A DNA stretch of 64,000 nucleotides, taken from NCBI GenBank assembly GCA_030426465.1, contig JAUHYK010000008.1, positions 4,756-68,755 on the forward strand, written 5' to 3'. A program made the position numbers and the translations under genes. Positions 1 to 64,000 of the stretch are shown piece by piece; within the stretch, counting starts at the first letter, position 1; the number at the start of each line of letters is the position of its first letter. The notes under the pieces were generated by a model that made no database searches, was not told the DNA's origin, and worked only from the letters and a program-made list of their open reading frames with translations. Source of the DNA: Alphaproteobacteria bacterium (GTDB lineage: Bacteria; Pseudomonadota; Alphaproteobacteria; Caulobacterales; Parvularculaceae).

Positions 1-24
1 AAGGAAATCTTGACGCCCTCTAGG

Positions 25-40
25 TAAACTGATCAGTGTA
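25..40. promoter_or_regulatory. Near-perfect 16-bp palindrome (TAAACTGATCAGTGTA), candidate repressor operator
   Basis: Perfect core ACTGATCAGT at 28-37, just downstream of TTGACG (10-15) and about 100 bp upstream of the diiron protein start. Confidence 0.4.
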
Positions 41-136
41 GTAGTGTTGAGCCAGCGCGACGGACCGTAGAGTTCAGAAGAAAAACCATCAGCGCGGCCC
101 TGATCTGCTTTGAGCCAGTTTTGGGAGGAACCACAT

Positions 137-1249
137 ATGGCGTCTTTGCGCGAGCTCTATCCGATCCCCGATATCGATCCTTGCTGGACTGTGCCCCAGG
201 ACTTCGAAACGACGTTCGACTGGGAGTATGACGACGGCCGCAAGCAGATGATGCACCTTTATCAGAAGGGCAAGGACATGCAGTGGGATGCGCTCGACCG
301 CATCGACTGGACCCTTGAGCTCGATGAAGAAAATCCGATGCAGATCCCGGACGAGATGGGCGGCCTGATCAACACGCCAGTCTGGGGCAAGATGAACAAC
401 AAGGAGCGCGCGGAGCTGCGTCGGCATGTGCAGGCGTGGACGACCTCGCAATTCATGCAGGGCGAACAGGCGGCGCTGATCTGTGCGGCGAAGATTGTCC
501 AGCAGGTGCCTGACCTCGACGCCAAATTCTACGCTTCGACGCAAGTCATGGACGAAGCCCGTCATGTAGAGGCTTACAAAAAGCTGCTGCATTGTTTCGG
601 CGTCGCTTATCCGATGACCCATCCATTGCAGACGCTGGTCGATCAGGCGTTGCGCGACTCGCGCTGGGATATGACCTATCTCGCCATGCAGGTGGTGATT
701 GAGGGGCTGGCGCTTGCGGCCTTTAACAATATCCGCGAGACGTCGCAGAACCCGCTGGCGCAACAGGTCAACGCCTATGTGATGGAAGATGAATCCCGTC
801 ACGTCGCTTTTGGCCGGCTGACGCTGAAAGAATATTATCCGCATCTGACGCAGGCTGAGCGCGACGAGCGCGAAGAGTTTCTGGTTGAGGCTTGCTATCA
901 TATGCGCGACCGCTTTGAGGCGCGCGAGCTTTATCAAAGCCTCGGCTTGCCGGTGGACGAGATTGTCGAAGCGCAGAACGCCTCGGGCTACCAGAAAATG
1001 TTCCGCACCATGCTGTTCCAGCGGATCGTGCCGATCGTGCGCGATATCGGCCTCTGGTCCGACAAAATCCAGGCGGCTTACGGAGAAATGGGCGTGCTCG
1101 GATTCGCCGATATTGATTATGGCGAGCTGTCCAAGCGTGACGAAGAGCGCGCTGAGGAGTTTGATGAGATCAACAAGCGCAAGCGGCAGGAATATGTCGA
1201 GGGTGTTGCGGCGCTCGGCGCTTCAGGCGGCGTCGCGGCGGCGGAATAG
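137..1249 (+). CDS. Ferritin-like diiron carboxylate protein (AurF/RNR-beta-like oxygenase family)
   Basis: Two ExxH motifs (DEARH, DESRH) plus QGE and IEG ligand helices; GGAGG SD before ATG 137. Confidence 0.8.
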   Translation: MASLRELYPIPDIDPCWTVPQDFETTFDWEYDDGRKQMMHLYQKGKDMQWDALDRIDWTLELDEENPMQIPDEMGGLINTPVWGKMNNKERAELRRHVQAWTTSQFMQGEQAALICAAKIVQQVPDLDAKFYASTQVMDEARHVEAYKKLLHCFGVAYPMTHPLQTLVDQALRDSRWDMTYLAMQVVIEGLALAAFNNIRETSQNPLAQQVNAYVMEDESRHVAFGRLTLKEYYPHLTQAERDEREEFLVEACYHMRDRFEARELYQSLGLPVDEIVEAQNASGYQKMFRTMLFQRIVPIVRDIGLWSDKIQAAYGEMGVLGFADIDYGELSKRDEERAEEFDEINKRKRQEYVEGVAALGASGGVAAAE

Positions 1250-1264
1250 GTCTTCCAACCTTCA

Positions 1265-1308
1265 AAAACAAAAAAGCGCGTCCTTGTTCGGGCGCGCTTT
1301 TTTGTTTT
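1265..1308. terminator. Bidirectional intrinsic terminator
   Basis: AAAACAAAAAAGCGCG-TCCTTGTTCGGG-CGCGCTTTTTTGTTTT between convergent genes. Confidence 0.85.
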
Positions 1309-1325
1309 CAGCAAATTGAATTCGC

Positions 1326-2006
1326 TCAGACGCCGGAAAGATTATTGATGAGTGGTCTTGGCGCCGGGGAGGCGTAATTTTCCGAGAGGTCGCGGTCGAG
1401 CCGGTCAGCCAGCCCGTCGGCGGCTTCGCCCAGATCGCGGATCGCGGTGTTGTAAGCTTCGCGAATAGCGTCGAGACGATCATCGTCCACGCGCTCGCCA
1501 AGCTTTTCAATCTGGTGAGCGGCGCTCACATAAATCTGGCGGTTTTCACGCAGAGTCTGAATGGCGTCTTCAACGATCGCGACGTCATTGCCCGTAAGGC
1601 GCGGCGCCGTGACAGCGCTTTCCGCGACGCCCAAAAGCCGCTCAGCAGCCTCGAGATTGGACTTGGCGTCTGATTCCAGCCGGGAAAAGCGTTCGCCCTC
1701 GGGCTGTAGCGTGCTCGCATAGACCTCGGCGGCGTCGCTCTTGGAAAAGCCGTCATCAATAGCGCCAACGGTCATGCGCGAAACAAAAGAGACGGGCTCG
1801 GGCTTTGGCCAGGGCGCATCCGCCACATCGCGCGCCGCGTCGGCGAGAAGGTCGCGCTCGGCGGCTGGTTGATATTTAACGCTGGATTGAGAGGAAACAG
1901 GGTTCACCGCGCATCCGCCGGTCAACGCCGTGAAAGTCAACGCTAATACCATCGCCGCGAAAGTCCGATTAAACGACTTGGCGGCCTGAACGCCCCTGAT
2001 CACCAA
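1326..2006 (-). CDS. Hypothetical lipoprotein
   Basis: Hydrophobic leader ending LTGGC; helical body; start uncertain. Confidence 0.65.
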   Translation of the reverse strand: MVIRGVQAAKSFNRTFAAMVLALTFTALTGGCAVNPVSSQSSVKYQPAAERDLLADAARDVADAPWPKPEPVSFVSRMTVGAIDDGFSKSDAAEVYASTLQPEGERFSRLESDAKSNLEAAERLLGVAESAVTAPRLTGNDVAIVEDAIQTLRENRQIYVSAAHQIEKLGERVDDDRLDAIREAYNTAIRDLGEAADGLADRLDRDLSENYASPAPRPLINNLSGV

Positions 2007-2089
2007 ACTCTTATCCCACAGAAAGACTTGTTACACATGCCTCTCCCCACTAAACGCTAACCGATTGAAAAAGGCTTGTCAGCAGGGAA

Positions 2090-3040
2090 ATGACCGCGCT
2101 CCGCAATTTATATCCGCCATTTGAGCCGTTCGACGCCGGTATGCTGCGCGTCAGCGATGTCCATGAACTCTATTATGAAGTTTCCGGCGCGCCCGGCGGC
2201 AAGCCTGTCGTGGTTTGTCATGGCGGCCCGGGCGGCGGTTCCACGCCGTCCATGCGGCGTTATTTCGACCCTTCGAATTATCGTATTGTTCTTTTCGATC
2301 AGCGCGGTTGCGGCAAGTCGCAGCCCCACGCTGACCTGACCGACAATACAACATGGCATCTTGTCGAGGACATGGAGAAATTGCGGCGGCATTTGGGCAT
2401 TGAGCGCTGGCAAGTGTTTGGCGGCTCGTGGGGGTCGACGCTTGCGCTCGCTTATGCGCAGACCCATCCGGATGTCGTGACCGAACTGGTGTTGCGCGGG
2501 ATTTTCACGCTCCGCCGGGCCGAACTCTTGTGGTTTTATCAGGAAGGGGCGAGCTGGCTCTTTCCCGATCTCTGGGCGAAATATCTGGCGCCGATCCCCG
2601 AGGAAGAGCGCGGCGACCTGATCGCCGCCTATTACAAGCGGCTGACGGGAACCAACCGGGCGGAGCAGATGCGCGCCGCCAAGGCGTGGAGCATGTGGGA
2701 GGGCGGCACGGTCTCGCTTCTGCCTTCCGATGAGCGGGTGCAGGCGTTTTCAAGCGACGCCTTCGCGCTCGCCTTTGCTCGCATCGAGGCGCATTTTTTC
2801 CAGCATGGCGGTTTTTTCGAGCGCGATGATCAGATCCTGGCCAATATTGACCGCATACGGAATATTCCAGGTGTCATCGTGCAGGGGCGTTACGACGTCT
2901 GCACGCCCGTGAAAACGGCGTGGGATCTGCACAAGGCCTGGCCCGAGGCGGATTTCAAACTCATCGATGACGCCGGACACGCGGCGTCCGAACCGGGGAT
3001 CATTGATGCGCTGGTCCGCGCGACGGATCGGTTTGCGTGA
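2090..3040 (+). CDS. pip: Proline iminopeptidase (peptidase S33)
   Basis: HGGPGG, FDQRGCG, GGSWG nucleophile, QGRYD and C-terminal GH motifs. Confidence 0.95.
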   Translation: MTALRNLYPPFEPFDAGMLRVSDVHELYYEVSGAPGGKPVVVCHGGPGGGSTPSMRRYFDPSNYRIVLFDQRGCGKSQPHADLTDNTTWHLVEDMEKLRRHLGIERWQVFGGSWGSTLALAYAQTHPDVVTELVLRGIFTLRRAELLWFYQEGASWLFPDLWAKYLAPIPEEERGDLIAAYYKRLTGTNRAEQMRAAKAWSMWEGGTVSLLPSDERVQAFSSDAFALAFARIEAHFFQHGGFFERDDQILANIDRIRNIPGVIVQGRYDVCTPVKTAWDLHKAWPEADFKLIDDAGHAASEPGIIDALVRATDRFA

Positions 3041-3133
3041 TTGTGCGTTAAGGGTGAAATCACGCAGGAAGTGTTATTTTTTCCGTGTACAAAATAAATT
3101 TCTGCAACGCTATTCGCCCATTGTATAGTCGTC

Positions 3134-3343
3134 ATGAGCTTCCCATCTAAGGGTGGCGCCGGCAAATCAGTGCCGATGCAAATGGAAGTTCAGAAAATGT
3201 TTAAAAAAAGCGATAATCAAGGCGATAAAACCCCGAAACAAGCTGAAGTAAAAGGCGCTGAAAAGGCGCCGGTTGCAGCTAATGAAGCTGCCAAGGCTGA
3301 GGAAACGACAACGCCTGCAACGGCCGAAGTCAAAAAAGCTTAA
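3134..3343 (+). CDS. Small Lys/Ala/Glu-rich disordered protein (alternative start 3197, 48 aa)
   Basis: Open frame followed immediately by a terminator; no family recognised. Confidence 0.45.
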   Translation: MSFPSKGGAGKSVPMQMEVQKMFKKSDNQGDKTPKQAEVKGAEKAPVAANEAAKAEETTTPATAEVKKA

Positions 3344-3352
3344 AAGCTCAAT

Positions 3353-3381
3353 GGAGAGGCTTCGTGCTTCTCCGCATTTTT
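3353..3381 (+). terminator. Intrinsic terminator
   Basis: GGAGAGGC-TTCGT-GCTTCTCC stem followed by GCATTTTT. Confidence 0.6.
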
Positions 3382-3506
3382 ACCAAAACGACGCTTACAA
3401 CACCCTCGCGCCTCGCCGGCTGCGAGGGTGATGCTGCGCATATATCTGGCGAGCAGTTCACCCGGCCGCCTTCTGCTATGCGGCGCACGGCAATAAGGAT
3501 ATTTTT

Positions 3507-4391
3507 ATGAACAATCTTAGAGCAGGTTTTATTGATGTTCGCCGGGCGGTTTCGACGCTTGCGCTCATGCTTGTGGTTCTTGTTTTCGCAGGAGTTGCAT
3601 CAGCGCAGGAGTCCGCGCCTCCCGCCAATTCGATCAGCAAAGGCTATCTTGGGGGGTGGGAATGCGCGCGAGGATTTACGAAACGATCTGATGCGTGTGT
3701 TGAAATCGCAATTCCCGAAAACGCATACGCCACGAACTCCTCTTATGACCGCGGCTGGGAGTGTCGGTATGGATATCGCCGCGAGGGAGAGGCCTGTATC
3801 GAGGTTACTTTGCCTGACAACGCCTATTTATCATCGCTTGGTTTTCAATGGAGTTGCGTTCGCGGATTTCAGAAGGTCGATACGTCGTGCCAGCTTATTA
3901 CTGTTCCAGAGAACGGATATCTTTCCGGCGAAAGCTTTGGTTCAGGCTGGGAGTGCGAAAGAGGATTTCGCGTCAGCGAGAATGAGTGTGAGCCTATAGT
4001 TGTTCCGGAAAACGGCTATGCAACAAATTCAACTTATGGCCGGGGATGGGCCTGTGAGCGCGGATATAAAGAACGCGCTGGCGAATGTGCGCGGCTCGTG
4101 GCTCCGGCGAATGGATTTTTGGTGTATGGGCTTAGCGGAAGCGATTGGAATTGCGATCGCGGCTATAAAGTGGCCAGGGACGCTTGTGAGAAAGTGGTCG
4201 TTCCGGAGGGCGGCTATCTTACGGGCGCGTCATACGGCGCCGGCTGGCAGTGTGAGCGCGGGTTTCAGTCCAATGGCGCGGCTTGCATCGCTGTCAGGGT
4301 GCCTGAAAACGCGCATCTGGATTACGCTGGAGACGGATGGGAGTGCGACGCTCCATACAGGCGCAATAATGATAGCTGCGTAGACGCATGA
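3507..4391 (+). CDS. Secreted Cys-rich tandem-repeat protein (8 repeats of ~29-33 aa)
   Basis: Signal peptide ending ASA-QES; repeat PxNxY...GWxCxRG[FY]x5C visible eight times. Confidence 0.8.
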   Translation: MNNLRAGFIDVRRAVSTLALMLVVLVFAGVASAQESAPPANSISKGYLGGWECARGFTKRSDACVEIAIPENAYATNSSYDRGWECRYGYRREGEACIEVTLPDNAYLSSLGFQWSCVRGFQKVDTSCQLITVPENGYLSGESFGSGWECERGFRVSENECEPIVVPENGYATNSTYGRGWACERGYKERAGECARLVAPANGFLVYGLSGSDWNCDRGYKVARDACEKVVVPEGGYLTGASYGAGWQCERGFQSNGAACIAVRVPENAHLDYAGDGWECDAPYRRNNDSCVDA

Positions 4392-4407
4392 CTGTTTTCA
4401 TGTGCCC

Positions 4408-4548
4408 TTAGCTAGTTTTCCCGCCTTTTTTCTTTGGCTTTCCGTGAAAGACTTCTGTCGTTTGCGAGACCGACTGTTCAACCTTCTTGGGTTTGTTTTG
4501 TTTGGGTTTCTTGGCTTCTTTGTTGCTGCGTTGTTGGCCTTTGGCCAT
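4408..4548 (-). CDS. 46-aa Lys-rich small protein MAKGQQRSNKEAKKPKQNKPKK... (not in ORF track)
   Basis: AAGGA SD, ATG at 4548, TAA at 4408-4410; N-terminus resembles a recurrent alphaproteobacterial small basic protein family (from memory). Confidence 0.65.
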   Translation of the reverse strand: MAKGQQRSNKEAKKPKQNKPKKVEQSVSQTTEVFHGKPKKKGGKTS

Positions 4549-4897
4549 GACAGAAATTCCTTTTTTGTTATGGCTACTGAAGAGCCCGCGACTGTGTGTT
4601 GAGCGGTGCTTGAGATTGCGCTCTCAGCCCAAAGATCAGCCTGCCGGATATGCACACCGGCAGGCGATCAGTCTCCCCCAAGTTTTGTAGTGTTAGATTA
4701 GCGCTATCAGCGAATGCCAGTTGCTGAAGAATCGCGAATTGTTCGGGTCGTCATCATCTAATGCGCCTGAATCTACGTAAAGGCAATCGAATTTCCGTAT
4801 ACGAAATATATTTTCGCAATATTAATATCCGTTGACGGCATGCGCTGATAAGACATGAAGGCGCAAGTGACTAAATTAGCAACATAGGAGATTTTGC

Positions 4898-5065
4898 ATG
4901 ATGACTAAATTCATAGATAAAGAAACTGAGGATGGCGCGGCGCAGGCGATGCGGGAATATGGCGTGAAACGCATCCCGGTCGATTATTTTCATGTCGGTG
5001 GTTATCGCTACACTGATATGAAGGACGCCATCGCACAGGCAAAAAGGACAAAAAAGAAATCTTAA
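4898..5065 (+). CDS. 55-aa small protein MMTKFIDKETEDGAAQAMREYGVKRIPVDYFHVGGYRYTDMKDAIAQAKRTKKKS (not in ORF track)
   Basis: AGGAG SD at 4886-4890; YGVKRIPVDYFHxGGYRYT resembles a recurrent small-protein family (from memory). Confidence 0.7.
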   Translation: MMTKFIDKETEDGAAQAMREYGVKRIPVDYFHVGGYRYTDMKDAIAQAKRTKKKS

Positions 5066-5077
5066 GGCGGGCTTTGC

Positions 5078-5821
5078 CTAAAGTGGGCAATAGGCCGCTG
5101 CGCTGATGCGCTTTTGTCCGGGCTCCTGCACGATCAGGGCGCAGCTCTCACCCTCTGACGGTTTTTCAACCCACAGCTCGCCGCCGCGTTTGCGGACAAG
5201 GCCGAGGCGGCGAATGCCGGTCACGACATTGGCTTCTTCGAAAATTTTGCCGGTGTTGGCGCCGCCGGTAATGCGCGTCGATGTGCGTTTTTTAAAAGTC
5301 ACGAGATAGGCGTTGCCGCCCGCGTCGCTTTCGCCGATTTCAAACTGCATTCCGCCGCGCGAGAGCGATCCCTCAATCGGCGCGCCGGTTCGCGGCGCCG
5401 CATCGATCAGGGTGCTTATCTTTTCTTTCTTGCCGCCCACCGTTTCCATCTCGCCGCCGACGACAATCTGCGGCGTATAGATCGAGCTTTTGTGGCGGAT
5501 GTTCTTGTTGTAGCGCTTCTGGCGCGTGGTGAATTCCGATTTTGAGTAAGGGTCCTCCCAGCGGCCATTGGCGGAACTGGTCATGTTCCAATAGTCGATA
5601 TGCCAGGACAGGGCGACGACATCATCGCGTTCGGCGATCTCCGGGAAAAGCGCCGCCGCCGGTGGGCACATGGAGCAGGCCTGCGAAAGGAATAACTCCA
5701 CCAGAACAGGCGGCTGCCCGTCTGTGGAGGAGGATTCCTGTGCCGGCGCTGGCTTCACAGTCAGGCTCAATCCCGCTGCTGCGCTGCAGAACGCGCGCAA
5801 AAAATACCGATTTGACGTCAT
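5078..5821 (-). CDS. DUF1223 family secreted thioredoxin-like protein
   Basis: VELFLSQACSMCPPA, LSWHIDYW, YTPQ motifs; signal peptide. Confidence 0.9.
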   Translation of the reverse strand: MTSNRYFLRAFCSAAAGLSLTVKPAPAQESSSTDGQPPVLVELFLSQACSMCPPAAALFPEIAERDDVVALSWHIDYWNMTSSANGRWEDPYSKSEFTTRQKRYNKNIRHKSSIYTPQIVVGGEMETVGGKKEKISTLIDAAPRTGAPIEGSLSRGGMQFEIGESDAGGNAYLVTFKKRTSTRITGGANTGKIFEEANVVTGIRRLGLVRKRGGELWVEKPSEGESCALIVQEPGQKRISAAAYCPL

Positions 5822-6002
5822 CAACACCCTCAGAAAGCGTTACGCGCTCTCTCCCTTCTGGTATTTTGCCGCGCAACCAGCGCGCGATCAAACCAATAAT
5901 GCTCACAAGCCCGCGATTTCGCGCCGATATCGCAGCCTCATTGCATTGCCGAGCCCGCCCGCCTAAATAGCGGCGCTTGCATAATATAAATGACAAGAGA
6001 CC

Positions 6003-7382
6003 ATGACCGATCCGCGGCCAAAACAAGGTAAATCCGTCTTCATCCGCACCTATGGGTGCCAGATGAATGTCTATGATTCCGAGCGTATGGCGGGTCTGTT
6101 GAAGCCTCTGGGCTACGCTGTCGCCGACGCGCCGGAGGCGGCGGATCTTGTCATCCTCAACACATGTCATATCCGCGAGAAGGCTGCCGAGAAGGTCTAT
6201 TCCGACCTTGGGCGCCTCAAACAGCTCAAAACCGACAAGGCCAAATCTGGCGTCGATATGAAGATCGCTGTCGCGGGTTGCGTCGCCCAGGCTGAAGGAG
6301 CGGAGATCACACGCCGCGCGCCGGTGGTCGACATGGTGGTGGGCCCGCAAGCCTATCACCGCCTCCCGGAACTGATCGCCCGCACTGCCCGTGAGCGCGG
6401 CGATATTCTGGATACGGACTTTGCTGTTGAAGAAAAATTCGACCGTCTCGCGGAACGCAAGACAGACGGGCCGACGGCGTTCCTGACGGTGCAGGAGGGT
6501 TGCGACAAGTTCTGCACGTTCTGCGTCGTTCCCTATACGCGCGGCGCCGAGGTTTCGCGCAATGTGGACGCGATTGTCGCCGAGGCGCGCTCGCTCGCGT
6601 CGCAGGGTGTTCGCGAAATCACGCTGCTGGGTCAGAATGTGAACGCCTGGGGCTCAGCTCCGCCCGCCGGTGTCGCAGGAGATGAATGGGGGCTGGGAGA
6701 ACTCTGCCGTCATCTGGCGAAAATCGACGGGATCGACCGCATCCGGTTCACCACCTCTCACCCGCGCGATATGGATGACGGGCTTATCGCAGCCTTCGCT
6801 GAGGAGGAGAAGCTGATGCCTTATCTCCACCTTCCGGTGCAGGCGGGCTCGGACAAAATTCTCAAAGCGATGAATCGCGGCCATACCGCCGAGCACTACG
6901 TCAAACTGATTGAGCGCATCCGCGCCGCCCGGCCCGATATCGCCCTTTCCGGCGACTTTATCGTCGGTTTCCCTGGCGAAACGAGTGAGGATTTTGAAGC
7001 CACATTGGCCCTCGTCGACGCGATCGGCTACGCCTCGGCCTACTCGTTCAAATATTCCCGCCGGCCCGGCACGCCCGGCGCAGCGATGCCCAAACAGGTG
7101 GCCGAAGACGAAAAGAATGACCGTCTTGCGCGACTTCAAAGTCTTCTCGAGGTCCAGCGTCAGGCCTTTAATCAGGCCCGCATCGGGTCCGAACTGCCGG
7201 TATTGTTTGAAAAGCCCGGCCGTAAGGAAGGTCAGCTCATTGGCCGCTCGCCCTATTTGCAAAGCGTTCACGTTGAGGCGCCACAATCTTGTCTTGGAAA
7301 GATTGCTAAGGTGAAGATTGAAGGCGTAACGCCGAACGCCCTTGCGGGCGCTATATTGAAAAGGGAAGAGGCCGCCGCTTGA
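6003..7382 (+). CDS. miaB: tRNA-2-methylthio-N6-dimethylallyladenosine synthase
   Basis: [22 protein letters not shown] radical-SAM motif, C-terminal TRAM domain. Confidence 0.97.
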
Positions 7383-8341
7383 GCGAACAGAAATCTTCAG
7401 GCGAAATCGAGCATATCGACTTTGACGACAATCGTCTGGTCGCGGCCCTTTCCGGCGAACATGACGCCCATCTCTCCATTCTCGAAGACGCCCTTGATGT
7501 GCGCATCAATCCCCGCGGCAACCGCTTCGCGGTGACCGGCGCCGTTGACGCGCGCAGGCGCGCCATTGCGGCGTTGTCCTCGCTTTATGCGCGGCTTGCC
7601 CGAGGCGAGGCGGTGGGCGCCGGCGAGGTGCGCGCGGCGGCGAAACTGTCCGAAGCGCCGGTGGAGGTTCATTCCATGAGCCCGGGAATCAAAACACCGA
7701 AGCGATTGATTACGGCGCGCACGCCCAATCAGGCGGCGTATTTGCACGCCCTGTCGGAAAGCGATCTTACTTTTGGCGTTGGCCCCGCCGGCACGGGCAA
7801 AACCTACCTTGCCGTTGCTCATGCGGTGGGCCTGTTGTTATCGGGACAAGTCGAACGGATCATTCTGTCGCGGCCCGCCCTTGAGGCTGGTGAGCGCATC
7901 GGTTTCCTGCCCGGTGAAATGCGCGAAAAACTCGACCCCTATATGCGCCCGCTTTACGACGCGCTGCATGATATGATGCATGCGGATTATGTAGAGCGGC
8001 GCATCGCAGCAAATGAAATTGAGATTGCCCCCATCGCCTTCATGCGTGGACGCACGCTCGCCAGGGCTGCGGTCATTCTTGACGAAGCGCAAAATGCGAC
8101 GCCGGCGCAGATGAAAATGTTCCTCACCCGTCTTGGCGAGGGCGCCCATATGGCGATCACCGGCGACCCGACCCAGACGGACCTTCCGTCGGGAGAGGTT
8201 TCCGGGCTCGCCGACGCACTGAGCATTCTCTCGGGCGTGAAGGGCGTCGCCGAGGTGCGTTTCGAGGCGTCCGACGTCGTGCGCCATCCTCTGGTTGCGC
8301 GCATTATCGCCGCTTATGAAAGCCGTGGCGCCCAGAAATGA
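7379..8341 (+). CDS. phoH: PhoH-family ATPase (YbeZ)
   Basis: [19 protein letters not shown]; position in miaB-phoH-ybeY. Confidence 0.95.
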
Positions 8342-8351
8342 CCATCGGACG

Positions 8352-8804
8352 ATGATTGAGGCCGTGATTGAAGATGAGGGCTGGACTGCGATCCTACCGG
8401 ACGCGGCCGCGCTTGCTGAGGAGTGCCAGCGCCATGCGGCGGCGTTCGAGGCGTCGATCGGGCGCGAGATCGCTCTTTTATTCTGCGATGACGCCGCCAT
8501 GACCGACCTCAATTCCCGCTTTCGCGACAAGGATGGGGCCACCAATGTCTTGTCTTTTCCCTCCGGAGAAGACGAGGGGTTCCTTGGGGACATCGCTCTT
8601 GCGCGCGAGACCTGCGCGGCGGAAGCGGCCGAGAAAGAGATTCCATTGCGCGATCATGCGGCCCATCTCATTATCCATGGCATGCTCCATCTGATCGGTT
8701 ATGATCATGAGACGGAAGACGAAGCCGTCGAGATGGAGCGGCGCGAAACGGAGATTTTGTCGGTCATGGGCGTCGCGGACCCTTATGGCCAGGCTGGCGG
8801 ATGA
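8352..8804 (+). CDS. ybeY: rRNA maturation endonuclease
   Basis: TNVLSFP, LGDI, HGMLHLIGYDH; ATG 8352 preferred to the ORF-track start. Confidence 0.95.
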   Translation: MIEAVIEDEGWTAILPDAAALAEECQRHAAAFEASIGREIALLFCDDAAMTDLNSRFRDKDGATNVLSFPSGEDEGFLGDIALARETCAAEAAEKEIPLRDHAAHLIIHGMLHLIGYDHETEDEAVEMERRETEILSVMGVADPYGQAGG

Positions 8805-8825
8805 GAAAGATAAGCGGCGAAGCGA

Positions 8826-9719
8826 ATGACGATTGACGATAGCAGTGACGAAAACGGAATCGGCGACAGTATTATAGCGCGGCTGCGCTCGATGATTGGC
8901 AAGCCCGGCCGCGCAGAAGATATCGCCGCCTTCGAAAATGGCGAAGAGGCGGCTGCGCTTGTGTTCGATCAGGCCCGGCGCGAAATGATCGAGCGGGTCA
9001 TCGCCTTTGACGAAAAGAAAGTTTTCGACGTGATGGCGCCGCGCGCTGACATCGCCGCGGTCGACATCGATACGCCGCTGCAAGAACTGATACGGCTGTT
9101 CTCTGATGCGGGTCATTCGCGCATGCCGGTTTATCGCGGCGATCTCGATGATCCCGTCGGGATGGTGCATCTCAAAGACGTCATCGGCCTCATCGCTGAC
9201 GACGCCAAACCTTTGCCGGCTTCGGGGCCGATTTTGAAAACCTTGCGCCGGGATGTGCTTTATGTGCCGCCCTCTATGCGCGTCACCGATCTGCTCCTGC
9301 GCATGCAGGCGTCTCGCATTCACATGGCGCTCGTCATCGATGAATATGGCGGTACTGACGGGCTCGTCACTATCGAAGACCTCGTTGAAGAGATCGTCGG
9401 TGAAATCAATGACGAACATGACGACGAGGATGAACTTGTTATCGCCGCTTTGCCGAGCGGCGGCTGGGAAGTGGATGCGCGCGTCGAGCTTGATGACTTC
9501 GAAGAAGAAACCGGACTTCATCTCGATACGGAGGATGATGAGATCGACACAGTCGGCGGCTACGCTGTTTCGCTGGCGGGCCGCGTGCCCCAGCGTGGAG
9601 AAGTGTTGTCCGCTCCCAATGGCTTCGACTTCGAGGTGACCGAAGGCGATGCGCGCAAGGTCAGGAAGTTGCGCATCCGACCGTCCGCCGCGAATGCGCC
9701 GGGCAAGGCTGCGGAGTAG
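8826..9719 (+). CDS. corC: HlyC/CorC CBS-domain transporter-associated protein
   Basis: Tandem CBS domains (HSRMPV, VIDEYGG, TIEDLVEEIVGEI) and CorC_HlyC C-terminus. Confidence 0.9.
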   Translation: MTIDDSSDENGIGDSIIARLRSMIGKPGRAEDIAAFENGEEAAALVFDQARREMIERVIAFDEKKVFDVMAPRADIAAVDIDTPLQELIRLFSDAGHSRMPVYRGDLDDPVGMVHLKDVIGLIADDAKPLPASGPILKTLRRDVLYVPPSMRVTDLLLRMQASRIHMALVIDEYGGTDGLVTIEDLVEEIVGEINDEHDDEDELVIAALPSGGWEVDARVELDDFEEETGLHLDTEDDEIDTVGGYAVSLAGRVPQRGEVLSAPNGFDFEVTEGDARKVRKLRIRPSAANAPGKAAE

Positions 9720-9723
9720 GCGT

Positions 9724-11328
9724 TTGCAAGACGTCTTGTCTCGATGTTCAGAGCTGATAGCGCGCGCCGCCGAAGGAATTCGCGGCGCTTCCGGCTGGCG
9801 GCGCTGGCTCATGGCTTTTTTCGCGGGCCTCGCCTCTGCGGCTGCGCTGGCGCCGCTCTACCTCCTGCCCCTGATGGCGGTGGGGATTACGGTGCTGGTG
9901 CTCTTGATTGACGGCGCCGCGGCGCGGGACAAGCCAAAACGCAGCGCCTTTATTGTCGGCTGGCTCTGGGGCTTCGGATATTTTCTCGCCGGGGTTTACT
10001 GGATGGCCCTGTCGTTTTTCGTGCAGGCCGATCAGTTCGCCTGGATGGCGCCATTCGCCCTTACCGGTATGCCGGCGTTTCTTGCGCTTTTTACGGGCGC
10101 CGTCGCGCTGTGCTGTGCGGCTTTTCCCATGACCGGCTGGGCGCGCATTTTCTTCTTCACCGGCGTTTTCGCTTTTGTTGAATATGCGCGCGGCCACATC
10201 CTGACTGGCCTGCCCTGGAATCTGACAGGTCAGGTTTTCGCAGGAAACGCCGTCGGTGCGCAGACGGCGGCGTGGTATGGCGCTTACGGATTAAGCCTTG
10301 TCGCAATTTTCCTTGCCGCCGCGCCCGCTGCCGGACTTGAATCCCGTGACAAGGTAAAACCGCTTTCCGGCTTCTGGGTCATGCTGGGCGGCGCGGCGTT
10401 GTTGTTTGGCGCCGGGGCCATCCGTCTTGCGATGCCGGAGCCGCAAGGCGACGCCCGCCAGCTTGTGCGGATTGTCCAGCCCAATATTCCCCAGCGGGAA
10501 AAAATTCAGTGGAGTTATTGGGCGAAAAACTTCGAACGCCAGATGGAGCATTCGCGCGGGGCCGTTCCCCCAGATGCGCAGCTGTTCATTATCTGGCCGG
10601 AAAATGGCGCGCCGCTTTTAAACGAATCACCCTCGGCGCTGGAGGTGCTTTCGAAAGACCTCCCCGAAAACTCGGTGCTGATCGCCGGGACGGTGCGGCG
10701 TGAGGAGGCTGAGAATGGCGAGGAGCGCTGGTATAATTCTATCGCCATTGTCGAGCAGGAAGAAGACCGCCGGCGCATCACCGCCCATTATGACAAGCAC
10801 CATCTCGTTCCCATCGGCGAATATCTCCCCCTCTACGATTTCCTGAGTCAGATCGGCGTCGCTGCGCTGACGCCTTATCAGGACCGCGGGTTTTCTTCCG
10901 GGCCGGGCCCCAAGACACTCTCCGCAAGAGGCGCTTCTTTCTCCCCTATGATCTGTTACGAAGCGATTTTTCCGGGCGCCTCCTATTACAAGGGCGAGCG
11001 TCCCGACTGGCTCGTCGTCGCAACCAATGACGCCTGGTTCGGCGACAGCTCTGGACCGCGCCAGCATCTCGATATGGCGCGGTTGCGCGCTGTCGAGACC
11101 GGACTGCCCATGGCCCGCTCGGCCAATACCGGGGTTTCAGCGCTGATTGATGCAAAAGGACGCATCCTCGCCCGAATCCCGCTCTATCAGGCGGGTAAGA
11201 TAGACGCCCCCTTGCCGCCGAAATTACCGCGAACGCTGTATGATCGCGCTGGAGACTGGCCTTTTTTGCTGTTTGTGCTGATTTTCCTGATACTGCCTTT
11301 TAGAGGAAAGTTGTTTGCCCGTGAATGA
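9724..11328 (+). CDS. lnt: Apolipoprotein N-acyltransferase
   Basis: VQPNI, WPE, YDKHHLVPIGE, ICYE, TNDAWF, RSANTG; TTG 9724 follows a GGAG SD. Confidence 0.95.
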   Translation: MQDVLSRCSELIARAAEGIRGASGWRRWLMAFFAGLASAAALAPLYLLPLMAVGITVLVLLIDGAAARDKPKRSAFIVGWLWGFGYFLAGVYWMALSFFVQADQFAWMAPFALTGMPAFLALFTGAVALCCAAFPMTGWARIFFFTGVFAFVEYARGHILTGLPWNLTGQVFAGNAVGAQTAAWYGAYGLSLVAIFLAAAPAAGLESRDKVKPLSGFWVMLGGAALLFGAGAIRLAMPEPQGDARQLVRIVQPNIPQREKIQWSYWAKNFERQMEHSRGAVPPDAQLFIIWPENGAPLLNESPSALEVLSKDLPENSVLIAGTVRREEAENGEERWYNSIAIVEQEEDRRRITAHYDKHHLVPIGEYLPLYDFLSQIGVAALTPYQDRGFSSGPGPKTLSARGASFSPMICYEAIFPGASYYKGERPDWLVVATNDAWFGDSSGPRQHLDMARLRAVETGLPMARSANTGVSALIDAKGRILARIPLYQAGKIDAPLPPKLPRTLYDRAGDWPFLLFVLIFLILPFRGKLFARE

Positions 11329-11429
11329 GTTGGGCCTTATCGCTTTGCGCCTTCAGGGGGCTGCTCTATAAGCGGACAGTTCGGTAGCCGGGGTCAGAAG
11401 GCCTCGTCAGTAATGCGTGGGGACTAAGC

Positions 11430-11888
11430 ATGGCGAAACCGCAAAAAGCGGCGGAAATGACATCAGATGATACGGGCAAGCGAAGCGGGCCTCATCCGAT
11501 TGATGTCCATGTGGGGTCGCGCGTCAAACTGCGTAGAATGATCCTCGGCATGAGCCAGGAAACGCTCGGCAAGGCGCTCGGGCTGACTTTCCAGCAAATC
11601 CAGAAATACGAAAAAGGCGTGAACCGGATCGGCGCCAGCCGGATGTTCGAACTCTCGCGCTTGCTCGAAGTGCCGGTGCAGTTCTTTTACGACGATTTTG
11701 GCGACGGATCGGCCGCTTCGGGTTTTGCCGAAGGCGAGGCCAGCGAATCGCTCATGGCGCTTGTGAACTCGCCCGACGGCGTTCAGCTTTGCCGGTATTT
11801 TTCCGAGATCAAAGACCCTCAGGTCAAAAAACGGGTGCTCGATCTTGTGAAATCCATCGCCGAAACCGAAGGCGGCGAGATCTCTTAA
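11430..11888 (+). CDS. XRE-family HTH transcriptional regulator (conserved lnt-metK neighbour)
   Basis: [37 protein letters not shown]. Confidence 0.9.
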
Positions 11889-11958
11889 GGGCCGACCCGC
11901 GCCACTGCGCCATTTTTCCGGCGTAGCCGCCCCTCTGGAAAAACGGTTCTCTTTCGGT

Positions 11959-11987
11959 TGGACACAGCCGCGCCGATTCTGTATAGC
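11959..11987 (+). promoter_or_regulatory. sigma70-type promoter of metK
   Basis: TGGACA-N17-TATAGC. Confidence 0.6.
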
Positions 11988-11991
11988 CGGG

Positions 11992-12013
11992 CATATAAAG
12001 TTTTCCTTATATG
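11992..12013. promoter_or_regulatory. SahR-like operator palindrome CATATAAAG-TTTT-CCTTATATG
   Basis: AT-rich 9-4-9 inverted repeat with one mismatch over the predicted metK start site; matches the SahR motif as I recall it. Confidence 0.6.
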
Positions 12014-12030
12014 TGAGGTCCAGCATTTCT

Positions 12031-13251
12031 ATGGTTCGTCAGTCCTATCTTTTCACCAGTGAAAGCGTTTCCGAAGGCCACCCGGACAAGGTTTGCGACC
12101 GCATTTCCGATGAGATCGTCGATTTGATCTATCGCGAGGCGCAGGCCGGAGAAATGAACCCGTGGGATGTGCGGGTCGCGGCTGAAACCCTGACCACCAC
12201 CAACAAAGTAGTCATTGCCGGCGAAGTGCGGGCCCCGGAAGGGTTGATGGACGGCAAGGGCGGCGTGAAGCCGGCTGCGTTCGTGAACGCAGCGCGCGAG
12301 GCGATCAAGGCGATTGGTTACGAACAGGACGGCTTCCACTGGGAAAATGCAGATATTGAAGTGTTGCTGCACGGCCAGTCAGCCGATATCGCGCAAGGGG
12401 TCGACAAGGCGTCGGATGCAAATGCAGAGGGCGCGGGCGACCAAGGCATCATGTTCGGTTACGCCTGCCGGGAAACGCCGACGCTGATGCCGGCGCCGAT
12501 TTATTACAGCCACAAGATTCTTGAAGACCTCGCCGCGGCGCGTCACGCCGGCAAAGGCGACGCAGGCCGTCTCGGCCCCGACGCCAAGAGCCAGGTGACC
12601 GTACGCTATCGCAATGGCGAAGCGGTGGAGATCACGTCGATTGTTCTCTCGACGCAACATCTCGACGCGTCCTGGAATTCGGCCAAGGTGCGTGAAGTGG
12701 TCGAGCCTTATATTCGCAAGTCGGTCGCCGATCTGCCGATCGCGGCGAATTGCGCCTGGCACGTCAACCCGACCGGCAAGTTCGTCATTGGCGGGCCGGA
12801 CGGCGACGCAGGGCTCACCGGCCGCAAGATCATCGTCGACACTTATGGCGGCGCGGCGCCTCATGGCGGCGGAGCTTTCTCCGGCAAGGACACCACTAAA
12901 GTCGACCGGTCTGCGGCTTATGCCTCACGCTATCTTGCGAAAAACGTTGTCGCCGCCGATCTCGCCGACCGCTGCACCATTCAGCTCTCTTATGCGATCG
13001 GCGTTGCGCAGCCACTGTCGATCTATGTAGACCTGCACGGCACCGGAAAGGTCGATGAAGAGGCGCTGGAGCGCGCGCTGGGCGAGGTGATGGATCTGTC
13101 GCCGTCGGGCATTCGCCGCCAGCTCGACCTTAACAAGCCGATCTATGCGCGCACCGCCGCTTACGGCCATTTCGGCCGCGAGCCGGATGCAGAGGGTGGT
13201 TTCTCCTGGGAGCAAACCGATCTCGTCGACGCGCTGAAAAAGGCTCTTTAG
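12031..13251 (+). CDS. metK: S-adenosylmethionine synthetase
   Basis: [34 protein letters not shown]. Confidence 0.98.
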
Positions 13252-13278
13252 GCGCACACCCCATTTAAAAGCGTTCTG

Positions 13279-13312
13279 ACAGCGTCCCTGATTTGTCGAT
13301 CAGGGACGCTGT
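13279..13312. terminator. Strong hairpin after metK
   Basis: ACAGCGTCCCTGAT-TTGTCG-ATCAGGGACGCTGT 14-bp stem; weak U tail. Confidence 0.55.
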
Positions 13313-13333
13313 TGCGCGTCTGGGAACAGAGCG

Positions 13334-13849
13334 TTGATGGAGAAGGCGATGATCCGGGTTTTTGCAGTTTTCTTGGGTGTTTTCTTTTTGCTATGGGCGC
13401 CGGCGCGCGCTGAGGACGTTGCGGGTCTCCTGGAGCAATTTGAAGGCGAATGGACGTCCGATGGTCCGGCTTTTGGCGGCGCGGCTGAAAGCATCATGAT
13501 CTGGGCCCCGGCGCTCAACGACAAGTTCTACCGCCTCGATTACAGCGTCGCAGTGACGCGTGATGACGGCGCCGCTTTCACCTTTGAAGGCGTCGCGCAT
13601 TACCAGCTTGGCGAAGGAGAAACACTTTCGGCCTACTGGGCCGACAATTCCGGCGATCTTCATCCGATCCACGCGACGCGCGACGGCGACGCGCTGGTCG
13701 CTCACTGGGGCGTTGACGGCGCCAAGCAGGGCCGCACCCGGTATGAGCTTGTCTCTTCCGGAGAGCTCGACGTGACGGACTGGATCAGGACGAAAGACGG
13801 CTGGCGTCAGTTCAACAGCAACCGCTTCGTGAAACACACGGCGGAATAA
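13334..13849 (+). CDS. Exported beta-rich hypothetical protein (DUF1579-like, tentative)
   Basis: Signal peptide ending ARA-E; GEW motif. Confidence 0.65.
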   Translation: MMEKAMIRVFAVFLGVFFLLWAPARAEDVAGLLEQFEGEWTSDGPAFGGAAESIMIWAPALNDKFYRLDYSVAVTRDDGAAFTFEGVAHYQLGEGETLSAYWADNSGDLHPIHATRDGDALVAHWGVDGAKQGRTRYELVSSGELDVTDWIRTKDGWRQFNSNRFVKHTAE

Positions 13850-13912
13850 GCGCGCTCATCGGCTTGCGCGGGGGCTTGAGCGGGCAGTCTCGCCCCGCTA
13901 AGCACCGCGTTG

Positions 13913-14593
13913 ATGAGCGACAAGACATATATTCCCCGGCTTTACGGCCGCCAGCAGGACAAGCCCTTAAAGCCGCGTCAGGCGCAGTTGATGGAAACAT
14001 TGCTGCCGCGTCTTGCTGTTCCCATGGGCGGCGCTCTCGATCCGCAAAGGCTTTTTCCGCAGGCGGAGGAAATTCACCTTGAAGTCGGCTTTGGCGGCGG
14101 CGAGCATCTCGCCTGGCAGGCGGCGCATAACCCCAACACCGGCTTCATCGGGGCGGAGCCCTTCGTCAACGGCGTCGCCAAGCTCCTCGTTCATGTAGAT
14201 GATGGCGGACAGGAAAATATACGCATTCATCATGGCGATGTTCGCCCGCTGATTGAGGCGCTTCCCGGCGCCTCCCTCGCACGGATCTATGTGCTTCATC
14301 CTGACCCGTGGCCAAAAAAGCGCCATCACAAACGCCGGATGATTTCACCGTGGTTTTTCGCACAAGCCGCACGGCTTTTAAAACCTGGCGGGGAACTTCG
14401 CGTCGCCTCAGACATTCGTGACTATATCCGCTGGACCCTGATGCATGCGCAAAATGCGAGCGAATTCGAATGGACGGCGACATGCGCGGCCGATTGGAAG
14501 CAGCGGCCTGGCGACTGGCCGCAGACGCGTTATGAGGCGAAATCCCTGCGCGAAGGGCGGACGCCCGCCTATCTCGTTTTTCGTCGCAAATAA
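13913..14593 (+). CDS. trmB: tRNA (guanine-N7)-methyltransferase
   Basis: LEVGFGGGEHL, FIGAEPF, PDPWPKKRHHKRR, TRYE. Confidence 0.96.
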   Translation: MSDKTYIPRLYGRQQDKPLKPRQAQLMETLLPRLAVPMGGALDPQRLFPQAEEIHLEVGFGGGEHLAWQAAHNPNTGFIGAEPFVNGVAKLLVHVDDGGQENIRIHHGDVRPLIEALPGASLARIYVLHPDPWPKKRHHKRRMISPWFFAQAARLLKPGGELRVASDIRDYIRWTLMHAQNASEFEWTATCAADWKQRPGDWPQTRYEAKSLREGRTPAYLVFRRK

Positions 14594-14650
14594 GCGCCAT
14601 TTAAAGGATTGTTACTTGCCGTCATGGCTGGGGCGCAAGCAAATAGAGCC

Positions 14651-15943
14651 ATGATGAAACTCCTAGCGAAATTCCTTTTCCTGTCAGCGGCGCTGACCGT
14701 TCTTTCCGGTTGCGCCCGTGTGACGCTCGCATGGGCTGATCTCAAACCGGCCGGCGCCGCGGCCTCGCCGCCGGCGCTTGGGGCTTTCGCCGGAGACGGA
14801 CCGGTTACAAATCCGCCGGACTGGGAGGCGCGCAAGCCAGCGCTGCAAAAAGCGCTTGAAGCGGAAGTCTATGGCGCCTTCCCCGATGCATCATCAACGC
14901 GGGTTATTGGTAAGCGCGTTCTGAATGACGGTGCCTTTGCCGGAAGCGGTGTGCTTGAAGAGTGGACATTGTCTGCGGAAGCGACTTTCAACGGCGCCGC
15001 CGTGGAAACAAAACCATTCCCCGGGCGTGACGGGTTTTTGCTGGAGGTTGCGCTGCCCGCAGACGCAACAGGACCGGTACCAATTATCGTGATGGAGACA
15101 TTCTGTCCTTCATGGGAGGTTGTTCCGGACCCTGCCGTCTCGCGCCCGGCGGACGCGCAAGAGATGGGCGGCGGACCTTTGGGTGGGGTCATGACCTATG
15201 TCTTCGGACGCTATATCTGCACACCGCCTTTCGAGATGATTCTGGAGCGTGGTTACGGCGTTGCTGTGCTCTATCCCAACACTGTACCGGATCAGCGCGA
15301 CGAGGGTCTTGCGGAGTTGCGCCGCCTTTCCGCCGGCTATGAAAATGATGATACGCGCTGGGGCGCCGTCGCCGCCTGGGGCTGGCTGTTCTCGCGAGCG
15401 GTGGATGCGCTGGAGCAGGACCCGCGCATTGACGCCAACGCCATCGCGACTTGGGGTCATTCGCGTTACGGCAAGGCGGCGCTGGTCGCCGCCGCATGGG
15501 ATCCGCGCATCGCCGCAGTCATTGCGCATCAATCCGGCACGGGCGGCGCTTCCCTCAATCGCGAAAAGAAGGGCGAAAGCGTCGCCGCAATAACGGGCGC
15601 CTATCCTCACTGGTTTGCAAAAAGTTACGCGGCACGGGCGGGCGAGGAAAAGGGGATGGATGTGGATCAGCATCTCCTGCTCGCATTGATCGCCCCCCGA
15701 CCGGTGCTGCTCGGCAATGCGCGCCGCGATGTCTGGTCCGATCCGAACGGGGCTTTCCGGGCGGCGATGGGCGCAGATCCGGTTTATGAGCTTTTAGGCT
15801 CAGACGGTTTGTCGCAGTCGCGTCTTGATGAATGGCGGCCGCAGGCCGGGATCGCCTTCTGGTTGCGTCCGGGCACGCATGGCGTTGTCAAAGAAGACTG
15901 GCCTGCTTTCCTTGAGTTTCTTGACGCTCATCTCGGTGAGTGA
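14651..15943 (+). CDS. CE15-like (glucuronoyl esterase-type) alpha/beta hydrolase lipoprotein
   Basis: AWG, GHSRYGK nucleophile motif, QSGTGGA, DQH, LIAPRP; lipobox LSGC. Confidence 0.8.
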   Translation: MMKLLAKFLFLSAALTVLSGCARVTLAWADLKPAGAAASPPALGAFAGDGPVTNPPDWEARKPALQKALEAEVYGAFPDASSTRVIGKRVLNDGAFAGSGVLEEWTLSAEATFNGAAVETKPFPGRDGFLLEVALPADATGPVPIIVMETFCPSWEVVPDPAVSRPADAQEMGGGPLGGVMTYVFGRYICTPPFEMILERGYGVAVLYPNTVPDQRDEGLAELRRLSAGYENDDTRWGAVAAWGWLFSRAVDALEQDPRIDANAIATWGHSRYGKAALVAAAWDPRIAAVIAHQSGTGGASLNREKKGESVAAITGAYPHWFAKSYAARAGEEKGMDVDQHLLLALIAPRPVLLGNARRDVWSDPNGAFRAAMGADPVYELLGSDGLSQSRLDEWRPQAGIAFWLRPGTHGVVKEDWPAFLEFLDAHLGE

Positions 15944-16081
15944 CGGTAAAGGCGCTGTCCTGAACCTAAAAAAGTCTTGCTGAAAAATTTTCAAAACAAT
16001 TTCGGTCTTTAGCAGGATCATTTATCCTTCTCGTATAAGTTGCGCGGTGTCTCGGGGGAGGCTTTTGCAAGAGGCGAGAGA

Positions 16082-16444
16082 ATGGACAACAACGCTGAAG
16101 ACAATCGGAAGAGTTTCCGCTTTGGGCTAACGGCTTCAGTCGATGTGATGGACGGTGTGGAGCGTCATGCGTTTGGGACGCTAATCGACTTTTCACGGGA
16201 CGGCGCCGGGATTCGCAGCATGACGCCGGTGAATATGGGACGGAAATACAAGTTTCATGTTCGCGGGATCGGCATCTGGAGCGGTGTTGTGGTGCGCCGG
16301 TTTGACGGGCGCAGTTACGGCGTACGGTTTGAGAATTCAGAAACGGAAAAGCGCCAGATCGACCGCATTCTCATGAGTATGATGGATGGCACAATGGACG
16401 CCTCCGCGGTCTGCCAGGTCCGTCCCCGCATTCGCGCATTCTAA
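16082..16444 (+). CDS. Stand-alone PilZ-domain protein
   Basis: RKSFR (RxxxR) and DFSRDG (DxSxxG). Confidence 0.75.
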   Translation: MDNNAEDNRKSFRFGLTASVDVMDGVERHAFGTLIDFSRDGAGIRSMTPVNMGRKYKFHVRGIGIWSGVVVRRFDGRSYGVRFENSETEKRQIDRILMSMMDGTMDASAVCQVRPRIRAF

Positions 16445-16670
16445 TTGAAGTAAAGACACGGGCCGAACGACAAGGCCCCGACAATCGACTTCGGGCCCGC
16501 ATGCGTCTCCAGCCGCTGCGGGCCTTTTGCATCAGCGTTACAAAATTTCCGTATCCGGAAAAAATACCGGTGGAAGGAATAATATAATGAAAATTGTCCT
16601 TAAATGACTCAGCATATTTTCCGCTAGGTTTTCTTCCATGTCGTATAAAGGCGCCTCTCGGGAGGACGCT

Positions 16671-17033
16671 ATGACTAACGATAATAAACAAAGCGGTGTC
16701 GTCGGCCGCAAAAGCTTTCGTTTCGACTACGCTGCGCCAGTGGATATTTTGCGTGGCGCTGAACGCTATTCTTTTGGGGTGATGATCAATGTCTCGCGCG
16801 GCGGCGCCGCGTTCCGCGCCTTTGCGCCGTTGCAGACCGGGGTTGCTTACACGCTTTGTATCCGCGGGGTGGGCGCCTATCCAACTACGGTCGTGCGCCG
16901 GTTCGGCGGCGATTGTTATGCGGTGCGTTTTGATGTTGAGGAAGCCGTGAAGCGCCGTATCGACAAGACGCTTGCGGCGCTCTTTGGCGTGCAAAATCAG
17001 GGTGCGAACGCAAAGACCCGCTTTTCGGCGTGA
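16671..17033 (+). CDS. Stand-alone PilZ-domain protein (paralog)
   Basis: RKSFR and NVSRGG motifs. Confidence 0.75.
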   Translation: MTNDNKQSGVVGRKSFRFDYAAPVDILRGAERYSFGVMINVSRGGAAFRAFAPLQTGVAYTLCIRGVGAYPTTVVRRFGGDCYAVRFDVEEAVKRRIDKTLAALFGVQNQGANAKTRFSA

Positions 17034-17087
17034 CAAAGACCAGGTCTTTATGGTTTTAGAGGCGCAGTCCAAAGAGGATGCGTTTCC

Positions 17088-17960
17088 ATGGCCGACGGCC
17101 TTGCCTTTGAAGAGGAAAAAGAGACCGGGTCGACGATGTTGCCGGCGGCTTACGCCCATGCGCCGTCATCGGTTTCGTTCAAAAAGCTCAGGAAGCGGCT
17201 CCTGCGCCAGACACAAGAAGCGATCCGCCGTTTCGGAATGGACGGTTTGGGCGCCGATGGCGACCCGCAAAAATGGCTGATTTGTCTGTCGGGCGGCAAG
17301 GACAGCTATACGCTGCTAGCCGCGCTCATGAATCTGAAATGGCAAGGCGCGCTGAAGGCGGAGCTTGTCGCCTGCAACCTTGATCAGGGCCAGCCGGGTT
17401 TTCCCAAACATGTCCTGCCTGACTATCTCAAGGGGCTCGGCGTTGAGCACCGCATCATCACCGAAGACACCTACTCCATCGTCACGGACAAACTGCCTGA
17501 GAATAAAACCTATTGCTCGCTCTGTTCACGCCTCCGTCGCGGTATTCTCTATCGTGTGGCGCGGGAGGAAGGGTGTCACGCCATTGTCCTCGGGCATCAC
17601 CGCGACGATGCGCTTGAGACCTTTATGATGAACATGTTCCACGGCGGACGGATGGCGGCGATGCCGCCCAAGCTCGTCAATGACGAGGGTGATTTGTTTG
17701 TCTTGCGTCCGCTGATCCTGTGCGCCGAAGACGATATCGCCAAATTCGCCGACGCCATGAAGTTTCCGATTATTCCCTGCAACCTGTGCGGATCGCAGGA
17801 CGGTCTCCAGCGGCAGGCGATGAAAGAGATGTTAGACGAGTGGGAGCGCCGCCGTCCCGGGCGGCGCGAGGTGATGTTCCGCGCCCTCCAGAATGTGCGA
17901 TTGTCCCATCTCGCCGATGAGAAGGTCTGGGATTTTGAAGGGCTGACGCGCAAGCCCTAG
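17088..17960 (+). CDS. ttcA: tRNA 2-thiocytidine(32) synthetase
   Basis: SGGKDS PP-loop, [27 protein letters not shown]. Confidence 0.96.
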
Positions 17961-18451
17961 GCGTATCGCCGCCCGCCGGTCATGGAGCCGAGCAAGCCGA
18001 AGATGAAGCTTGCGCCGCCCCACAGCACCGCAAATCCGCCGCCCGCATAGATGAGTCCATCAGCCGTCGTTGGAATAGCAGGCTTATATTGTTCGTATAC
18101 GGAAAGCGTAATGTCTTCGATCTGGGTTTTGGCGAGGACGAGTGGGCGCACCATTTCTCCAGCAGCTTCCAGTTCGGCCATATGGACGCTCAGCATCTCA
18201 TAACGCTCCACCGCCGACACATAAGCCGTGCATAGCGCGTCAAGAAGACCTTCCGCAGACTGGCACTCTGCGATGGCGCGGGGCCGATCATAGCCATATT
18301 GGGCGATGTTGGCGTCGAACTCTTCAACGATCGGGGCAAGCTCGTCGATACGTCCTTGCAGGTTCTGCATATATTGCAGGGTGAACCCTGGTCCCTGACT
18401 GCCGATTACCGCGCCAGCGACGCCCAATAAAAAAGCTAGAAATCTTCCCAC
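17957..18451 (-). CDS. DUF2937 family protein
   Basis: [20 protein letters not shown]- and C-terminal TM helices. Confidence 0.75.
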
Positions 18452-18719
18452 GTTGGTCCCCTCCGGCAGTTCATACCCCGCACTGATCTTGAACGATTGG
18501 AGCGTGAAAATCCAGAGTGAGGGAAGCGGCTGAATTTACAAGCGTTTGAAGTGATGAAGGCGAAAATTTCGCCCGTTGTGTGACGCCAGTCACTATCCGG
18601 CGCCGGCATCGCAAAGCCGCCATATTTCTGCGCGAGCGGCGCCATGATTGGCGCAAATGCTCACCCCCGCCGGGCGAGGCAATTCCGCCTTATCCCGGTT
18701 TTATCAAGGGGGAATATCC

Positions 18720-19058
18720 ATGAAACTCAATCGTACAGCCTTCGCCAGCGGCGCTGTCGGCGCTTTTGTCGTCAGTCTTGCCCTTTTCGTCGCGCCACAG
18801 ACCGGTTCTGCCGCGCCCGGGGGGGCCGCCCGGCCGTCCAGCAGCCCGACTTCCGCACCGATCGGAACTTACAAGCCGGCGCAGCTCGACAAGTGGTGTG
18901 GCGCGAATTTTACACGGGAGAATTACAACCCCGGAAAATTCCAGAGCTATAGCTGCACGATGGACATCGAAACCTATTGCCAGCCCGGCATGATGATGTC
19001 GGCGGTGATCTCTGACGGTTCGTCCATCACCTATTCCTGCCAGACGCCGCCGCATTAA
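18720..19058 (+). CDS. Small secreted 4-Cys hypothetical protein
   Basis: AAGGGGGA SD, signal peptide, terminator downstream. Confidence 0.6.
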   Translation: MKLNRTAFASGAVGAFVVSLALFVAPQTGSAAPGGAARPSSSPTSAPIGTYKPAQLDKWCGANFTRENYNPGKFQSYSCTMDIETYCQPGMMMSAVISDGSSITYSCQTPPH

Positions 19059-19084
19059 GAACTGGAAAAACTGGTTTGATCAGG

Positions 19085-19118
19085 AAAGCGTCGGCTGCGA
19101 TGAGCGACCGGCGCTTTT
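19085..19118. terminator. Bidirectional terminator
   Basis: AAAGCGTCGG...CCGGCGCTTTT between convergent genes. Confidence 0.65.
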
Positions 19119-19132
19119 CTCGTTGGGCGTTG

Positions 19133-19831
19133 TTAGCGGGACTTGCGCCGTCCGAAAGCGAATAGTCCGCCAACCCCGGTCAACATCAAAGGCAACGCGG
19201 CCGGAAGTGGTGTGACGATGGTGTTGGGGTCATCAATCATCGGCGGCGTGGACCCGGGATCATTCGTTGTAGGAGTTTCCGGCGGTTGCGGCGTATCTCC
19301 ATCCGGTGCGAACAGAATGCCCGGAATGATGGCGCCGGGATATCCGCCTGGTTTATTGACGGCGCCCCCTTGCATGACCCCGCCGCCCGGCGAGAGGCCG
19401 GGCGCCATGGCGAGGCTGAAGGGGGCCGGTGTCTGTCCTTCGTTCGTTGCGCCGCCGCTGGAAACGCCAGATGGGCCGCCGGCGATGGCGCGCATAACTG
19501 CGTCGCCCAACGCTGCTTTTTTCAGCGATGGCGTGCGTGGTCCGAATGCGGCGTTTGGGTTCGGACGGTCCGGGCGGGCGGGCATATTGCTTTCCGGCGC
19601 GCCGTCTCGCAGCGCCATGGCGAGAGAGATTGGCGTCTCAATTGCGCCGGTCCCGTCGCCCTCGTCTGTGCCATTCTGTGACAGACCGTCGCTAGGGCCC
19701 GCGCCGAGTCCTTCCCTGTCGGCGCCGCGCGCCTTGCCTGTCATGAACGCGATTGGCGTTGAAACCGCTGTGATCATCAGGAAATAGATGATGAGCGCCA
19801 GTATCCCGCGTTTTTTAAGCCTGCCATTCAT
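19133..19831 (-). CDS. VPLPA-CTERM (PEP-CTERM variant) sorting-signal protein
   Basis: C-terminus VTPLPAALPLMLTGVGGLFAFGRRKSR; Gly/Pro/Ala-rich body; N-terminal hydrophobic segment. Confidence 0.8.
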   Translation of the reverse strand: MNGRLKKRGILALIIYFLMITAVSTPIAFMTGKARGADREGLGAGPSDGLSQNGTDEGDGTGAIETPISLAMALRDGAPESNMPARPDRPNPNAAFGPRTPSLKKAALGDAVMRAIAGGPSGVSSGGATNEGQTPAPFSLAMAPGLSPGGGVMQGGAVNKPGGYPGAIIPGILFAPDGDTPQPPETPTTNDPGSTPPMIDDPNTIVTPLPAALPLMLTGVGGLFAFGRRKSR

Positions 19832-19885
19832 GGCCCGTTTGTCCTTCAATTGAAGGAACGGACATTCAAGAACGGCGCCTGTTGT

Positions 19886-20842
19886 TTACGGTTTCTTCAC
19901 CATGTCTGGCGGGGTGAAATCAGGGCTCGCCCAGATGTGGAGCGCACGTCCCCTGGCGGTCTTTTTCGGCGGCTTCAAGGTTAGCAGCCGGGCGTAGTTG
20001 ACGGCCCGGCCGAGAAGCCAGAACAGATTGGCGGCGATCAGCCCGGCCCGGCCATAATGCTCGATGAAGTAACGGGACCGCGCGGCGTAATAATAGCGCG
20101 GCAGAGGCTTGTGCGCGGCGGCGGCATCCTCAACGCCTGACGACTTTGCCTCGAAGTGCTTCACTGCCGCCTCTTCAATGCGTGCGTTGCGCCAGCCATG
20201 TTCGGCCGCGTTGAGGCCATAGGCGCTGTCCTCGAAATACATGAAGTAGTTTTCATCAAGAAGGCCGACCTCCTCGATCACTTCCCGGCGGATCATGACA
20301 CAGGCGAAGCTGATCCAGTCCGGGGCGTCGGCCTCGCCCTCGAAGATGGGGACCACATGCTCGCGATAGCGGTGATAGAAAAAGTCGAGGCCCGTCGCCT
20401 CCACGAACTCGCTGAATGGCGTGCGTTTTCTGAACCGGCTGATGGCGGGCGCGCCGCTCTCGTCGAGGATCTGAGGTCCGGCGAGGCCGAGCTTTGGCCG
20501 TTCTTTCATGGCGGTAAGAAGCGCTCCAAGCGCGCCAGGCTCCACCAGCGTGTCGGAGTTGAGAAGAAGGTAGAAATCCGCCTCTCCCGCCTTGATGCCG
20601 AGATTGTTGCCGGCGGCGAAGCCGCCATTGACCGTGGACCGGATGACCTCGACCGGTGCAGTCGGCCGTTGCGCGGCCCAGGCGCCGAGTAATTCCGCGG
20701 ACTTGTCCGGCGAGGCGTTATCCACAAGGATCAGTCGTCCGCCAATAGCCTCAATCTGCGGCAGGACGCTTTGCGCGCTCGCAATGGCGAGGTCAGGCGT
20801 CCCGTAATTGAGAATGATGACGTTGAGCGGCGAGCGGGCCAT
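19886..20842 (-). CDS. Glycosyltransferase family 2
   Basis: IILNY, LVDNAS, NGGFAAGNN, LLNSDT, DENYFMYFED. Confidence 0.92.
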   Translation of the reverse strand: MARSPLNVIILNYGTPDLAIASAQSVLPQIEAIGGRLILVDNASPDKSAELLGAWAAQRPTAPVEVIRSTVNGGFAAGNNLGIKAGEADFYLLLNSDTLVEPGALGALLTAMKERPKLGLAGPQILDESGAPAISRFRKRTPFSEFVEATGLDFFYHRYREHVVPIFEGEADAPDWISFACVMIRREVIEEVGLLDENYFMYFEDSAYGLNAAEHGWRNARIEEAAVKHFEAKSSGVEDAAAAHKPLPRYYYAARSRYFIEHYGRAGLIAANLFWLLGRAVNYARLLTLKPPKKTARGRALHIWASPDFTPPDMVKKP

Positions 20843-20887
20843 ATTAACCTTTTAGGGCGGCGATCCGCCTGTTTTCGGCGGTTTATA

Positions 20888-20903
20888 TGAAACCGATCTT
20901 AAC
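20888..20903. promoter_or_regulatory. CtrA-like box (TGAA-N7-TTAAC)
   Basis: One mismatch to TTAA-N7-TTAAC upstream of GT2; additional TTAACC half-site at 20844-20849. Confidence 0.35.
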
Positions 20904-20951
20904 GAAAGCCTTTGGCGCCAGTTCAAGGAGCTGAATTCGGGCGGCGGGGGG

Positions 20952-20980
20952 CTGACAAAAGGGGTTATGAGGCCTATATA
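20952..20980 (+). promoter_or_regulatory. sigma70-type promoter of the rimP-nusA-infB operon
   Basis: CTGACA-N17-TATATA. Confidence 0.65.
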
Positions 20981-21008
20981 GCCGATCAAACGCTATCGAG
21001 TTCATGAT

Positions 21009-21035
21009 AAGCGGGCCCCGCGGGGCCCGCTTTTT
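21009..21035 (+). terminator. Leader terminator/attenuator hairpin upstream of rimP
   Basis: AAGCGGGCCCCGCGGGGCCCGCTTTTT: perfect palindrome plus U tract about 25 nt after the predicted start site. Confidence 0.7.
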
Positions 21036-21080
21036 CATTACCCCCTCCGCAAATACGGGGGAAATCCGAAGGGCCGTATA

Positions 21081-21617
21081 TTGCTGATTGAAGACCGTCT
21101 TGTCGCGCTGATCGAACCCGTCGCCAACGCCGCCGGCTTTGAGCTTGTGCGCGTACGCATCACGGGTGGCCAGACCAAGACCCTGCAGGTGATGGCCGAG
21201 CGCCCGGACCGGACCATGAGCGCGGGCGATTGCGCCAAGCTTTCGCGTGCATTGTCACCGGCGCTGGAGGAGGCGGACCTGATTGACGGGGCGTATAATC
21301 TCGAAGTCTCGTCGCCCGGCATCGACCGGCCGCTGGTGAGGCTGAAAGATTTCCACGACTGGCAGGGCTGGCCGGCGAAGCTTGAACTGAATCGTCTTGT
21401 CGAGGGCCGCAAACGCTTCAAGGGCGTTGTCGCCGGCGTCGATGACGGCAAGGTCGCCTTCGATATTGAAGGTGAAGAAGACACGGCGCTGTTTCCGCTT
21501 GAGTGGATCGCCAGCGCCCAGCTCGTTCTGACGGACGAGTTGATCAAACAAACCATGAAGGCGGACAAGCAAGCCCGCCAAACCACAGGAGAAGATGAGA
21601 TGGAGACCTCTCAATGA
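21081..21617 (+). CDS. rimP: Ribosome maturation factor
   Basis: YNLEVSSPGIDRPL; first gene of the nusA operon. Confidence 0.95.
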   Translation: MLIEDRLVALIEPVANAAGFELVRVRITGGQTKTLQVMAERPDRTMSAGDCAKLSRALSPALEEADLIDGAYNLEVSSPGIDRPLVRLKDFHDWQGWPAKLELNRLVEGRKRFKGVVAGVDDGKVAFDIEGEEDTALFPLEWIASAQLVLTDELIKQTMKADKQARQTTGEDEMETSQ

Positions 21618-23239
21618 ACGCGGTTAGCGCCAACAAGCTGGAGCTTATCCAGATCGCCGATGCGGTCGCGCGCGAAAAGTCCATCGACAAGTCGCTTGTC
21701 ATCGAGGCCATGGAAGATGCGCTCGCCCGTGCGGCGCGCACCCGTTACGGCCATGAAACGCTGGTGAAAGCCGAGATCAATCCGAAGACCGGCGAGACCA
21801 AACTGTGGCGTCTTCTTGAAGTGGTTGAGGAAGTCGAAAACGATCAGACCCAGATGGCGCTTTCCGAAGCGCTTCATCGCAATCCGGAAGCGGAAGTCGG
21901 CGCGTTCATGTCAGAACCGCTGCCGCCGATCGATTTTGGCCGTCAGGCCGCCATGGGCGCCAAGCAGGTCATCACGCAGAAAGTGCGCGAAGCCGAGCGA
22001 GATCGTCAGTACGAAGATTTCAAGGATCGTCTTGGCGAAATTATCAACGGCATCATCAAGCGCGTGGAATATGGCCATGTGATTGTCGATCTCGGCAAAG
22101 CCGAAGCGATCATCCGCCGCGACCAGCAATTGCCGCGGGAAAATTACCGCAATGGCGACCGCGTGCGCGCCTATATCATGGATGTGCGCCGCGAAACGCG
22201 GGGGCCGCAAATCTTCCTGTCGCGCTCGCACCCGCAATTCATGGCGAAGCTTTTCGAACAGGAAGTGCCGGAAGTTTATGACGGCGTCATCGAGATCAAG
22301 GCCGTCGCCCGCGACCCGGGCAGCCGCGCCAAAATCGGCGTTTTCTCGAACGATCCGGGCATTGATCCGGTCGGCGCCTGCGTCGGCATGCGCGGCAGCC
22401 GCGTGCAGGCGGTGGTGAACGAGCTTGGCGGCGAGAAAATCGACATTGTGCCGTGGAATGACAATGACGCGACTTTCGTCGTCAACGCGCTGGCCCCGGC
22501 GGAAGTCACCAAGGTTGTGCTCGATGAGGATTTGAAACGTATCGAAGTTGTGGTGCCGGACGAGCAATTGTCGCTTGCTATTGGCCGCCGCGGTCAGAAT
22601 GTGCGTCTCGCCTCGCAGCTCTCAGGCTACGAGATCGACATCATGACCGAGGAAGAAGAGAGCGCGAAACGCCAGGAAGAGTTCCGCGTGCGTTCCGAGT
22701 TGTTCATGGCGGGTCTCGATGTGGACGACATGATGGCCGGTCTTCTGGTCTCCGAAGGCTTCTCCAAGATTGAGGAGATCGCCTTTGTGGAGGTTGAGGA
22801 GTTGATGGATATTGACGGTCTCGACGAAGAAACCGCCGAGGAGCTTCAGGCCCGGGCGCGTGACTTCATCGAGGAGGAGAACAAGAAGCTCGACGAAAAA
22901 CGCCGTGAAATGGGCGTTTCCGACGATATCCTTGAAATGGACGGCCTCGATCTCAAAATGATCGTGACGCTGGGCGAAAATGACGTGAAGTCTGTTGAAG
23001 ACCTCGCCGGCTGCGCCACGGACGACCTGACCGGCTGGACCGAACGGGTCGATGGCGAACGCAAGCACTATGACGGGATGCTTGAGGCTTACAAAATCAC
23101 CGCTGAAGATGCGGAAGATCTTATCATGCGCGCGCGGCTTCAGGCCGGGTGGGTGACGCAGGAAGATCTCGACGCGATGAAGGCGGCGGAAGAAGAGGCT
23201 GCGGAAGGCGAGGAGGCCGCGACTGACGTCAGCGCTTAA
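21614..23239 (+). CDS. nusA: Transcription termination/antitermination factor
   Basis: S1 and KH domains (ARDPGSRAKI, GACVGMRGSRV, LAIGRRGQNVRLA), acidic C-terminal repeats. Confidence 0.98.
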   Translation: MNAVSANKLELIQIADAVAREKSIDKSLVIEAMEDALARAARTRYGHETLVKAEINPKTGETKLWRLLEVVEEVENDQTQMALSEALHRNPEAEVGAFMSEPLPPIDFGRQAAMGAKQVITQKVREAERDRQYEDFKDRLGEIINGIIKRVEYGHVIVDLGKAEAIIRRDQQLPRENYRNGDRVRAYIMDVRRETRGPQIFLSRSHPQFMAKLFEQEVPEVYDGVIEIKAVARDPGSRAKIGVFSNDPGIDPVGACVGMRGSRVQAVVNELGGEKIDIVPWNDNDATFVVNALAPAEVTKVVLDEDLKRIEVVVPDEQLSLAIGRRGQNVRLASQLSGYEIDIMTEEEESAKRQEEFRVRSELFMAGLDVDDMMAGLLVSEGFSKIEEIAFVEVEELMDIDGLDEETAEELQARARDFIEEENKKLDEKRREMGVSDDILEMDGLDLKMIVTLGENDVKSVEDLAGCATDDLTGWTERVDGERKHYDGMLEAYKITAEDAEDLIMRARLQAGWVTQEDLDAMKAAEEEAAEGEEAATDVSA

Positions 23240-23819
23240 AAAAGCCAAGACCGCCTCTGAGCGGCGCTGCGTGGCGACAGGCGCCGCGCTGACGCCGGAG
23301 GAAGGATTGCGGTTCGTGCTCTCGCCGCAGGGTGAGCTGGCGCCGGATTTTACGGGCAAGCTTCCCGGCCGCGGCGCTTGGCTGACGCCGCAACGGCAGG
23401 CGCTTGAGACGGCCCTGAAAAAAGGCGCTTTCGCGCGTTCTTTCAAGCAGGGCGTCGCCTTGCCGGACGATCTCGCAGGGCGCGTTGAGGCGGGCCTTGC
23501 GAAACAGGCGCTTTCCGCGCTTGGGCTTGCGCGCCGGACCGGCGATGTGGCGACGGGCTTTGAAAAGGTTCGCGCCATGCTGGCGGAAGGCGCGGCTGCG
23601 GCGCTCATAAACGCCGCGGATGGCGGTGAAGATGGGCGCCGGAAACTGGAAGGCGCCGCCGGTGACGCGGTTGTTTTGATGTTGTTCGAGGAGGCCGAGC
23701 TTGCCGGCGCCCTCGGACGGGAAGAGCCGACGGTTCATGTGGCCGTCAAAAAAGGCGCGGCGGCGCAGCGTTTTCTCAACGCGGCGCGGCGTCTTGAAGG
23801 ATTTCGAAGCGGCGCATAA
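23223..23819 (+). CDS. ylxR: YlxR/DUF448 RNA-binding protein with L7Ae-like C-terminus; probable CTG start
   Basis: ERRCVATG...LRFVLSP...PGRGAW; the ERRC motif lies upstream of the ORF-track GTG 23271; AGGAGG at 23211-23216 precedes CTG 23223. Confidence 0.85.
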   Translation: MTSALKKAKTASERRCVATGAALTPEEGLRFVLSPQGELAPDFTGKLPGRGAWLTPQRQALETALKKGAFARSFKQGVALPDDLAGRVEAGLAKQALSALGLARRTGDVATGFEKVRAMLAEGAAAALINAADGGEDGRRKLEGAAGDAVVLMLFEEAELAGALGREEPTVHVAVKKGAAAQRFLNAARRLEGFRSGA

Positions 23820-23945
23820 AGCCGCGAAACATTAGGGGTTCGCTGTGGACCCCGGCCCTGAGGGGCTGTATGTCGATGGCGGCTTCCCGAACAGGGGCCG
23901 CCGCTAAGGAAGGCGCTTTTTTCAAGAGGCGCATTTGGAGATTGG

Positions 23946-26576
23946 ATGAGCGACGACGTCGAAACTGAAACCAGCAAACCGCGCCGGCCGCTAACCTTGC
24001 GCCGCACGGAGACGGGCGCCGTAAAGCAAAGCTTTAGCCACGGCCGCTCCAAGACGGTTGTTGTCGAGACCAAAAAGCGCCGCGTCCTGGCGCCGAAGAA
24101 GCCTGGCGAGGCGCCGGCGAAGGCGGACGCGAAGGAAGCGCCTGAGAAAAAGGCCGCGCCGAAAAAGCCTGCCGAGGATAAAGCCGCAACGGCAAAGGCG
24201 GCGGCCGCGAAAGCGGCTGAGGACAAAAAGCGGGGCGCCGTTCTTCGCACCCTCTCCGATGACGAAAAACAGGCTCGTGCGGCGGCGCTTGCGACCGCGC
24301 GCAAGGAAAAGGCCGAACGCGATAAACGCGACGCCGCCGAGCGGCTCGAGCGCGAGGCGCGTGAAGCCGAAGAGCGCAGCCGTCTGGAAGAAGAGCGCAA
24401 GCGTCAGGCCGCGGAAGAAGAAAAACGCGCCCTCGAAGCTGAGGAGCGCCGCAAGGCAGAAGAGATCGCCCGCGAAGCGCTCGAAGAAGAAGAGCGCGAG
24501 CGCAACAAGCGCAACGCTGCGAAATCCGAGGCGAGAGCCAAAGGCCGCGAGGAAGAAGAGCGCAAAGCGGACGCCAGCAAGGCGGCGGATGTGGACAACC
24601 CGCTCGCACAGCTTGGCGGTCGTCTCAAGACTCGCCGCAAGGGCGGCGATGATGATCGCCGTGACGCCAACAAGGCGAAAGAAGCGCCGCGCCGACGTTC
24701 AGGCAAGCTGACAATAGCGAATGCACTCGATGATGAGGAGCGCCAGCGTTCCCTCGCGTCGGTGAAGCGCGCCCGCGAACGTGAAAAGCTCGCGCGCCAG
24801 CAGCGCGGCGGCGAACGCGTTCTGCGCGATGTCATCATTCCTGAAACCATCACCGTGCAGGAGCTTGCCGCGCGTATGTCCATGCGCGCTGTCGACCTCG
24901 TCAAGGAATTGATGACGCAGGGCCAGATGGTCACGTCGAATGAAATTCTTGATGCGGATACGGCGCAACTCATCGCTGAAGATCTTGGCCACTCCGTGAA
25001 ACGCGTCGCCGAATCTGACGTTGAAGTCGGCCTTGACGGCGAAAAGGACAATGAAGCGGATATGAAGCCGCGTCCGCCTGTCGTTACGATTATGGGTCAC
25101 GTCGATCACGGCAAGACGTCGCTTCTCGACGCCATGCGCCAGACCGACGTTGTCGCCGGCGAGGCTGGCGGCATCACCCAGCATATCGGCGCCTATCAGG
25201 TGACGCTCGGCGACGATCGCAAGATCACCTTTCTCGATACGCCAGGTCACGCCGCCTTTACGCAGATGCGCGCACGCGGCGCCAAGGTGACGGATATCAT
25301 CATTCTCGTCGTCGCGGCGGACGATTCCATCATGCCGCAGACGGAAGAAGCGATCAGCCACGCCAAAGCCGCGGGCGTTCCGATCATCGTCGCCATTAAC
25401 AAGGTCGACAAGCCGGACGCCGATCCCAACAAGGTTCGCACCGATCTCCTTCAATATGAGATTCAGGTCGAAAGCATGGGCGGCGACGTGCAGGATGTTG
25501 AAGTTTCCGCACTGAAAAAGACGAATCTCGACGGTCTTCAGGATGCGATCCTGTTGCAGGCCGAGTTGCTCGATCTCAAGGCCAACCCGAACCGCCCCGC
25601 CAATGGCGCGGTGGTCGAGGCGCGTCTCGATAAGGGCCGCGGCGCGGTGGCGACCTTGCTCGTCGAGCGCGGCACGCTGAAACGCGGCGACATTCTCGTT
25701 GTCGGGTCGGAATGGGGCAAGGTGCGCGCCATGACCGACGACAAAGGCAAAGCCGTCCAGGCGGCGGGTCCTGCTTTTCCGGTCGAGGTGCTGGGTCTCA
25801 ACGGCGCGCCGGAGCCGGGCGATACGTTCAATGTGGTCGACAGCGAGGCCAAGGCCCGCGAGATTGCGGAGTTCCGCCATCGCCAGCGCCGTGAAAAAGC
25901 CGCCGCCAAAACTTCGGGCACTTCACTCGAACAGATGATGGCGCAGCTTCAGGACTCGGAGATCAAGGAACTGCCGATCGTCATCAAGGGCGACGTGCAG
26001 GGCTCGATCGAAGCGATTGTCGGGTCGCTGGAGAAATTCAACAATGACGAAGTTCGCGTGCGGGTTTTGCATACGGGCGTCGGCGGGATTTCCGAAAGCG
26101 ACGTCATTCTCGCCGAGGCGTCGAGCGCGCCGGTCATCGGCTTCAATGTTCGCGCCAACAAACAGGCGCGCGACGAGGCGGAGCGGTCAAAAGTCGAAAT
26201 CCGCTATTATTCGGTGATCTACAACCTGATCGACGACATCAAGGCGACTCTGTCCGGCATGCTTGAGCCGGAACTGCGCGAGACCTTCCTCGGCAATGCG
26301 GAAATTCTCGAAGTGTTCAACATTTCGAAACACGGCAAGGTCGCCGGTTGCCGCGTGACCGAAGGCAAGGTGGAGCGCGGCGCGAAAGTCCGCCTTATCC
26401 GTGACAACGTCGTTATCCACGAAGGCGAGCTCTCGCAGCTCAAGCGCTTCAAGGACGATGTGCAGGAAGTGCCCGGCGGTCAGGAATGCGGTATGAGCTT
26501 CGCCAATTACGAAGATATGCGCGCTGGCGACGTCATCGAGTGCTTCTCTGTTGAGAAGATTACGCGGACGCTTTAA
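23946..26576 (+). CDS. infB: Translation initiation factor IF-2
   Basis: [28 protein letters not shown]. Confidence 0.98.
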
Positions 26577-26605
26577 CGCGCGCCTTCGGTGACGGAGAAA
26601 GTCTT

Positions 26606-27112
26606 ATGCTTCGCTTGCTCGATCCCGAGCGCGACGGGCCTGTGCTGCATGCGATTTTCGGCGACGAGGATTGTTGCACTTATCTAGCCGACCCGGCGAC
26701 AAATTCCGTCGTTGAAACCGTCCGCCTCCTGAAGAAATGGAATGAGGGGACGGAGGAGACCACCTGGGCGATTGTCGAAGAGCCTGAGGGCGATGCGCTG
26801 GGCCGGGCGACGTTAATCCCGCGGGAACGCGATATTTGGGAAATCGGGATCATGCTTTGCCCCAAGGCGCAGGGGCGTGGCCTGGCGGTGAAGGCTCTCG
26901 GTGAAATCATAGATGACGGCTTTGACCATCTGGGCGCCCGGCGGATTTTCGCGGACATAGACACTGATAATTCGCCCTCCATCCGCCTGTTCGAGCGGCT
27001 TGGGTTTCAACGCGAAGGCGTCTTGCGGGGAACCTGGATCACCCATATCGGCGAGCGCGACAGCGTTATTTTCGGCCTTCTTCGGTCCGATAACCGTGTT
27101 TGGGCGCGCTGA
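26606..27112 (+). CDS. GNAT N-acetyltransferase (RimJ/RimL-like)
   Basis: EIGIML, AQGRGLA, NSPSIRLFERLGFQREG. Confidence 0.88.
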   Translation: MLRLLDPERDGPVLHAIFGDEDCCTYLADPATNSVVETVRLLKKWNEGTEETTWAIVEEPEGDALGRATLIPRERDIWEIGIMLCPKAQGRGLAVKALGEIIDDGFDHLGARRIFADIDTDNSPSIRLFERLGFQREGVLRGTWITHIGERDSVIFGLLRSDNRVWAR

Positions 27113-27268
27113 CGTCTTGCGCCGCAAGGATCGCCTCTTACGGCTTTTTAGAGGCGGGGTAAGAATTACCTGCCATTCTGCAGGGGTTACACAAGTGCAA
27201 TATGATGGGCGATTGCAGCCTTCAGGCTGCGCCGCTAGTTTCATCGCGGCCAATTCAGGGGGAAGTTT

Positions 27269-28144
27269 TTGACCTTACGATCTCCACATTTCATTTATGT
27301 GCTGGTTGCTTCCGAAAGCTCCCTTTTTGCGGAAAGGGCAGTAATTTCCGCAACGACGTTGAGGCGAGTGACGCCGCAGGCGAAAATCACCATCCTCTCC
27401 GACGCTGATACGGCGCGCCTCGAAACGCCGGCCGCCTGCATGTTGAGAGAAATTACTGATCAATGGGTTGCCGAGGAGGTCGCTTTCGCATCTCCGGTGG
27501 AGCGTAGCCGATACCTCAAATTGAACTGCCGGCGCCTCATAGACGGGGATTATGTGTATCTTGATTGCGACACGTTGTTTGCCAAGGATTTATCCGCAAT
27601 CACCACGCATCCAGGTGATTTCGCCGCTGCGCCGGATCTCGGCATGCCGCTCCCCGACACGATTGCTTTTAGCGAGCGAAAAGGTTGGGAGCTGCCAAAA
27701 AAGATTTTCAATTCAGGTGTGATGAGCGTTCGCGATACGAAAGCGATGCGCGATGTCTGGGCCAGCGCCTATGCGTTGTGGCAGGAAGCAGCGAGCGAAA
27801 ACCTGTTCTTCGATCAGCTCCCGTCGAATGTCGCATTCCACCGCGCCGGCGCTCATATCCACTGGCTTCCGGCGACCTATAACGCCCAGATTGGCAACCG
27901 CACCTACGCCGCGATCAAGCCGCATGTGTTCCATATTTTTGCGACCTTCGATCATGATGATACGATTCAATACCACCTTATTCGACAGTTGAAGGAGACA
28001 GGGACCTTCGATCAGTCGGTCATTGATGAGTTTCTGCGCACCGGAAATCCGTGGGTCCGGTTGAGCAGTCCCGGTCAATATCTGGCGTTGGGGCGGCCGC
28101 TGTCCGCAGTTGTTACAGGCGTACGCCAAAAGCTGGGCGGTTAA
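27269..28144 (+). CDS. GT8-like GT-A fold glycosyltransferase
   Basis: YLDCD (DxD), FNSGV, DQLPSN, YNAQ, distal H; GGGGGA SD before TTG. Confidence 0.7.
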   Translation: MTLRSPHFIYVLVASESSLFAERAVISATTLRRVTPQAKITILSDADTARLETPAACMLREITDQWVAEEVAFASPVERSRYLKLNCRRLIDGDYVYLDCDTLFAKDLSAITTHPGDFAAAPDLGMPLPDTIAFSERKGWELPKKIFNSGVMSVRDTKAMRDVWASAYALWQEAASENLFFDQLPSNVAFHRAGAHIHWLPATYNAQIGNRTYAAIKPHVFHIFATFDHDDTIQYHLIRQLKETGTFDQSVIDEFLRTGNPWVRLSSPGQYLALGRPLSAVVTGVRQKLGG

Positions 28145-28235
28145 CTGCAAAACGCATTAAACAAAGGGGGAATCTGGTTGATGATCCGGATTTCGGGCCT
28201 TTTCTTCAACTCCAAGAAGCTTATATCGTCCGTCT

Positions 28236-28631
28236 ATGGCTAATCGATCTTCCAATAAAAAGGGTCTTTCACAGCGCCAGCTTCGAGCGGGCGAGTTGAT
28301 CCGTCATGCCCTCGTCGAGATTTTGCAGCGGGAAACGCTGCGCGATCCGGCCCTTGCCGGCGTCTCTATCACCATTAGCGAGGTCCGGGTTTCACCTGAT
28401 CTGAAACAGGCGACGGCCTATGCGGCGCCGCTTGGCGGAGGTCACGAGGGCGAGGTGGTCGCGGGGCTCAACCGCGTTGCGCCCTATTTACGGGGACTTC
28501 TGGGCAAAAAGATCGCCATGAAGTTCACGCCCGCCCTGAGGTTTTCAGTGGATGAGACTTTTGCCGAAGCGCAAAAAATCGACCAGCTTCTGGCGCGGCC
28601 CGACGTCGCCCGCGATCTTGGCGGAGAGTAA
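28236..28631 (+). CDS. rbfA: Ribosome-binding factor A
   Basis: SQRQLRAGELIR, EVRVSPDLK, FTPALRF. Confidence 0.96.
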   Translation: MANRSSNKKGLSQRQLRAGELIRHALVEILQRETLRDPALAGVSITISEVRVSPDLKQATAYAAPLGGGHEGEVVAGLNRVAPYLRGLLGKKIAMKFTPALRFSVDETFAEAQKIDQLLARPDVARDLGGE

Positions 28632-28721
28632 GGCTGCGTTTACCTTGTTGGCCGAGTCTGTATTTCAATCTGAGTGATGATCTCTACATGAAATAGCGGA
28701 TAAAGCCGTCTGCTGCGGGGG

Positions 28722-29792
28722 TTGATGTTGGTACTGACGGCCTTTTTGCGGCACTCAAAAGTTCAGGCTCCATTGGCGACGCTGCGCAGCCATGCGGGAA
28801 GCCTGTGGCGCGGGGCCTACGCAGCGACAGGCCGGTATCAGCCGATCCCTTTTAGTGAGCAGGAAACAGTGTCTGGCGAGATGGCGCCGTTTAAAGGCGA
28901 CATACCGCGCTCGGCCGGGGAGGAATTTGGACAGCGGCGTTTGACGTTTGCGGCGGCGCGGCCGGTTTTCGAAGAGGTTGAGAATTTGGTGGTGACGCCG
29001 AGGGGCGGCGGCTGGAAGGAGGGCGTGCTTTTTGAGAAATACAGCGCAAAAAAGCCCGGTCTCAGAATGTTGATGGCCAGCCGCAAGCCGGGGCATACGG
29101 CGCCTGAAGGGATCTTCGTTCAATCGGAACATGTGGACACGTTTGGTGACTGGATGGCGGAGTATCTGTCAACGCTTGCGCAGCTTCCCCGGATTGATGC
29201 GCCGGTGTTTTTGCCTGCGGCATTGGCGGCGAAAGGCTATGTGCAGCGCGACGGGGCGCGTATTGGCGTTGATTTTGTCGGCATAGATAAACCCCTGCTG
29301 ATCAAGCGTGCAAAGGTGATGCGCCAGACACGGTTTATACGCTATTGGCTGCCGGAGCAGGTCAGCGCGCTCCGGACGCTGTTGAAAGTTGAACAGATCG
29401 ACCCGGCGCCTGGCTCACTATTGTATTTATCGCGACATGGCGAACGTTCCGAAGTGGCTGACAGGACACATCCAAATCTGATGCTGGAGGAGCTGGTGCG
29501 CGCGCGAGGGGGAACAGTTCTGCGCACTGCCGACGCATCGCTTGAAGATTATTTAAGGGTGGCGCAACAGGCGGAAACGCTTTTATACGACCACGGCTCG
29601 GCCGCCTATAATATGATTTACTGGCGTCCGCGCCGCATCATCGAATTTGCCAGCGACGACTGGTGGATGAGTTCTTTCCTGTTTTTCGCGAATGCTTCCG
29701 GTGTGCGTGATTACACCATTATTAGTACGGATCGCGCCGGCGCAGCGGAACGTTTGACCGCAGCGCTTGAGGCGCCGCTGGAGGCGGCATGA
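28722..29792 (+). CDS. GT61/DUF563-like glycosyltransferase, copy 1
   Basis: FGDWMAEYL, LYLSR, HGSAAYN correspond to GT61 signature positions. Confidence 0.65.
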   Translation: MMLVLTAFLRHSKVQAPLATLRSHAGSLWRGAYAATGRYQPIPFSEQETVSGEMAPFKGDIPRSAGEEFGQRRLTFAAARPVFEEVENLVVTPRGGGWKEGVLFEKYSAKKPGLRMLMASRKPGHTAPEGIFVQSEHVDTFGDWMAEYLSTLAQLPRIDAPVFLPAALAAKGYVQRDGARIGVDFVGIDKPLLIKRAKVMRQTRFIRYWLPEQVSALRTLLKVEQIDPAPGSLLYLSRHGERSEVADRTHPNLMLEELVRARGGTVLRTADASLEDYLRVAQQAETLLYDHGSAAYNMIYWRPRRIIEFASDDWWMSSFLFFANASGVRDYTIISTDRAGAAERLTAALEAPLEAA

Positions 29793-30874
29793 CGCGGCTG
29801 ACGAAAATGCTTTCAGCCGTTCTGGGGCCAGTGCGTGTTGCGGAGTTGCGTAATGACATCTCCAGTTTCTGGCGCATGGGGTTCGCCGCCGCCGGGCGTT
29901 TCCGGCCGATCCCCGCCGATGAAAAGGAAGTCGTTCTCGCCAAGCGGATGACATTTAAGGGCGATGTGCCGATTCCGATCAGGAACGGCGTTTATGAACA
30001 GGGGCGGATGGCGTTTCGCCTGCCCCGCCCTCAGTTTGAAACCGCCGCCGGCCTGATCGTCACCCCTAATGGCGGCGCGTGGCGCGAAGGCTGTTTTGAG
30101 GAGCGGTTCAGCGCCGGCCAGCCGGGGCTGCGCCTGTTACTGGAAAACCGGCATCCTGTCGAAACGCTCCCAAAAGCGGTTGTCATTCAATGCGCCCATA
30201 ACGACACCTATGGGGACTGGGTGTCGGAATATCTTATACCGGTTCTGCGCGCCGCTCCTTTATCCGCGCCGTTGCTGCTGCCTGTACAAATTGCATCGAA
30301 GTCTTTTGTCGCGCGCGATCTCGGGGCGCTTGGCGTCGAATGGCGGGCGATTGAACAGCCGATCCATATCGAAAATGCGTGTGTGCTGCGTCAGCAGAAA
30401 TTTTTCGTCCATTTCTCCGAAGAGGAGGTGAAGCTTTTGCGCCGGGTCTTCGGGGAGCCCGCTTCGCAGGCCCGTCCCGGTAGCGTGGTCTATCTCTCCC
30501 GCCACGGAGAGGCGTCGGATGTTGCGGACCGGCGGTATCCAAACCTTGCAATTGAAGCGATCGTTACAGCCCGCGGCGGACGCGTTATTCGGACCGGCGA
30601 GGCGAGACGCGACGATTACATCGCCGCCGCTTTGGAAGCGGAAACCGTCATCTTCGATCACGGGTCCGCCTTTTACAATTCGCTTGGCTGGCCGGTGCGC
30701 CGCGTCGTGGAAATCGTTTCGGACGATTGGTGGAACAACGCTTTCCTGATGTTGTCCTATGCCGCGGGAAATCGCGACTACACCATCATTCGCGGCGATC
30801 TGGGCGATGCGCATGTCGAACGCCTGCTCACGCAAACGCTTGATGCGCCGCTTGACCTCAGCGTCGCAAGCTGA
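29789..30874 (+). CDS. GT61/DUF563-like glycosyltransferase, copy 2
   Basis: YGDWVSEYL, VYLSRHGE, HGSAFYN; collinear with copy 1; ATGA coupling. Confidence 0.65.
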   Translation: MTRLTKMLSAVLGPVRVAELRNDISSFWRMGFAAAGRFRPIPADEKEVVLAKRMTFKGDVPIPIRNGVYEQGRMAFRLPRPQFETAAGLIVTPNGGAWREGCFEERFSAGQPGLRLLLENRHPVETLPKAVVIQCAHNDTYGDWVSEYLIPVLRAAPLSAPLLLPVQIASKSFVARDLGALGVEWRAIEQPIHIENACVLRQQKFFVHFSEEEVKLLRRVFGEPASQARPGSVVYLSRHGEASDVADRRYPNLAIEAIVTARGGRVIRTGEARRDDYIAAALEAETVIFDHGSAFYNSLGWPVRRVVEIVSDDWWNNAFLMLSYAAGNRDYTIIRGDLGDAHVERLLTQTLDAPLDLSVAS

Positions 30875-30965
30875 TTGAAAGCCGCCCAATGTCCTCGCCG
30901 CCGTCCGATCCGGCGCATGAGGTGAATTCGCAAATTGCATATTAAAGAACAGGACCCCCCGAAAG

Positions 30966-31901
30966 ATGGGAAGACGGCGCAATAAAAAGGGCCGGCCGGT
31001 TTCCGGCTGGCTGATCATCGATAAGGCGTATGATTTCGGCTCCACGGAAGCGGTGTCGAAGGCGAAATGGCTGTTTCAGGCGCAAAAGGCCGGCCATGCG
31101 GGCACGCTCGATCCGCTCGCAACTGGCGTGCTGCCAATCGCCTTCGGCGAGGCGACCAAAACTTCCGCTTATGTCATGGATGCCGAGAAGCATTATCGCT
31201 TCACCGCACGCTGGGGCGAGGCTCGCGCCACCGATGACGCCGAAGGCGATGTGATTGCGACATCGGACAAACGGCCGTCGCGAGAGGAGATTGAATCCGT
31301 GCTCGACCGTTTCACGGGTGAGATCGAGCAGATCCCGCCGCAGTTTTCCGCCATCAAGGTGGGCGGCGAGCGCGCTTACGATCTCGCGCGCGACGGTGAG
31401 GCGGTGAAGCTCGAGCCGCGCCAGGTGATGATCTATGATTTGCGTGTTGTCGAAACGCCGTCCGAAGACGAAACAGTCTTTGAAGCGGTGACCGGCAAAG
31501 GCGCTTATGTGCGCGCGCTGGTGCGCGACATGGCGCTCGCGCTTGGCACGCAAGGCTATGTGTCATCGCTTCGGCGCCTCGCCGTTGGCGGTTTGCGCGC
31601 TGAAGACGGAATTACGCTCGCCGATCTGGAGGCGATGGAGTCTCTTGAAGACCGCGATGCGGCGCTGCTTCCGATCAGCTATGCGCTTTCATCCATGCCG
31701 CAGGCGATTGTGGACGGTCCGCAGGCGGATAAATTGCGCCGGGGGCAGGCGGCGGTTGTGTCGCCGGCGACGGCGAAAGGCGTGCGCGGCGAAACGGCAG
31801 GCCTTATTGAAGGCGTTCTCGCTGTTCTCCATGACGAGGCGGTGGCGATTTGTGAACTGGATGGCCTTAAGCTAAAACCAAGTCGGGTCTTTAACGCATA
31901 A
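30966..31901 (+). CDS. truB: tRNA pseudouridine(55) synthase
   Basis: KAGHAGTLDPLATG, PPQFSAIK, GKGAYVRAL. Confidence 0.97.
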   Translation: MGRRRNKKGRPVSGWLIIDKAYDFGSTEAVSKAKWLFQAQKAGHAGTLDPLATGVLPIAFGEATKTSAYVMDAEKHYRFTARWGEARATDDAEGDVIATSDKRPSREEIESVLDRFTGEIEQIPPQFSAIKVGGERAYDLARDGEAVKLEPRQVMIYDLRVVETPSEDETVFEAVTGKGAYVRALVRDMALALGTQGYVSSLRRLAVGGLRAEDGITLADLEAMESLEDRDAALLPISYALSSMPQAIVDGPQADKLRRGQAAVVSPATAKGVRGETAGLIEGVLAVLHDEAVAICELDGLKLKPSRVFNA

Positions 31902-31935
31902 GCAGCATGGATGAGCGCAACAGGGAAGCGGAGCC

Positions 31936-32094
31936 ATGGCGCATCACAAACGTAAAAAGCCAAAATCAGGGCGCGCAGGCTGTCTTTTGTGCAAGCCTTA
32001 TAAACGCCAGGGCGCGCCATTGAAGATGCGCCTCAAGGCTTCAGTGCTGCGCAGAATGCGGGTTGCGAACGCCCGCCGATCAGCGTCCGTCTAA
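31936..32094 (+). CDS. 52-aa basic CxxC micro-protein MAHHKRKKPKSGRAGCLLCKPYKRQG... (not in ORF track)
   Basis: GGAG SD before ATG 31936; TAA 32092-32094 overlaps the stop of the convergent gene. Confidence 0.65.
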   Translation: MAHHKRKKPKSGRAGCLLCKPYKRQGAPLKMRLKASVLRRMRVANARRSASV

Positions 32095-32945
32095 CGCACA
32101 ATCTTCCACGCCGTCACCGTGCCCGGATTCCAGTTTGGAACGATGACAGTGTCGTCGAATACGGTGAGATCGTTCTGTAGTATTTCAGCTTCTCTGGTGT
32201 CGAGCAGCTCTGTTGTCTCGCCTTCCGGGGACACATAGTGGATCGCGCCCGGCCAGGACGAGACGAGCCATCCGCCGCCCGGGACGAGGCCGATGCCGTC
32301 GGCGTTGTTCATCCCGTTTGCAATTTCGGTCAGATTTCCTTCGGCGTCTGCTGATAACAGCGACCCGGAATCCATTGTCGAAACATAAAGCGTGTCGCCA
32401 TCCCCGAGGAGGCCGTTGATCCCATCGAGGCGATCATCTTCAAGCCACAGGGTTGCAGCGTCGCCATCAAGCTTGTGAATGCTGGCGCCGCCAGAATCGG
32501 AAACATAGACCGCGTCGCCCCATACCGTTGCGTCATTGAGGAACCTGGCGCCGTCGATGGCTATGGTCCCGGCCGGATCGCCGGTTTCCGAGCTGAAAAT
32601 GCGCACCTGATCGATGTCGGCGACATAAAGGCGGCCATCATGCACCGCCATGCCTTTCGGCGCGTCCAGCCCTTCTGCGAATTTCTCCGTTACGATGTCG
32701 CCGTCTTCGGATAGGATCGAGATCCAGCCTTCGCCGTCTTTTGCGCCGCCTTCGCCAACGACATTGGAGATGAAATAGCCCCTCTGGGGCGCCGCAGCGA
32801 CGCCTTCCGGCGCCATAAAGCCTTCAGCGATCCAGACCTGTTCGAGCTTGGGCGTCGTCGAGGTTTCCTCGACGGTGGGCGCCGTGGGGTTAGGGCCTGA
32901 ACAGGCGGCGGCGAAGGCAAGCATGGCTATGGAGAAAAGGCGCAT
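32091..32945 (-). CDS. SMP-30/gluconolactonase-like beta-propeller lipoprotein
   Basis: APEGV, APKGM, FLND, GING, NADG blades; lipobox AAAC. Confidence 0.8.
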   Translation of the reverse strand: MRLFSIAMLAFAAACSGPNPTAPTVEETSTTPKLEQVWIAEGFMAPEGVAAAPQRGYFISNVVGEGGAKDGEGWISILSEDGDIVTEKFAEGLDAPKGMAVHDGRLYVADIDQVRIFSSETGDPAGTIAIDGARFLNDATVWGDAVYVSDSGGASIHKLDGDAATLWLEDDRLDGINGLLGDGDTLYVSTMDSGSLLSADAEGNLTEIANGMNNADGIGLVPGGGWLVSSWPGAIHYVSPEGETTELLDTREAEILQNDLTVFDDTVIVPNWNPGTVTAWKIVR

Positions 32946-33005
32946 GAAAAGCTCCAAGTTGAACGGCGCCACTTTTCACTTTCTTTTTCTAAAGATCAAC
33001 CGACC

Positions 33006-33230
33006 TTATTTGTCTTGCTTTTGTGTATTCGGAACATGAACGAGTATGTCGCCGGGTTGGCAGTCTAACACCTCACAGATCTTGTCCAGGGTTTCAAACT
33101 TCACGCCCTTCATGGAGCCTGATTTTAACTTCGATAAATTCGCCTCGGTGGCGCCAATGGCGGTCGCGAGGTCTTTCGATTTCATTTTTCGCAAGGCTAG
33201 CATCACATCCAGCCTGATGACGACCGTCAT
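33006..33230 (-). CDS. Cro/C1-type HTH regulator (YozG-like), module 1
   Basis: RLDVML, ANLSKLKSG, FETLDKICEVLDCQPGDIL. Confidence 0.9.
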   Translation of the reverse strand: MTVVIRLDVMLALRKMKSKDLATAIGATEANLSKLKSGSMKGVKFETLDKICEVLDCQPGDILVHVPNTQKQDK

Positions 33231-33242
33231 GCTCAACGCGCC

Positions 33243-33770
33243 TTAAAGATATTGCTCGGTTTCGGTTTTGTAGCGTTCGGCTTCGATCAGCACAAACGAG
33301 ACAACGAGAAAAACGCTGGCCGTAAAAACCAGCGCCATGTGCTCGGTGTTTATGTTGATATGGGTCCAGAACGGGGCGTCGTGTTCGCCCATAGCCCAGC
33401 GTCGCGCGCCTGATGTGATAATGTCAAAGGTAACAGCGACCATGGTGAACAGCGAGAAGGCGCGCAAATGGCGGGCGGTCCGCCCGTCGACAAATTCACC
33501 CTTATGAAAATGGCGGAACAACCGGTGCAGCCGGTATAGCGCGTAAAGCCATGCGGCGGTTGAAGGAACGCCCACGAGCAGGCCCAATAACCGCGCCCCT
33601 TCGCGCGGCGGCGCTTCAGCGAGCACCAGTGTGTTATCCCAGAAATTATAGCTGCCAAATCCCCAATAGGTGACCGGCATGGCAATGGCGAGGAAGGCGA
33701 TCAGCGGAATCAGCCAGAGGAATGCGAGGCTCGTCCGTTTCAGCCAGACGTGAGTGCTTGACATGGCCAC
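33243..33770 (-). CDS. DUF2975 membrane protein (YoaS-like), module 1
   Basis: About four TM segments; LHRLFRHFHKGEF..RTARHLR; C-terminal EAERYKTETEQYL; precedes HTH. Confidence 0.8.
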   Translation of the reverse strand: MAMSSTHVWLKRTSLAFLWLIPLIAFLAIAMPVTYWGFGSYNFWDNTLVLAEAPPREGARLLGLLVGVPSTAAWLYALYRLHRLFRHFHKGEFVDGRTARHLRAFSLFTMVAVTFDIITSGARRWAMGEHDAPFWTHININTEHMALVFTASVFLVVSFVLIEAERYKTETEQYL

Positions 33771-33791
33771 AATCTTTCCATATTCAATAAT

Positions 33792-33814
33792 AAATTATCG
33801 AAATTAGATAATTT
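33792..33814. promoter_or_regulatory. Operator-like inverted repeat AAATTATCG-AAATT-AGATAATTT
   Basis: AT-rich palindrome between divergent DUF2975 and CPBP genes; same TTATCG-W5-CGATAA consensus as 55821-55863. Confidence 0.65.
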
Positions 33815-33881
33815 TATATCTGTTTTTGACATTGGCGCGCCTCAGGCGGCTTGGCAAGCCCCAGCGTGGTGGAGGGCTGTG

Positions 33882-34625
33882 ATGGAGCTTATACTGACGC
33901 TGGTCCTCTGGTGGGCGCCGGTCATCGTCCTGGCGCTGGTGTTTCGCGCGGTGGGGCTTGCCGGTTTCCGGCCAGGCTGGTTTCTCACGGCGATAGCCGT
34001 TTATGGCCTCTACATGATCGCCATTTTTAAAGGCGGCGCGTTGATTTCCCTCGATCAATATTTCGAAGGGCTTCAGTGGAATTGGGGCGGCAAGATCGCG
34101 TCGATCGCCATGACCGTGGCTGTGTTTGCGGTTCTGGCGATGACAACAAAGTCGGTTTCCCGAGAAAGCGCCGGGTTCACTTTGCGCCAAAACCCGGGTT
34201 CCGTTGTTCCTGCCTTAATCGCCACTGTCTTGCTGGCGGCAAGTGGCATCGGGCTGGAGTTCCTCGGCGCCGACGGCCCGTCCATGGATCCTGAGCGTCT
34301 CGCCTATCAGGCGACGATGCCGGGGCTTGATGAGGAACCGTTTTTCAGGGGAGTATTTCTCGCTGTTCTGGCGGCGGCCCTGCCCTCTCGCGGGCTAAGC
34401 CTTCTTCGCGCTCGGATCACGGGCGCCGGGCTTTTGATGACCCTTCTCTTTGGCCTCGGCCATGGGGTTGGGATTGAGGACGGCAAGCCGTTTATCAGCT
34501 GGATTTATATCGTTGTGACCGGCTATCTCGGCTTCGGCCTTCTCTGGATCCGCGAGCGCACGGGCAGCGTTTTATTGCCCATTCTGGCGCATAACCTGAT
34601 TAACTTTTCGGGGTCCTTTTTCTAG
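33882..34625 (+). CDS. CPBP/CAAX (Abi) intramembrane metalloprotease
   Basis: EEPFFRG, LFGLGH, ERTGSVLLPILAHNLIN. Confidence 0.9.
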   Translation: MELILTLVLWWAPVIVLALVFRAVGLAGFRPGWFLTAIAVYGLYMIAIFKGGALISLDQYFEGLQWNWGGKIASIAMTVAVFAVLAMTTKSVSRESAGFTLRQNPGSVVPALIATVLLAASGIGLEFLGADGPSMDPERLAYQATMPGLDEEPFFRGVFLAVLAAALPSRGLSLLRARITGAGLLMTLLFGLGHGVGIEDGKPFISWIYIVVTGYLGFGLLWIRERTGSVLLPILAHNLINFSGSFF

Positions 34626-34681
34626 GGGTTTCGTAGCTATCGAGCCTTGCTATCCGCCCCCTTTTCCCCCATAAGCCGCCC

Positions 34682-34760
34682 ATCTTTTCGACCCTGCTGG
34701 ACGGCGTCCCGGCGGGGCCGCCATTTTCAGGGGACGCCGCGGAGAAAAGACCATGTCGAT
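34682..34760 (+). promoter_or_regulatory. Candidate alphaproteobacterial S15 autoregulatory mRNA leader
   Basis: GCTGGACGGCGTCCCGGC element directly upstream of rpsO; promoter TTGCTA-N17-CATAAG at 34647-34675. Confidence 0.55.
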
Positions 34761-35022
34761 TACGGCAAGCCGTAAGGCCGAGCTTATCAAAAAATTCGCC
34801 ACCAAAGCAGACGACACCGGTTCGCCGGAGGTTCAGGTTGCGATACTGTCAGAGCGCATTTCGAACCTTACCGAGCATTTTAAAGAGCACAAAAAAGACA
34901 ACCATTCGCGTCGCGGACTCCTCAAAATGGTTTCCCAGCGCCGTCGTCTGCTGGACTATGTGAAGCGCGGCGACGAAGAACGCTATAAAAAGCTGATCGA
35001 AGAACTCGGCCTGCGCCGCTAG
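34753..35022 (+). CDS. rpsO: 30S ribosomal protein S15
   Basis: [27 protein letters not shown]. Confidence 0.99.
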
Positions 35023-35097
35023 TCATCTTGCCGTATGCGCCGCAAGCTGGTGCATACGGCGACACCCTTTAATCTGGCCCGGCCAGGAGACGCTTAT

Positions 35098-35859
35098 ATG
35101 AAATTTCCCGGAACCTCAGCGATCATCACTGGCGGCGCATCAGGTCTTGGCGCCGCAACCGCTGAGGCGCTGGCGAAAGAAGGCGTCAAAGTTGCGCTTT
35201 TTGACCTCAATGAGGAAAAAGGCGAGGCGCTGGCGAAGCAGTTGGGCGGCGTATTCTGCAAAACAAATGTCGCCGATGAAGATAGCGTCAAAGCCTCTAT
35301 CGCCAAAGCTGTCGAGGCGCATGGAACGCCTTCCATCCTCGTCAATTGCGCCGGCATCGGCACGGCTGAGAAAACCCTCGGTAAAAACGGGGTCCATAAT
35401 CTCGACCATTACAAGCGCGTTATCGAAATCAACCTGATCGGCACATTCAACTGCATTCGTCTTGTTGCAGAGCAGATGGAAAAGAACGATCCGCAGGCTG
35501 ACGGTGAGCGCGGCGTGATCATCAACACGGCGTCCGTCGCCGCTTTTGACGGTCAGATCGGCCAGGCCGCTTACTCCGCGTCAAAAGGCGGCGTCGTCGG
35601 CATGACCCTGCCGATCGCCCGCGATCTCATGAATATCGGAATCCGCGTCAACACCATCGCGCCCGGCATTTTCTGGACGCCGATGATGGCGGGGATGGAC
35701 CAGAAGGTTCAGGACGCGCTCGCCGCCATGGTGCCGTTCCCCAAACGCCTCGGCAAGCCTGAGGAATATGCGTCGCTAGCGGTGGAAATCTGCCGCAACA
35801 CGATGATGAACGGCGAAACAATCCGGCTCGATGGAGCCATCAGAATGCAGCCGAGGTGA
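35098..35859 (+). CDS. Short-chain dehydrogenase, 3-hydroxyacyl-CoA dehydrogenase type-2-like
   Basis: [37 protein letters not shown]. Confidence 0.92.
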
Positions 35860-35865
35860 GTTCCC

Positions 35866-35895
35866 GCGCCGCCCTTAAAGAGGCGGCGCTTTCAT
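35866..35895 (+). terminator. Hairpin between SDR and pnp
   Basis: GCGCCGCC-CTTAAAGA-GGCGGCGC then TTTCATTT. Confidence 0.5.
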
Positions 35896-35961
35896 TTCCG
35901 GCTTCATAAAAAGGGCGTCATGCGATCCGCGTATAGCGCATCACGAAAGAGAAGAGAAAAC

Positions 35962-38076
35962 ATGTTTAATATCACTAAAAAATCGATTGAATGGGGCGGT
36001 CGCACGCTGACCCTAGAAACCGGACGCGTCGCGCGTCAGGCCGATGGCGCTGTGCTCGCCACCTATGGCGACACAACCGTGCTCGCCGCCGTCACCGCCG
36101 CGAAGGAGCCGAACCCCAATTTCGATTTCTTCCCGCTGACGGTGCATTATCAGGAACGCTATTACGCGGCTGGCCGCGTGCCGGGCGGATACTTCAAGCG
36201 CGAAGCGCGTCCGACCGAGAAAGAAACACTGACCTCGCGTCTTATCGACCGTCCGGTTCGTCCATTGTTCGTCAAGGGCTTCAAGAACGAAGTGCTCGTC
36301 GTGGCGCAGGTCCTTTCGCACGATCTTGAAAACGATCCCGATGTTGTCGCGATGATCGCGGTCTCCGCGGCGCTGACGGTTTCCGGCGTGCCGTTCATGG
36401 GCCCCATCGGCGCGGCCCGCGTTGGTTACATTAATGGCGAATATGTGCTGAACCCGACCATCGACCAGATGCCGGAAACTCAGCTTGATCTCGTCATGGC
36501 CGGCACATCGGACGCCGTGATGATGGTGGAATCCGAAGCCAAGGAATTGTCTGAAGAGGTCATGCTTGGTTCGGTCGCCTTCGGTCACAAAGCTGCGAAA
36601 GAAGCGATTGGCCTGATCATCGATTTCGCAGAAGAATGCGCGAAAGAACCCTGGAACTTCACAGCGCCGGATAATTCCGACGTTGAAAGCAAAGTGCGCG
36701 CGCTCGTGGAAGATGATGTTCGCGCCGCCTACAAAATCACGATCAAGCAGGATCGCCAGAACGCTCTGGCCGCAGCGAAAACCAAAGCGGTTGAAGCGCT
36801 TTGCAATGATGAAGACGACGCCGCGCCGTCAAAATCGGTCGTCGGCGGGGCTTTCAAGTCCATCGAATCCGACATTGTCCGTAACGGCATTCTCGACACG
36901 GGCGAGCGTATTGACGGCCGCGACACCAAGACGGTTCGTCCGATTGTTGCGGAAGCGGGCATTCTGCCGCGCACGCACGGATCGTCGCTGTTCACCCGCG
37001 GCGAGACGCAGGCGCTGGTCGTCGCCACGCTCGGCACTGGCGAAGATGAGCAATTCATCGATGCGCTGGCCGGCACCTACAAAGAACAGTTCTTGCTGCA
37101 CTATAACTTCCCGCCTTATTCGGTCGGCGAAGTGGGCCGCATGGGCTTTACCGGCCGACGCGAAATCGGCCACGGCAAGCTTGCCTGGCGCGCGCTGAAA
37201 GCGGTTATTCCGAGCCAGGAAGAATTCCCTTACGTCATTCGTCTCGTCTCAGAGATCACTGAATCCAACGGTTCGTCGTCCATGGCGACGGTTTGCGGCG
37301 GTTCTCTCGCGATGATGGATGGCGGTGTGCCGATCAAACGTCCGGTGGCGGGCATCGCCATGGGGCTTATCCTTGAGGGCGAAAAATACGCTGTCCTGTC
37401 GGATATTCTCGGCGATGAAGATCACCTCGGCGATATGGACTTCAAAGTGGCGGGCACCGATCAGGGCGTCACCTCGCTGCAGATGGACATCAAGATCGCT
37501 GGCATCACTGAAGAGATCATGCAGGTTGCGCTTGGCCAGGCCAAGGACGGCCGCATGCATATCCTCGGTGAGATGTCCAAAGCGCTCGAAACGTCGCGCG
37601 CCGACCTTGGCGATTATGCGCCGCGCATCGAGACCATGCAGATCGCCAAAGACAAGATCCGTGACGTCATCGGCTCCGGCGGCAAGGTTATCCGCCAGAT
37701 CGTTGAAGAGACCGGCGCCAAGATCAATGTGGACGATGAAGGCCTGATCAAGATCGCCTCCAGCGACAAGGAGAAGATCGACGCGGCCTATAAGTGGATT
37801 CACTCCATCGTCGCCGAGCCGGAAGTTGGCGAGATTTACAAAGGCAAAGTGGTCAAGGCCATGGATTTCGGCGCCTTTGTGAATTTCTTCGGCGCCCGCG
37901 ACGGCCTCGTGCATATTTCGCAGCTTTCCGACGGCCGTCCCGAGAAGACGACGGATGTAGTCAAGGAAGGCGATGAAGTCTTCGTGAAGCTTCTCGGCTT
38001 TGATGATCGCGGCAAGGTTCGCCTTTCCATGAAAGTCGTGGATCAGGAAACCGGCAAGGAGATAGAGCGCGACTAA
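35962..38076 (+). CDS. pnp: Polyribonucleotide nucleotidyltransferase
   Basis: [39 protein letters not shown] and S1 domains. Confidence 0.99.
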
Positions 38077-38123
38077 GCGCTTGCTCTGTCGGGTTTTTCT
38101 TGAACCCATTGAAAAATCACACG

Positions 38124-38162
38124 AAAGCGGCGCCTGTGGCATACGGGCGCCGCTTTTGTTTT
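38124..38162 (+). terminator. Intrinsic terminator after pnp
   Basis: AAAGCGGCGCC...GGCGCCGCTTTTGTTTT. Confidence 0.85.
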
Positions 38163-38273
38163 TTCCACGCGCCATAAAAGTCGCAAGCCTTTGGCGAAGC
38201 GGCGGAGGGCGCTAGACTTGGCCGAAATCGGGCGGGAGCCCAGCGGGCCACGGGAGCCCAGGGAGGGACGGGG

Positions 38274-40172
38274 ATGCGCAATCTCAACAAACCGGTGCTG
38301 GCGGCAGTGAGCGGACTTGCCTTGATGGGCCTCGCCGCCTGCGGAGAACGCAGGCCAGCGCCGGAAGAACAGCAGACTCCGGCGGCCGAAGCGCCAGCGG
38401 CGGTTCTTACCGCCAATGAACAGCTCGAGGCGATGGCGGCCCGTCACGCAGCGGCGGTTTTGCAATCGTCGCCGGAACTCGCAAGTTTTCTCGGCGTCAG
38501 CGAGGATGTCGCGGGTGAGGGTTATCGCGCACGGCTCGGCGGTTATGGCTTCGCCGCCTTCGAAGGTGTGCGCGCCCTCAACGAAGGTTTCTTGCAGGAC
38601 ATTCGCAGCATCGACCGCGCAGCGCTCTCCGGTCCGGCGCTCGTCACCTATGACGTCTTGCGCGACGCCTATCAGACGGCGGCGCGGCGCAACCAGTTTT
38701 TCTTTGGCGGCGCCACGCCCTACGCCTCGACGAGCCCCTATCTGGTGACGCAGCTTTCCGGTCCGCATCTTTACCTGCCGCGACTGATGTTGACCCAGCA
38801 CCGGCTGGAGACTCGTCAGGATGCGGAGGATTATATTTCACGCCTGGCTGAATTCAGCCGGGTTTTCGATGAAACCATTGAAACCGTGACCGGCGACGGC
38901 GCCCAGTTGGTGACGCCGCCGGTTTTCGCTATTGACGGCGCGATGAATTCGATCGCGGGCTTTACCGCATCGGCGGCGGCGGACAATCCGCTGGTCAAGA
39001 CATTTGCGGCGAAGCTGGAGGGCGTGGACGGTCTTTCCGAAGAGGACCGTTCAGCACTGACGGCGCGCGCCGCCGAAATGGTGGAGGTGAATGTCTATCC
39101 CGCTTACACGCGTCTCGCGGCTGCTCTTGAAAATCTCAAATTTCAGGCGAGCGCCGATGCGGGGATATGGCGTCTCGGCGACGAAGGCGCAGCCTTTTAT
39201 GCGTTGGCCCTTTCGTCCTATGGCGCCGGCGGGATGACCGCCGATGAGGTCCATGAACTGGGCCTTTCGGAAGTTGAACGCATCTCGGGAGAGATGGATG
39301 CGATTCTTAAGGCTCAGGGGCTGACGCAGGGAAGCGTCGCTGAGCGTTTTTCGTCGATCGGTAAACGCGACGGCATGCGTTATCCAAATAATGACGAGGC
39401 GAAAGAGGTCTTGCTGACCGATCTCAACGGGCAAGTGGATGAAATCATGTCTCGCGCCGGCGACTGGTTTGGAACCTTGCCGGCGCAACAGGTCGAAGTG
39501 CGGCGCATTCCTGTCTATGAACAGGATTCCTCGCCCGGCGGTTACTATTCTGCGGCTCCTCTCGACGGATCGCGTCCCGGCATTTTCTGGATCAATCTGA
39601 AAAACACCGCCGACTGGCCGAGGCATATGCTGAAAACCCTGACCTATCACGAAGCCGTGCCGGGCCATCATTTTCAGCGTTCGCTCGAACGCTCTGCTGG
39701 GCTTCCGCTCATTCGCACCATGCTTGGCTATTCTGAATTTTCAGAAGGTTGGGCGCTATACGCTGAGCAAGTGGCGGCCGAGATGGGCATGTATGCGGAC
39801 GACCCGTTTGGCGACCTTGCGCGGCTGCAGTCGGAGCTCTTTCGTGCGACGCGGCTGGTTGTTGATACAGGACTTCATCACAAGCAATGGAGCCGCGAAC
39901 AGGCGATCACCTATATGCAAGGGGTGACCGGCGATACAGAAGATCAGGTAACGCGCGAGGTTGAGCGTTATTCGGTCTGGCCGGGACAGGCCTGCGCCTA
40001 CAAGCTCGGTATGTTGAAGATCAACGAGCTTCGCAACAAGGCGGAAGAAGCGCTTGGGCCTGATTTCGATATTCGCGAATTCCACGACGAAGTGCTGCTC
40101 ACCGGCGCCATGCCGCTCCCGGTTTTGGACCGCAAGGTCACGGCGTGGATCAAGAAAAAACAGGGCGTTTAA
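38274..40172 (+). CDS. DUF885 family lipoprotein (putative metallopeptidase)
   Basis: HEAVPGHHFQ, EGWALYAE, RLVVDTGLH, PGQACAYKLG; lipobox LAAC. Confidence 0.92.
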   Translation: MRNLNKPVLAAVSGLALMGLAACGERRPAPEEQQTPAAEAPAAVLTANEQLEAMAARHAAAVLQSSPELASFLGVSEDVAGEGYRARLGGYGFAAFEGVRALNEGFLQDIRSIDRAALSGPALVTYDVLRDAYQTAARRNQFFFGGATPYASTSPYLVTQLSGPHLYLPRLMLTQHRLETRQDAEDYISRLAEFSRVFDETIETVTGDGAQLVTPPVFAIDGAMNSIAGFTASAAADNPLVKTFAAKLEGVDGLSEEDRSALTARAAEMVEVNVYPAYTRLAAALENLKFQASADAGIWRLGDEGAAFYALALSSYGAGGMTADEVHELGLSEVERISGEMDAILKAQGLTQGSVAERFSSIGKRDGMRYPNNDEAKEVLLTDLNGQVDEIMSRAGDWFGTLPAQQVEVRRIPVYEQDSSPGGYYSAAPLDGSRPGIFWINLKNTADWPRHMLKTLTYHEAVPGHHFQRSLERSAGLPLIRTMLGYSEFSEGWALYAEQVAAEMGMYADDPFGDLARLQSELFRATRLVVDTGLHHKQWSREQAITYMQGVTGDTEDQVTREVERYSVWPGQACAYKLGMLKINELRNKAEEALGPDFDIREFHDEVLLTGAMPLPVLDRKVTAWIKKKQGV

Positions 40173-40207
40173 GCGCTCGCATGTCAACAAAACAGACAGG
40201 AGCCGAC

Positions 40208-41728
40208 ATGATCATCCGGACTCTCGCGGCGATCTTTTTATTATCATATAGCGGCGCCTGCGCCGTTGCGCAGGAAGAAGATAAAAACCAGGAAGCCGCG
40301 GCGGCGAAAGACGGCGCTGAGCCGCGCCGCTACGAAACGAAGGCCCGGGTGAGCGCTGGCGGCGCGAATGTCGCCTATAAGGTTATTGCTGGCGAAACCT
40401 TTATCGAGAACGACAAGGGCGAACCTGTCGCGTCGATTTTTTCGACATCTTATATTGCGGATGGCTTTGCTGATCCGCGCGAGCGGCCGGTGGCGTTTAT
40501 TTTCAATGGCGGGCCGGGCTCGGCTTCCCTGTGGCTTCATATGGGTGTTTTCGGACCGAAGCGCGTTCGTCTTCCCGAAGGGCCCGATGATGACGGCGCG
40601 GCGCCATTCGATCTCATCGCCAATCCGGAGTCGATCATCGATGTCGCCGATATGGTGTTTATCGATCCGGTCGGCACGGGCTGGTCGAAGACCCTGGGCG
40701 AGGGCAAGACGGATGAATATTGGGGCGTCAAACAGGACGCCGCGTCAGTGCGCGAATTCATTCGCCGCTGGCTGGTTGAACATAAACGCTGGAACTCACC
40801 CAAATATCTGATTGGCGAAAGCTATGGCACGACACGCTCGGCGGCGCTTCTGGAAGCGCTTGAAAGCGGCTGGACCGACATCGCCGTGAATGGCGTCGTC
40901 CTGATTTCAACCGTGTTGAATTTCGGTCTCGACGCCACCGACGCGGGCAACGATGTTGGTTATATCGGGCTGATGCCGGGTTACGCCGCCACAGCGTGGT
41001 ATCATGACAAGGTCGACAAAGCCGCTTGGGGCGGGGACATGCAGCGCTTTCTCGATGAAGCGCGCGCCTTCGCTACTGACGACTATATGCCGGCGCTGCT
41101 CAAGGGCCAGCTGGCCTCGGCTGCGGAGCGCGAGGCGGTTGCTGCGAAGCTTGCGGCCTTTACCGGACTTTCCGAAAGCTATGTGACGCGCTCCAACATG
41201 CGCATTCCCCTGCGTCGTTTCATGCGTGAATTGCTGCGCGATGAAGGGCTTGCAGTGGGGCGTCTCGACTCGCGCTTTACCGGCGTTGAAGCTGACGGCG
41301 TTGGTGAAAATCCGGAGTATGATCCGTCCGCCTATGGCATTGACGCCGCCTATACGGCCGGCATGCTCGATTATTTCGGTCGCGATCTCGGCGTCGATAT
41401 CGCCGAGCCTTATACGACGCTTGGCGGCGTGCGCGGCTGGAACTGGGACGCCGAAGATGGCGGCGGTCAGAATGCGTATGTGAATGTGGCGCCCTGGGTG
41501 GAGCGGGCGATGCGCCAGAACCGCGATCTGCGGGTCCTGTCGGCGAATGGTTATTACGACCTTGCGACTCCGTTTTTCGGGACGGAAATGACGCTCGCGC
41601 AGCCGGGCTTCGACCGGTCGCGCCTGACCATCACCTACTATGACGCCGGCCACATGATGTATATCCATCAGCCTTCGCTGGAAGCCTTGGCGAAAGACGT
41701 GCGCGCCTTCATCAGGAACGAACGATGA
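40208..41728 (+). CDS. Peptidase S10 serine carboxypeptidase
   Basis: FNGGPGSAS, FIDPVGTG, GESYG, YYDLATP, AGHMMY. Confidence 0.92.
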   Translation: MIIRTLAAIFLLSYSGACAVAQEEDKNQEAAAAKDGAEPRRYETKARVSAGGANVAYKVIAGETFIENDKGEPVASIFSTSYIADGFADPRERPVAFIFNGGPGSASLWLHMGVFGPKRVRLPEGPDDDGAAPFDLIANPESIIDVADMVFIDPVGTGWSKTLGEGKTDEYWGVKQDAASVREFIRRWLVEHKRWNSPKYLIGESYGTTRSAALLEALESGWTDIAVNGVVLISTVLNFGLDATDAGNDVGYIGLMPGYAATAWYHDKVDKAAWGGDMQRFLDEARAFATDDYMPALLKGQLASAAEREAVAAKLAAFTGLSESYVTRSNMRIPLRRFMRELLRDEGLAVGRLDSRFTGVEADGVGENPEYDPSAYGIDAAYTAGMLDYFGRDLGVDIAEPYTTLGGVRGWNWDAEDGGGQNAYVNVAPWVERAMRQNRDLRVLSANGYYDLATPFFGTEMTLAQPGFDRSRLTITYYDAGHMMYIHQPSLEALAKDVRAFIRNER

Positions 41729-42720
41729 GCCCTTTATTTAAATCTGCTTGTGCGGTGTTGCTGGTTTCAGTTGCGGGATGTCAACCTGCATCGGATGTGT
41801 CGAAGGCTCCCGAGGCTGCAGTAGATTCATCCGAGGACGCCGTCGAAGTCGCTGGTCTCCCGATCGCACACATCCTTTCAGGAAAAATTGCACTGAACCC
41901 AGATGACAGCGCTGTTTCGATCATTGATATCGCGCCTCTTCTGGCTTCGCCTGCCTACCAAAATCAGCCGACTTTTTTGCAGCCTTACGATGGCAGGTTT
42001 TATTACGTCGCCGGCAATGAGGATGATAAAACCGACCTTTGGGTTTACGACCTTTCTTCCGGCGAAAAGAGCCAGGTCACTCAAACGCCCGACAAAAGCG
42101 AGTTCTCGCCGAAGCCCGCGCCCGATGGCGGCGTCTCGTTCATTCAGGAAAGCGAAGACGGTGAAATGACGCGCGTTCATGCGCTTCACGATAGCGGCGA
42201 CGCAGGCGCCGCTGTCATAGAGACCGGCCCGGTTGGCTATTATGAATGGCTGCAGGGCGGGGCGACGCTGGCCGTGTTTTATCGCAGCGAGCCGCCGATG
42301 CTGCAATTTGTGGATGTCGCCAGCGGAGAGGCGCGCGATGTCTTTGAGAATGTCGGACGCGTTTTGCTTTCGTCGCCCGACGGAGCGGTACTGTTCGCGG
42401 CGCGTGGCGATGAGGCCGGAGACTATGAAATCGTCGCCGTCGATGTAGAGAACGGCGCATCCGAAGTGTTGCTGCCGCTGCCGCCCGGGGCTCAGGATTT
42501 CTTCCTCGCCTTCAGCGAAGAAGGGTTTCCCGCTATGGCCTATTCTTCCATGGGAACTCAATTGGCGACCTATGATTTCGCCAATGATTCAGTGTGGCAT
42601 AGGGCGGCGGATATTAGTGAGCTTGGCTATGGCTCTATCACCCGCATCAGCGTCGCTGGCGCTCCCGACAAAGACGGGAATCTGCCTGTCGTGTTCGTTG
42701 CTCATCCGGTTGAGGAGTAA
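41725..42720 (+). CDS. TolB-like beta-propeller lipoprotein
   Basis: Lipobox VAGC; YQNQPTF, SEFSPKPAPDG blades. Confidence 0.7.
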   Translation: MSPLFKSACAVLLVSVAGCQPASDVSKAPEAAVDSSEDAVEVAGLPIAHILSGKIALNPDDSAVSIIDIAPLLASPAYQNQPTFLQPYDGRFYYVAGNEDDKTDLWVYDLSSGEKSQVTQTPDKSEFSPKPAPDGGVSFIQESEDGEMTRVHALHDSGDAGAAVIETGPVGYYEWLQGGATLAVFYRSEPPMLQFVDVASGEARDVFENVGRVLLSSPDGAVLFAARGDEAGDYEIVAVDVENGASEVLLPLPPGAQDFFLAFSEEGFPAMAYSSMGTQLATYDFANDSVWHRAADISELGYGSITRISVAGAPDKDGNLPVVFVAHPVEE

Positions 42721-42828
42721 TCCGGCGTCGAATGATCGCGTTCGCGAAGCCGTTTGTCGCAAACGCCTTTACGGCTTTATTCTACGCAGGCACCATGATG
42801 CCTGACGGAAAGACGGGGACGGACGGGC

Positions 42829-43680
42829 ATGAAAAGATTATTGGCGCTTGTTGCGTCGTTAAGCGTAGCGGCTTGCGCCACAGCGGCGCCGGTTGAAGAA
42901 ACGGCGATGATAGAACCGGACATGGTTCAGGTCATGGTGATCGGCGCCTTTCACATGGGCAATCCCGGTCAGGATGTAGCCAACGCCGAGATCGATAATA
43001 TGCTGACGGATGAGCGCCAGGCGGAAATCGCCGCCGTGGCGAATGCGCTCGCGGCGTTCAAGCCGACTGTCGTCGCTGTTGAGCGGATCACTGAGGCGCC
43101 GGATTATATCGATCCGAAATATCAGGCCTTTACGCCCGGTATGTTGAGCGAAAACGCCGATGAGCGTTACCAGATCGGTTATCGCCTCGCGAACCTGTCT
43201 GGCGTGACGCGTGTTTACGGCGTTGATGAACAGCCGAGCGATGGCGAGCCTGATTACTTTCCATTCGGCGAGTTGATGGCCCATGCGGAAGAGACCGGCC
43301 AGGCTGAGGCGCTGCAGGGACAGATCGCGGAAATCCAGGAATTGATGGCGGATTTCAGCGCAACACAGAAAGGTAATTCCGTCGCAGACTTGTTGTTGAT
43401 GTTTAATTCCGACGGTCCGCTATCAAGTCCGGATTTTTATTATCGTACATTCTCATATGATCGCGGCGAGGCGCAGCCGGGCGCTGAGCTGCAGGCCTAC
43501 TGGTTTATGCGCAACGCCAAGATATTCTCGAAACTGACGCAAGTGACGAAACCGGGAGACCGCGTCGTGATTGTTTACGGCGCAGGCCATAAATTCTGGC
43601 TCGATCATTTCGCTGAAAACACGCCGGGCTATGTGCTCGTCGATCCCGCCCCCTATCTTGAAAAGGCGGCGGCGGAATAG
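42829..43680 (+). CDS. DUF5694 family lipoprotein
   Basis: VMVIGAFHM, RQAEI, FKPTVVAVE, WFMRNAKI, YGAGH. Confidence 0.8.
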   Translation: MKRLLALVASLSVAACATAAPVEETAMIEPDMVQVMVIGAFHMGNPGQDVANAEIDNMLTDERQAEIAAVANALAAFKPTVVAVERITEAPDYIDPKYQAFTPGMLSENADERYQIGYRLANLSGVTRVYGVDEQPSDGEPDYFPFGELMAHAEETGQAEALQGQIAEIQELMADFSATQKGNSVADLLLMFNSDGPLSSPDFYYRTFSYDRGEAQPGAELQAYWFMRNAKIFSKLTQVTKPGDRVVIVYGAGHKFWLDHFAENTPGYVLVDPAPYLEKAAAE

Positions 43681-44103
43681 TCAGACCTTTGGCGTCCACT
43701 CGGACGGCGCCATTTCAAAGCTTGAAAATTCGAACGCTGGCGACACAGTACAGCCCACAAGCGTGAAATCGCCCATGCTTTGCGCCGCTTGCCACGCATG
43801 CGGCGGCACGACTAGCTGCGGGTTTTGTCCGCCTTTGAGATCGGGGCCGAGGATCAGGTCTTGTTGCGTTTTGCCGTCTTCTGAAATCGACAGTCTCAAT
43901 GGCGCGCCGGCGTAATAGTGCCAGATCTCCGCCGCATCGACGCGATGCCAGTGTGAACGTTCGCCCGCTTTCAGGAGATAATAAATCGCAGTACCGCTTG
44001 CGCGTGCGCCGCCTTCACTCTCTGCGCGCCAGGTCTCGCGAAACCAGCCGCCTTCGGGATGCGGGGCAAGCTTCAGCGCAGCGATGATGTTGTCTGCGGT
44101 CAA
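43681..44103 (-). CDS. Cupin_5 (DUF985) protein
   Basis: PHPEGGWFRET, SHWHRV, VGCTVSPAFEF. Confidence 0.92.
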   Translation of the reverse strand: MTADNIIAALKLAPHPEGGWFRETWRAESEGGARASGTAIYYLLKAGERSHWHRVDAAEIWHYYAGAPLRLSISEDGKTQQDLILGPDLKGGQNPQLVVPPHAWQAAQSMGDFTLVGCTVSPAFEFSSFEMAPSEWTPKV

Positions 44104-44912
44104 GACGTGGCGACGTCAGGCACAGCGACGGCGTGGAAACCGGCGTCAACATGCAGGACTTCGCCTGCGCAGGACGCGCCAAGATCTGAAAGAAGATAAA
44201 GCGCCGATCCGGCGACGCCTTCCATGGTGGTGTCTTCCTTCAGGAGCGACCATTCGCGCCCCGTGGACATAAGCTGGCGCCCGCCCGTAATGCCGGCCAT
44301 GGCGAGGGTCTTCATGGGCCCTGCGGAGATGGCGTTGACGCGAATGCCCTTGGGGCCAAGGTCGCGCGCCACATAGCGCATGGAAGCTTCAAGCGCGGCC
44401 TTGGCGACGCCCATGACATTGTAATTCGGCACAATGCGTTCGGAGCCGAGATAGGTGAGCGTCACCATCGAGCCGCCGTCAGGCATGATTTCGGCCGACC
44501 GGCGGGCCGCATCGACGAAGGAAAACGCTGACACATCCATCGTGTCCTTGAAGTTCTGGCGCGTGGTGTTCTCGACGAAGGAGCCTTTCAGCGCCTCCTT
44601 GTCGGTGAAGGCGATGGCGTGGACCAGAAAATCGATCTTGCCCCATTTGTCTTTGATGTCGGCGAACGCCTTGTCCATGTCGTCGTCGCTCATGACATCG
44701 GCCTCGACGAGAAAGTCGACGCCGATGGTGTCTGCAAGCTGTCGCACGCGGCTTTCCATCGCGGGGATATAGGAAAAGCAAAGCTCCGCGCCCTGCGCGG
44801 CGAGCTGTTGCGCGATGCCCCAGGCGATGGAGTTTTTGTTGGCGACGCCCATGATGAGCCCGCGCTTGCCTTTCATTAGATCGCCTTTGGGGAAAGCGGA
44901 TTCGTCGCTCAT
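44100..44912 (-). CDS. fabI: Enoyl-ACP reductase
   Basis: MGVANKNSIAWGIA, YNVMGVAKAALE, SAGPMKTLA. Confidence 0.93.
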   Translation of the reverse strand: MSDESAFPKGDLMKGKRGLIMGVANKNSIAWGIAQQLAAQGAELCFSYIPAMESRVRQLADTIGVDFLVEADVMSDDDMDKAFADIKDKWGKIDFLVHAIAFTDKEALKGSFVENTTRQNFKDTMDVSAFSFVDAARRSAEIMPDGGSMVTLTYLGSERIVPNYNVMGVAKAALEASMRYVARDLGPKGIRVNAISAGPMKTLAMAGITGGRQLMSTGREWSLLKEDTTMEGVAGSALYLLSDLGASCAGEVLHVDAGFHAVAVPDVATS

Positions 44913-44940
44913 GGGTTTTGTCCTTGTTTGCGCCGGGCGT

Positions 44941-45129
44941 TTAAGCGCCGCTGCGGCTGATCATGATCATGGTCACTATGAAATAGGCGAGCCAGACTAT
45001 CGCGTAAACGCCGAAGCGTGTTGCTTTGGGCTGTTTTTTGACAACTGGCAGGATCAGCCGGAACCACCACAGGCCTGCGCTGGCGATCAGCGCCGCCACC
45101 AGCCCGGCGATCAGGGATTCCTGGCTCAA
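44941..45129 (-). CDS. 62-aa two-TM membrane protein between fabB and fabI
   Basis: Two hydrophobic helices around a KKQPK loop; TTG 4 nt after the fabB stop; weak SD. Confidence 0.55.
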   Translation of the reverse strand: MSQESLIAGLVAALIASAGLWWFRLILPVVKKQPKATRFGVYAIVWLAYFIVTMIMISRSGA

Positions 45130-45132
45130 TTT

Positions 45133-46347
45133 TTAGACTTTCGCGACGACGAGGCAGCCATTGGTGCCGCCGAAGCCGAAAGAGTTGGTGAGGAAGCAAT
45201 CGACTTTTGCATTGTCGACGCGCTCGCGAATGATCGGCAGGTCCTCAAATTCCGGATCGATGTTTTCGATATGCGCGGAAGCGGTGAGGAATTTGTCGCG
45301 CATCATGATGAGCCCATAGACAAGCTCCTGCGCGCCAACGGCGCCGAGAGAGTGGCCTGTCAGCGATTTTGTTGAAGAGAAGGGCGGGATTTCCGAGCCG
45401 AACACTTCGCGGATCGCCTGTGTTTCTTTCTGGTCGCCGACCGGCGTTGAGGTGCCGTGCGGGTTCACATAGTCGATCGGCTGGCGCACCGTCTCAAGCG
45501 CTCCGCGCATGCATCTGACGGCGCCTTCGCCGGATAATTGCACCATGTCGTAACCGTCGGAATTGGCGAAATAACCGACAATCTCGCCAAGGATGTTCGC
45601 GCCGCGTTTTTTTGCATATTCATATTCTTCGAGCACGACGGTTGCAGCCCCGCCCGCAATCACGAAGCCGTCACGGTCTTTGTCATAGGCGCGGCTTGCG
45701 ACGTCGGCGCGGTCATTGAAGTTCGTCGACATGGCGCCCATGGCGTCGAAAATATTCGCTAAGGTCCAGTCGAGCTCCTCACCGCCGCCAGCGAAGACAA
45801 CATCCTGTTTGCCCCACATGATTTGTTCTGCGGCGGCGCCGATGCAATGCACCGATGTGGCGCATGCGGAGGAAATGGAATAATTGACGCCGAGAATTTT
45901 GAACGGCACGGCGAGCGTCGCTGAATTGGTTGAGCCCATGGCTTTCGGCACAACGGTGGGGCCGATTTTTTTGGTCGCGCCGGTTTTGCGGGTGATGTCC
46001 GCCGCTTCAACGATGGCTTTCGTGGAAGGGCCGCCCGATCCCATAATGATGCCGGTCATCGGGTTGCTGACCTGATCATCGGTGAGGCCGGACTGCTCCA
46101 GCGCCTCTTTCATGGCGATGTAGTTCCAGCCGGCGCCTTCGCCCATAAAGCGCCGTGTGCGCCGGTCAAGGGCGTCTTCAAAATTGACGGAAGGGCGAGC
46201 CGAGACCTGGCATTTGAAACCATGCTCGGCGAAGCTGGCGTCATGGGCGATTCCTGAACGGCCTTCGTAAAGCGCCGCCTTCACCTCTTCCACATTGGCG
46301 CCAATGGATGAGACAACCCCCATGCCGGTAATAACTACGCGCCGCAT
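45133..46347 (-). CDS. fabB: Beta-ketoacyl-ACP synthase I
   Basis: SACATS, NPHGTST, GHSLGA, NSFGFGG; follows fabA. Confidence 0.95.
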   Translation of the reverse strand: MRRVVITGMGVVSSIGANVEEVKAALYEGRSGIAHDASFAEHGFKCQVSARPSVNFEDALDRRTRRFMGEGAGWNYIAMKEALEQSGLTDDQVSNPMTGIIMGSGGPSTKAIVEAADITRKTGATKKIGPTVVPKAMGSTNSATLAVPFKILGVNYSISSACATSVHCIGAAAEQIMWGKQDVVFAGGGEELDWTLANIFDAMGAMSTNFNDRADVASRAYDKDRDGFVIAGGAATVVLEEYEYAKKRGANILGEIVGYFANSDGYDMVQLSGEGAVRCMRGALETVRQPIDYVNPHGTSTPVGDQKETQAIREVFGSEIPPFSSTKSLTGHSLGAVGAQELVYGLIMMRDKFLTASAHIENIDPEFEDLPIIRERVDNAKVDCFLTNSFGFGGTNGCLVVAKV

Positions 46348-46389
46348 AAAATTCCTTTCGCCTTCCGCCGAAAACGTATCTGCGTCGCC

Positions 46390-46923
46390 CTACAGCGACA
46401 GTCCCGCGTCGAGCTGTTCGCGCGAGAAAAGTCCGACCCTCAGATCCTTTGCTTCATAGATGGTACGGTCGTCGACTTTAACAATGCCGTCCGCAATGCC
46501 GAGGATCAGGGGGCGGGCCATCATGCGCCGAACATTCAGCTCATAAGTGACGCGTTTAGCGCTCGGCACCACCATGCCAGAGAAACGCACGTCCTTCGCG
46601 CCGAGGGCCCGACCGTGGCCGGGATGCCCTGACCATGTAAGGAAGAACCCCACCAATTGCCAGAGCGCGTCGAGGCCGAGGCAGCCAGGCATCACCGGAT
46701 CGCCCGGAAAATGACAATCGAAGAACCAGAGGTCCGGATTGATATCGAGTTCGGCTGTCACGAACCCCTTGCCGTAGCCGCCGCCATCGGACGTGATCTT
46801 GGTGACCCGGTCGAACATCAGCATCGGCGGCACAGGTAATTGCGCCGTTCCGGGTCCGCGAAGTCCGTGATAGCCGCACTCGAGGAGCTCCTCGCGGCTG
46901 AAACTGTTTTTTTGTTCCGTCAT
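46390..46923 (-). CDS. fabA: 3-hydroxydecanoyl-ACP dehydratase/isomerase
   Basis: [34 protein letters not shown]. Confidence 0.97.
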
Positions 46924-47022
46924 GCGCCCTGTTCAGTTGTGGTTTACGCGTAGACGATTGTCGCGCGCTGTGGCCGCTTGGTAAAGGCGCACCAGCACAG
47001 GGTCAATTATGCGTCGCAACAT

Positions 47023-47601
47023 TCAGGGGCTGAGATTGCCCGCCAGCGGCGCATCGGCCCTCGCGCCCCAGAACGCCGAGGCGCGGGCCCAGCCCTTGCG
47101 GCCGTCGGCGGAAACCCGCAGCCACCCCTCTTTTGCGCCTTCCACATGGGCGATAACGCCGCGGCCGAGCCGCGCCCGGGCAGGAGCGTTGGGATCCGGA
47201 CGGGTCCGCAGCGCAAGCCCGTCTTCCAGCACCAGCGCGGTTTCGTCGCCCGAGAGCTTGGATTTATGGGTCCAGCATTCATCGCCTTCGGCGTCGCGAA
47301 TCTTGCGCCAGTGGTCCTTGGTCTCGGCCACGACCATCACCGGCAGGCCGGCGCGCATGAAAGTCAGCCGCACGGGGTGGGAAAATGTTGGGCCTGAACG
47401 GCAGAAAGTCTTGCTTGCCTTGAGGGAAACGAGCCGTGGGACGGGAAGGCCCGAAGGGGTGTCGAGGCGCAGCTTCACCGGTGCGGGCGCTCTCGCGGCC
47501 TGGATATTCCCGGTCGTGGCGGCTTGCGCCGCGGGGGCGGCTCCGGTCAAATAGAGGGCGGCGAAAAGGCTGACGGACAACACTGAATATAAACGCGGCA
47601 T
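47023..47601 (-). CDS. Secreted tandem SH3 (SH3_4-type) protein
   Basis: SGLPVPRLVSLK, RSGP, HWRKIRD; signal peptide from ATG 47601. Confidence 0.88.
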   Translation of the reverse strand: MPRLYSVLSVSLFAALYLTGAAPAAQAATTGNIQAARAPAPVKLRLDTPSGLPVPRLVSLKASKTFCRSGPTFSHPVRLTFMRAGLPVMVVAETKDHWRKIRDAEGDECWTHKSKLSGDETALVLEDGLALRTRPDPNAPARARLGRGVIAHVEGAKEGWLRVSADGRKGWARASAFWGARADAPLAGNLSP

Positions 47602-47660
47602 GAACAAGCGCTCGAAACTATCAAAGATCGTGAATAAAGCCTTACCTGGCGGTAAAGCCG

Positions 47661-47676
47661 TTAATCTTGGGTTAAC
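47661..47676. promoter_or_regulatory. CtrA box
   Basis: Exact TTAA-TCTTGGG-TTAAC in the divergent intergenic region. Confidence 0.7.
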
Positions 47677-47742
47677 TTCGCGCTCTTTTTGGGATTTGCG
47701 GGAAACCGCAAGTCTTTCCATCTTCACGACCGGGATTTTCCG

Positions 47743-48750
47743 ATGAGCGCTAAAAAGGTCAGGGTCGCGCTGACGCGAAAATTGCCGGCTCCGGTGGAGG
47801 CGCGGCTTTCCGATCTTTTTGACGCGGTTCTTCATGATGATGACGCTCCGCTATCCACGACGGCTCTGCTGGAGCGCGCCCGGGACGCCGATGTCCTGGC
47901 GCCGACGCTCGGGGACAGGCTCGATGCGGCTTTTTTTCAGGCCGCAGGAGACAGGTTGCGTCTCGTCGCCAATTTTGGCGCCGGGGTCGACCATATCGAC
48001 GTCGCCGCAGCCAATGCGCGCGGGATTACTGTCACTAACACGCCCTCCGTCCTCGCTGAGGACGCCGCCGACATGGCGATGGCCTTGATCCTCGCCGTGC
48101 CGCGCCGCCTTGTGGAGGGCGTGAGAGCCCTGGAAACGGGTCAATTTCAGGGATGGTCGCCAACCTGGATGCTGGGCCGGCGGGTTCGCGGCAAAAAGCT
48201 TGGCATTATCGGTCTGGGCCGTGTGGGCGAGGCGATTGCGCGCCGCGCCAAAGCCTTTGGATTGTCGATCCATTATCACAACCGGACGCCGATCAATCCG
48301 CATATCGAAGAAGAGCTTGGCGCGACCTATTGGGACAGTCTCGATCAGATGCTCGCCCGGGTGGATATCGTTTCCGTCAACTGTCCGCACACCCCGGCGA
48401 CATTCCATCTCCTGTCGCGCCGCCGCCTCGAACTCCTCCAGCCGCAAGCCTATGTCGTGAATGTCTCCCGCGGTGAAATTGTCGATGAGGATGCGCTCGC
48501 CGAAATGATCGAAGGCGGGCGTCTCGCCGGCGCCGGGCTCGATGTTTATGAACGCGGCGCCCCCAGTGAAAAACTTCTCAAGGCGCCGAATGTGGTGCTG
48601 CTGCCGCACATGGCGTCAGCGACGGTGGAAAGCCGGGTCGAAATGGGCGAGCGCATGATCATCAACATCAAGATGTTCGCCGACGGTCATAAACCACCGG
48701 ACCGCGTGATCCTCGGCCTTGATGACGGGCGCCTGCCAAAAGCGGGTTGA
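47743..48750 (+). CDS. D-2-hydroxyacid dehydrogenase (glyoxylate reductase-like)
   Basis: GAGVDHID, GIIGLGRVG, NVSRG, GLDVYE, LPHMAS. Confidence 0.92.
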   Translation: MSAKKVRVALTRKLPAPVEARLSDLFDAVLHDDDAPLSTTALLERARDADVLAPTLGDRLDAAFFQAAGDRLRLVANFGAGVDHIDVAAANARGITVTNTPSVLAEDAADMAMALILAVPRRLVEGVRALETGQFQGWSPTWMLGRRVRGKKLGIIGLGRVGEAIARRAKAFGLSIHYHNRTPINPHIEEELGATYWDSLDQMLARVDIVSVNCPHTPATFHLLSRRRLELLQPQAYVVNVSRGEIVDEDALAEMIEGGRLAGAGLDVYERGAPSEKLLKAPNVVLLPHMASATVESRVEMGERMIINIKMFADGHKPPDRVILGLDDGRLPKAG

Positions 48751-48785
48751 GACAAAAAGCCCGCTAAAAGCAGTGTTTTCTGCAC

Positions 48786-49808
48786 CTAAAATTTCACCGA
48801 AAGGCTGACCGCGCCGAAGCGCTGGGCGCTTGTCTGCGTTTCAAATTCCTTGGTGCGCGTGACATAGGTGTAGGCGATCTGCGCCCGGCGAAATTGCAGC
48901 GCAATGCCTGCCTGCACCTCACCGACCAGCACATTCTTGTTGAGATTGGGGTCGCTGTCATTGAACAGGCTGCCGTCGAGGAAAATATTGTGGGCGACCG
49001 CCGCGCCATTGACGCCTGCGAAAAAATACCAGCTGAAACGATCCGCCGCCGAGAATGATCCGATGCCGGTCAGCGCCGGACGCACGCGCGGCGGGCCATA
49101 GAGATTGGCGCCAAGATCATTGCCGATGCGCAAGGTGAAGCCGCCGCGTACGCGCGTGTCCACATTGCCGAGCGTCACGCCGGCGCTTGGCGTTATATCC
49201 GCGCCAAAGCCGCTGTCGCCGAATTCGTGCAAGGCGCGAAACTGCCGGTCATAAGAGAGCGTAAAGCCCGGTTCATTGCCGATCTGGTTGTCCCAGCCGT
49301 TCACCGGGTCGCCGTCGATCAGGTCATGCCAGTTATTTTGAACCCATTCGCCCTGCGCCGCCGGGCCGACGACGCCCGCCTGCAGGGTGATCTGGTGGAC
49401 GCGCTGACGCTGCTGCACGACAACGGAATATTCGCCATAGAGCCACCCGGCGTAAGGGTGCTGGTCTGGGAGGGGCGCTGTCGCCGTCGTATCTTCAGGT
49501 GTGAAAATCGAATGGCCGACGGCGAAGCCCCGGCGAACGCCCGCATCTTCATGCGCGCCGAGGATGTCATAGGCGAGAAAGCTCGATACGCCCTCAGGCT
49601 TTTTGAGGCCGGACAGATAGGAAATTCGAACGCCATTTGTGTAGTTGCGGTCGGTGTTGGCGAAATAGTCGTTCTCCCAGACAAATGACCAAGTGGCGAG
49701 ATTGTCGCTCGGCAGCGGCTCGGGCGCGTTTTCCGCGCGCAATGGCGTGGCGCAGAAAAGGGCGAGACTGACCAGCAATGCTGAGAAGACGGCGGCTTTT
49801 TGCATCAT
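48786..49808 (-). CDS. LpxR-like lipid A deacylase (DUF2219) outer-membrane barrel
   Basis: ENDYF..DRNYTNG, HPYAGWL, GWDNQI, FLDG, TKEF, terminal F. Confidence 0.85.
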   Translation of the reverse strand: MMQKAAVFSALLVSLALFCATPLRAENAPEPLPSDNLATWSFVWENDYFANTDRNYTNGVRISYLSGLKKPEGVSSFLAYDILGAHEDAGVRRGFAVGHSIFTPEDTTATAPLPDQHPYAGWLYGEYSVVVQQRQRVHQITLQAGVVGPAAQGEWVQNNWHDLIDGDPVNGWDNQIGNEPGFTLSYDRQFRALHEFGDSGFGADITPSAGVTLGNVDTRVRGGFTLRIGNDLGANLYGPPRVRPALTGIGSFSAADRFSWYFFAGVNGAAVAHNIFLDGSLFNDSDPNLNKNVLVGEVQAGIALQFRRAQIAYTYVTRTKEFETQTSAQRFGAVSLSVKF

Positions 49809-49870
49809 GTTTCCGTTGAATCGCAAAGGTTCATAAGCGCGCGATAACATCCGCCATCCCATAACAAAAG

Positions 49871-49885
49871 TTAGCAACGCTTTAA
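49871..49885. promoter_or_regulatory. CtrA-like box
   Basis: Minus strand reads TTAA-AGCGTTG-CTAAC. Confidence 0.45.
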
Positions 49886-49958
49886 TGTCTCATGGCTGTG
49901 CCCGCGCCAGATGCAGAGCTATAACTCCTGTTTCCGTTGAAATCAGGAAAATGCAGTC

Positions 49959-50576
49959 ATGGGTTTTTACGCCAGTCATATTGAGCCGCGCCTCGTTTCG
50001 TGCGTCTGCGGGTCGGGACAGTTATCAAAAGAACGCGAGCGGATTGTCCCCAAGGCGCAAGGTCGCGTTCTCGAAATCGGCTTCGGCTCCGGCCATAATG
50101 TTCCCTATTACGATCAGTCAAAAATCACTCATCTTTACGCGCTTGAGCCCTCCACGGCGTGGCGCAAGCTGGCGGAGCCGCGGGTCCGGGATCTCGCTTT
50201 CCCGATGGAGTGGCTCGACTTGCCGGGCGAGAACATCCCCCTTGCCGATGAGAGCGTGGATTGTGTGCTGGTGACATTCGCCTTGTGCACCATTCCCGGT
50301 GTGGAAGAGGCGCTGGCCGGGATGCGGCGCGTGCTGAAGCCCGGCGGTAAGCTGGTGTTTCTGGAGCATGGGGCGGCTCCCGACCGGGGGGTGGCCCGCT
50401 GGCAGGACCGGATAGACGGCTTATGGGGCAAGCTTGCAGGCGGGTGCCATCTCAACCGAAAGCCGGCGGAGATGGTGTCCGCAGCGGATTTTCAAATTGT
50501 CGAAATGGATCAGCGCTATCTGCCCTGGATGCCGAAAATCGCTGGTTTCGTCACTGGCGGCGTGGCTGTCCGGTAA
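49959..50576 (+). CDS. Class I SAM-dependent methyltransferase
   Basis: VLEIGFGSG, LCTIP, RRVLKPGG, GGCHLNR. Confidence 0.9.
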   Translation: MGFYASHIEPRLVSCVCGSGQLSKERERIVPKAQGRVLEIGFGSGHNVPYYDQSKITHLYALEPSTAWRKLAEPRVRDLAFPMEWLDLPGENIPLADESVDCVLVTFALCTIPGVEEALAGMRRVLKPGGKLVFLEHGAAPDRGVARWQDRIDGLWGKLAGGCHLNRKPAEMVSAADFQIVEMDQRYLPWMPKIAGFVTGGVAVR

Positions 50577-50801
50577 CATCTTCGGCACAACCGGCAGGAT
50601 TTCCGCAATTTTAGTTGAATCGCAAGTTTCCGGGCGCATGATTAGCTTAACGATTAGTAAAAGGTGCTTGCGCCCGGCCGATTTTGCACTAGATGATTTT
50701 GTGCGGGTGCGAAGGGCGCCCGGTCTGATTGAGAAGCGGCCAACGTTAATTCAAGGCCGCCGGTTCGAAAGCCCGGAAGGGCCATTGAAAGAGAGCGTAT
50801 C

Positions 50802-51269
50802 GTGCGTCGAGTTCTGGGGATCGGGGTGTTGTTGGCGGTTGCTGGCGCCGCGCATGCGGATTCTGTGCCGGCGGATCACGTCTTTGCCAAATATGCTGAT
50901 CCGGCCCATGTGGTCGCCGCGGTGAACACCGAGTTCAACGCCGCGCCGGGCCAGGCGGTGCGGCTCACCATCTATAACAGCGAGGAAGCCTTCCTCGAGC
51001 AGGCATGGGCGAAATATGAAGCCCGCATCGACGAAGAGGGCGTTGCGGTCCTCCCGCTCGGCGATCTTGAACCCGGCGAATACGCTTTCGCCGCCTATCT
51101 CGACGAAAATGGCGATGGGGTTCTCAATCGCGGCAAAATTCTCGGCCGCCCGAAAGAGCCTGTGGCGTTCTCCAATGGCGTCAGACCCAAACTTAGAAAA
51201 CCGCGCTTTGACGAAACCAAAGTCTCCGTCACACATGGCAGCGTCGTCGTCATCACCCTCGACGATTAA
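50802..51269 (+). CDS. DUF2141 family protein
   Basis: PGEYAFAAYLDENGDG, PKEPVAFSN; signal peptide. Confidence 0.85.
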   Translation: MRRVLGIGVLLAVAGAAHADSVPADHVFAKYADPAHVVAAVNTEFNAAPGQAVRLTIYNSEEAFLEQAWAKYEARIDEEGVAVLPLGDLEPGEYAFAAYLDENGDGVLNRGKILGRPKEPVAFSNGVRPKLRKPRFDETKVSVTHGSVVVITLDD

Positions 51270-51282
51270 TCTTCATAGCAAT

Positions 51283-52047
51283 CTAGTTTGATCCGTATGC
51301 GCCGCAATCTGGGCAGGCGGGGTCGGCGTTGAGCCTGACGGTGCGAAATGCAGCGCTGAGGCCGTCATATATCATCAGCCGCCCGGCGAGGCTGTCGCCA
51401 ATCGACAGAAGCTCCTTCAAAACTTCCATTGTAGCGAGCGTTCCCATGACGCCGGTGACGGCGCCAAGTACGCCTTCTTCAGCGCAATTGACCTGCTGGT
51501 CGCGCGGCGGCTCCTCCGGCACAAGGCAGCGATAACAGGGAAGGACGCCCGGCTGTTCATATGGCTTGAAGGTCGCGAGCTGTCCCTCGAACCGGCCGAC
51601 TGCGGCGGAGACAAGGGGTTTTTCCGCCGCGATGCAGGCGCGGTTCAGCACAAAGCGTGCGGCGAAGTTATCGACGCCCTCGACCACAAGGTCATACGCC
51701 GTGACAATCGCGTCTGCATTATCGAGCGTGACCAGCGGATGGGTTTCGACGCATATATGAGGGTTGAGGCGCTCAATTGCGTCCTTTGCGGCGGCGGTTT
51801 TCTCCCGGCCCACATCTTCCGTGCGAAACAGAGTCTGGCGTTGAAGGTTTGAAAGCGAAACGGCGTCGCTGTCGCAAACACCAATCGTCCCGACGCCGGC
51901 CGCGGCGAGGTAGGATAGGATCGGACTGCCGAGCCCGCCAGCGCCGACCACTAGCACGCGCGCGGCGATCAGTTTTTGTTGGCCCTGTCCGCCCACTTCT
52001 TTCAGGAGGATATGGCGCGCGTATCGTTCTCGTTCTTCGGGGGTCAT
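51283..52047 (-). CDS. moeB: Molybdopterin-synthase adenylyltransferase (MoeB/ThiF)
   Basis: RYARHI, GAGGLG, SNLQRQ, DNF, CYRC and CPDC. Confidence 0.9.
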   Translation of the reverse strand: MTPEERERYARHILLKEVGGQGQQKLIAARVLVVGAGGLGSPILSYLAAAGVGTIGVCDSDAVSLSNLQRQTLFRTEDVGREKTAAAKDAIERLNPHICVETHPLVTLDNADAIVTAYDLVVEGVDNFAARFVLNRACIAAEKPLVSAAVGRFEGQLATFKPYEQPGVLPCYRCLVPEEPPRDQQVNCAEEGVLGAVTGVMGTLATMEVLKELLSIGDSLAGRLMIYDGLSAAFRTVRLNADPACPDCGAYGSN

Positions 52048-52083
52048 AACTTTACTTTGGCGCAAACCAGGCTTGTTGAAAAG

Positions 52084-52779
52084 TTAGGCGAACGCCCATT
52101 CCAGCGGCGCAGGCAATGCGTCAGCTGCATAGTCGATGCGAATGGCGACGCGCGGTGAAGCATCATGGGACGCTTGCGACTTATGGAGCGTCAGCATTTT
52201 CATGGTCAGGATATCTCCTCGTTCCGCAAAACAGGTTTCAATCGGCAGGCTCTCAGCTTCATGCGCGGCGTTCTCGGATTTTACGAACCCTCTGTTGTGA
52301 GAGCCGACGGCGATTTCCATAGAGCCATTATCGCTGGTCGCCGCATTGAGATGAAGGCGTACGAAAATCATACGGGAGAGAATTGGTAGCGGCGCTTCGC
52401 AATGCCAATATTGGCCTTTTCGCGACCAATTGATAAAGCCCGACGCCGCAGCCTTTTCCTTTACAGCAATCACCCGGTCCTGATGCCAAGGTAAAGACCA
52501 GTTGTTTTCCTCGTTTTTATTGAATGCGATTAGTCTGACGGGAAAAGCGCCGGGCAGGATTTTCCGAATCTGCGCGCCGATTTCACTGTCAGGTCCGAAT
52601 AGTCTGCGTCTCTGAAAGTCCAGGTTCAGCCTCGCGCCTGGGCGCCCATCCGCATGGCAATAGTTTTCTATCGCCATGAGATTAGCCGGGCTGACGGCCG
52701 AGCGAAACCAATGGCGCCCTTCATTTTCAAACCGCTCGATCATCACTTCTCGAGCGTTTAAAGGGCGCATTGCGGTCAT
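52084..52779 (-). CDS. Phytanoyl-CoA dioxygenase-like 2OG-Fe(II) oxygenase
   Basis: NWSLPWHQD, RLHL, NGSM, LHKS. Confidence 0.85.
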   Translation of the reverse strand: MTAMRPLNAREVMIERFENEGRHWFRSAVSPANLMAIENYCHADGRPGARLNLDFQRRRLFGPDSEIGAQIRKILPGAFPVRLIAFNKNEENNWSLPWHQDRVIAVKEKAAASGFINWSRKGQYWHCEAPLPILSRMIFVRLHLNAATSDNGSMEIAVGSHNRGFVKSENAAHEAESLPIETCFAERGDILTMKMLTLHKSQASHDASPRVAIRIDYAADALPAPLEWAFA

Positions 52780-53222
52780 TTCGACAACAGCTCGGCGCGC
52801 ACTTTCAGGGCGCGAGTGCCAATATAAATTTCACGCAGAAACAGCATCAGCCCGCCAGCCATGGCGAACATGGCGGCGATGAACATGAGCGCAACGAACG
52901 CGCCGACCGGCGCCTTGATGAAATCGCCGATGAACATGGTCGCGATCACGAGACAAACCATCAGGGCGGCGGTTGAGAACAACAGAACGGCGCGCTGGGC
53001 AAGCTGCATGCGCCGGTCGAGGCTGATGAGTTCTGCGCGCATGCGTCCGGCCTCTGCGTCATTGCGAGGACTTAGCATCCGCTCTTCGAGGGCCCGGGCC
53101 CGGTCGATGACGCGGGCGAGGCGCGTCGTGACGACGCCCAGCAGCGAGCCGATGCCGGCGAGAAGAAACACCGGCGCGACGGCGAGCTGAATGATATGGG
53201 CGATGTCGGAAATGTCGTTCAT
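52776..53222 (-). CDS. DUF2721 membrane protein
   Basis: IQLAVAPVFLLAGIG, RLARVIDRAR, FLREI. Confidence 0.88.
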   Translation of the reverse strand: MNDISDIAHIIQLAVAPVFLLAGIGSLLGVVTTRLARVIDRARALEERMLSPRNDAEAGRMRAELISLDRRMQLAQRAVLLFSTAALMVCLVIATMFIGDFIKAPVGAFVALMFIAAMFAMAGGLMLFLREIYIGTRALKVRAELLSK

Positions 53223-53239
53223 GGGCGTATGTTGTGGCC

Positions 53240-54400
53240 TCAAGCGAAGAGTTCGTAAAGCACGCGGTTCAAAATCCGCCGGCCATCGCCTGTGGCCGCG
53301 AGGGTTTCTCCGTCCCAGGTCAGGAGATTATCGCCGATGAGCCGGTCGATGCGTTCATAGGCGCCGGCGCCTGTGGCGGCGTCAGTGAAGAACGGGTCCG
53401 TTTCGTGTAACGCGATGCCCTTGCGAAGCCGCAACCCCATTGTGAAGCGCTCCATGGTCGCCTCACTCTTGCTCAGGATCGTCTGCGTGTGCGGCGCCCC
53501 GGCGAGATAGTCTTTCGGCGCCAGCGGCGTTTCGGTGGCGATGCGGTGACTGTCTTCCGCCAGTCCTCCATGGGCGTGGTTTTTAGTTAGGCGCCCGTGG
53601 GCGCCGGGACCGACGCCCACATAGTCGCCATAGGTCCAGTAAACGAGATTGTGTCGGCTCTCCTCGCCCGGCCCGGCGTGATTGGAGATTTCATAAGCGG
53701 GAAGCCCCGCCGCCGCCGTCATCTCCTGCGCGGCGTCATACATGTCTGCTGTGATGTCATCCTCAGGCGGCGTCCAGCGGCCTTTATCGACAGCGATGGC
53801 GAAGGCCGTTCCCGGTTCAATGGTGAGCTGGTAGAGCGAAAGATGCTGCGGCGCGAGGGTTAGCGCTTCGCCGAGTTCTATGCGCCAGTCGTCTAGCGTC
53901 TGGCCGGGGCGGCCATAGATCAGATCGAAGGTGACACGGGGGAAGGCGGCTTTCGCAGCTTCAATCGCACGCTTGGCGGAGGCTGCGTCATGGTCGCGGC
54001 CGAGAAAGTTGAGCGCCTCATCGCGCAAGCTTTGCACGCCCAAGGACAAACGGTTGACGCCTGTCCTGGCGAACGCTTCGAAACGCGACTGCTCGGCGTC
54101 CGTCGGGTTGGCTTCAAGGGTGATTTCGGCGTCCGGCTCAAACCCCCAAAGGCGTGCGCAAGTTTCGATGACGCTTTCGATGACCGGTAGCGGCGCGAGC
54201 GACGGCGTCCCGCCGCCAAAATAGAGGCTTGTCAGTTTCCGGCCTTGCGTTCGCGCCGCGTAATGGTCGAGGTCACGCGTCAGCGCCCTGATCCAGGCGT
54301 CCACGTCCACGTCGCGGTTTTTGTAGACGTTGAAATCGCAATAGGGGCAGATGCGCGCGCAATAGGGCCAATGAATATAAACGCCTAATTTCGTTGTCAT
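53240..54400 (-). CDS. hemW: Radical SAM heme chaperone
   Basis: YIHWPYCARICPYCDFN, FGGGTPS, EANP, YEISN, HNLVYW. Confidence 0.95.
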   Translation of the reverse strand: MTTKLGVYIHWPYCARICPYCDFNVYKNRDVDVDAWIRALTRDLDHYAARTQGRKLTSLYFGGGTPSLAPLPVIESVIETCARLWGFEPDAEITLEANPTDAEQSRFEAFARTGVNRLSLGVQSLRDEALNFLGRDHDAASAKRAIEAAKAAFPRVTFDLIYGRPGQTLDDWRIELGEALTLAPQHLSLYQLTIEPGTAFAIAVDKGRWTPPEDDITADMYDAAQEMTAAAGLPAYEISNHAGPGEESRHNLVYWTYGDYVGVGPGAHGRLTKNHAHGGLAEDSHRIATETPLAPKDYLAGAPHTQTILSKSEATMERFTMGLRLRKGIALHETDPFFTDAATGAGAYERIDRLIGDNLLTWDGETLAATGDGRRILNRVLYELFA

Positions 54401-54410
54401 CGGGGCTTTG

Positions 54411-55190
54411 TCACTGGGCGGCGGCGGCCTGTTCCGCAAGCTCGATTGTGTGGTCAAGGAGCTCCCGTCCGCCCATGGGCCCGTGAGACGGGATGACAAT
54501 CTCTGCTTCCGGAAAAGCCTCAGCAACATTCCTGACGGCTTCAGCCCAGTGGCTTACATCGCCATCAGCCGTGTTGCCGAGATTTTTGGATTCGCCGGGC
54601 CGAATGAGGCATCCGCCAAACAGCACTTTCGCCGGTGCGTAATAGACGACGATATTGTCGCGTGTGTGGCCAGCGCCGGGGTAATAAATTTCGTAATGAT
54701 GGTTCTGCGAGTGGGTGGTAATGACTAGCTGCGTCGCCCCTTCCTCCAACGCCAGGCTTTTTTTTGCAGGGCTCAGACCGCGCGCAGGCGCATCTTCGTT
54801 GGAAAACTGGTGCGCGATGGTTTCTACGCCATGAGCATGAAGCGCGCTCATGCCGCCCATCTTGTCGCTATGCGCGTGCGTAACGATGGCTGTCGAAGGC
54901 AGGCCGCCAGTTTCCGATTCGACTAGATTGAGTAGCGCTTCCGTTTCTTCGTCGGTCCATGCGGTGTCTACAAGAATGACACCCTTATCTGTTTGCACAA
55001 CAAGTCCCTGCGACAGGACAAGCCCCCAGCCGCTGACATAATCATAGCTCTTGTGAATCCAGACATTGTCGGCGATTTTTTCCAGCGACGGCGCGGGCAG
55101 CGCTTCGGCGGTTTGGGGCGTTTCTTTATTGGTCGCGCAAGCGGCCAGAGAAACGAGCGCAAGAGCGGCGAGAAAACTTCTAAACATCAA
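54411..55190 (-). CDS. Subclass B1 metallo-beta-lactamase, NDM-like lipoprotein
   Basis: [41 protein letters not shown] give all six B1 zinc ligands; lipobox LAAC. Confidence 0.9.
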
Positions 55191-55795
55191 AAATGCGCTT
55201 TCATCAGTTTACGGAATGCATCCGCGCGGTGGGAGATGTCGTGTTTTTCGTCCGGCTCCATTTCCGCAAAGGTGACGTGATAGCCATTCGGGACGAAGAT
55301 CGGATCATAGCCGAAGCCTTTCTCCCCGCGCGCCGGAAAACAAAGAACGCCTTTGACATCGCCTTCAAAAATTTCCGTGTGCCCGTCTGGCCAGGCGAGG
55401 CAGAGGGCGCAGACAAATTTCGCCGAAAAGTCCTCCGTGCCGCTGTCAAAGAGCGCGGATTCCACCTTTTTCATCGCGGCGTCGAAATCCCGGGGCTCGC
55501 CCGCCCAGCGGGCCGAAAATATCCCGGGTGCGCCGGAGAGCGCCGTTACGGCGAGGCCACTGTCATCGGCCAGCGCCGGCAGGTTTGCGGCCTTCGCGGC
55601 GGCAAGCGCCTTCAATTGGGCGTTCTCAGCGAAGGTCGTTCCGGTCTCTTCAGGGTCTTCAAGGCCAAGTTTTTTTGCGGAGATCGCCTCAATGCCGAGC
55701 GGGGCAAGTAATTCATTGATTTCTTTTACTTTTCCATCGTTGTGAGAAGCGATGACGAGGCGTCCGGGCCCTAATTTCCGCACATTCTCGCCCAT
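55187..55795 (-). CDS. rdgB: dITP/XTP pyrophosphatase (HAM1)
   Basis: [40 protein letters not shown] 55795 (the ORF-track 5' extension is spurious). Confidence 0.96.
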
Positions 55796-55820
55796 GTTTT
55801 TATCCCTTATCGAAAAAAAA

Positions 55821-55863
55821 TTATCGTTTTTCGGCAAAAACCACTTGCATTGTTTTTCGATAA
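55821..55863. promoter_or_regulatory. Two TTATCG-T5-CGATAA-type boxes (55821-55837, 55847-55863) plus half-sites at 55807 and 55872
   Basis: TTATCG-TTTTT-CGGCAA and GCATTG-TTTTT-CGATAA; same consensus as 33795-33811. Confidence 0.65.
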
Positions 55864-55872
55864 GTCTATATC
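55845..55872 (+). promoter_or_regulatory. sigma70-type promoter of the leader-micropeptide-DUF2975-HTH unit
   Basis: TTGCAT-N16-TATATC. Confidence 0.55.
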
Positions 55873-55878
55873 GATAAT

Positions 55879-56163
55879 CAACAAGACGGTGATCAACGCC
55901 GCAAGCACAGGACCCCGGGCTCGGAGAAATACCAGACCCTGGGTGAAAAGAAAAAGGCCGAAAAGACCGGGCGAACCGGCGAAAAGAGCCAAAAAGGAGA
56001 AACCCGGGGAAAGGTCGGCCCCGCCCGAGAAAAAGGGAAAACCGGCCAAACAACAGGGCCCGAAAGGCCCAAATAGCAGCCCGAAAAAAAAGAGCGGCGG
56101 AAAAACCGCCGCTCAAGAAGATCAAAAACGAGCCGCTAACACAGGAAAGAAAAGGAGAAACCC
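55879..56163 (+). ncRNA. Candidate structured, almost U-free leader RNA or ncRNA
   Basis: 11 T and ~117 A in 285 nt; at least five GC stems with A-rich or GAAA-type loops; 14-nt direct repeat AAAAGGAGAAACCC at 55992 and 56150. Confidence 0.6.
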
Positions 56164-56298
56164 ATGCGCTTTGCTAACTCAAACTCAAGTTTCGATAAAT
56201 TTGGCTACTTTGTCAATGGACTGGCCGTATTCCTGACCATTTCTGTCATCGCCGCCGGCTATGTCTCGGCGATCGGCTCCTTCGCTGGGGTGGCGTAA
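56164..56298 (+). CDS. 44-aa single-TM micropeptide [44 protein letters not shown] (not in ORF track)
   Basis: AAGGAG SD, in-frame stop upstream at 56137, TAATG coupling to the next ORF. Confidence 0.7.
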
Positions 56299-56453
56299 TG
56301 TCCAAACTTTTCCACAGAACGGCGGCGGCGGTGTTCGCCGCCTTCGCGGCGGCGAGCCTTTACTCCCTCGCCGTCGCCTCGCCCGCCGAGAGCGGGGCTG
56401 ACGACGCCCGGCAAAGCTGCGAAAAAGCCTTCTGCCTGATCGCCCTGTTCTAG
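56298..56453 (+). CDS. 51-aa secreted micropeptide [51 protein letters not shown] (not in ORF track)
   Basis: TAATG overlap; Sec-type signal peptide; C-terminal CxxxxC. Confidence 0.65.
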   Translation: MSKLFHRTAAAVFAAFAAASLYSLAVASPAESGADDARQSCEKAFCLIALF

Positions 56454-56506
56454 GGGCCGGGAAGGCTTTTTCGATTGCTCATGCTCACCAAGACGGAGAT
56501 TTCAAT

Positions 56507-57019
56507 ATGCGCGCGATAGGCAAAGGATCGCTATCGTCGATTCTCGCAGTCGGCCTTCATGTCACGCGCGTGATCTTGTGGATCATGCTGGGCCTTGTGA
56601 CCCTTGCGCTGATCATTCTGCCCTTTGCGCCGGCTATCGCAGATCTTTTTTCGCACTCCGACGGGATCAATATTGATGGCGTCGTCGATGCTGAAGACTT
56701 CATCAAGGTCTCCTACGCCTTTGTCACAACGGCAGTGATGTTGTTTGTCGTGAACCGCCTCCTGGAAATCCTAAAAGCGCTGCGGTTCGGATCGCCTTTT
56801 GTCAAAGAGAACGCCGACCGGTTTCGCGGCATTGGCTATGCGCTCCTGATGGGAGAGGGCGCCAAATTCGCGTTCGGTTTTTTGTCGCTGATCTTTGACG
56901 CCGATGTTGAGCTCAACATGACGTTCCTCGCCTGGCTCGCAATCATCACCGTGTTCGTGCTTGCGGAAGTGTTCCGCGAAGGCGCGCGCATGAAAGAAGA
57001 ACAGGACCTCACCGTTTAA
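56507..57019 (+). CDS. DUF2975 membrane protein, module 2
   Basis: TM segments, GSPFVKENADRFR, AEVFREGARMKEEQDLTV; TAATG-coupled to HTH. Confidence 0.9.
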   Translation: MRAIGKGSLSSILAVGLHVTRVILWIMLGLVTLALIILPFAPAIADLFSHSDGINIDGVVDAEDFIKVSYAFVTTAVMLFVVNRLLEILKALRFGSPFVKENADRFRGIGYALLMGEGAKFAFGFLSLIFDADVELNMTFLAWLAIITVFVLAEVFREGARMKEEQDLTV

Positions 57020-57243
57020 TGTCGATTTCCGTCAAACTTGATCGGGTTTTGCTCGACCGCGGCATGTCGCTGACGGAGCTCTCCGAACGGGTGGGCGTGA
57101 CGATCGCCAATCTTTCCATTCTCAAAACCGGCAAGGCGAAAGCGATCCGCTTTTCGACGCTTGAAGCTATCTGCAAGGAGCTAGATTGCCAGCCGGGGGA
57201 TATTCTTTTCTTCGACGATGACGGCAAGACAACCGCTGATTAG
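57019..57243 (+). CDS. Cro/C1-type HTH regulator (YozG-like), module 2
   Basis: KLDRVL, TIANLSILKTGKAKAIRFSTL, CQPGDIL. Confidence 0.93.
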   Translation: MSISVKLDRVLLDRGMSLTELSERVGVTIANLSILKTGKAKAIRFSTLEAICKELDCQPGDILFFDDDGKTTAD

Positions 57244-57248
57244 CCAAC

Positions 57249-58541
57249 CTATTGATACGGCGCCGCGGCGGGGTCGCTGGTCGCTTCTTCCGGAACGTCC
57301 TCCGCATGGGGCGCGATCGCTGCGCCGACCTTCCGGCTTCTCCAGACAAAAACAAGCAAGAATATCGCGAGCGTGGTCGACAGGATGAACGGCGCCTGCG
57401 GCGTGTGGGCGTAAAGCCAGAAAGCAATGGCCGGCGAGACGATAAAGCCCGACGCTGTCGCTGCGCCGGCAAGGCCAATGGCGCCGCCCTGTTCATCAGG
57501 CTCGACAGCAAGGGAGGCGGCGGCGGTCACTGCGGGGAACGCCATGCCCGATCCGAGACCGCTCGCCACCATGCCGAGAACCACGGGCCAGAGGTGATCG
57601 GACAGAAGGATTGTCAAATGGCCAGCAATCATCAGCGCCGGGGCGATGCGCATGAGCCGCGCCGGGGAAAGACGCAGACGCTGCACGATCACGAGCTGCG
57701 CAAAGAGCGAGGCCATGGCGCCGGCGGTCAGCCCGATGCTGACATACGCGGGCGCCTCGACGGTTGAATAGCCGAGCCGGTCGATAAAATAAAACGCGAT
57801 AGTCTGGATCGGAATGGCGTTGATGACGGAGAAAGTCAGCGCCGTGATGAGGAAGGCTGTCAGGCGTTCATCACCGAGCTTGACGCGTTTTCCATGCTTG
57901 CGCTGTGTCGGCCCGGTGCGTTCCGGAAGGAAGGCGAACACCGCGAGCATCATCACGAAGCCCAGCGCCGAGGCGGCGAAAAACGGAACGATGCGCCCAA
58001 GAAGCGACGCCGCCGCGCCGAAGCCGGGGCCGAGCATGGCGCCGAAGCCGAACGCTGCAGAAAATCCGGCGATGCCCGCGGTGCGGTCATGCTTTGAGGT
58101 GCGGTCGGCGATATAGGCTTGCGCGGCCGGGGGCCCCGCGGAGCCGACAAGGCCGTAAATGCTGCGCGTCGCCACCAGAAGCAGATAAAGCGGCAGGCCG
58201 GAAAAAGCGCCCGCGAGCCCGAGCATGATGGAGCCGCCGAAAAGCGACATGGACACCGCATAGCCGATCATGCCGACCAGGATAAACGGCTTGCGGCCTC
58301 GCTGGTCGCTCATCCGCCCCCAGATCGGTCCGGTGAAGACCCAGGCGGTGGCCGAGACAGCGAAGATCGCGCCGACCTGAAAATTCGACAGGCCGATTTC
58401 CCGCGCCAGCGGCGGCAGAACTGAAAAGACAATGGTCTGGCCCATGCCGGCGCAGACGGCGCCCACCAAGAGGAGCGCGATGGCGATCCTGCGTTGTGTG
58501 GCGGTGGTCGCGCTCGCGGCCGGCGGCGCTGATGAAGTCAT
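57249..58541 (-). CDS. MFS transporter (DHA1/TetA-like)
   Basis: WGRMSDQRGRK motif A; 12 hydrophobic segments. Confidence 0.92.
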   Translation of the reverse strand: MTSSAPPAASATTATQRRIAIALLLVGAVCAGMGQTIVFSVLPPLAREIGLSNFQVGAIFAVSATAWVFTGPIWGRMSDQRGRKPFILVGMIGYAVSMSLFGGSIMLGLAGAFSGLPLYLLLVATRSIYGLVGSAGPPAAQAYIADRTSKHDRTAGIAGFSAAFGFGAMLGPGFGAAASLLGRIVPFFAASALGFVMMLAVFAFLPERTGPTQRKHGKRVKLGDERLTAFLITALTFSVINAIPIQTIAFYFIDRLGYSTVEAPAYVSIGLTAGAMASLFAQLVIVQRLRLSPARLMRIAPALMIAGHLTILLSDHLWPVVLGMVASGLGSGMAFPAVTAAASLAVEPDEQGGAIGLAGAATASGFIVSPAIAFWLYAHTPQAPFILSTTLAIFLLVFVWRSRKVGAAIAPHAEDVPEEATSDPAAAPYQ

Positions 58542-58673
58542 AAAGCTGGGTTCTCCGAAGGCTCACTCACCACGACCGCAGCTAGTTTGCAATCATCCAT
58601 GGCGCCCAATGTCGGCCTTGCGGCGTTTCGACTTCACCCGTTAAGCTGCAGCGACTTATAGAGGGAGGCACCG

Positions 58674-59165
58674 ATGGAAGGGTCTTTTTCTGCTGAAGGC
58701 GGCTGCGCCTGCAGACAAGTGCGCTATCGCCTGACGGCCCCGCCATTATTCGTCCATTGCTGCCATTGCCGCTGGTGTCAGCGCGAGACCGGGGCCGCCT
58801 TCGCCCTGAACGCGATGGTGGAAATGGATTGCGTCGAAATGCTGGGCGCCGACACGGTCTGCGTCGACACGCCATCAGAGAGCGGGCGGGGGCAAAAGAT
58901 CCATCGCTGTCCCGACTGCAATGTCGCCTTATGGAGCCATTATGGCGGGGCGGGGCCGGCTATCGCTTTCATCCGTGTGGGAACGCTTGACGACCCGGAT
59001 CAGGTTCCCCCTGATATCCAGATTTTCACCGCCTCGAAACAGCCATGGGTGGAGCTTTCTCATGCGATGCCGGCGGTAAAGGGCTATTACAAGATGAGTG
59101 AGTATTGGCCGGAGGAGAGCATTGCGCGCCTCAAGGCCGCCAAGGAAGCGTTTACGGCGAAATAG
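58674..59165 (+). CDS. GFA/CENP-V family zinc-binding protein
   Basis: [24 protein letters not shown]. Confidence 0.92.
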
Positions 59166-59242
59166 GTTTGCCGGGCGGTTGCTGCCGCCCAATTGCGGGC
59201 CAATTGCGCGGTTGGGCTCAAACGCCTATATCCCCGGCCATC

Positions 59243-60373
59243 ATGACTGAACTCGACCTCTCCGCGCGGCCCGCAACAGCAGGGCTTCAAAATCTCGCTG
59301 GCATGACCCGTGGCGAGATCGCGGCGCAATTGCGCGATGCGTTCGGGCTTGATGAGAAAAAGGCGCGCATGCGCGGCGCCCAGATCTGGCGCTGGATTTA
59401 TGTGGCCGGCGCAACCGACTTCGCGGCCATGACAATGCGCGCCGAACTTGCCGGGCGGTTCGTTGTGGCGCGGCCTGAGGTGACGGAGCGTCTTGTCTCT
59501 GTTGACGGCACGCGAAAATATCTCATCCGCCTCGGCCCCGGCGTTGAAGTCGAGTGCGTTTACATCCCCGATGTGGGGCGCGCGGGCGCGCTCTGTGTCT
59601 CGTCACAGGTTGGCTGCACGCTCGCCTGCACATTCTGTCATACGGGCACGCAGAAACTTGTGCGCAATTTGACGTCGGCTGAAATCGTCAATCAGGTGAT
59701 GGCGGTCAAGGACGATCTCGAAGAATGGCCCTCCGGCGGCGACGACCGGCGTCTTTCCAATATCGTCTTCATGGGCATGGGCGAGCCGCTTTATAATCTC
59801 GATCATGTCGAACGCGCGATTGACGTTATCTCCGCCGATGACGGGATTTCGATCTCGCGCCGCCGCATCACTGTGTCGACGTCCGGCGTCGTGCCGGAAA
59901 TGCACCGGCTCGGCGCGGAAACCTCGGCGATGCTTGCGATCTCGCTTCACGCCACCAATGACGTCCTGCGTGACGAGCTAGTGCCGATCAACAGGAAATA
60001 TCCGATCAAGGAACTGATGAACGCGTGTCGCGCTTACCCCGGTCTTTCCAATGCGCGCCGCATCACCTTTGAATATGTGATGCTAAAGGGCGTTAATGAC
60101 AGCGACGCCGAAGCGCGGGCGCTGGTGCGTCTTCTCAAGGGCGTTCCGGCGAAGATCAATCTGATCCCGTTCAACCCGTGGCCGGGCGCGCCATATGAAT
60201 GTTCAAGCTGGGAGCGGATCGAAGGCTTCGCCGACATCATCTCGCGCGCCGGCTACGCCTCGCCGATTAGGACTCCCCGTGGACGCGATATTTTCGCCGC
60301 TTGCGGACAGTTGAAGTCGGAGAGCGTCAAGAAACGTGCGAGCGAAGCGCGTAAAGAGCGAATGGCTCTGTAA
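59243..60373 (+). CDS. rlmN: Dual-specificity 23S rRNA/tRNA m2A methyltransferase
   Basis: [39 protein letters not shown]. Confidence 0.97.
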
Positions 60374-60682
60374 CTACGCCTTATCTTTCCCTCTCGCCTC
60401 GAACGCCGCCATCTGCTCCGGCGTCGCTTTCTTCTGGTGTTTCTCTTTCCACTCAGAATAGGGCATGCCGTAGACGCGCTCGCGGGCTTCGTCTTTCGTC
60501 ATCGACACGCCTTCCGCTTCCGCTGCTTCACGTTGCCAGTCGCCGAGGCAGTTGCGGCAGAAATCGGCGAGGATCATCAGGTCGATATTCTGCACATCCG
60601 GGCGGTTCTGAAGATGCGAAACGAGGCGCCGGAATGTGGCGGCGTCGAGTTTTTCCTGAAGCTCCGGCGAAATCTCGGTCAT
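60374..60682 (-). CDS. DUF1244 family protein
   Basis: AATFRRLV.HL, DVQNIDLM, FCRNCL, YGMPY. Confidence 0.9.
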   Translation of the reverse strand: MTEISPELQEKLDAATFRRLVSHLQNRPDVQNIDLMILADFCRNCLGDWQREAAEAEGVSMTKDEARERVYGMPYSEWKEKHQKKATPEQMAAFEARGKDKA

Positions 60683-60737
60683 GGGGTTTATCCTCAAAAT
60701 CAGTTTTCGTTCTTTGGCCTAAAGTGTATTGAGCCTC

Positions 60738-61157
60738 ATGGCGATTTCAATTGGCGATATCACAATTCCCGACTGGGAGCTTGTTGAGACTTTCATCCGC
60801 GCTTCCGGGCCCGGCGGACAGAATGTCAACAAGGTCGCGAGCGCAGTGCAGCTGCGTTTCCATGTCGGGAACTCGCCGTCGCTGAGCGATGCTGTGAAGG
60901 CGCGGCTCAAATCCATTGCCGGGCGACGCATGACCCGCGAGGGTGAACTTGTGATCGAGGCGAAGCGGTTCCGCTCTCAGGAGCAAAACCGCGAAGACGC
61001 CCGAGAGCGCCTCGCTGCGCTGATTGAGCGCGCTGCGACGCCGCCGAAGAAAAGGGTCAAAACCCGCGTGACGCCGAGCCAGAAACGAAAGCGCCTCGAC
61101 GACAAGCGCCGCCGCGCCGAGATAAAAGCAGGCAGGACGAGAGTGACGGGCGATTAG
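60738..61157 (+). CDS. arfB: Alternative ribosome rescue peptidyl-tRNA hydrolase
   Basis: RASGPGGQNVNKV, RSQEQNR, basic C-terminal tail. Confidence 0.96.
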   Translation: MAISIGDITIPDWELVETFIRASGPGGQNVNKVASAVQLRFHVGNSPSLSDAVKARLKSIAGRRMTREGELVIEAKRFRSQEQNREDARERLAALIERAATPPKKRVKTRVTPSQKRKRLDDKRRRAEIKAGRTRVTGD

Positions 61158-61230
61158 TCGCGACGGGCCCTCTCCCTTTTCCGCTGCGCCCATGCCACGA
61201 TAGGCGCGCCTGGAGGCGACGGATTTTACG

Positions 61231-61950
61231 ATGAAACTTAACCCGACTCTCGACCCGAAAGAGCTGAATGAGCGCTACAAGGCGCTGGGTCGTATCTCGA
61301 TCCCAAAGGTGCTTGACGCCGAGGATGCAAAGGCGCTGCGCAAGGCGATCGACAGGGAGCCCCATAAAAATCTTGTCTTCTTCGCCAATGGCAAGCATTT
61401 CGATATCGATGCAGCCGGTTGGCGCGAGCTTGACGACGAAAAGGTCGGCACGACGGAAGACATTATCTATGTCGAGGCGCAGAAGGGTTTTTCCTATTAC
61501 TACGAAAACATTCCCGTCTATGACCGTTGGAAAGCGGGAACCGATCTCGGGGCTCAACTGAAAGCGGCGGTAGAGTTTTTAAACGCCGAGCCGTTCCTGA
61601 GTTTCGTGCGCCGCGTCACCGGTTTTGACGACATCGCCTTCGCCGATGCACAGGCGACGCTTTACGGTCCCGGGCATTTCCTCACGCTTCACAATGATGC
61701 GGTGGAAGGTAAAAACCGCCGCGCCGCCTTCGTGTTGAATCTGACGAAGGAATGGCGCGAGGATTGGGGCGGCTATCTTAATTTTTTCGACGAGGACGGG
61801 CATATTGAAGGCGCTTTCATGCCGTCCTTTAATACACTGAACATGTTTTCGGTGCCGGCGGCCCATTCGGTGGGGTTTGTATCCCCCTTTGCCGGTGAGA
61901 CGCGAGTATCGGTCACAGGCTGGCTGCGCGCCGGCGTCGATCAGGATTAA
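61231..61950 (+). CDS. 2OG-Fe(II) oxygenase (prolyl-hydroxylase-like)
   Basis: GHFLTLHND (HxD), WGG, HSV, RVSVTGW. Confidence 0.88.
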   Translation: MKLNPTLDPKELNERYKALGRISIPKVLDAEDAKALRKAIDREPHKNLVFFANGKHFDIDAAGWRELDDEKVGTTEDIIYVEAQKGFSYYYENIPVYDRWKAGTDLGAQLKAAVEFLNAEPFLSFVRRVTGFDDIAFADAQATLYGPGHFLTLHNDAVEGKNRRAAFVLNLTKEWREDWGGYLNFFDEDGHIEGAFMPSFNTLNMFSVPAAHSVGFVSPFAGETRVSVTGWLRAGVDQD

Positions 61951-61978
61951 TAGACAAGTTTTTCGGAAGAGACCTTCT

Positions 61979-62728
61979 ATGGACAGAGCGGCGAGTATCG
62001 AAGAACAGCGTGCGGAATATGAAAGGCGTGGATGGACCATGGCGCGCAAGGTCATGCCTGTCGAAGTCGCTGACGCGACGCTGTACAAGTTTCAGCAGGA
62101 GCTGGGCGGCGACTGGGAAAGCTATCAGGGCGATTACATCAAGACTTTTCTGACTGACAAGAAAGCCTATGAGTGTTACTCCTTCGACTACACGCCCATG
62201 GCGATGCTGCAATGGGGGCTGACCTCTTATATGTCGACCGTTGTCGGCAAGGATCTGTTGCCTTCGCATGCTTATTTCCGCGTCTATCGTCAGGGGGATG
62301 TCTGTCATCTTCACAGCGACGCCATGAATTGCGAGCACGCCATGTCGCTGACGCTCGGTTATTCCAATGATTATATCTGGGAACTGAATATCAGTGATAA
62401 ATATTATGATGCTAAAGAGCGGCGGCCCGCGGATATCGCCAATGAAGAAGGCGATATCAGGCTGCATGGCGCACCCATGGGGATTGGCGACGCGGTCATC
62501 TATAACGGTATCAATTATTTGCATGGCCGGATTAGTCCGAACCCCAATCGCTGGTCGGCGCATATCTTTTTTCACTGGGTTGATCGTGCGGGCAGCTTCG
62601 CCAAATATGCATTTGATGAAAAATGGCGCGATGTGGTGCGTCAGGCGGATTTCAAATTCCCCGACGACGACGCGCCGGAAAAGGTCAATCCGAACCGCGC
62701 CGAAATGGTGAAAGAGCGCGGGCGATAG
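61979..62728 (+). CDS. Divergent 2OG-Fe(II) oxygenase-like protein
   Basis: YFRVY, HLHSD..CE, GDAVIY.G, LHGR, FFHWVD. Confidence 0.7.
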   Translation: MDRAASIEEQRAEYERRGWTMARKVMPVEVADATLYKFQQELGGDWESYQGDYIKTFLTDKKAYECYSFDYTPMAMLQWGLTSYMSTVVGKDLLPSHAYFRVYRQGDVCHLHSDAMNCEHAMSLTLGYSNDYIWELNISDKYYDAKERRPADIANEEGDIRLHGAPMGIGDAVIYNGINYLHGRISPNPNRWSAHIFFHWVDRAGSFAKYAFDEKWRDVVRQADFKFPDDDAPEKVNPNRAEMVKERGR

Positions 62729-62922
62729 AGCGCCGGGCGAAAAAGGGAAAGCCGGTTTTGCGTCTTGCCGGTGTGATTAATAAAACTTAGATCGTCAGGG
62801 CGATTCTCACTGAACGCCCGATGACCCAGTCCCCTATAATATTTGGTAAGCCGGTCGCGCGGACGGAGAAATGCGCCTAGACTGCCCTTGGCTATTTGAT
62901 TCACCAAAGGGGAGTTTCTGGT

Positions 62923-63501
62923 ATGAAAAAATTTATAATGGCGATTGGCGCTGTATTGCTGCTTGCGGCGGGCCCGGCTTTCGCGGGGGATACGGCGCTG
63001 ACTGCGGATGCCGCGAAACGCTTTGTCGCTTCGCTGCCTTCTGTAGAGAGTCTCGGCAAAAAGCTTGAAGCCGAAGGCCGGACAGATGAAATGCGCGTCG
63101 ATACCCAGCCCAAGCCGGGCGAAGAATTCAAGCCCTTTTCCAACGCCGTGAAGGCGCTGAAAATGAAACATCCTTCCGATTACGGAGAGCTTTCTTCAGC
63201 GGTAAAACCTCATGGTTTCAATCCGGAGGATTGGGGTCTTGCCGGCGACAAGGTGATGATCGCTTATATGGCGCTTAAAATGGATAAGGAGAATCCAGGC
63301 GTCATGGCGCAAATGGAGGCGATCGACCCGGAAATGCTCAAGATGATGCCGCCGGAAATGAAGGCGCAAATGGAGCAGGTGAAAATGATGATGGAGACGG
63401 TCGCCGACGCCTCGCCGGAAGACAAGAAGGCCGTGGCGGAAGTGGAAGATGAGCTTGACGCCTATATGGAAAACCAGGCTGAGCGGCAATCCACCCACTA
63501 A
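62923..63501 (+). CDS. Secreted Met-rich helical hypothetical protein
   Basis: GGGGAG SD, signal peptide ending AFA-G, terminator downstream. Confidence 0.75.
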   Translation: MKKFIMAIGAVLLLAAGPAFAGDTALTADAAKRFVASLPSVESLGKKLEAEGRTDEMRVDTQPKPGEEFKPFSNAVKALKMKHPSDYGELSSAVKPHGFNPEDWGLAGDKVMIAYMALKMDKENPGVMAQMEAIDPEMLKMMPPEMKAQMEQVKMMMETVADASPEDKKAVAEVEDELDAYMENQAERQSTH

Positions 63502-63525
63502 GCTTTCACAAGCTTTTGCGAACAG

Positions 63526-63565
63526 AGCCCGGACGTGGTTTGATCCCGTCCGGGCTTTTTATTTT
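63526..63565 (+). terminator. Intrinsic terminator
   Basis: AGCCCGGACG...CGTCCGGGCT followed by TTTTATTTT. Confidence 0.85.
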
Positions 63566-63587
63566 ACATTGTGACGCGGGACGACTG

Positions 63588-64000
63588 ATGAAACATATGA
63601 TTGCGGCGATGGCGGGCGGTTTCGGGCTGCTCTCAGGCGCATTTGCAAATGATACTGAGGCTGCGGTGGCGGCGGCGCGCGACTGGCGCGCGGCGCATGG
63701 AGCCGAGATTCTCAACGGGTTTGTTGATCTGCTGTCACTTCCCAATGACGCTAATGATGCGGAAAATATTCGCCGCAACGCGGACTATATCAGCGGTCTT
63801 TTTAAAGAGCGCGGTTTTCAAATGGAGTTGCTGGAGAGCGATGAGGCGCCGCCTTTGATATATGGCCTTCGCGAGACACCGGACGCCGAGCGCACGATCG
63901 CTATCTATGTTCATTATGACGGGCAGCCGACGGAGCCTGCGGAATGGACCCATCCGCCTTTCCAGCCGCGCCTCTATTCGCGTGCGATGACCGAAGGCGG
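63588..64000 (+). CDS. M20/M25/M40 family peptidase, 3'-truncated by window edge
   Basis: Signal peptide, IYVHYDGQP, EW..PPF.P; open to the window end. Confidence 0.8.
   Translation, partial: MKHMIAAMAGGFGLLSGAFANDTEAAVAAARDWRAAHGAEILNGFVDLLSLPNDANDAENIRRNADYISGLFKERGFQMELLESDEAPPLIYGLRETPDAERTIAIYVHYDGQPTEPAEWTHPPFQPRLYSRAMTEG

Follow-up and report, generated by a model that had tools for sequence, protein, structure and literature searches.

The open reading frame analysed here is intact and encodes a subclass B1 metallo-beta-lactamase (MBL), and the evidence taken as a whole is very probably best explained by a functional di-zinc B1 enzyme that is resident on the chromosome of a marine Hyphococcus-group alphaproteobacterium (Parvularculaceae). 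The gene lies in a 64,000-nucleotide stretch of contig JAUHYK010000008.1 (hereafter the window), where it is placed between rdgB and hemW (Table 1). The list of open reading frames begins the frame at a TTG at position 55190, one codon 5′ of the ATG at 55187, while the database gene call (P0001, 258 aa) starts at that ATG.

Table 1. Coordinates of the MBL gene, its neighbours and its functional elements in the window
Feature	Position	Strand	Basis and remarks
rdgB (XTP/dITP diphosphatase), upstream of MBL	55187..55795	(-)	TIGR00042, 176.6 bits (cut-off 145)
MBL precursor CDS	54411..55187	(-)	ORF list; 258 aa; ATG 55185-55187; TGA 54411-54413
Predicted signal peptide, residues 1-17, with lipobox L14-A15-A16-C17 (codons 55137-55148) and Ala at +2	55137..55187	(-)	Read from the translation
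Central mosaic tract, about residues 63-162, including HxHxD	54700..54999	(-)	DNA identity to H. aureus
H104-A-H106-S-D108 (BBL H116-x-H118-x-D120), two Zn1 ligands and one Zn2 ligand	54864..54878	(-)	Codons CAC, CAT and GAC read in the DNA
H174 (BBL H196), third Zn1 ligand	54666..54668	(-)	Invariant column; codon checked
C193 (BBL C221, Zn2 ligand) to R196 (BBL 224, carboxylate-binding position)	54600..54611	(-)	Alignments
H235 (BBL H263), Zn2 ligand	54483..54485	(-)	Invariant column; codon checked
hemW (radical SAM haem chaperone), downstream of MBL	53240..54400	(-)	TIGR00539, 279.6 bits (cut-off 205)

The MBL matches the NCBIfam equivalog model for subclass B1 (NF033088) with 245.5 bits (E = 4e-73; cut-off 200 bits) over profile positions 8–217 of 217. 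A sequence search of the PDB returns FIM-1 (E = 2e-55), NDM and the Erythrobacter litoralis MBL at E-values of 1e-55 to 1e-52. The AF2 model, a type of model that does not include metals, has a pLDDT of 93.7 and a pTM of 0.87, and Foldseek aligns it with the structures of the Hirschia, FIM-1, E. litoralis, NDM, TMB-1 and IMP-1 enzymes with TM (target) values of 0.91–0.95 and a probability of 1.00; the rmsd to the Hirschia baltica, FIM-1, E. litoralis and NDM structures is 1.8–2.9 Å. Specifically, the Zn1 ligands (H104, H106 and H174) and the Zn2 ligands (D108, C193 and H235) occupy columns that do not vary when the protein is aligned with NDM-1, AFM-1, VIM-2, IMP-1 and KHM-1; in an alignment of 65 sequences their columns are either invariant or conserved to at least 90%. 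The MBL also has N205 (BBL 233) and an L3 loop that carries a Trp. A reading of this DNA made from the sequence alone (the sequence-only reading) had assigned the protein to subclass B1 with all zinc ligands present, and both points are borne out by the profile score, by the six ligands, whose codons we checked in the DNA, and by the fold (TM 0.91–0.94); all the NDM-1 motifs that it had quoted are found in the frame and align with NDM-1.

Residue R196 pairs with NDM-1 Lys211 at BBL 224. The replacement of Lys by Arg after the CLI motif, as the same reading had pointed out, is thus present, but it is no peculiarity of this protein, as Arg occupies the position in 105 of 115 members of its Parvularculaceae clade and in FIM-1. 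About half of the representatives of clusters at 50% identity likewise have Arg, and in environmental B1 enzymes Arg and Lys are equally common at BBL 224. A further match to the B1 model in the same genome (contig C11, locus L002; 79 bits) is a 368-aa MBL-fold protein with no signal peptide and with HYHAVR in place of HxHxD, and was rejected as a B1 beta-lactamase.

The N-terminal segment suggests that the MBL is probably lipid-anchored. It comprises a basic n-region (R3), an 11-residue hydrophobic core and a lipobox that matches the pattern [LVI][ASTVI][GAS]C; this combination, within the first ~35 residues, was our pattern-based definition of a candidate lipoprotein. In the AF2 model, residues 2–15 form a helix followed by a flexible linker (pLDDT 75–84). 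After export, the precursor would be diacylated on Cys17 and cut by signal peptidase II, which would leave the mature protein anchored in a membrane. The outer membrane, on its inner leaflet, is the probable site, given the Ala at +2 and the behaviour of NDM-1.

The alternative that survives best, although we consider it rather unlikely, is that the lipobox goes unused and that the MBL, though a real enzyme, is processed by signal peptidase I and is soluble in the periplasm. The lipobox Cys is absent from the closely related enzymes of H. luteus (AASARAAEEP) and Amphiplicatus, which have sites of the signal peptidase I type, and an Ala-x-Ala-like site (A15-A16-C17-A18) overlaps the lipobox of the MBL itself; furthermore, myxobacterial B1 enzymes predicted as lipoproteins proved soluble in E. 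coli (PMC13616975). Lipid anchoring is nevertheless favoured by a textbook lipobox (Leu at −3, Ala at −2 and −1, Cys at +1), by an h-region of a length typical of signal peptidase II substrates, by a low-complexity linker of 15–20 residues after the Cys, as in NDM-1, and by the retention of a Cys somewhere in this region in 85 of 109 homologues, 44 of which contain the strict pattern.

Depending on how strictly it is defined, a lipobox is found in ~40–78% of the Parvularculaceae MBL clade, and several lineages elsewhere in the super-group have one as well; published surveys predict one for AFM, CHM-1 and ZOG-1 too (PMC11580949). The lipobox noted in the sequence-only reading is therefore present, but its link to NDM is not specific. 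Predicted lipidation that is common in the Parvularculaceae lineage and its neighbours provides a context for the "unique" membrane anchoring of NDM.

The arrangement of the locus is that of an operon. The three genes are on the same strand, the TGA stop codon of rdgB and the ATG of the MBL share one base (TGATG), hemW starts 10 nt past the MBL stop codon, no convincing same-strand terminator is present at either the rdgB/MBL or the MBL/hemW junction, and the arrangement is kept in 19 loci. A strong same-strand terminator-like hairpin is located upstream of rdgB (56114–56092), and an Rfam scan of the conserved leader upstream of rdgB yielded nothing at the gathering score. From its spacing, the MBL gene would share a transcript with rdgB and hemW and be translationally coupled to them, and because of this coupling (TGATG overlap and 10-nt spacer) the enzyme would be produced constitutively with the housekeeping genes rather than induced.

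In the periplasm, the MBL would hydrolyse penicillins, cephalosporins and carbapenems via a zinc-bridged hydroxide, like its characterised relatives FIM-1 and ElBla2 (43–46% identity). Beta-lactam hydrolysis is suggested by the characterised relatives at 41–46% identity, for example ElBla2 of E. litoralis, which in E. coli BL21 conferred higher MICs of ampicillin, ceftazidime, ertapenem and imipenem and which hydrolysed meropenem (PMC5770381). High carbapenemase activity of the MBL cannot be assumed, because the kcat/Km of ElBla2 is modest.

The fixed place in a housekeeping operon across genera, with its predicted translational coupling, the lack of a regulator of its own, and purifying selection in bacteria without clinical exposure would all accord with a B1-fold hydrolase that has a non-beta-lactam physiological substrate and a housekeeping or envelope role tied to rdgB-hemW, any beta-lactamase activity being promiscuous. 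We judge this improbable, since the apparatus that binds beta-lactams is conserved whole (zinc ligands, N233, a basic residue at 224, and the L3 loop with its Trp), the protein scores above the cut-off of an NCBI equivalog model derived from genuine B1 beta-lactamases, and the characterised enzymes at such a distance (FIM-1, ElBla2 and NDM) are all beta-lactamases. Furthermore, frequent loss, with 48 of 61 genomes of the family lacking the gene, speaks against an essential housekeeping role. A B1 beta-lactamase thus remains the preferred reading.

The MBL gene is a resident, non-mobile gene. The order rdgB-MBL-hemW is found in nine further Parvularculaceae genomes and in 19 of the 20 closest genome loci, which NCBI labels Hyphococcus, Marinicaulis, Amphiplicatus and Parvularcula; position and orientation are identical at these 19 loci, across at least four named genera. 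Consistent with long residence, loci with more similar flanks also have more similar MBLs (r = 0.75 over 231 pairs). No transposase, integrase or tRNA gene is present within ~10 kb of the gene and no repeats are nearby, in agreement with the earlier description of the gene as chromosomal and free of flanking mobile elements, and a search of PLSDB found no plasmid copy of the lineage, the best matches being NDM alleles at 42%. The clade is under purifying selection, with a dN/dS of 0.15–0.16 in the two unsaturated pairs (L008/L009 and L015/L016); comparisons of the window with its relatives are saturated, and dS is undefined for them. The locus hence illustrates cleanly how an MBL gene can reside for long in one housekeeping operon, in several genera, without being mobilised, and it provides a native host for work on the physiology of the enzyme.

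Three observations stand beside this picture. When MBL identity is regressed linearly on flank identity, the close pairs are fitted poorly. The copy in one genome (G007) lies away from rdgB-hemW, among an SDR gene, a photolyase-like ORF and a rhodanese gene; it is intact, and its neighbourhood contains no transposase. Other genes can occupy the rdgB/hemW junction: in one congener it contains an IS (rve integrase), in others a gene for an AAA-ATPase.

That junction insertions of this kind occur, that the gene is patchily distributed, and that its GC content (0.55–0.56) is slightly under that of hemW (0.62–0.63) could be taken to indicate that the gene was acquired horizontally not long ago, on a mobile element that escapes notice. 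Such an origin is very improbable, given the identical site and orientation across genera, an MBL divergence that scales with that of the flanks, a GC content inside the local range, surroundings without repeats, integrase or tRNA gene, and plasmid copies no closer than 42%.

The history of the resident gene appears to include both loss and exchange. The gene is found in 13 of the 61 family genomes, with at least five state changes on the flank tree, and rdgB directly adjoins hemW in 11 genomes without it. It may have arrived at the rdgB/hemW junction in a single event, in a forebear of some members of the family, and then have been lost repeatedly. Because the gene is so patchy, a single insertion is not proven against the rival of repeated transfer into the rdgB/hemW site by flank homology.

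DNA identity to H. aureus, the closest species, is 61–65% in the central ~300 bp of the gene, compared with 81–86% at both gene ends and 88–100% upstream. We compared this pair with four other pairs with close flanks and then performed a segment-wise AU test, which rejects a clade of the window and H. aureus on the central segment only (p = 6.5e-5). The central third of the gene is thus of a different allele type from that of H. aureus, and could have been acquired in a later exchange of an internal segment between alleles by homologous recombination. On this basis we put forward, tentatively and with more doubt than confidence, that at the rdgB-MBL-hemW locus of the Parvularculaceae a lineage of B1 carbapenemases, mostly lipidated and built into a housekeeping operon, diversifies naturally by interspecies exchange of internal segments, the conserved flanks and gene ends serving as the substrate for recombination. 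If so, mosaic MBL alleles would be analogous to mosaic PBP genes, and lipid anchoring would be an old native trait of the NDM/FIM super-group and no novelty of NDM.

Judged by sequence, the MBL is a real but only distant cousin of clinical NDM-1 and FIM-1. Its identity is 45.9% to FIM-1, 43.0% to the E. litoralis enzyme, 41.4% to NDM-1 and 40.9% to AFM-1, and none of the models of named families comes near its cut-off: the FIM model (NF000437), the best of them, gives 196.5 bits against 590, and the NDM model (NF000259) 180.3 bits against 580. We ran the B1 phylogeny that had been proposed as a check, and it places the query within a separate Parvularculaceae clade of 27 rows (SH-aLRT 97), outside the clade formed by NDM-1, AFM-1, the E. 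litoralis enzyme (6V72) and P0135 (SH-aLRT 100). In terms of the sequence-only reading, membership of B1 and the motif blocks common to the query and NDM-1 stand, while "NDM-like" is not supported, given the closer match to FIM-1, the model score and the separate clade; a non-mobilised environmental relative of a clinical carbapenemase is apt as regards the absence of flanking mobile elements, but the relationship is distant. Shared motif blocks, a lipobox as in NDM and NDM structures among the top fold matches notwithstanding, it is extremely improbable that the MBL is a member of the NDM family or a close environmental progenitor of it, with family membership refuted by the NF000259 score and the tree placement, Arg rather than Lys at BBL 224, and ElBla2 (~56–57%) and P0135 (58%) both far closer to NDM-1. 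The finding reveals no progenitor of a clinical enzyme, and the lineage has no known plasmid copy.

Compared with NDM-1 and AFM-1, the MBL shares the B1 fold, the zinc ligands, a lipobox-type signal peptide, a Lys at BBL 121 (HAHxDK) and the long motif blocks, but it differs in overall identity, in clade and in Arg for the Lys of NDM-1 at BBL 224. Its locus is also unlike theirs, being chromosomal and operon-embedded, with no ble downstream and no ISAba125 or Tn125. FIM-1, an acquired B1 MBL of Pseudomonas aeruginosa (PDB 6V3Q), is the best named match and resembles the MBL in fold (TM 0.91), in Arg at BBL 224, in the CLIRP motif and in the Trp of the L3 loop. The MBL nevertheless scores far under the FIM cut-off and belongs to a different clade, outside of which lies P0133, the nearest representative of FIM-1 (66.7% identity to it). 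FIM-1 is carried on an acquired element, whereas the MBL gene is fixed in a housekeeping operon.

ElBla2 (E. litoralis HTCC 2594; PDB 6V72/6V73) and the H. baltica MBL (PDB 6V54) are 42–43% identical to the MBL, with TM values of 0.91–0.94. Like the MBL, both are B1 enzymes encoded on the chromosome of a marine alphaproteobacterium, with no mobile elements alongside, and only some congeners have them (PMC5770381). ElBla2, unlike the MBL, groups with NDM (56.9% identity to NDM-1) and has Lys at BBL 224, and the rdgB-hemW context was seen in none of the 60 more distant loci fetched, including those of Pontixanthobacter, Qipengyuania and Henriciella.

The closest counterparts are uncharacterised proteins of Hyphococcus luteus, H. 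aureus, H. flavus, H. lacteus and Amphiplicatus metriothermophilus, annotated by PGAP as subclass B1 metallo-beta-lactamases, which belong to the clade of the MBL at 54–73% identity and share its rdgB-MBL-hemW locus and CLIRP motif. Our literature search found no paper that links Hyphococcus with metallo-beta-lactamases, and in the papers it returned that mention both "Parvularcula" and "metallo-beta-lactamases" the subject is a different one. With Hyphococcus relatives at 72–73% identity already labelled B1 MBL in NCBI, the kind of enzyme is already known; with no sequence nearer than these, the MBL represents a distinct allele or lineage. The lineage is a well-delimited alphaproteobacterial addition to the environmental reservoir of B1 carbapenemases, in a branch that also holds NDM and FIM.

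The gene is a new member of an annotated, so far uncharacterised Parvularculaceae lineage of subclass B1 metallo-beta-lactamases (MBLs); its identity to any entry of the databases searched does not exceed 73%. The ATG at 55187 is the start codon in the public gene call for the identical protein (P0001, 258 aa). The protein scores 245.5 bits against the subclass B1 equivalog NF033088 of NCBIfam (cut-off 200), with approximately the whole profile covered; its Pfam match is the general Lactamase_B domain only. The allele-family models of NCBIfam all remain far under their own cut-offs (FIM 196.5/590, NDM 180.3/580, DIM/SIM/IMP 179/288, AFM 173/590 bits). The closest database proteins, from Hyphococcus luteus, Hyphococcus sp. 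and Parvularculaceae metagenome-assembled genomes (MAGs), are 72–73% identical, and these already bear the NCBI name "subclass B1 metallo-beta-lactamase". In the window's own genome (4.43 Mb, 151 contigs, 96% complete), one gene exceeds the B1 cut-off. Another contig of this genome (C11; L002:1204–2310) encodes a cytoplasmic MBL-fold protein of 368 aa, which reaches 79 bits with the B1 model and was rejected as a beta-lactamase, since HYHAVR replaces HxHxD and there is no signal peptide.

Alignment of the query with NDM-1, AFM-1, VIM-2, IMP-1 and KHM-1, whose sequences come from annotated plasmid records, reveals a complete B1 active site. Specifically, residues H104, H106, D108, H174, C193 and H235 lie in invariant columns and correspond to H120, H122, D124, H189, C208 and H250 of NDM-1 (class B beta-lactamase (BBL) positions 116, 118, 120, 196, 221 and 263); the codons of all six zinc ligands were confirmed in the raw DNA. 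The column of N205 (BBL 233) is likewise invariant among the five named references. As the sequence-only reading had noticed, Arg replaces Lys after the CLI motif: R196 pairs with NDM-1 K211 (BBL 224). Yet Arg is the majority residue in the clade (105 of 115 scorable members) and is also present in FIM-1, and among 134 scorable 50%-cluster representatives Arg occurs in 66 and Lys in 59; NDM-1, AFM-1, the Erythrobacter litoralis enzyme, IMP-1 and KHM-1 have Lys. By these counts, R196 is not unusual. R196 and N205 would hold the substrate carboxylate and carbonyl.

The AlphaFold2 model of the query, built on a 65-sequence alignment, has a mean pLDDT of 93.7 and a pTM of 0.87, with lower confidence confined to the signal peptide plus linker (75–84) and a loop at approximately residues 150–170 (69–83). 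The top Foldseek matches in the PDB are exclusively B1 enzymes, namely the Hirschia baltica MBL (TM 0.94, rmsd 1.8 Å), FIM-1 (TM 0.91), the E. litoralis MBL (0.91), NDM variants (0.84–0.91), and TMB-1, GIM-1 and IMP-1 (0.92–0.95). The top PDB sequence matches are FIM-1 (6V3Q) and the E. litoralis enzyme (6V72, 6V3U), followed by an NDM-1 chimera with the IMP-1 L3 loop, the H. baltica enzyme (6V54) and, after these, every NDM variant; E values range from 1e-55 to 1e-50. The profile score, the invariant zinc-ligand columns and the fold matches thus bear out the subclass B1 assignment that had been made from the sequence.

At the N-terminus, a basic n-region and a hydrophobic core of 11 residues lead to the lipobox L-A-A-C, with Ala at +2; together they form an export signal, which a polar linker of ~17 residues separates from the first strand. 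The protein would be exported by Sec, processed by Lgt and Lsp at Cys17 and anchored in the membrane. Of 109 homologues whose N-termini are complete, 85 have a signal-region Cys, and 44 satisfy the strict form of the lipobox pattern; in others, H. luteus (..FIAASARAAEEP) and Amphiplicatus among them, an SPI-type site takes its place. Neighbouring lineages have lipobox-like sites as well, one example being P0135 (VAGC), the nearest relative of NDM. According to published surveys, the named B1 enzymes predicted to be lipidated comprise NDM, AFM, CHM-1 and ZOG-1 (PMC11580949). The predicted lipoboxes of myxobacterial MBLs were not used in E. coli (PMC13616975). Because of these relatives and reports, lipidation of the query is a reasonable prediction, and the lipobox is not an NDM-specific link; the motif noticed in the sequence is itself confirmed.

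The MBL gene shows operon-like packing between rdgB and hemW. Its ATG shares its A with the last base of the rdgB TGA stop (5′-TTT TGATG TTT-3′, read in the DNA), and 10 nt lie between its stop codon (54411–54413) and the hemW ATG (54398–54400). In a consensus scan, the gene junctions show no convincing terminator on this strand, and a strong terminator-like hairpin lies upstream of rdgB, so rdgB would be the first gene of the unit. The MBL would be constitutively co-expressed with rdgB and hemW through termination–reinitiation at TGATG.

Features of the window at and around the MBL gene
Feature	Position	Strand	Remarks
MBL open frame	54411–55190	(−)	259 codons; codon 1 TTG, codon 2 ATG
rdgB (XTP/dITP diphosphatase)	55187–55795	(−)	directly upstream of MBL; TIGR00042, 176.6 bits (cut-off 145)
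hemW	53240–54400	(−)	directly downstream of MBL; TIGR00539, 279.6 bits (cut-off 205)
DUF2721, PhyH-like dioxygenase, moeB		(−)	beyond hemW, in that order
Non-coding region upstream of rdgB	55800–56299		T-rich on the rdgB strand; 94–100% DNA identity to H. aureus vs 88–94% in neighbouring coding sequence; no Rfam family at gathering score
Strong terminator-like hairpin	56114–56092	(−)	within the non-coding region
Second terminator-like hairpin	56070–56056		within the non-coding region
MFS transporter	57249–58541	(−)	2 kb from MBL; weak Tet(A/B/C)-type similarity, 87 bits (cut-off 475); probably a generic MFS exporter

Consistent with the earlier remark that no mobile element flanks the gene, the surrounding ~10 kb contain only ordinary chromosomal genes (fabI, fabB, fabA, lpxR, a methyltransferase, an MFS transporter, GFA and rlmN) and no tRNA. 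The GC content of the MBL gene is 0.55–0.56, in a local range of 0.54–0.64. The order rdgB–MBL–hemW recurs in nine other family genomes and in 19 of the 20 best loci of a species-representative genome collection, under the names Hyphococcus, Marinicaulis, Amphiplicatus, Parvularcula and a "Caulobacterales" MAG. It occurs in none of the 60 remaining, more distant loci, which include Kordiimonas, Pontixanthobacter, Arenicella, Pontibacter, Myxococcota and NDM-bearing Acinetobacter.

The MBL is present in 6 of 8 genus genomes (own included) and 13 of 61 family genomes searched. In a genus genome (G034) the MBL is identical to the H. lacteus protein P0097, and in G038 to the Amphiplicatus protein P0113, with zero branch lengths in the tree. 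In 11 genomes without an MBL at that site, rdgB directly adjoins hemW. In one genome of the genus lacking the MBL (G016), the gap (L025:2374–3407) holds an apparently frameshifted insertion sequence with an rve integrase core domain, which may be the footprint of MBL loss or replacement. Between MBL and hemW, an AAA-ATPase gene or a size-matched insert is present at three loci; the junction therefore tolerates insertions and is an insertion hot spot. The insert measures ~1.2 kb in several Hyphococcus-group genomes (L008:226–1410, L009; also L042 and L047), and that of L008 is a 394-aa AAA_16/AAA_22 ATPase gene.

In the rdgB plus hemW tree of 22 genomes, MBL presence or absence switches five or more times. 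A single old insertion with subsequent losses fits this distribution; re-acquisition via flank homology could also account for its patchiness. MBL divergence rises with flank divergence (r = 0.75), dN/dS is 0.15–0.16 (only two unsaturated pairs), indicating purifying selection, and the search of 72,556 plasmids for a copy of the lineage gave NDM, at 42%, as its best match. Because of these results and the conserved locus, the sequence-only description of a chromosomal, non-mobilised gene is well supported. One clade member (L012 in G007, contig C21; 60% identity, lipobox IQAC) lies away from rdgB–hemW, between SDR and rhodanese genes, with no mobile gene within 1.5 kb; the rdgB–hemW junction of that genome is empty (L028).

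The window falls in the Hyphococcus/Marinicaulis group of Parvularculaceae, and its nearest named species by flanking genes is H. aureus KCTC 62394 (amino-acid identity 94% for rdgB, 87–90% for hemW). DNA identity to H. aureus is 88–100% through rdgB and its upstream region and 81–86% at both MBL ends and hemW, and is 61–65%, with indels, at 54700–54999 (MBL residues ~63–162; H. aureus locus L039:3001–3753). At the protein level, residues 30–62 are 91% and residues 163–255 are 85% identical, and the centres (63–162) are far apart, with different best matches: that of H. aureus is 84% identical to Hyphococcus sp. DHS20C04 (type IGGRAHPLTNEDAP), and that of the window is closest to H. luteus, at only 66% (type VETIAHxFSNEDAP). 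The central third of the gene is therefore mosaic relative to H. aureus, and the genus has two allele types of it. Four other species pairs have flank identities of 88–95% and MBL identities of 85–94%; the window/H. aureus pair has 91% and 73%. In AU tests with segment borders picked after the sliding-window profile had been seen, a window plus H. aureus clade was rejected for the central segment (delta lnL 41.8, p = 6.5e-5) and not for the N plus C segments (p = 0.62). The simplest reading of these sequences is a ~300-bp intragenic recombination tract from an unsampled allele.

A maximum-likelihood tree was built from 76 sequences: besides the query, it contains the family genomes, the named homologues, the references and, from an exhaustive HMMER search, representatives of 50% clusters. 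The query falls in a clade of 27 rows, all Parvularculaceae sequences (SH-aLRT 97). NDM-1, AFM-1, the E. litoralis enzyme (6V72) and P0135, an unnamed representative 58% identical to NDM-1, form a separate clade (SH-aLRT 100), and FIM-1 and P0133 a further one (SH-aLRT 99). The three lineages do not join below the level of a poorly resolved super-group (SH-aLRT 83). The query thus shares a broad B1 branch with NDM and FIM; separate clade and low identity rule it out as an NDM-family member or progenitor. In BLASTP, it is nearer to FIM-1 (45.9%) and the E. litoralis enzyme (43.0%) than to NDM-1 (41.4%) or AFM-1 (40.9%), with VIM-2 (37.8%), IMP-1 (34.7%) and KHM-1 (32.9%) more distant. The "NDM-like" framing, also at odds with the NDM model score, was therefore overstated. 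Two other Parvularculaceae genomes, MAG OFTM378 (G032; L018/L094) and G030 (L019/L090), have more distant B1 MBLs, 42–47% identical to the query and not at rdgB–hemW, which group loosely with FIM-1 in the tree; L018 is 51% identical to FIM-1, whose best representative is P0133 (66.7%).

The E. litoralis HTCC 2594 enzyme, ElBla2, is far nearer to NDM-1 than the query is, at 56.9% identity, in agreement with the published 56% (PMC5770381). ElBla2 provides a functional precedent: in E. coli BL21 it increases the MICs of penicillins, cephalosporins and carbapenems, and meropenem is among its substrates (PMC5770381). By analogy, the query would hydrolyse penicillins, cephalosporins and carbapenems through a di-zinc mechanism.

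Follow-up and report, generated by a model that had tools for sequence, protein, structure and literature searches.

The pairing of a DUF2975 membrane protein with a small Cro/C1-type regulator, known by the Bacillus subtilis names YoaS and YozG, has been listed as an Xre/YoaS-like association (PMC2701414), and DUF2975-HTH operons with an inverted-repeat operator have been described across phyla (bioRxiv 10.64898/2026.09.15.751765). No function of the pair was found for any organism in the literature searched, and the search of solved structures returned only a generic small HTH (3tyr) and none for DUF2975. Two other kinds of system bear on the locus analysed here, the hok/Sok-type type I toxin-antitoxin loci and the small membrane proteins. 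Among the latter, MgrB, which acts with PhoQ, is an example of a small membrane protein that modulates a membrane sensor.

The locus, which lies in a window of 64,000 nucleotides (the whole stretch of DNA analysed), represents the widespread YoaS-YozG (DUF2975 + HTH_26) operon in a form particular to its family. It shares with YoaS-YozG both Pfam domains, their order and strand, the overlapping stop and start codons and an AT-rich inverted-repeat candidate operator upstream. What sets it apart is that the pair is preceded by two extra small genes (p44 and p51), a U-depleted leader of 285 nt and a probable antisense sRNA, and that its divergent partner rdgB is conserved across the whole order. 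The likeness to hok/Sok consists of a short antisense RNA (predicted here) with a promoter inside the target region, an antisense overlap of the translation start, a target peptide of fewer than 60 aa with one transmembrane helix, and an antisense 5' stem-loop followed by an intrinsic terminator. However, the element here is single-copy, chromosomal and vertically inherited, without sign of mobility, and its target heads a four-gene regulatory operon. The likeness to MgrB/PhoQ, as far as it may be drawn, would lie in a size of 40-50 aa, one transmembrane helix and a gene encoded beside, or controlled by, the putative partner signalling system, although that putative partner would here be DUF2975 and a one-domain repressor rather than a histidine kinase. 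The features of the locus are as follows.

55187-55795, minus strand: rdgB, the divergent neighbour of the operon
55796-56163: intergenic region from rdgB to p44
55807-55877: operator cluster (sequence reading, inverted repeats, conservation)
55844-55871, plus strand: candidate sense promoter (sequence reading and conservation)
55879-56163, plus strand: T-poor (U-depleted) non-coding leader of about 285 nt (composition, indels, fold)
55887-55901: hairpin H1, CGGTG-loop-CGCCG (conservation with changes on both arms)
56084-56114, minus strand: intrinsic terminator T1 (terminator scan and conservation)
56084-56180, minus strand: predicted cis-antisense sRNA of about 97 nt (fold, covariation)
56164-56298, plus strand: p44, 44 aa, one transmembrane helix (AAGGAG Shine-Dalgarno)
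56188-56216, minus strand: candidate antisense promoter within the p44 gene (conserved pattern, synonymous-site constraint)
56298-56453, plus strand: p51, 51 aa, signal-like N-terminus and C-x4-C tail (TAATG overlap with p44)
56507-57019, plus strand: DUF2975 (YoaS-like) membrane protein (Pfam PF11188, E 8.4e-12)
57019-57243, plus strand: HTH_26 (YozG-like Cro/C1) protein, 74 aa (Pfam PF13443, E 1.8e-21)

The DUF2975 protein matches its profile at 45.6 bits (cut-off 27) and has, by eye, about four hydrophobic segments; its stop codon is overlapped by the start of the HTH gene (TAATG at 57017-57021). The HTH protein is 65-85% identical across families, compared with about 30% for DUF2975, and is 66-77% identical to proteins of Firmicutes and Bacteroidota. 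The stop codon of a convergent MFS gene lies 5 nt from that of the HTH gene, and the terminator scan gave no terminator between the two stops. Models of anti-phage defence gave only a generic HTH match at the locus. Across the genus, 29-30 loci retain the complete array with both small ORFs and the T-poor leader, and 36 of 37 genomes have a DUF2975 orthologue. An earlier note on this sequence had proposed that these elements form one apparent transcription unit. Each part was recovered where the note had placed it and is conserved in the 29-30 genus loci, and synteny and coding signatures support a single unit in which the promoter is covered by the operator, the non-coding leader is long and structured, and two genuine small genes stand ahead of the coupled DUF2975-HTH pair. 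The comparison of DUF2975-HTH loci called for in the same note finds leader and small ORFs alike retained within the genus. It also finds part of what the note had named as evidence against its proposal, namely relatives with the pair and without the upstream elements: in more distant Caulobacterales rdgB and DUF2975-HTH diverge from an intergenic region of about 100 nt that holds neither leader nor small ORFs. Because these relatives keep the arrangement without them, the leader and the small ORFs are lineage-specific additions to a core that works in their absence.

The operator cluster consists of four half-sites inside 71 nt, TTATCG at 55807-55812 and 55821-55826 and CGATAA at 55858-55863 and 55872-55877 by sequence reading, which were found also as inverted repeats; the second TTATCG is part of TTATCG-T5-CGGCAA. 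Only two clusters of four half-sites occur in the 4.4-Mb genome. The half-sites, set in an AT-rich stretch of 34% GC, are nearly invariant in the 29 genus loci and are seen in other genera of the family too, and related palindromes (TATCG-N5-CGATA and TTATCGATAA) lie upstream of orthologues across the order. A half-site of the TTATCG type also precedes the paralogous DUF2975-HTH module at 33 kb. Within the cluster lies a candidate sense promoter conserved in the genus loci, with CTTGCA (55844-55849), a 16-nt spacer and CTATAT (55866-55871), which resembles the alphaproteobacterial CTTGAC-N17-CTATAT consensus; a stricter scan for E. coli-type promoters returned no sense promoter. From its position, sense transcription would start near 55878-55880, and the HTH protein probably binds the four half-sites, which cover the -35 and -10 elements, and would thereby act as its own repressor. 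When a regulon was sought with the pattern TTATCG-N5-CGATAA and up to two mismatches, the output was too noisy to interpret.

The leader contains 11 T in 284 nt. Its 250-nt minimum of 3.6% T is the lowest value in the window, where T averages 20.9% (sd 3.9), and the leader is the sole long T- or A-poor non-coding stretch found in the genome, the other T-poor stretches being mostly coding, many of them for K/A-rich low-complexity proteins. A coding role, for a Lys/Pro-rich protein, was rejected here: the start codon is not conserved, and the leader is taken as non-coding because frameshifting indels of 1 and 2 nt separate close species. In all 29 orthologous loci the leader is T-poor (2-12% T), with lengths of 130-280 nt. 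Its plus-strand fold has a z-score of -4.54, and between H1 and the A-run of T1 the plus-strand z, measured against shuffles, lies below the minus-strand z in 17 of 21 species. The hairpins in the middle part carry their plus-strand A-run on the 3' side in 14 of 25 cases and on the 5' side in five, and a series of tandem minus-strand terminators along the whole leader was discarded, since the A-runs of the mid hairpins are more often on the wrong side and the mid part is more structured on the plus strand. H1, which lies directly behind the presumed sense transcription start, is kept across genus and family with changes on both arms, and is followed on the minus strand by a conserved UUGUUGAUUAU. 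Its wobble pairs fall on either strand depending on the species, and H1 as a plus-strand 5' hairpin was set aside, as this evidence cuts both ways. Three other candidates were likewise rejected. For phased A-tracts (DNA curvature), a significant 10-11-bp periodicity is confined to the clade of the window and a few others and does not hold genus-wide. Antisense decoys that copy the p44 translation start within the leader, such as the exact 14-nt copy at 55992-56005, occur only in the same clade and two other species. For close relatives RNAalifold proposed that the leader 5' end pairs with GCCGCU close to the Shine-Dalgarno; the 3' arm of this pairing is not conserved in other clades.

The promoter-distal end of the leader has a different character. 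On the minus strand, T1 forms a hairpin (56114 to 56092) with a 9-bp stem of eight GC pairs followed by U8 (56091 to 56084), and the corresponding run (A7-9 on the plus strand, U7-9 on the minus strand) is present without exception in the 29 loci. Since the hairpin read on the plus strand precedes AAGAAGAUCA, the plus strand lacks this feature of an intrinsic terminator. Among the orthologues the minus-strand fold of T1 is up to 9-10 kcal/mol more stable than the plus-strand fold, because A.C mismatches of the plus strand are G.U pairs on the minus strand, and the share of its cells that pair is 97.6% on the minus and 85.9% on the plus strand. Upstream of T1 on the same strand, a predicted sRNA would begin at a G (+1, position 56180) and comprise a 5' stem-loop with a UUUCUCCUUUU loop, a U-rich linker and T1, the stem-loop exposing an anti-Shine-Dalgarno loop in the predicted fold (z = -4.31 for the whole RNA). 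RNAalifold gives -14.4 for the minus strand and -8.6 for the plus strand (mean z -5.4 and -3.4). In a consensus of 47 sequences 92.4% of cells are paired on the minus strand compared with 77.7% on the plus strand (slid controls 33-59%), and 11 of 18 pairs show compensatory change, values reached by none of 500 shuffles, the covariation counts having been taken on an alignment fitted to the minus-strand model, which favours that strand. Wobble pairs are asymmetric, with 114 G.U cells against four A.C cells overall, and with 67 against one in the 5' stem-loop, where 87% of cells pair on the minus and 69% on the plus strand, although chance G.U pairs arise more easily on a minus strand that is rich in U and G. 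The element is present in one copy per genome, always at the p44 locus, and the minus-strand RNA model recovers it from 6 of 13 genera of the family. Among the families of Rfam 15 (e.g. mmgR/suhB, RF00519) the best match reached 24.9 bits against a gathering threshold of 41 and aligned only the terminator hairpin and U-run.

A candidate promoter for this RNA is found inside the p44 gene, with TTGACA (56216 to 56211), a 17-nt spacer, GAAACT (56193 to 56188) and 7 nt to +1, and the geometry TTGACA-N17-GAnnnT-N7/8-GAGU is kept in all loci read. The -10 element (GAAACT, GACATT, GATGTT) matches TATAAT at only three of six positions. The candidate promoter falls on the one place in the four genes where synonymous sites are constrained: among their 329 codons, the third position of a degenerate codon is invariant to at least 97% only in p44 codons 5, 16 and 17, with codon 10 at 0.967, and in p44 TTGTCAA is invariant and an A..TC pattern is kept despite amino-acid changes. 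Taken from fold, covariation and this constraint, the start of the p44 gene is most likely overlapped by a cis-antisense sRNA of about 97 nt on the minus strand. The low-U leader thus looks like a mosaic, in which the promoter-distal 80 nt or so, together with the first 17 nt of p44, resemble a minus-strand sRNA gene and the remainder folds better as plus-strand RNA. Where the earlier note had described one U-free RNA, the low T content stands, but a single plus-strand RNA does not, as the 3' part has minus-strand-specific structure and a terminator. The RNA layer of control postulated with it probably exists, most likely as the cis-antisense sRNA and not as a riboregulatory plus-strand leader.

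We therefore favour, with moderate confidence, a YoaS-YozG elaboration in which HTH autorepression is combined with the U-depleted leader, with p44 and p51, and with an antisense sRNA acting on the p44 start. The HTH protein would repress its own promoter from the four TTATCG/CGATAA half-sites, and the sense transcript would carry, in order, the structured leader of about 285 nt, p44, p51, DUF2975 and HTH. From a promoter within p44 codons 9-18 the opposite strand would yield the sRNA of about 97 nt, the body of which is, without a mismatch, the complement of p44 codons 1-6, the start codon, the Shine-Dalgarno and about 50 nt of leader, and the 3' end of which would be the hairpin-U8 terminator, itself part of the RNA formerly taken as U-free. 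Pairing at the p44 translation start would block translation of p44 and, through coupling, that of p51, and cleavage of the sRNA-mRNA duplex would probably be triggered as well. The dose of the small membrane proteins could in this way be set independently of HTH autoregulation.

One explanation that dispenses with a dedicated antisense gene is that T1, H1 and some U-flanked hairpins form a polar terminator zone, which would stop minus-strand read-through from the MFS gene, or from spurious antisense starts, before it reaches the operator, the promoter and the rdgB operon, and which would let sense transcription pass because the plus-strand RNA is without U-tracts. T1 is indeed the first minus-strand terminator-like site past the MFS stop, only 5 nt separate the HTH and MFS stops, and a simple scan of 29 leaders gave 49 terminator-like sites, every one of them on the minus strand; the conserved UUGUUGAUUAU behind minus-strand H1 fits as well. 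However, such a zone leaves unexplained both the synonymous-site constraint that spells TTGACA-N17-GAnnnT in p44 and the minus-strand-specific 5' stem-loop upstream of T1, and it is at odds with the 3' position of most mid-hairpin plus-strand A-runs and with the stronger plus-strand structure of the mid part. We regard it as unlikely.

The small genes themselves bear on the remaining alternatives. In 30 loci p44 is always 44 codons long, p51 is 47-54 codons long with a conserved C-x4-5-C tail and a hydrophobic C-terminus, and the one-base stop/start overlap between them is found in 29. Identity by codon position is 0.80/0.89/0.65 for p44 and 0.71/0.79/0.53 for p51, a pattern indicating that both are real small genes under purifying selection. 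Both occur in about 36 of 37 genus genomes; p51 is present in two further genera of the family and absent from two that keep p44, and in other Caulobacterales DUF2975 is preceded by related transmembrane ORFs of 35-47 aa that share an invariant Asn. Searches of Pfam and NCBIfam gave no family for p44. The circuit suggested in the earlier note, in which p51 is secreted, perhaps processed by the CAAX (CPBP) protease of the 33-kb module, and sensed by DUF2975 controlling the HTH, with riboregulation by the plus-strand leader, draws on the hydrophobic N-terminus of p51, its AVA-SP sequence in this genome and conserved cysteine tail, on the conserved DUF2975-HTH coupling and on the half-site common to the 33-kb paralogue. 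Its link to the protease fails, as the 33-kb DUF2975-HTH/CPBP module is found in 12 of 37 genus genomes, compared with about 36 for the small genes, and is missing in the closest relatives, whose p44/p51 loci are 96-98% identical. Nor does the comparison support p51 as a peptide signal: the A-x-A motif is present in many orthologues and not in all of the genus, p51 is absent from the two genera that keep p44, distant relatives run DUF2975-HTH without any small ORF, and domain and Rfam searches gave no peptide-binding receptor domain, exporter or known RNA family. This circuit is thus improbable. In the model favoured above, the two small proteins most likely serve a DUF2975 sensor as accessory subunits in the membrane and are not diffusible signals.

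Given a single hydrophobic helix in 44 aa and a predicted sRNA in hok/Sok-like geometry over its translation start, p44 could also be read as a membrane-damaging toxin whose translation is held down by the sRNA. Type I toxin-antitoxin loci are stand-alone, two-component and often multi-copy or mobile, as opposed to an element found once, at one fixed syntenic site across the family, with p44 coupled to three more genes in a four-gene operon, and p44-like ORFs lie upstream of DUF2975 across the order even where the terminator/antisense signature is absent; we find a toxin-antitoxin-like pair slightly harder still to credit. Least probable of all is a translational gate acting in cis, in which the conserved helix at the start of p44 would shut in the Shine-Dalgarno and AUG on the plus strand, with conserved p44 nucleotides as its downstream arm: both strands offer the same Watson-Crick pairs (leader GAG with CUC of codons 5-6) and the whole plus-strand leader is structured, but the stem-loop pairs better on the minus strand with the wobble asymmetry given above, RNAalifold on the plus strand retains only the base of T1, and the invariant TTGTCAA and A-run get no role.

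The antisense RNA does not account for the U-depletion of the roughly 200 nt upstream of T1. Tentatively, and as a doubtful proposal at present, the leader may be a new kind of functional RNA/DNA element, held at 2-8% U over its 130-280 nt throughout a bacterial family, built only of G-C stems and A-rich linkers and direction-specific, that works with the embedded antisense sRNA to gate a membrane signalling module of small proteins, DUF2975 and YozG. If so, sense transcription would pass many GC hairpins without U-tracts, antisense transcription would meet hairpin-U sites, and the leader would lack start codons, stop codons and RNase E sites alike.

As read from sequence and conservation, the widespread pair has gained two tiny genes and a U-poor leader in this family, and most likely also an antisense RNA that had gone unnoticed. 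The YoaS-YozG pair occurs across bacterial phyla, and the lineage offers testable handles on it: an operator with a defined half-site (TTATCG), a pair of small conserved membrane proteins of a kind that tends to escape gene callers, a probable antisense RNA with its promoter written into synonymous sites of a 44-codon gene, and a leader composition found in no other non-coding region of the genome. Together these could reveal the coupling between a one-domain repressor and a membrane protein, and the way in which RNA sets the dosage of small proteins.

The locus represents a previously undescribed version of an established operon type, YoaS-YozG, in which a DUF2975 membrane protein is paired with an HTH_26 Cro/C1 regulator. 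An Xre/YoaS-like pairing was listed in a 2009 survey (PMC2701414), and YoaS-YozG with an AT-rich inverted-repeat operator has been described across phyla (2026 preprint, bioRxiv 10.64898/2026.09.15.751765); the locus is of exactly that type, the AT-rich inverted-repeat operator included. All parts listed in the earlier note, i.e. operator, leader, two small genes, DUF2975 and HTH, are borne out, and are arranged as follows.

55187-55795, minus strand: rdgB (Ham1 family, E 7e-63), left flank of the region
368 nt between the divergent rdgB and p44: intergenic region
55807 and 55821: half-sites TTATCG, within the near-invariant ~95 nt
55858 and 55872: half-sites CGATAA, in the spacer and start region of the candidate promoter
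Plus strand, around these CGATAA sites: candidate sense promoter CTTGCA-N16-CTATAT
55887-55901, either strand as acting strand: H1, first hairpin of the T-poor leader
56164-56298, plus strand: p44, a 44-codon ORF with an AAGGAG Shine-Dalgarno
56298-56453, plus strand: p51, a 51-codon ORF whose start overlaps the p44 stop
56507-57019, plus strand: DUF2975 gene (PF11188, E 8e-12)
57019-57243, plus strand: HTH_26 gene, 74 codons (PF13443, E 2e-21), start overlapping the DUF2975 stop
57249-58541, minus strand: MFS transporter gene, convergent right flank of the region

The HTH and MFS genes converge with their ends 5 nt apart (57243-57249) and no terminator between them, and each transcript must therefore enter the other gene antisense. 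A 259-aa ORF (54411-55190, minus strand), which has an N-terminus like that of a lipoprotein (LAAC) and an HxHxD-type motif as in metallo-beta-lactamases (HAHSDKMGG), is placed between rdgB, whose stop its start overlaps, and a hemW-like radical-SAM gene. The rdgB start codon is 12 nt away from the half-site at 55807.

Over its first ~95 nt the intergenic region is near-invariant, both within the genus and in further genera of the family. Four-half-site clusters occur only twice in the genome, the 33-kb paralogue carries TTATCTAATTTCGATAA, and in other families of the order the orthologous loci have palindromes (TATCG-N5-CGATA or TTATCGATAA). A strict scan for E. coli-type promoters gave no hit, and the call of CTTGCA-N16-CTATAT thus depends on conservation and on the alphaproteobacterial promoter consensus. 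As no convincing separate rdgB promoter was found at the locus, control by the HTH may extend to the rdgB operon.

Of the 37 genus genomes, 36 have a DUF2975 orthologue, and the gene order (rdgB divergent from p44, p51, DUF2975 and HTH, then the convergent MFS gene) is kept in 29-30 genus loci. Across these loci p44 has 44 codons without exception and shows identities of 0.80/0.89/0.65 at the three codon positions, the pattern of a gene under purifying selection. The length of p51 varies from 47 to 54 codons (identity 0.71/0.79/0.53) with a conserved C-terminus, C-x4-5-C-hydrophobic, and the overlap of the p44 stop with the p51 start is retained in 29 of 30 loci. Neither p44 nor p51 matches Pfam or NCBIfam models. 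In about one third of the genus (L010, L011, L014, L020-L025, L030) a second, diverged DUF2975 lies between the first DUF2975 and the HTH.

The circuit proposed earlier, a peptide-responsive membrane one-component circuit with an RNA layer and a CAAX protease encoded at 33 kb that could process such peptides, is supported in part: its list of parts stands, its link to the protease does not. The 33-kb DUF2975-HTH/CPBP module occurs in only 12 of the 37 genus genomes and is absent from the closest relatives, which have a 96-98% identical p44/p51 locus. Nor is p51 identified as a diffusible signal, its cleavage motif occurring in many orthologues but not in all and two genera retaining p44 without p51; it is more likely that p44 and p51 are small membrane partners of DUF2975. 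In the 33-kb module (33006-34625), patchy in the genus, the DUF2975-HTH pair faces the CPBP protease. In NCBIfam this protease scores best against a Sphingomonad CPBP family (159 bits, under the cut-off of 225), and it is weakly similar to myxosortase-type proteases.

Beyond the family, 16 loci from three other families of the order Caulobacterales retain rdgB divergent from DUF2975-HTH, and so do many records named Caulobacter, Phenylobacterium or Hyphomonas. In several of these lineages DUF2975 follows a small transmembrane ORF of 35-47 codons that contains an invariant Asn; others have a ~100-nt intergenic region without a small ORF. The family of the window alone has p51, the terminator and the T-poor leader. 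The HTH is 65-85% identical across families, versus ~30% for DUF2975, and 66-77% identical to Firmicutes and Bacteroidota proteins, which fits a small protein constrained over all surfaces. Small ORFs of 42-46 aa, unrelated to these, precede DUF2975-HTH in Erythrobacteraceae (L071, L088, L100, L118; two in tandem at one locus); they have an N-terminal helix and a VTVPP motif, and a Shine-Dalgarno followed by TCGATAA immediately before the ATG. In a high-GC genus of the same order (L035, L037, L038, L045) a strong conserved GC hairpin, CCGCGTG...CACGCGG, without a U-run, sits between the small transmembrane ORF and DUF2975. In another genus of the family (L157), p44 is followed by a plus-strand hairpin with a U-rich tail (CAGGGTGGCC...GGCCACCCTGTTTCTTCT), without p51, an arrangement pointing to attenuation or to a p44 transcript of its own in this genus.

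The leader (~55879-56163) contains 11 T in 284 nt, and its 250-nt minimum of 3.6% T (window mean 20.9%, sd 3.9) is the lowest in the 64 kb. Its length ranges from ~130 to 280 nt across the genus, with 2-12% T in all species, and it is non-coding, since indels of one and two bases separate close species. Most other stretches of the 4.4-Mb genome that are equally poor in T or A code for protein, in many cases a Lys/Ala-rich one of low complexity, and no second non-coding stretch of leader-like composition was found in the whole genome. Repeat proteins rich in Lys, Ala and Thr (AKKAAKKK type, histone-H1-like tails) are the products of long T-free coding stretches in this genome (C30:7811-8139, C45:19862-20079, C107:80169-80395). 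Between H1 and an invariant run of 7-9 A, which on the plus strand precedes a GC hairpin at 56092-56114, the leader is a variable succession of G-C stems, A-rich loops and linkers. In 17 of 21 species the plus strand is the more structured one here (mean z -2.3 vs -1.5 on the minus strand, dinucleotide shuffles), and this part is therefore best read as the 5' untranslated region, itself structured, of the operon mRNA. The full-length leader of the window's genome gives z -4.5 (plus strand) and -3.4 (minus strand). The exclusion of U may provide resistance to RNase E, may keep start and stop codons away from several Shine-Dalgarno-like motifs, or may form a direction-specific barrier, where sense transcription would pass the GC hairpins and antisense transcription would meet hairpin-U sites. 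Four explanations were tested and none holds genus-wide: a coding role (given the indels), DNA curvature, decoys for antisense RNA, and antisense terminators in tandem.

The most conserved leader element, the GC hairpin at 56092-56114, has on the minus strand the textbook form of an intrinsic terminator, a hairpin followed by U8. Because plus-strand A.C mismatches become minus-strand G.U pairs in many species, the minus-strand hairpin is up to 9-10 kcal/mol stabler. Upstream of it in the minus-strand direction, RNAalifold gives a further stem-loop, whose 5' arm complements p44 codons 1-6 and whose loop, UUUCUCCUUUU, complements the Shine-Dalgarno. The consensus energy is -14.4 on the minus and -8.6 on the plus strand, and the mean single-sequence z -5.4 and -3.4, respectively. 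Across 47 sequences from five genera, 92.4% of cells are in standard pairs on the minus and 77.7% on the plus strand, with 114 (G.U) and 4 (A.C) strand-specific wobble cells, counts that favour the minus strand, to whose model the alignment was fitted and which is U/G-rich. Both-sided changes occur at 11 of 18 pairs, and none of 500 shuffles reached the observed values (slid controls, 33-59% pairing). Since alignment and composition lean to the minus strand, the support from covariation and pairing for a minus-strand RNA is strong, not conclusive.

Among the 329 codons of p44, p51, DUF2975 and HTH together, only p44 codons 5, 16 and 17 are degenerate codons with a third position at least 97% invariant (codon 10, 0.967). 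The elements of a candidate antisense promoter are found here.

56216-56211, minus strand: candidate -35 TTGACA, on conserved third positions of p44
17 nt, minus strand: spacer
56193-56188, minus strand: GAAACT, GAnnnT in all species, also where amino acids differ
7-8 nt past GAnnnT, minus strand: GAGU, first base pair of the stem-loop

This geometry (TTGACA-N17-GAnnnT-to-GAGU) predicts an antisense RNA of 97 nt, from 56180 to 56084 on the minus strand. Its covariance model has hits in 27 of 28 genus genomes and in 6 of the family's 13 genera, in exactly one copy per genome and, at every locus that was read, on the opposite strand to the operon. Rfam holds no family for it, weak matches covering the terminator alone. 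An exact 14-nt copy (AAAAGGAGAAACCC) of the p44 ribosome-binding region (56150-56163) lies in the leader at 55992-56005; this copy, whose conservation is limited to the clade of the window, might offer the predicted RNA a second place to pair. The predicted antisense RNA, the start sites of transcription and all roles given to the proteins are our inferences from sequence. The 'U-free RNA' of the earlier note is real in its T-poverty but is not a single plus-strand RNA, since the element is a mosaic belonging to two strands. This division, together with the probable antisense sRNA over the p44 start, is the most useful new point of the analysis.

Follow-up and report, generated by a model that had tools for sequence, protein, structure and literature searches.

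The 285-nt T-poor segment analysed here lies within a 64,000-nt stretch of DNA, referred to below as the window. The segment is flanked on one side by rdgB, a minus-strand gene of the Ham1 family that starts near 55797, and on the other by a plus-strand peptide operon that is transcribed divergently from rdgB. The operon encodes, in this order, a 44-aa membrane peptide, a 51-aa secreted peptide, a DUF2975 protein and an HTH regulator. The segment, the promoter predicted upstream of it and the four genes are arranged as follows.

55845-55872, plus strand: predicted operon promoter, with a -35 element TTGCAT (55845-55850), a 16-nt spacer and a -10 element TATATC (55867-55872)
55879-56163, plus strand: T-depleted, A-rich leader, running from the predicted transcription start site (about 55879-55881) to the ATG
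56164-56298, plus strand: pep44, a conserved ORF for a 44-aa single-pass membrane micropeptide
56298-56453, plus strand: 51-aa micropeptide with a signal peptide and a C-x4-C motif, whose start overlaps the pep44 stop (TAATG)
56507-57019, plus strand: DUF2975 membrane protein (Pfam PF11188, 8e-12)
57019-57243, plus strand: HTH_26 regulator (Pfam PF13443, 2e-21)

Homologous leaders were gathered with the 44-aa peptide as anchor. The comparative set covers 46 genomes in six genera, with 39 distinct leaders from the genus itself (Hyphococcus/Marinicaulis, in which the nearest related locus is that of the cultured strain H. aureus KCTC 62394, its leader being 97% identical) and seven from five further genera of the Parvularculaceae. 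All 46 loci share one order: rdgB on the opposite strand, an AT-rich block (CTTGCAT-N16-TATATCGATAAT), CAAYAAG with a hairpin that we call P1, a middle region, an A7-9 tract with a GC hairpin, 55-80 nt ending in a purine/SD block, and the peptide ATG. The product of pep44 is conserved in the 46 genomes as one hydrophobic helix with small-xxx-small spacing, always 44 aa long in the 39 genus genomes and 42-47 aa long in the other genera. Its homologues fall into 116 protein clusters, every one of them annotated as 'hypothetical', and a search of 201 genomes of the order returned 27 hits, 26 of them within the family. We conclude that pep44 homologues are confined to the Parvularculaceae. Neither the 44-aa nor the 51-aa micropeptide matched a family in Pfam or NCBIfam; the 51-aa peptide was found in 30 of 30 genus loci checked, and the DUF2975 gene starts 319-495 nt past the pep44 ATG in 38 of the 39 genus genomes. 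The segment at 55879-56163 is the 5' untranslated leader of this Parvularculaceae-specific operon.

A conserved promoter-like element stands on one side of the leader and the real SD on the other. The predicted operon promoter is contained in an AT-rich block with TTATCG/CGATAA half-sites, and this block is near-invariant in the 46 genomes of six genera. A sigma-70 scan did not report the operon promoter, which is weak compared with the E. coli consensus, its -35 element matching at 3 of 6 positions. AT-rich inverted repeats upstream of YoaS-YozG operons have been described as putative operators in a 2026 preprint (bioRxiv 10.64898/2026.09.15.751765). The likeness of our locus to these DUF2975-HTH operons consists in the AT-rich inverted-repeat block upstream of the DUF2975-HTH pair, here at 55807-55877; the YoaS-YozG operator is promoter/operator DNA and not a U-poor leader, and here the leader and two micropeptide genes intervene between the operator and DUF2975. 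By analogy, the resemblance suggests that the HTH protein may autoregulate the operon at the level of transcription, on top of an RNA layer.

The leader stands out by its composition. The initial annotation had counted 11 T and about 117 A by hand, and no T at all in 55945-56014; direct counting agrees on both points, giving A117, G81, C76 and T11 in 285 nt and zero T across the 70 nt from 55945 to 56014. When all 285-nt segments of the window were compared, the one richest in A (119, starting at 55876) and the one poorest in T (11, starting at 55879) were both located here. The background per segment is 58 ± 10 A and 59 ± 11 T, so that the deviations from the window means amount to about +6 SD for A and -4.6 SD for T. 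The plus strand of the leader is 69% purine, with almost no G/C skew. Among the stretches inspected in a genome-wide scan (4.4 Mb), this was the sole non-coding one of such composition; the remaining T-poor/A-rich stretches inspected were coding, mostly AKKA-type Lys/Ala-rich CDS.

The composition is conserved in relatives, in all 46 genomes. Their leaders contain 2.3-12.3% T and 34-50% A at lengths from 120 to 285 nt, a 2.4-fold range, and are flanked by DNA with 33-39% T upstream and 18-29% T downstream. T drops from about 35% to about 4% directly 3' of the AT-rich promoter block, and the bias then runs from the predicted +1 to the ATG. Since the bias is kept while lengths vary and the middle of the leader cannot be aligned (see below), the bias itself is the conserved character, and the low-U leader is under selection. 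The leader DNA is present in 30 of 37 same-genus genomes and is single-copy in its own genome, which rules out a repeat or mobile element. In the literature we found no description of U-depleted bacterial leaders, nor a transcriptome of the genus.

Selection of this kind could in principle act on DNA, with the segment serving as a spacer that keeps the divergent promoters of rdgB and the peptide operon insulated from each other; DNA curvature, triplexes, R-loops or bound nucleoid proteins could bring this about. A strand with 69% purine and almost no G/C skew would suit such a spacer, as would the conserved position between divergent genes. The bounds of the bias, however, are landmarks of an RNA, downstream of the promoter block on one side and at the start codon on the other, the length varies 2.4-fold and the hairpins described below covary; we consider the spacer very improbable.

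We also considered that the leader might be a coding sequence, as an ORF of 128 aa (55850-56236), which would be Lys/Arg/Pro-rich, spans it and every further T-poor A-rich stretch inspected in the genome is coding, mostly Lys-rich. All six frames are in fact open, as every stop codon requires a T (an A when read from the opposite strand). Lengths of the leaders of close relatives differ by 1-2 nt (285/283, 267/266), which are not multiples of 3 and break the frame, within the overall range of 120 to 285 nt. No start codon is conserved in the leader, the GTG at 55889 of the window being GCG in leader L003 of the set. The leader is without the repeat periodicity of AKKA proteins, and the 128-aa ORF overlaps the beginning of the conserved 44-aa gene in a different frame. 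The frame-breaking indels and the missing conserved start and reading frame rule out a Lys-rich CDS, a reading to which we attach next to no probability; in this the initial annotation, which had taken the segment for an RNA, was right.

On the plus strand, the RNA reading divides the leader into the following parts.

55887-55901, plus strand: P1, a 5'-proximal hairpin (CGGUG/AUCAA/CGCCG) present in all 46 leaders
55902-56083, plus strand: variable middle, in which A-rich linkers separate short G-C hairpins; its length in relatives is 0 to about 190 nt
55992-56005, plus strand: further identical copy of the SD box AAAAGGAGAAACCC, which no start codon follows, found in clade L001-L007 only
56139-56163, plus strand: purine block ACACAGGAAAGAAAAGGAGAAACCC with the SD GGAG (56154-56157), near-invariant across the genus

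Folding of the plus-strand leader gave a minimum free energy (MFE) of -92 kcal/mol, compared with -69.5 ± 4.7 kcal/mol for dinucleotide shuffles (z -4.8), and 0 of 200 shuffles folded as well. Five stems had been noted by eye. Four of them (55956-55990, 56013-56047, 56056-56070 and 56092-56114) are contained in this MFE structure, whereas the stem at 55912-55944 is absent from the single-sequence MFE and appears only in the consensus fold of the clade. The recurrence of CGAAA, also noted initially, proved to be at chance level, with 22 copies found in the 3.3-kb locus where 19 ± 4 were expected. An antitermination element, also proposed initially, finds no terminator on the plus strand to act on. 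We did not find a riboswitch-type multi-helix core with invariant junctions in the leaders; what is conserved is P1, the terminator hairpin described below and the SD block.

In the homologous leaders, the whole-leader MFE has a mean z of about -3.8 on either strand. Because this value is equal on both strands, the blocks of the leader were tested one by one. P1 carries compensatory changes (CGCCG/CGGCG, CGGTGG/CCACCG, CGACGA/TCGTCG, CGCTG/CAGCG, GGAC/GTCC), and G·U wobbles on the plus strand occur in eight sequences while the opposite (A·C) pattern occurs in three. Its consensus energy is -6.6 on the plus strand versus -1.4 on the minus strand. P1 is best read as the 5' hairpin of the plus-strand mRNA.

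The variable middle cannot be aligned between clades, yet it is just as T-poor. Consensus folds of the middle from four clades did not tell the strands apart, and a strict tally of 1x1 mismatches in hairpins yielded too few cases for use. The SD box AAAAGGAGAAACCC had been reported to recur at 55992 and 56150, and it does occur exactly twice in the 64-kb window, at these two positions, where 0.02 occurrences are expected. The idea that the first copy is an SD decoy stands only in part, as the copy is present but is kept in its own clade (L001-L007) only. In 6 of 28 lineages, the middle has independently acquired copies of pieces of the 3' block, namely of the SD box in L001/3/4/7, of CACAGGAAAGAAAAG in L012 and of GCTCAAGAAGATCAAACGAGC in L008. 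Local duplication thus accounts for at least part of the growth of the leader, and the 'SD decoy' is an instance of it, not a trait shared by the family. The purine block, on the other hand, is near-invariant in the genus though the first codons of the ORF vary, and its 25 nt are unpaired in both the MFE and the centroid fold of the plus strand; its SD is a strong one and precedes the conserved pep44 ORF. The initial annotation's central claim of a selected RNA architecture is thus borne out, since the bias and the hairpin modules persist throughout the 46 genomes of the six genera despite a middle whose sequence turns over.

The block at the 3' end of the leader behaves differently from P1. 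Here, three features are predicted on the minus strand.

56084-56114, minus strand: intrinsic terminator ending the predicted antisense RNA, with its stem at 56114-56092 and U8 at 56091-56084
56084-56180, minus strand: predicted cis-antisense RNA of ~97 nt, consisting of a 5' hairpin SL1 (56180-56130), a U-rich spacer and the terminator
56188-56216, minus strand: predicted antisense promoter in the pep44 ORF, with a -35 element TTGACA (56216-56211) and a -10 element GAAACT (56193-56188)

A terminator scan reports the minus-strand terminator at 56084-56114. A U/A tract of 5-9 nt (6-9 nt within the genus) with its hairpin is found in 46 of 46 genomes. In relatives, the stem at 56092-56114 contains one to three A·C mismatches on the plus strand, and these are G·U pairs on the minus strand; terminator pair 93-111, for instance, is U·G in 16 of 28 sequences. 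When unique variants of the hairpin were compared, the minus-strand form was the stabler one in 20 of 31, with a margin above 1 kcal, and the plus-strand form in 1 of 31; the consensus fold of the 3' block, computed on one alignment of 28 sequences, has an energy of -16.6 kcal/mol on the minus strand versus -6.0 kcal/mol on the plus strand. Because G·U pairs can hardly form on a T-poor plus strand, decay is expected to leave A·C mismatches there, and the asymmetry in favour of the minus strand is partly confounded by T depletion. The segment had been described as one RNA. Of this description, the perfect 9-bp stem is real, but together with its A8 tract (56084-56114) it behaves as a minus-strand terminator. 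Given that A·C on the plus strand is G·U on the minus strand and given the difference between -16.6 and -6.0, an antisense RNA gene convergent with the operon is the better reading of this part.

The predicted promoter of that gene lies within the coding sequence of pep44, with a 17-nt spacer and a +1 near 56180. TGTCAA (TTGACA on the minus strand), which covers codons 16-18 of pep44, does not vary in any of the 46 genomes. Entropy is zero at the third positions of codons 16 and 17, even though the amino acid specified by codon 16 may be I, F or V; it is zero or close to zero at those of codons 5 and 10 and averages about 1.2 bits at the remaining third positions. The third base of codon 10 coincides with the first base of the predicted -10 box, and that of codon 5 with the G of GAG, a conserved triplet located at the predicted +1. 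The -10 variants (GAAACT, GACATT, GAAATT and GAAGTT) keep A-11 and T-7. The sigma-70 scan did not report the antisense promoter, because the -10 element matches at 3 of 6 positions only.

The predicted antisense RNA folds with an MFE of -33.3 kcal/mol (z -4.0; MFE frequency in the ensemble 0.24). The apical loop of SL1, UUUCUCCUUUUCUU (14 nt, about 56147-56160), is the exact complement of the SD region. A two-hairpin fold in which the 5' GAG is paired to a conserved CUC was obtained for 39 of 42 homologues and for 35 of 35 genus sequences. In an alignment of 20 sequences, 91.5% of the cells form standard pairs in this fold, compared with 42-55% in slid controls, and identical column pairs are 91.5% paired on the minus strand versus 75.7% on the plus strand, in a test whose structure came from the minus-strand fold. 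Six pairs changed on both sides, and the covariation score was above that of 500 of 500 shuffles; the covariation is modest because the block is highly conserved. Judging from the sequences, the last 80 bases of the leader and the first 17 nt of the ORF probably encode an antisense RNA on the minus strand.

As the initial annotation had suspected, the segment belongs to no known Rfam family. When both strands were searched with the covariance models of Rfam 15 (E up to 10), all 25 matches fell well short of the gathering score of their family. RF00519 (suhB/mmgR) scored best, reaching 24.9 bits on the minus strand (E 0.012) where the gathering score is 41, and its alignment covers essentially just the terminator, leaving the anti-SD motif unaligned. 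The mmgR/suhB RNA (alpha-r8) resembles the predicted antisense RNA in being an alphaproteobacterial sRNA of about 80-100 nt with a CUCC-type pyrimidine-rich motif and a strong terminator; the context here differs, being cis-antisense to a peptide gene. As a side observation, an A-tract and hairpin conserved together in a leader can be the sign of an antisense gene that annotation has missed.

A minus-strand transcript could alternatively belong to the rdgB operon, for which it would form a long and U-rich leader subject to attenuation, for example of a UTP-sensitive kind, at the terminator (56114-56084). The order TTGACA, terminator, U-rich region and rdgB is indeed found on the minus strand in all 46 genomes, no strong rdgB promoter was recognised by the scan, and such a transcript would account for the bias over the whole interval. 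Yet the bias stops at the AT-rich block and not at the rdgB start, P1 prefers the plus strand, and we saw no conserved alternative (antiterminator) pairing. Moreover, the middle ranges from 0 to 190 nt and is unalignable, and rdgB, a housekeeping gene, occurs without this locus in the other families of the order. We regard attenuation of rdgB as improbable.

A stronger case can be made for the plus strand only, that is, for a single structured 285-nt leader that would serve as a protein scaffold, a standby site or enhancer, or an RNase E-resistant stabiliser, with no antisense RNA involved. The bias, whose limits in 46 genomes are precisely the predicted +1 and the ATG, the plus-strand fold (z -4.8) and the strand preference of P1 speak for such a leader, as does the confounding of the minus-strand asymmetry by T depletion. 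A-/AG-rich 5' UTRs translate unusually efficiently in E. coli (PMC5389652). The genome encodes Hfq, and the exposed A-rich single strands beside the SD recall the A-rich leaders bound by Hfq through (ARN)n repeats (e.g. rpoS) as well as A-/AG-rich enhancers. One (ARN)5 run, AAG AAA AGG AGA AAC, lies over the SD. In 44 leaders, however, (ARN)n runs were not enriched relative to dinucleotide shuffles (mean z 0.6 for the longest run and 0.45 for the total), and we know of no Hfq or enhancer A-rich leader described with near-total exclusion of U over 120-285 nt.

CsrB/RsmZ sponges offer another comparison on the plus strand, with their hairpins, single-stranded linkers in between and several GGA motifs. 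Here, in contrast, the GGA motifs are in the linkers or at the SD and not in hairpin loops, and the RNA is a leader and not a free-standing sRNA. No CsrA gene (PF02599) was found in the organism's own 96%-complete assembly, in which the controls were positive, and a CsrB-like sponge is therefore unlikely. That no CsrA gene was found and that ARN runs are not enriched weighs against a plus-strand leader acting by itself as well, and so do three further features: the A7-9 tract 5' of a GC hairpin in 46 genomes, which has no known role on the plus strand and is a canonical terminator on the minus strand; the stem that tolerates up to three A·C mismatches; and TGTCAA, which is held at synonymous sites of the ORF. 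We consider a plus-strand leader without antisense RNA unlikely, though the most probable of the rival readings.

We therefore favour, with somewhat better than even confidence, a model in which a U-poor, selected mRNA leader is combined with a cis-antisense RNA of ~97 nt that blocks the SD of the peptide. Transcription of the antisense RNA would start at the TTGACA promoter inside the pep44 ORF and end at the 9-bp stem with U8. Its 5' hairpin would display an anti-SD loop of 14-17 nt, which would make a kissing contact with the exposed SD region before pairing extends to a full duplex; the duplex would block 30S binding and probably trigger cleavage. The logic of this putative mechanism would be that of hok/Sok-type and other cis-antisense controls of small membrane peptides.

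Type I cis-antisense loci include hok/Sok, Ibs/Sib, Ldr/Rdl, TisB/IstR-1 and ZorO/OrzO. The locus described here resembles them in its small hydrophobic single-pass peptide (<60 aa) and its long structured 5' UTR, in an antisense RNA of ~100 nt (here predicted) with a promoter in or near the peptide gene and a terminator in the leader, and in the complementarity of that RNA to the SD/start region, with the recognition sequence in a hairpin loop (here predicted). Type I toxin-antitoxin modules are usually self-contained two-gene units, monocistronic and often multicopy or mobile. In contrast, pep44 is the first gene of a four-gene operon, and the locus is single-copy, vertically inherited and in fixed synteny with rdgB in six genera. 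Its leader is U-depleted and variable in length, and the peptide has no similarity to known toxin families. We did not file the locus as a type I toxin-antitoxin system, since toxicity would be presumed by analogy only and since the four-gene operon, the single copy and the vertical inheritance beside rdgB set it apart. If confirmed, the model would establish a membrane micropeptide under cis-antisense control in Alphaproteobacteria, in which, to our knowledge, type I-like modules have hardly been described. It would also link such control to the widespread and uncharacterised DUF2975-HTH (YoaS/YozG) pair, which would provide a handle on the function of the pair.

The near-absence of U has a direct consequence for folding: A (41%) cannot pair, helices are G-C only, and the 25-nt SD block cannot be masked in cis. 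It is possible that low U serves to keep the SD open so that the antisense RNA alone controls it. The antisense RNA overlaps only ~80 of the 285 nt of the leader, however, so that the U depletion of the remainder is not explained by it. RNase E prefers AU-rich single strands with U at +2, and low U may accordingly remove RNase E sites; it may also recruit an A-binding factor. That one nucleotide has been almost entirely kept out of these leaders throughout the evolution of a family, although their sequence turns over, clearly exemplifies selection acting on RNA composition, and explaining the exclusion of U could reveal a design rule of bacterial leaders, be it an unmaskable SD, nuclease resistance, recruitment of a factor or an antisense decoy.

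A more speculative reading, which we hold to be rather unlikely, is that the leader is a regulatory RNA defined by its composition. It would be a platform of tunable length that recruits an A-binding factor (the distal face of Hfq, or S1) or titrates its own U-rich antisense RNA, with every A single-stranded between G-C-only hairpins, and it would grow via local duplication of boxes complementary to the antisense RNA. If true, this would make the leader a cis element that is invisible to sequence and structure searches such as Rfam. Complementarity between the antisense RNA and the non-overlapped upstream leader was not above that of shuffles outside the clade of the window's leader. Within this clade, it was stronger than in shuffles (z -1.2 to -2.4), by way of the SD-box copy at 55992.

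The extreme exclusion of U from the 5' leader of the operon is strongest in Hyphococcus and genus g16, because some other genera have a less T-poor segment ahead of the SD. At L075, L076 and L078, homologous loci from other genera, T makes up 10-12% of the leader overall, and T depletion is clearly weaker in the 55-80 nt running from the terminator hairpin to the SD. Elsewhere in the source genome, the remaining stretches with extremely little T or A are explained by several genes with long Lys/Ala/Thr-rich, histone H1-like tails of AKKA/KRKT repeats, located outside the window:

C21:9124-9590, AKKA/KRKT-repeat tail gene
C30:7810-8157, AKKA/KRKT-repeat tail gene
C45:19856-20079, AKKA/KRKT-repeat tail gene
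C107:80125-80408, AKKA/KRKT-repeat tail gene

Stretches on C19 (~39970-41648, 1648 bases) and C101 (~15985-16498, 498 bases) are runs of N, masked or withheld sequence that is not genuinely low in T.

In the variable middle part of the leaders at L008, L012, L025-L027 and L030, length shifts through the gain or loss of whole hairpin modules; the module CTCCAGC-NNNN-GCTGGAAAA, for instance, is present in one to three copies in the leaders of L025-L030. These same middles also change in length where parts of the 3' block have been duplicated.

The leader is flanked by the following features:

55807-55877, between rdgB and the leader, AT-rich block with repeated TTATCG/CGATAA half-sites
56164-56453, plus strand, genes of the 44-aa peptide and the signal-peptide protein (loci L001-L061)

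The AT-rich block, which holds a 12-bp inverted repeat (CTTATCGAAAAA…TTTTTCGATAAG) among its half-sites, is near-invariant in six Parvularculaceae genera. It probably comprises the operator for the HTH regulator of the operon together with both divergent promoters.

The first peptide is exactly 44 aa long in 39/39 genomes of Hyphococcus/Marinicaulis, in which M1, S6, G14, V17, N18, G19, G32, Y33, F40, A41 and G42 are invariant. Its stop is overlapped by the start of the second ORF, which encodes a signal-peptide protein of 48-54 aa ending in C-x4-C and a hydrophobic tail. Both micropeptides are lineage-specific and are annotated everywhere as 'hypothetical'.

One further ORF, seen in the ORF list only, lies directly 3' of rdgB on the same strand:

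54411-55190, minus strand, metallo-beta-lactamase-like ORF of 259 aa

Its N-terminus carries a lipobox-like signal.

Follow-up and report, generated by a model that had tools for sequence, protein, structure and literature searches.

MgrB is a 47-residue protein of Enterobacteriaceae that inhibits the sensor kinase PhoQ and consists of one helix followed by a periplasmic segment of about 22-24 residues (PMC8404706, PMC2789325). Its two periplasmic cysteines are essential and link its activity to the periplasm's redox state, the Trp at its C-terminus is important, and the very PhoQ/PhoP system that MgrB inhibits governs its gene, which constitutes a feedback loop (PMC8404706, PMC2789325). MgrB is the closest working analogue of p51, a 51-residue peptide encoded in the window analyzed here (the whole stretch of 64,000 nucleotides from a member of the Parvularculaceae). 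Like MgrB, p51 is about 50 residues long and has one N-terminal hydrophobic helix, a short segment predicted to be periplasmic, two conserved cysteines and an aromatic C-terminal residue; control by its own module would be a further likeness, one read from operon position only. Unlike MgrB, p51 spaces its cysteines as Cx4C (C28...C39 in MgrB), shows no sequence similarity to it, carries an AxA site that suggests cleavage, and is paired with a second micropeptide. Its presumed partner is a four-helix DUF2975 protein with a Cro/C1-type helix-turn-helix (HTH) regulator, not a histidine kinase.

Conservation of the YoaS-YozG pair extends across phyla; inverted-repeat operators precede the pair, to which no function is assigned (bioRxiv 10.64898/2026.09.15.751765). 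In our literature search on DUF2975, the single relevant paper found was the one on the operator upstream of this pair. The last two genes of the p51 operon constitute such a pair, named after its Bacillus subtilis members, and a putative inverted-repeat operator lies upstream. Here, unlike in the described cases, the region ahead of the pair contains two genes for micropeptides, together with a U-poor leader and an antisense terminator.

In the Sec-dependent Phr, PapR and NprX precursors of Bacillota, a variable pro-region separates the signal peptide from a conserved C-terminal active peptide; their regulators bind peptides through a TPR domain, and Opp brings the peptide back into the cell. 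The p51 precursor follows the same order, and its gene likewise lies near an XRE-type regulator. It differs from these precursors in its Gram-negative host, its Cys loop, an HTH regulator devoid of a TPR domain, and the absence of linked maturation or import genes. Class IIa (pediocin-box) bacteriocins, some of which are Sec-dependent (enterocin P), carry the box YGNGV-x-C-x4-C at the start of a mature peptide that is cationic. Their likeness to p51 is confined to a six-residue motif, the C-x-K-x-x-C loop; 21 of 44 p51 homologues have Lys at ring position 2. Unlike in class IIa peptides, the p51 loop lies at the C-terminal end with only five residues after it, the mature peptide is predicted to be neutral or acidic, and no immunity or ABC transporter genes are linked. 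With no YGNGV and the wrong charge and position, p51 was rejected as a pediocin-like bacteriocin.

The p51 gene and its overlap with p44

p51 is the second of four co-oriented genes, p44, p51, DUF2975 and HTH_26 (Table 1). Chance ORFs are abundant in this GC-rich DNA (86 ORFs of at least 30 aa across 7 kb), so that a length of 51 aa is uninformative by itself and conservation was used as the test. When 40 related genomes were searched at the DNA level (BLAST), most genomes of the genus proved to contain the locus, and 20 genus loci were fetched and compared for the p51 and p44 ORFs. The original prediction had placed a 51-aa ORF on the plus strand and had described it as TAATG-coupled to the previous ORF. 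Both points hold: the ORF is present, full length (48-54 codons) and intact at the same position in all 20 loci, and its ATG overlaps the TAA stop of the p44 ORF. This overlap between the p44 stop and the p51 start is kept in 20/20 loci, as TAATG in 19 and as TGATG in one.

Table 1. Features of the p51 locus, with positions numbered along the window
Feature	Position	Strand	Evidence
Putative operator/promoter, TTATCG / CGATAA half-sites	55807..55877	+	near-identical in 17/20 genus loci by pattern
5' leader, about 285 nt, A-rich, U-poor	55879..56163	+	composition
Candidate cis-antisense RNA gene over p44 SD and start	56084..56216	-	-35 TTGACA 56216-56211, -10 GAAACT 56193-56188, terminator stem 56114-56092 then U8
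p44, 44-aa tail-anchored membrane micropeptide gene	56164..56298	+	conservation, dN/dS 0.21; stop overlaps p51 start
p51 gene, 51 aa	56298..56453	+	ATG to TAG; ORF, conservation, dN/dS
p51 residues 1-27, signal-peptide-like (n-region MSKLFHR, Ala-rich h-region, AVA|SP)	56298..56378	+	heuristic -3/-1 analysis, AF2 helix 3-26, pN/pS 0.45-0.49
p51 residues 28-40, variable acidic/Ala/Gly/Pro linker (possible spacer or pro-region)	56379..56417	+	24% mean identity, in-frame indels, pN/pS 0.82
p51 residues 41-51, C-terminal 11-mer CEKAFC-LIALF (Cx4C and five-residue hydrophobic tail ending in Phe)	56418..56450	+	invariant Cys, pN/pS 0.27
DUF2975 (YoaS-like) four-helix membrane protein	56507..57019	+	Pfam PF11188, E 8e-12
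YozG-like HTH_26 (Cro/C1) regulator, 74 aa	57019..57243	+	Pfam PF13443, E 2e-21; PDB relative 3tyr; start overlaps DUF2975 stop

Length differences in p51 among the genus loci are whole codons (in-frame indels), third codon positions are the most variable, and the median pairwise dN/dS of 0.29 (compared to 0.21 for p44) indicates purifying selection. In distant genus members the DNA in the middle of p51 is often too diverged for BLAST, yet the frame stays open. A family HMM detected one full-length copy in 28 of 29 Hyphococcus/Marinicaulis genomes, and the lone genome without p51 also lacks the p44 and DUF2975 genes. p51 is a real gene under purifying selection. An RNA or DNA element with p51 as an incidental ORF could also produce conservation in a GC-rich region in which chance ORFs occur on both strands, such as a 51-aa ORF on the opposite strand at 56259-56414. 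However, the exclusively in-frame indels, the peak of variation at third positions and the dN/dS make this account barely credible, as do the invariance of the two Cys codons and of the stop position across four genera and the persistence of the ORF where linker DNA has diverged beyond the reach of BLAST.

Family membership and anatomy of p51

Among 5.8 billion clustered proteins, ten close p51 relatives were found, and two of these bear the label 'hypothetical protein [Hyphococcus sp.]'. With a profile run against 1.84 billion representative proteins, 27 matches were obtained, about 25 of which are true p51 relatives, all 44-59 aa long and with the same layout. Pfam contained no family for p51 at E up to 0.1, save for a chance match of nine residues, and none for p44. 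NCBIfam left p51 unmatched at E up to 1 and had nothing for p44, and the PADLOC defence models gave generic HTH matches only, with none for p44, p51 or the DUF2975 protein. The two micropeptides are thus covered by no curated family and are hypothetical proteins in public records, and our literature search found no publication on the p44/p51 pair. A known RNA family at the locus was ruled out, since all matches in a permissive Rfam scan of 55000-58000 were sub-threshold (the best, suhB/mmgR-like and on the minus strand, scored 24.9 bits where 41 were required).

Several further peptide classes were considered for p51 and rejected. It is not a lipoprotein processed by signal peptidase II, as there is neither a lipobox of the form L-[AS]-[GA]-C nor a Cys after the h-region. 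A few homologues carry Cys in place of Ser20, outside any lipobox context. An AgrD-like thiolactone precursor was dismissed because AgrB is absent and the ring is one residue too large, a CAAX-type processing substrate because the Cys stands at -6 and not at -4, and a PEP-CTERM-type C-terminal sorting signal because the tail is too short and no basic cluster is present. Membership in the MgrB family was discarded for want of a sequence match in Pfam or NCBIfam.

The anatomy of the family was derived from 44 distinct p51 sequences, in which cleavage sites were assigned by a home-made -3/-1 rule. A basic N-terminus and an Ala-rich core ending near AVA-SPA had been described for this p51, and both features are conserved among the 44 homologues. 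The n-region is basic (K3 and R7 in p51), with K or R at position 2-3 in nearly all homologues (M-x-K/R). It is followed in most of them by an Ala-rich apolar stretch of about 21-22 residues, c-region included, a length that is compatible with a signal peptide and with a membrane anchor alike. The h-region displays 60% identity over the pattern AAxAAASLxxLA, with A15 invariant and A17, L21 and L24 conserved in at least 90% of sequences. Small residues occupy -3 and -1, as AVA|SP in this p51 and ATA|AP in most homologues, and Pro is absent from +1 in nearly all of them under the heuristic site rule. The ATA|AP-type sites resemble the OmpA-type site.

Judging from these sites, p51 is probably cleaved by signal peptidase I. 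The anchor-length apolar stretch and the rather well conserved h-region count against cleavage. It is possible that p51 is an uncleaved signal-anchor that stays bitopic (N-in, C-out) in the inner membrane and exerts the same function in membrane-bound form, like MgrB, with the variable linker acting as a tether that presents the Cys loop and tail to p44/DUF2975. Twenty-one to 22 apolar residues would be enough to span the membrane, the h-region is better conserved than is usual for cleaved signal peptides, its Ala/Ser-rich small-xxx-small spacing would suit helix packing against the conserved GSFAG of p44, and AF2 renders residues 3-26 as one continuous helix. Nevertheless, most homologues conserve small residues at -3 and -1 and then Ala-Pro or Ser-Pro, for which a plain anchor has no need, and an Ala-rich, only moderately hydrophobic core is typical of signal peptides. 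One form of p51, from genus g16, moreover has a different N-terminal helix joined to the same C-terminal module. We consider retention as an anchor unlikely.

Beyond the putative cleavage site, the linker is rich in Ala, Gly, Pro, Glu and Asp and ranges from 6 to 23 residues in the family, with about 50 in one g16 form. The ratio pN/pS is 0.49 in the n-region, 0.45 in the h/c-region, 0.82 in the linker and 0.27 in the C-terminal 11-mer. The linker therefore evolves almost neutrally and constraint is concentrated on the 11-mer, a contrast that marks the 11-mer as the likely functional end and the linker as a spacer or pro-region.

Within the 11-mer, C41 and C46 are invariant throughout the family; their conservation had been named beforehand as a point on which the original prediction could fail. 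The spacing is Cx4C in 43 of 44 sequences and Cx3C in the remaining one. Exactly five residues follow the second Cys in 44/44 sequences, forming a hydrophobic tail of the form [LFMIG][VILMF]A[FLI]F, in which the last residue is F in 37 sequences and Y in one. Such a constant spacing from the free end of the chain suggests recognition of the C-terminus itself. Ring residues vary between species; ring position 1 is often occupied by His, Glu, Asp or Gln. The net charge of the predicted mature peptide lies between -3 and +1 across the 44 homologues. The layout initially proposed for this p51, a mature peptide of ~21-24 aa (about 24 aa by our prediction) with a Cys pair and a hydrophobic tail, is accordingly a property of the whole family. 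AF2, run with the family alignment, placed a helix at residues 3-26, coil at 27-36 and a low-confidence helix at 37-50, with a mean pLDDT of 66. In the latter helix the cysteines, at i/i+5, are poorly placed for a disulfide.

Cys is absent from both p44 and the DUF2975 protein, and hence the operon offers no intermolecular disulfide partner for p51. Five DsbA-family genes in the same genome make an oxidizing periplasm plausible. Alternatively, the p51 cysteines could stay reduced and either bind a soft metal (Cu(I), Zn, Cd or Hg) or react with oxidants, reporting the outcome to DUF2975. The invariant Cys pair and the frequent His, Glu, Asp or Gln at ring position 1 would suit such a thiol sensor, as would the unfavorable geometry for a disulfide if the segment is helical as in the AF2 model. 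On the other hand, the operon holds no metal-resistance genes, DsbA homologues are present, the ring varies too much in sequence to provide a defined coordination sphere, and we know of no familiar family in which Cx4C is a recognized metal-site spacing. A sensor of this kind appears very improbable.

Module partners, distribution and upstream region

p44 begins with a polar segment and ends in a single hydrophobic helix; its residues VNGL, GY and FAG are invariant, and VNGL, GAGY and GSFAG stand out as strongly conserved motifs. Its SD region of 20 nt, gaaaagaaaaggagaaaccc, is near-invariant in the genus loci. The DUF2975 protein was modelled by AF2 as a bundle of four long helices (pLDDT 78), for which Foldseek found no fold neighbor in the PDB (best E-value 2.2). 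Its N-terminus, central loop (LRFGSPFVKENADRF) and C-terminus are almost invariant and are predicted to be cytoplasmic by the positive-inside rule. The first outer loop is variable and contains indels. Variability is shared between this loop and the linker and ring of p51; the inner faces of DUF2975 and the HTH protein are almost invariant, and the HTH_26 regulator is nearly identical even between genera. The DUF2975 and HTH_26 genes are adjacent, co-oriented and overlapping at 57019, in the manner of a YoaS-YozG pair. A second DUF2975-HTH pair occurs on the minus strand of the window (33006-33770) and is devoid of comparable micropeptide genes.

Named loci place the p51 family in Hyphococcus/Marinicaulis and other Parvularculaceae, and the nearest named genome is that of Hyphococcus aureus KCTC 62394, whose DNA is 94% identical over the locus. 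p44 was found in the genus genomes sampled, with one genome lacking it, and in seven further genera; one genus carries it in one to three tandem copies. In three genera (g13, g16 and g18), both peptides are encoded upstream of a DUF2975 protein sharing 50-60% identity with the one studied here, and their p51 peptides end in CAERLC-GVVFF, CGDIQC-GIVFF, CPPPAC-RIIVF or CKTRWC-GGAIY. Four others (g17, g46, g47 and g48) have one to three p44-like genes, no p51-like gene and a DUF2975 protein of only 35-41% identity. Wherever p51 occurs, the gene immediately downstream encodes one DUF2975 subtype, characterized by 50-100% identity and the N-terminus MRAIGKGSL. Since the genera with p44 alone have the more distant DUF2975, we regard p51 as an add-on that travels with one subtype and p44 as the older partner. 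The four genera that have the p44-DUF2975-HTH genes without p51 also imply that p51 is not essential to the module. Outside the genus, the p44 and p51 genes sometimes overlap and are often 10-100 nt apart, and this replacement of the overlap by a gap counts against the role proposed below for p51.

In several genera the locus is flanked by rdgB and rlmN, which argues for vertically inherited core DNA and not a mobile element, and p51 is single-copy. A neighboring MFS gene is missing at this site in other genera. The conserved operon encodes no exporter, no maturation or processing enzyme and no outer-membrane route; it contains no TPR protein, and its only regulator is the 74-aa HTH_26 protein, which has no peptide-binding domain.

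These observations bear on the suggestion, made from this DNA alone, that p51 has the layout of a peptide pheromone or signal. The precursor-like order is indeed conserved, whereas the functional label found no positive support in the form of a receptor domain or an exporter. As a diffusible pheromone, the processed C-terminal peptide would leave the cell and be sensed through DUF2975 and then the HTH protein, in quorum sensing or kin signalling. This scenario would account for the succession of signal peptide, variable pro-region and conserved C-terminal peptide, for ring residues that differ between species as pherotypes do, and for a peptide gene placed beside a membrane protein and a regulator under one putative operator. 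It is difficult to reconcile with a 74-aa HTH protein devoid of a peptide-binding domain and with the missing exporter, maturation protease and outer-membrane route, given that the MFS neighbor is not conserved across genera. In addition, the hydrophobic tail would tend to keep the peptide membrane-associated, variability peaks in the linker and not in the putative active part, and four genera without p51 keep the rest of the module. A freely diffusing signal is distinctly improbable. A single copy, a fixed core-genome site and coupling to a membrane micropeptide fit an envelope partner better, and p51 looks more like a local, cis-acting envelope partner of a membrane module than a free pheromone.

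The region upstream of p44 also shows conserved features. The block of TTATCG/CGATAA half-sites is more conserved than coding DNA, and a promoter may be located there, although a consensus promoter scan called nothing at these positions. The leader that follows varies from 138 to 278 nt among the genus loci with constant composition (A 38-49%, T 2-9%). A terminator scan detected a GC-rich hairpin on the minus strand, at 56114-56092, followed by eight U. The hairpin and a run of 7-9 U recur in 16/16 of the genus loci aligned, where the inner stem shows compensatory changes, and the hairpin/terminator is present in most other genera too. Codons 16-18 of p44 read T-GTC-AA, and this TGTCAA is kept in 20/20 genus loci and in 16/17 loci of other genera; its synonymous positions are fixed, while other Val codons of p44 vary. 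On the minus strand it reads TTGACA, with a GAnnTT hexamer 17 nt further on. The simplest explanation of this pattern would be a candidate minus-strand RNA of about 95 nt (approximately 56181 to 56084), complementary to the p44 SD region and start codon. Because p51 is translationally coupled to p44 in the genus, the predicted antisense RNA would gate p51 as well.

An antisense element over the p44 start is also what might be expected if the micropeptides were the output of the module. As cargo regulated by DUF2975/YozG, p44 could be a tightly controlled membrane-active peptide similar to a type I toxin, in which a small hydrophobic protein is paired with a cis-antisense RNA across its ribosome-binding site, and p51 could be its exported partner or antagonist. 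The conserved antisense terminator and the antisense -35 box fixed at synonymous sites over the p44 start region would suit this arrangement, the tandem copies of p44 in one genus would suit an effector, and the second DUF2975-HTH pair in the window exists without micropeptides. Conversely, the VNGL, GAGY and GSFAG motifs of p44 suggest a defined protein contact and not general membrane damage, the module is single-copy at a fixed core-genome site, and p51 is net negative or neutral, unlike most membrane-active peptides. We regard a cargo role as unlikely.

A proposed role for p51 at the inner membrane

We propose that p51 is a Sec-exported, processed periplasmic Cys-loop peptide that tunes DUF2975/YozG, with p44 and/or the DUF2975 protein as its partner, and assign this reading a probability of roughly 45%. 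We infer export, cleavage at 27|28, the disulfide, a binding partner and a regulatory effect from conservation and gene order. Residues 1-27 would direct Sec export and would probably be removed by signal peptidase I at AVA|SP. This would leave a periplasmic peptide of about 24 aa, composed of the disposable variable linker and the constrained 11-mer, whose two cysteines could close a six-residue disulfide loop in the oxidizing periplasm. The five-residue hydrophobic tail with its free aromatic C-terminus might then come to dock on the outer side of the inner membrane. There, the likely partners would be p44, which is co-translated and tail-anchored, and/or DUF2975 with its four helices, and the docked peptide could tune the DUF2975/YozG sensor-repressor pair that would control its own operon. 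p51 might thereby act as an operon-encoded feedback or redox-reporting partner, as MgrB does on PhoQ. The link of p51 to the module draws on the overlap with p44 in 20/20 genus loci, on its absence from genera with a DUF2975 of 35-41% identity and on the joint loss in one genome; the partner itself is a guess from gene linkage only.

The C-terminal disulfide-looped 11-mer could also be a processed signalling ligand, periplasmic or released, that is read by the DUF2975 protein. We think this quite unlikely. If true, it would provide the first known input for the widespread YoaS-YozG sensor-repressor family. The 11-mer would in addition become the first Cys-loop peptide signal dependent on Sec to be described in an alphaproteobacterium; p44 would serve as co-receptor, and an antisense RNA would gate production.

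Annotation covers proteins of 50 residues or fewer poorly, and a partner is known for few of them. p51 represents a strongly constrained family without a Pfam or NCBIfam model that is tied to a second micropeptide and to a YoaS-YozG pair. It can be recognized by a diagnostic signature composed of a signal-like helix, a linker of free length, Cx4C and exactly five hydrophobic residues. The family is confined to one marine bacterial family, in which cultured relatives exist, for example Hyphococcus aureus KCTC 62394. If p51 or p44 is a ligand, co-sensor or feedback partner of DUF2975, the pair would constitute the first experimental handle on the YoaS-YozG family.

Upstream intergenic block and leader

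The gene for the 44-aa tail-anchored membrane micropeptide (p44) is preceded by a 5' leader which in the window contains only 4% T. Among genus members, the length of this leader ranges from 138 to 278 nt, while its composition remains constant despite the change in length (38-49% A, 2-9% T). Since the leader is this poor in U, hardly any start or stop codons are possible within it; several GNRA-capped hairpins lie along its length. Across the genus, the intergenic block carrying the TTATCG/CGATAA half-sites shows 84-92% identity, exceeding that of the adjoining coding DNA; the block probably serves both rdgB, which is divergent, and the operon of the micropeptides.

Coordinates of the features discussed, counted from the start of the window
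Feature	Position	Strand	Remark
Second DUF2975-HTH_26 pair	33006-33770	minus	
Metallo-beta-lactamase-fold protein, 259 aa	54411-55190	minus	Pfam Lactamase_B, E 2e-12
Intergenic block with TTATCG/CGATAA half-sites	55807-55890		
5' leader of p44	55879-56163	plus	A-rich, almost U-free
Candidate cis-antisense RNA, ~95 nt	56084-56216	minus	covers p44 Shine-Dalgarno region and start
Weak hairpin, then five T (GGCCGGGAAGGCTTTTT)	56454-56475		directly 3' of p51 stop

A candidate antisense RNA

The -35 box of the candidate antisense RNA, TTGACA, falls within p44 codons 16-18 and is fixed at synonymous sites; it is followed after 17 nt by a -10 element of the form GAnnTT. The terminator, a hairpin with a U-run, is kept across the genus and in most related genera. 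An Rfam search returned only a sub-threshold suhB/mmgR-like match.

Gene content of the operon and its surroundings

In another Parvularculaceae genus, g17, two loci (L038, 2683-3125; L039, 2501-3194) carry two or three tandem p44-like genes upstream of DUF2975-HTH, encoding peptides that end in ISDLPVTI or ISDLPVIV, and neither locus has a p51-like gene. The spacer between the copies is repeated as well in L039. In several members of the window's own genus (L009 of genome G005, L020 of G023, and also G011, G012 and G013), the first DUF2975 gene and the HTH gene are separated by another, diverged DUF2975 paralogue, recognizable by weaker adjacent matches and an HTH gene displaced ~600 nt further downstream; the window's own operon has a single DUF2975 gene. 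Next to the second DUF2975-HTH_26 pair within the window, in divergent orientation, is a gene for a CPBP/CAAX-type membrane protease; no micropeptide genes precede this pair. The metallo-beta-lactamase-fold protein has a lipoprotein-like N-terminus (LAAC), and its gene is flanked by rdgB, whose stop its start overlaps, and a hemN/hemW-like gene.

The 3' side and variation of p51

The hairpin behind the gene for p51, the 51-aa Cys-loop micropeptide, is restricted to the closest relatives and might reduce read-through into DUF2975-HTH, which is preceded by its own conserved Shine-Dalgarno sequence, ACGGAG. A p51 homologue from genus g13 (L073, 1117-1260) has Cx3C (CQALC) in place of Cx4C and retains the five-residue tail, GIVIF, indicating that ring size is not absolutely fixed while tail length is.
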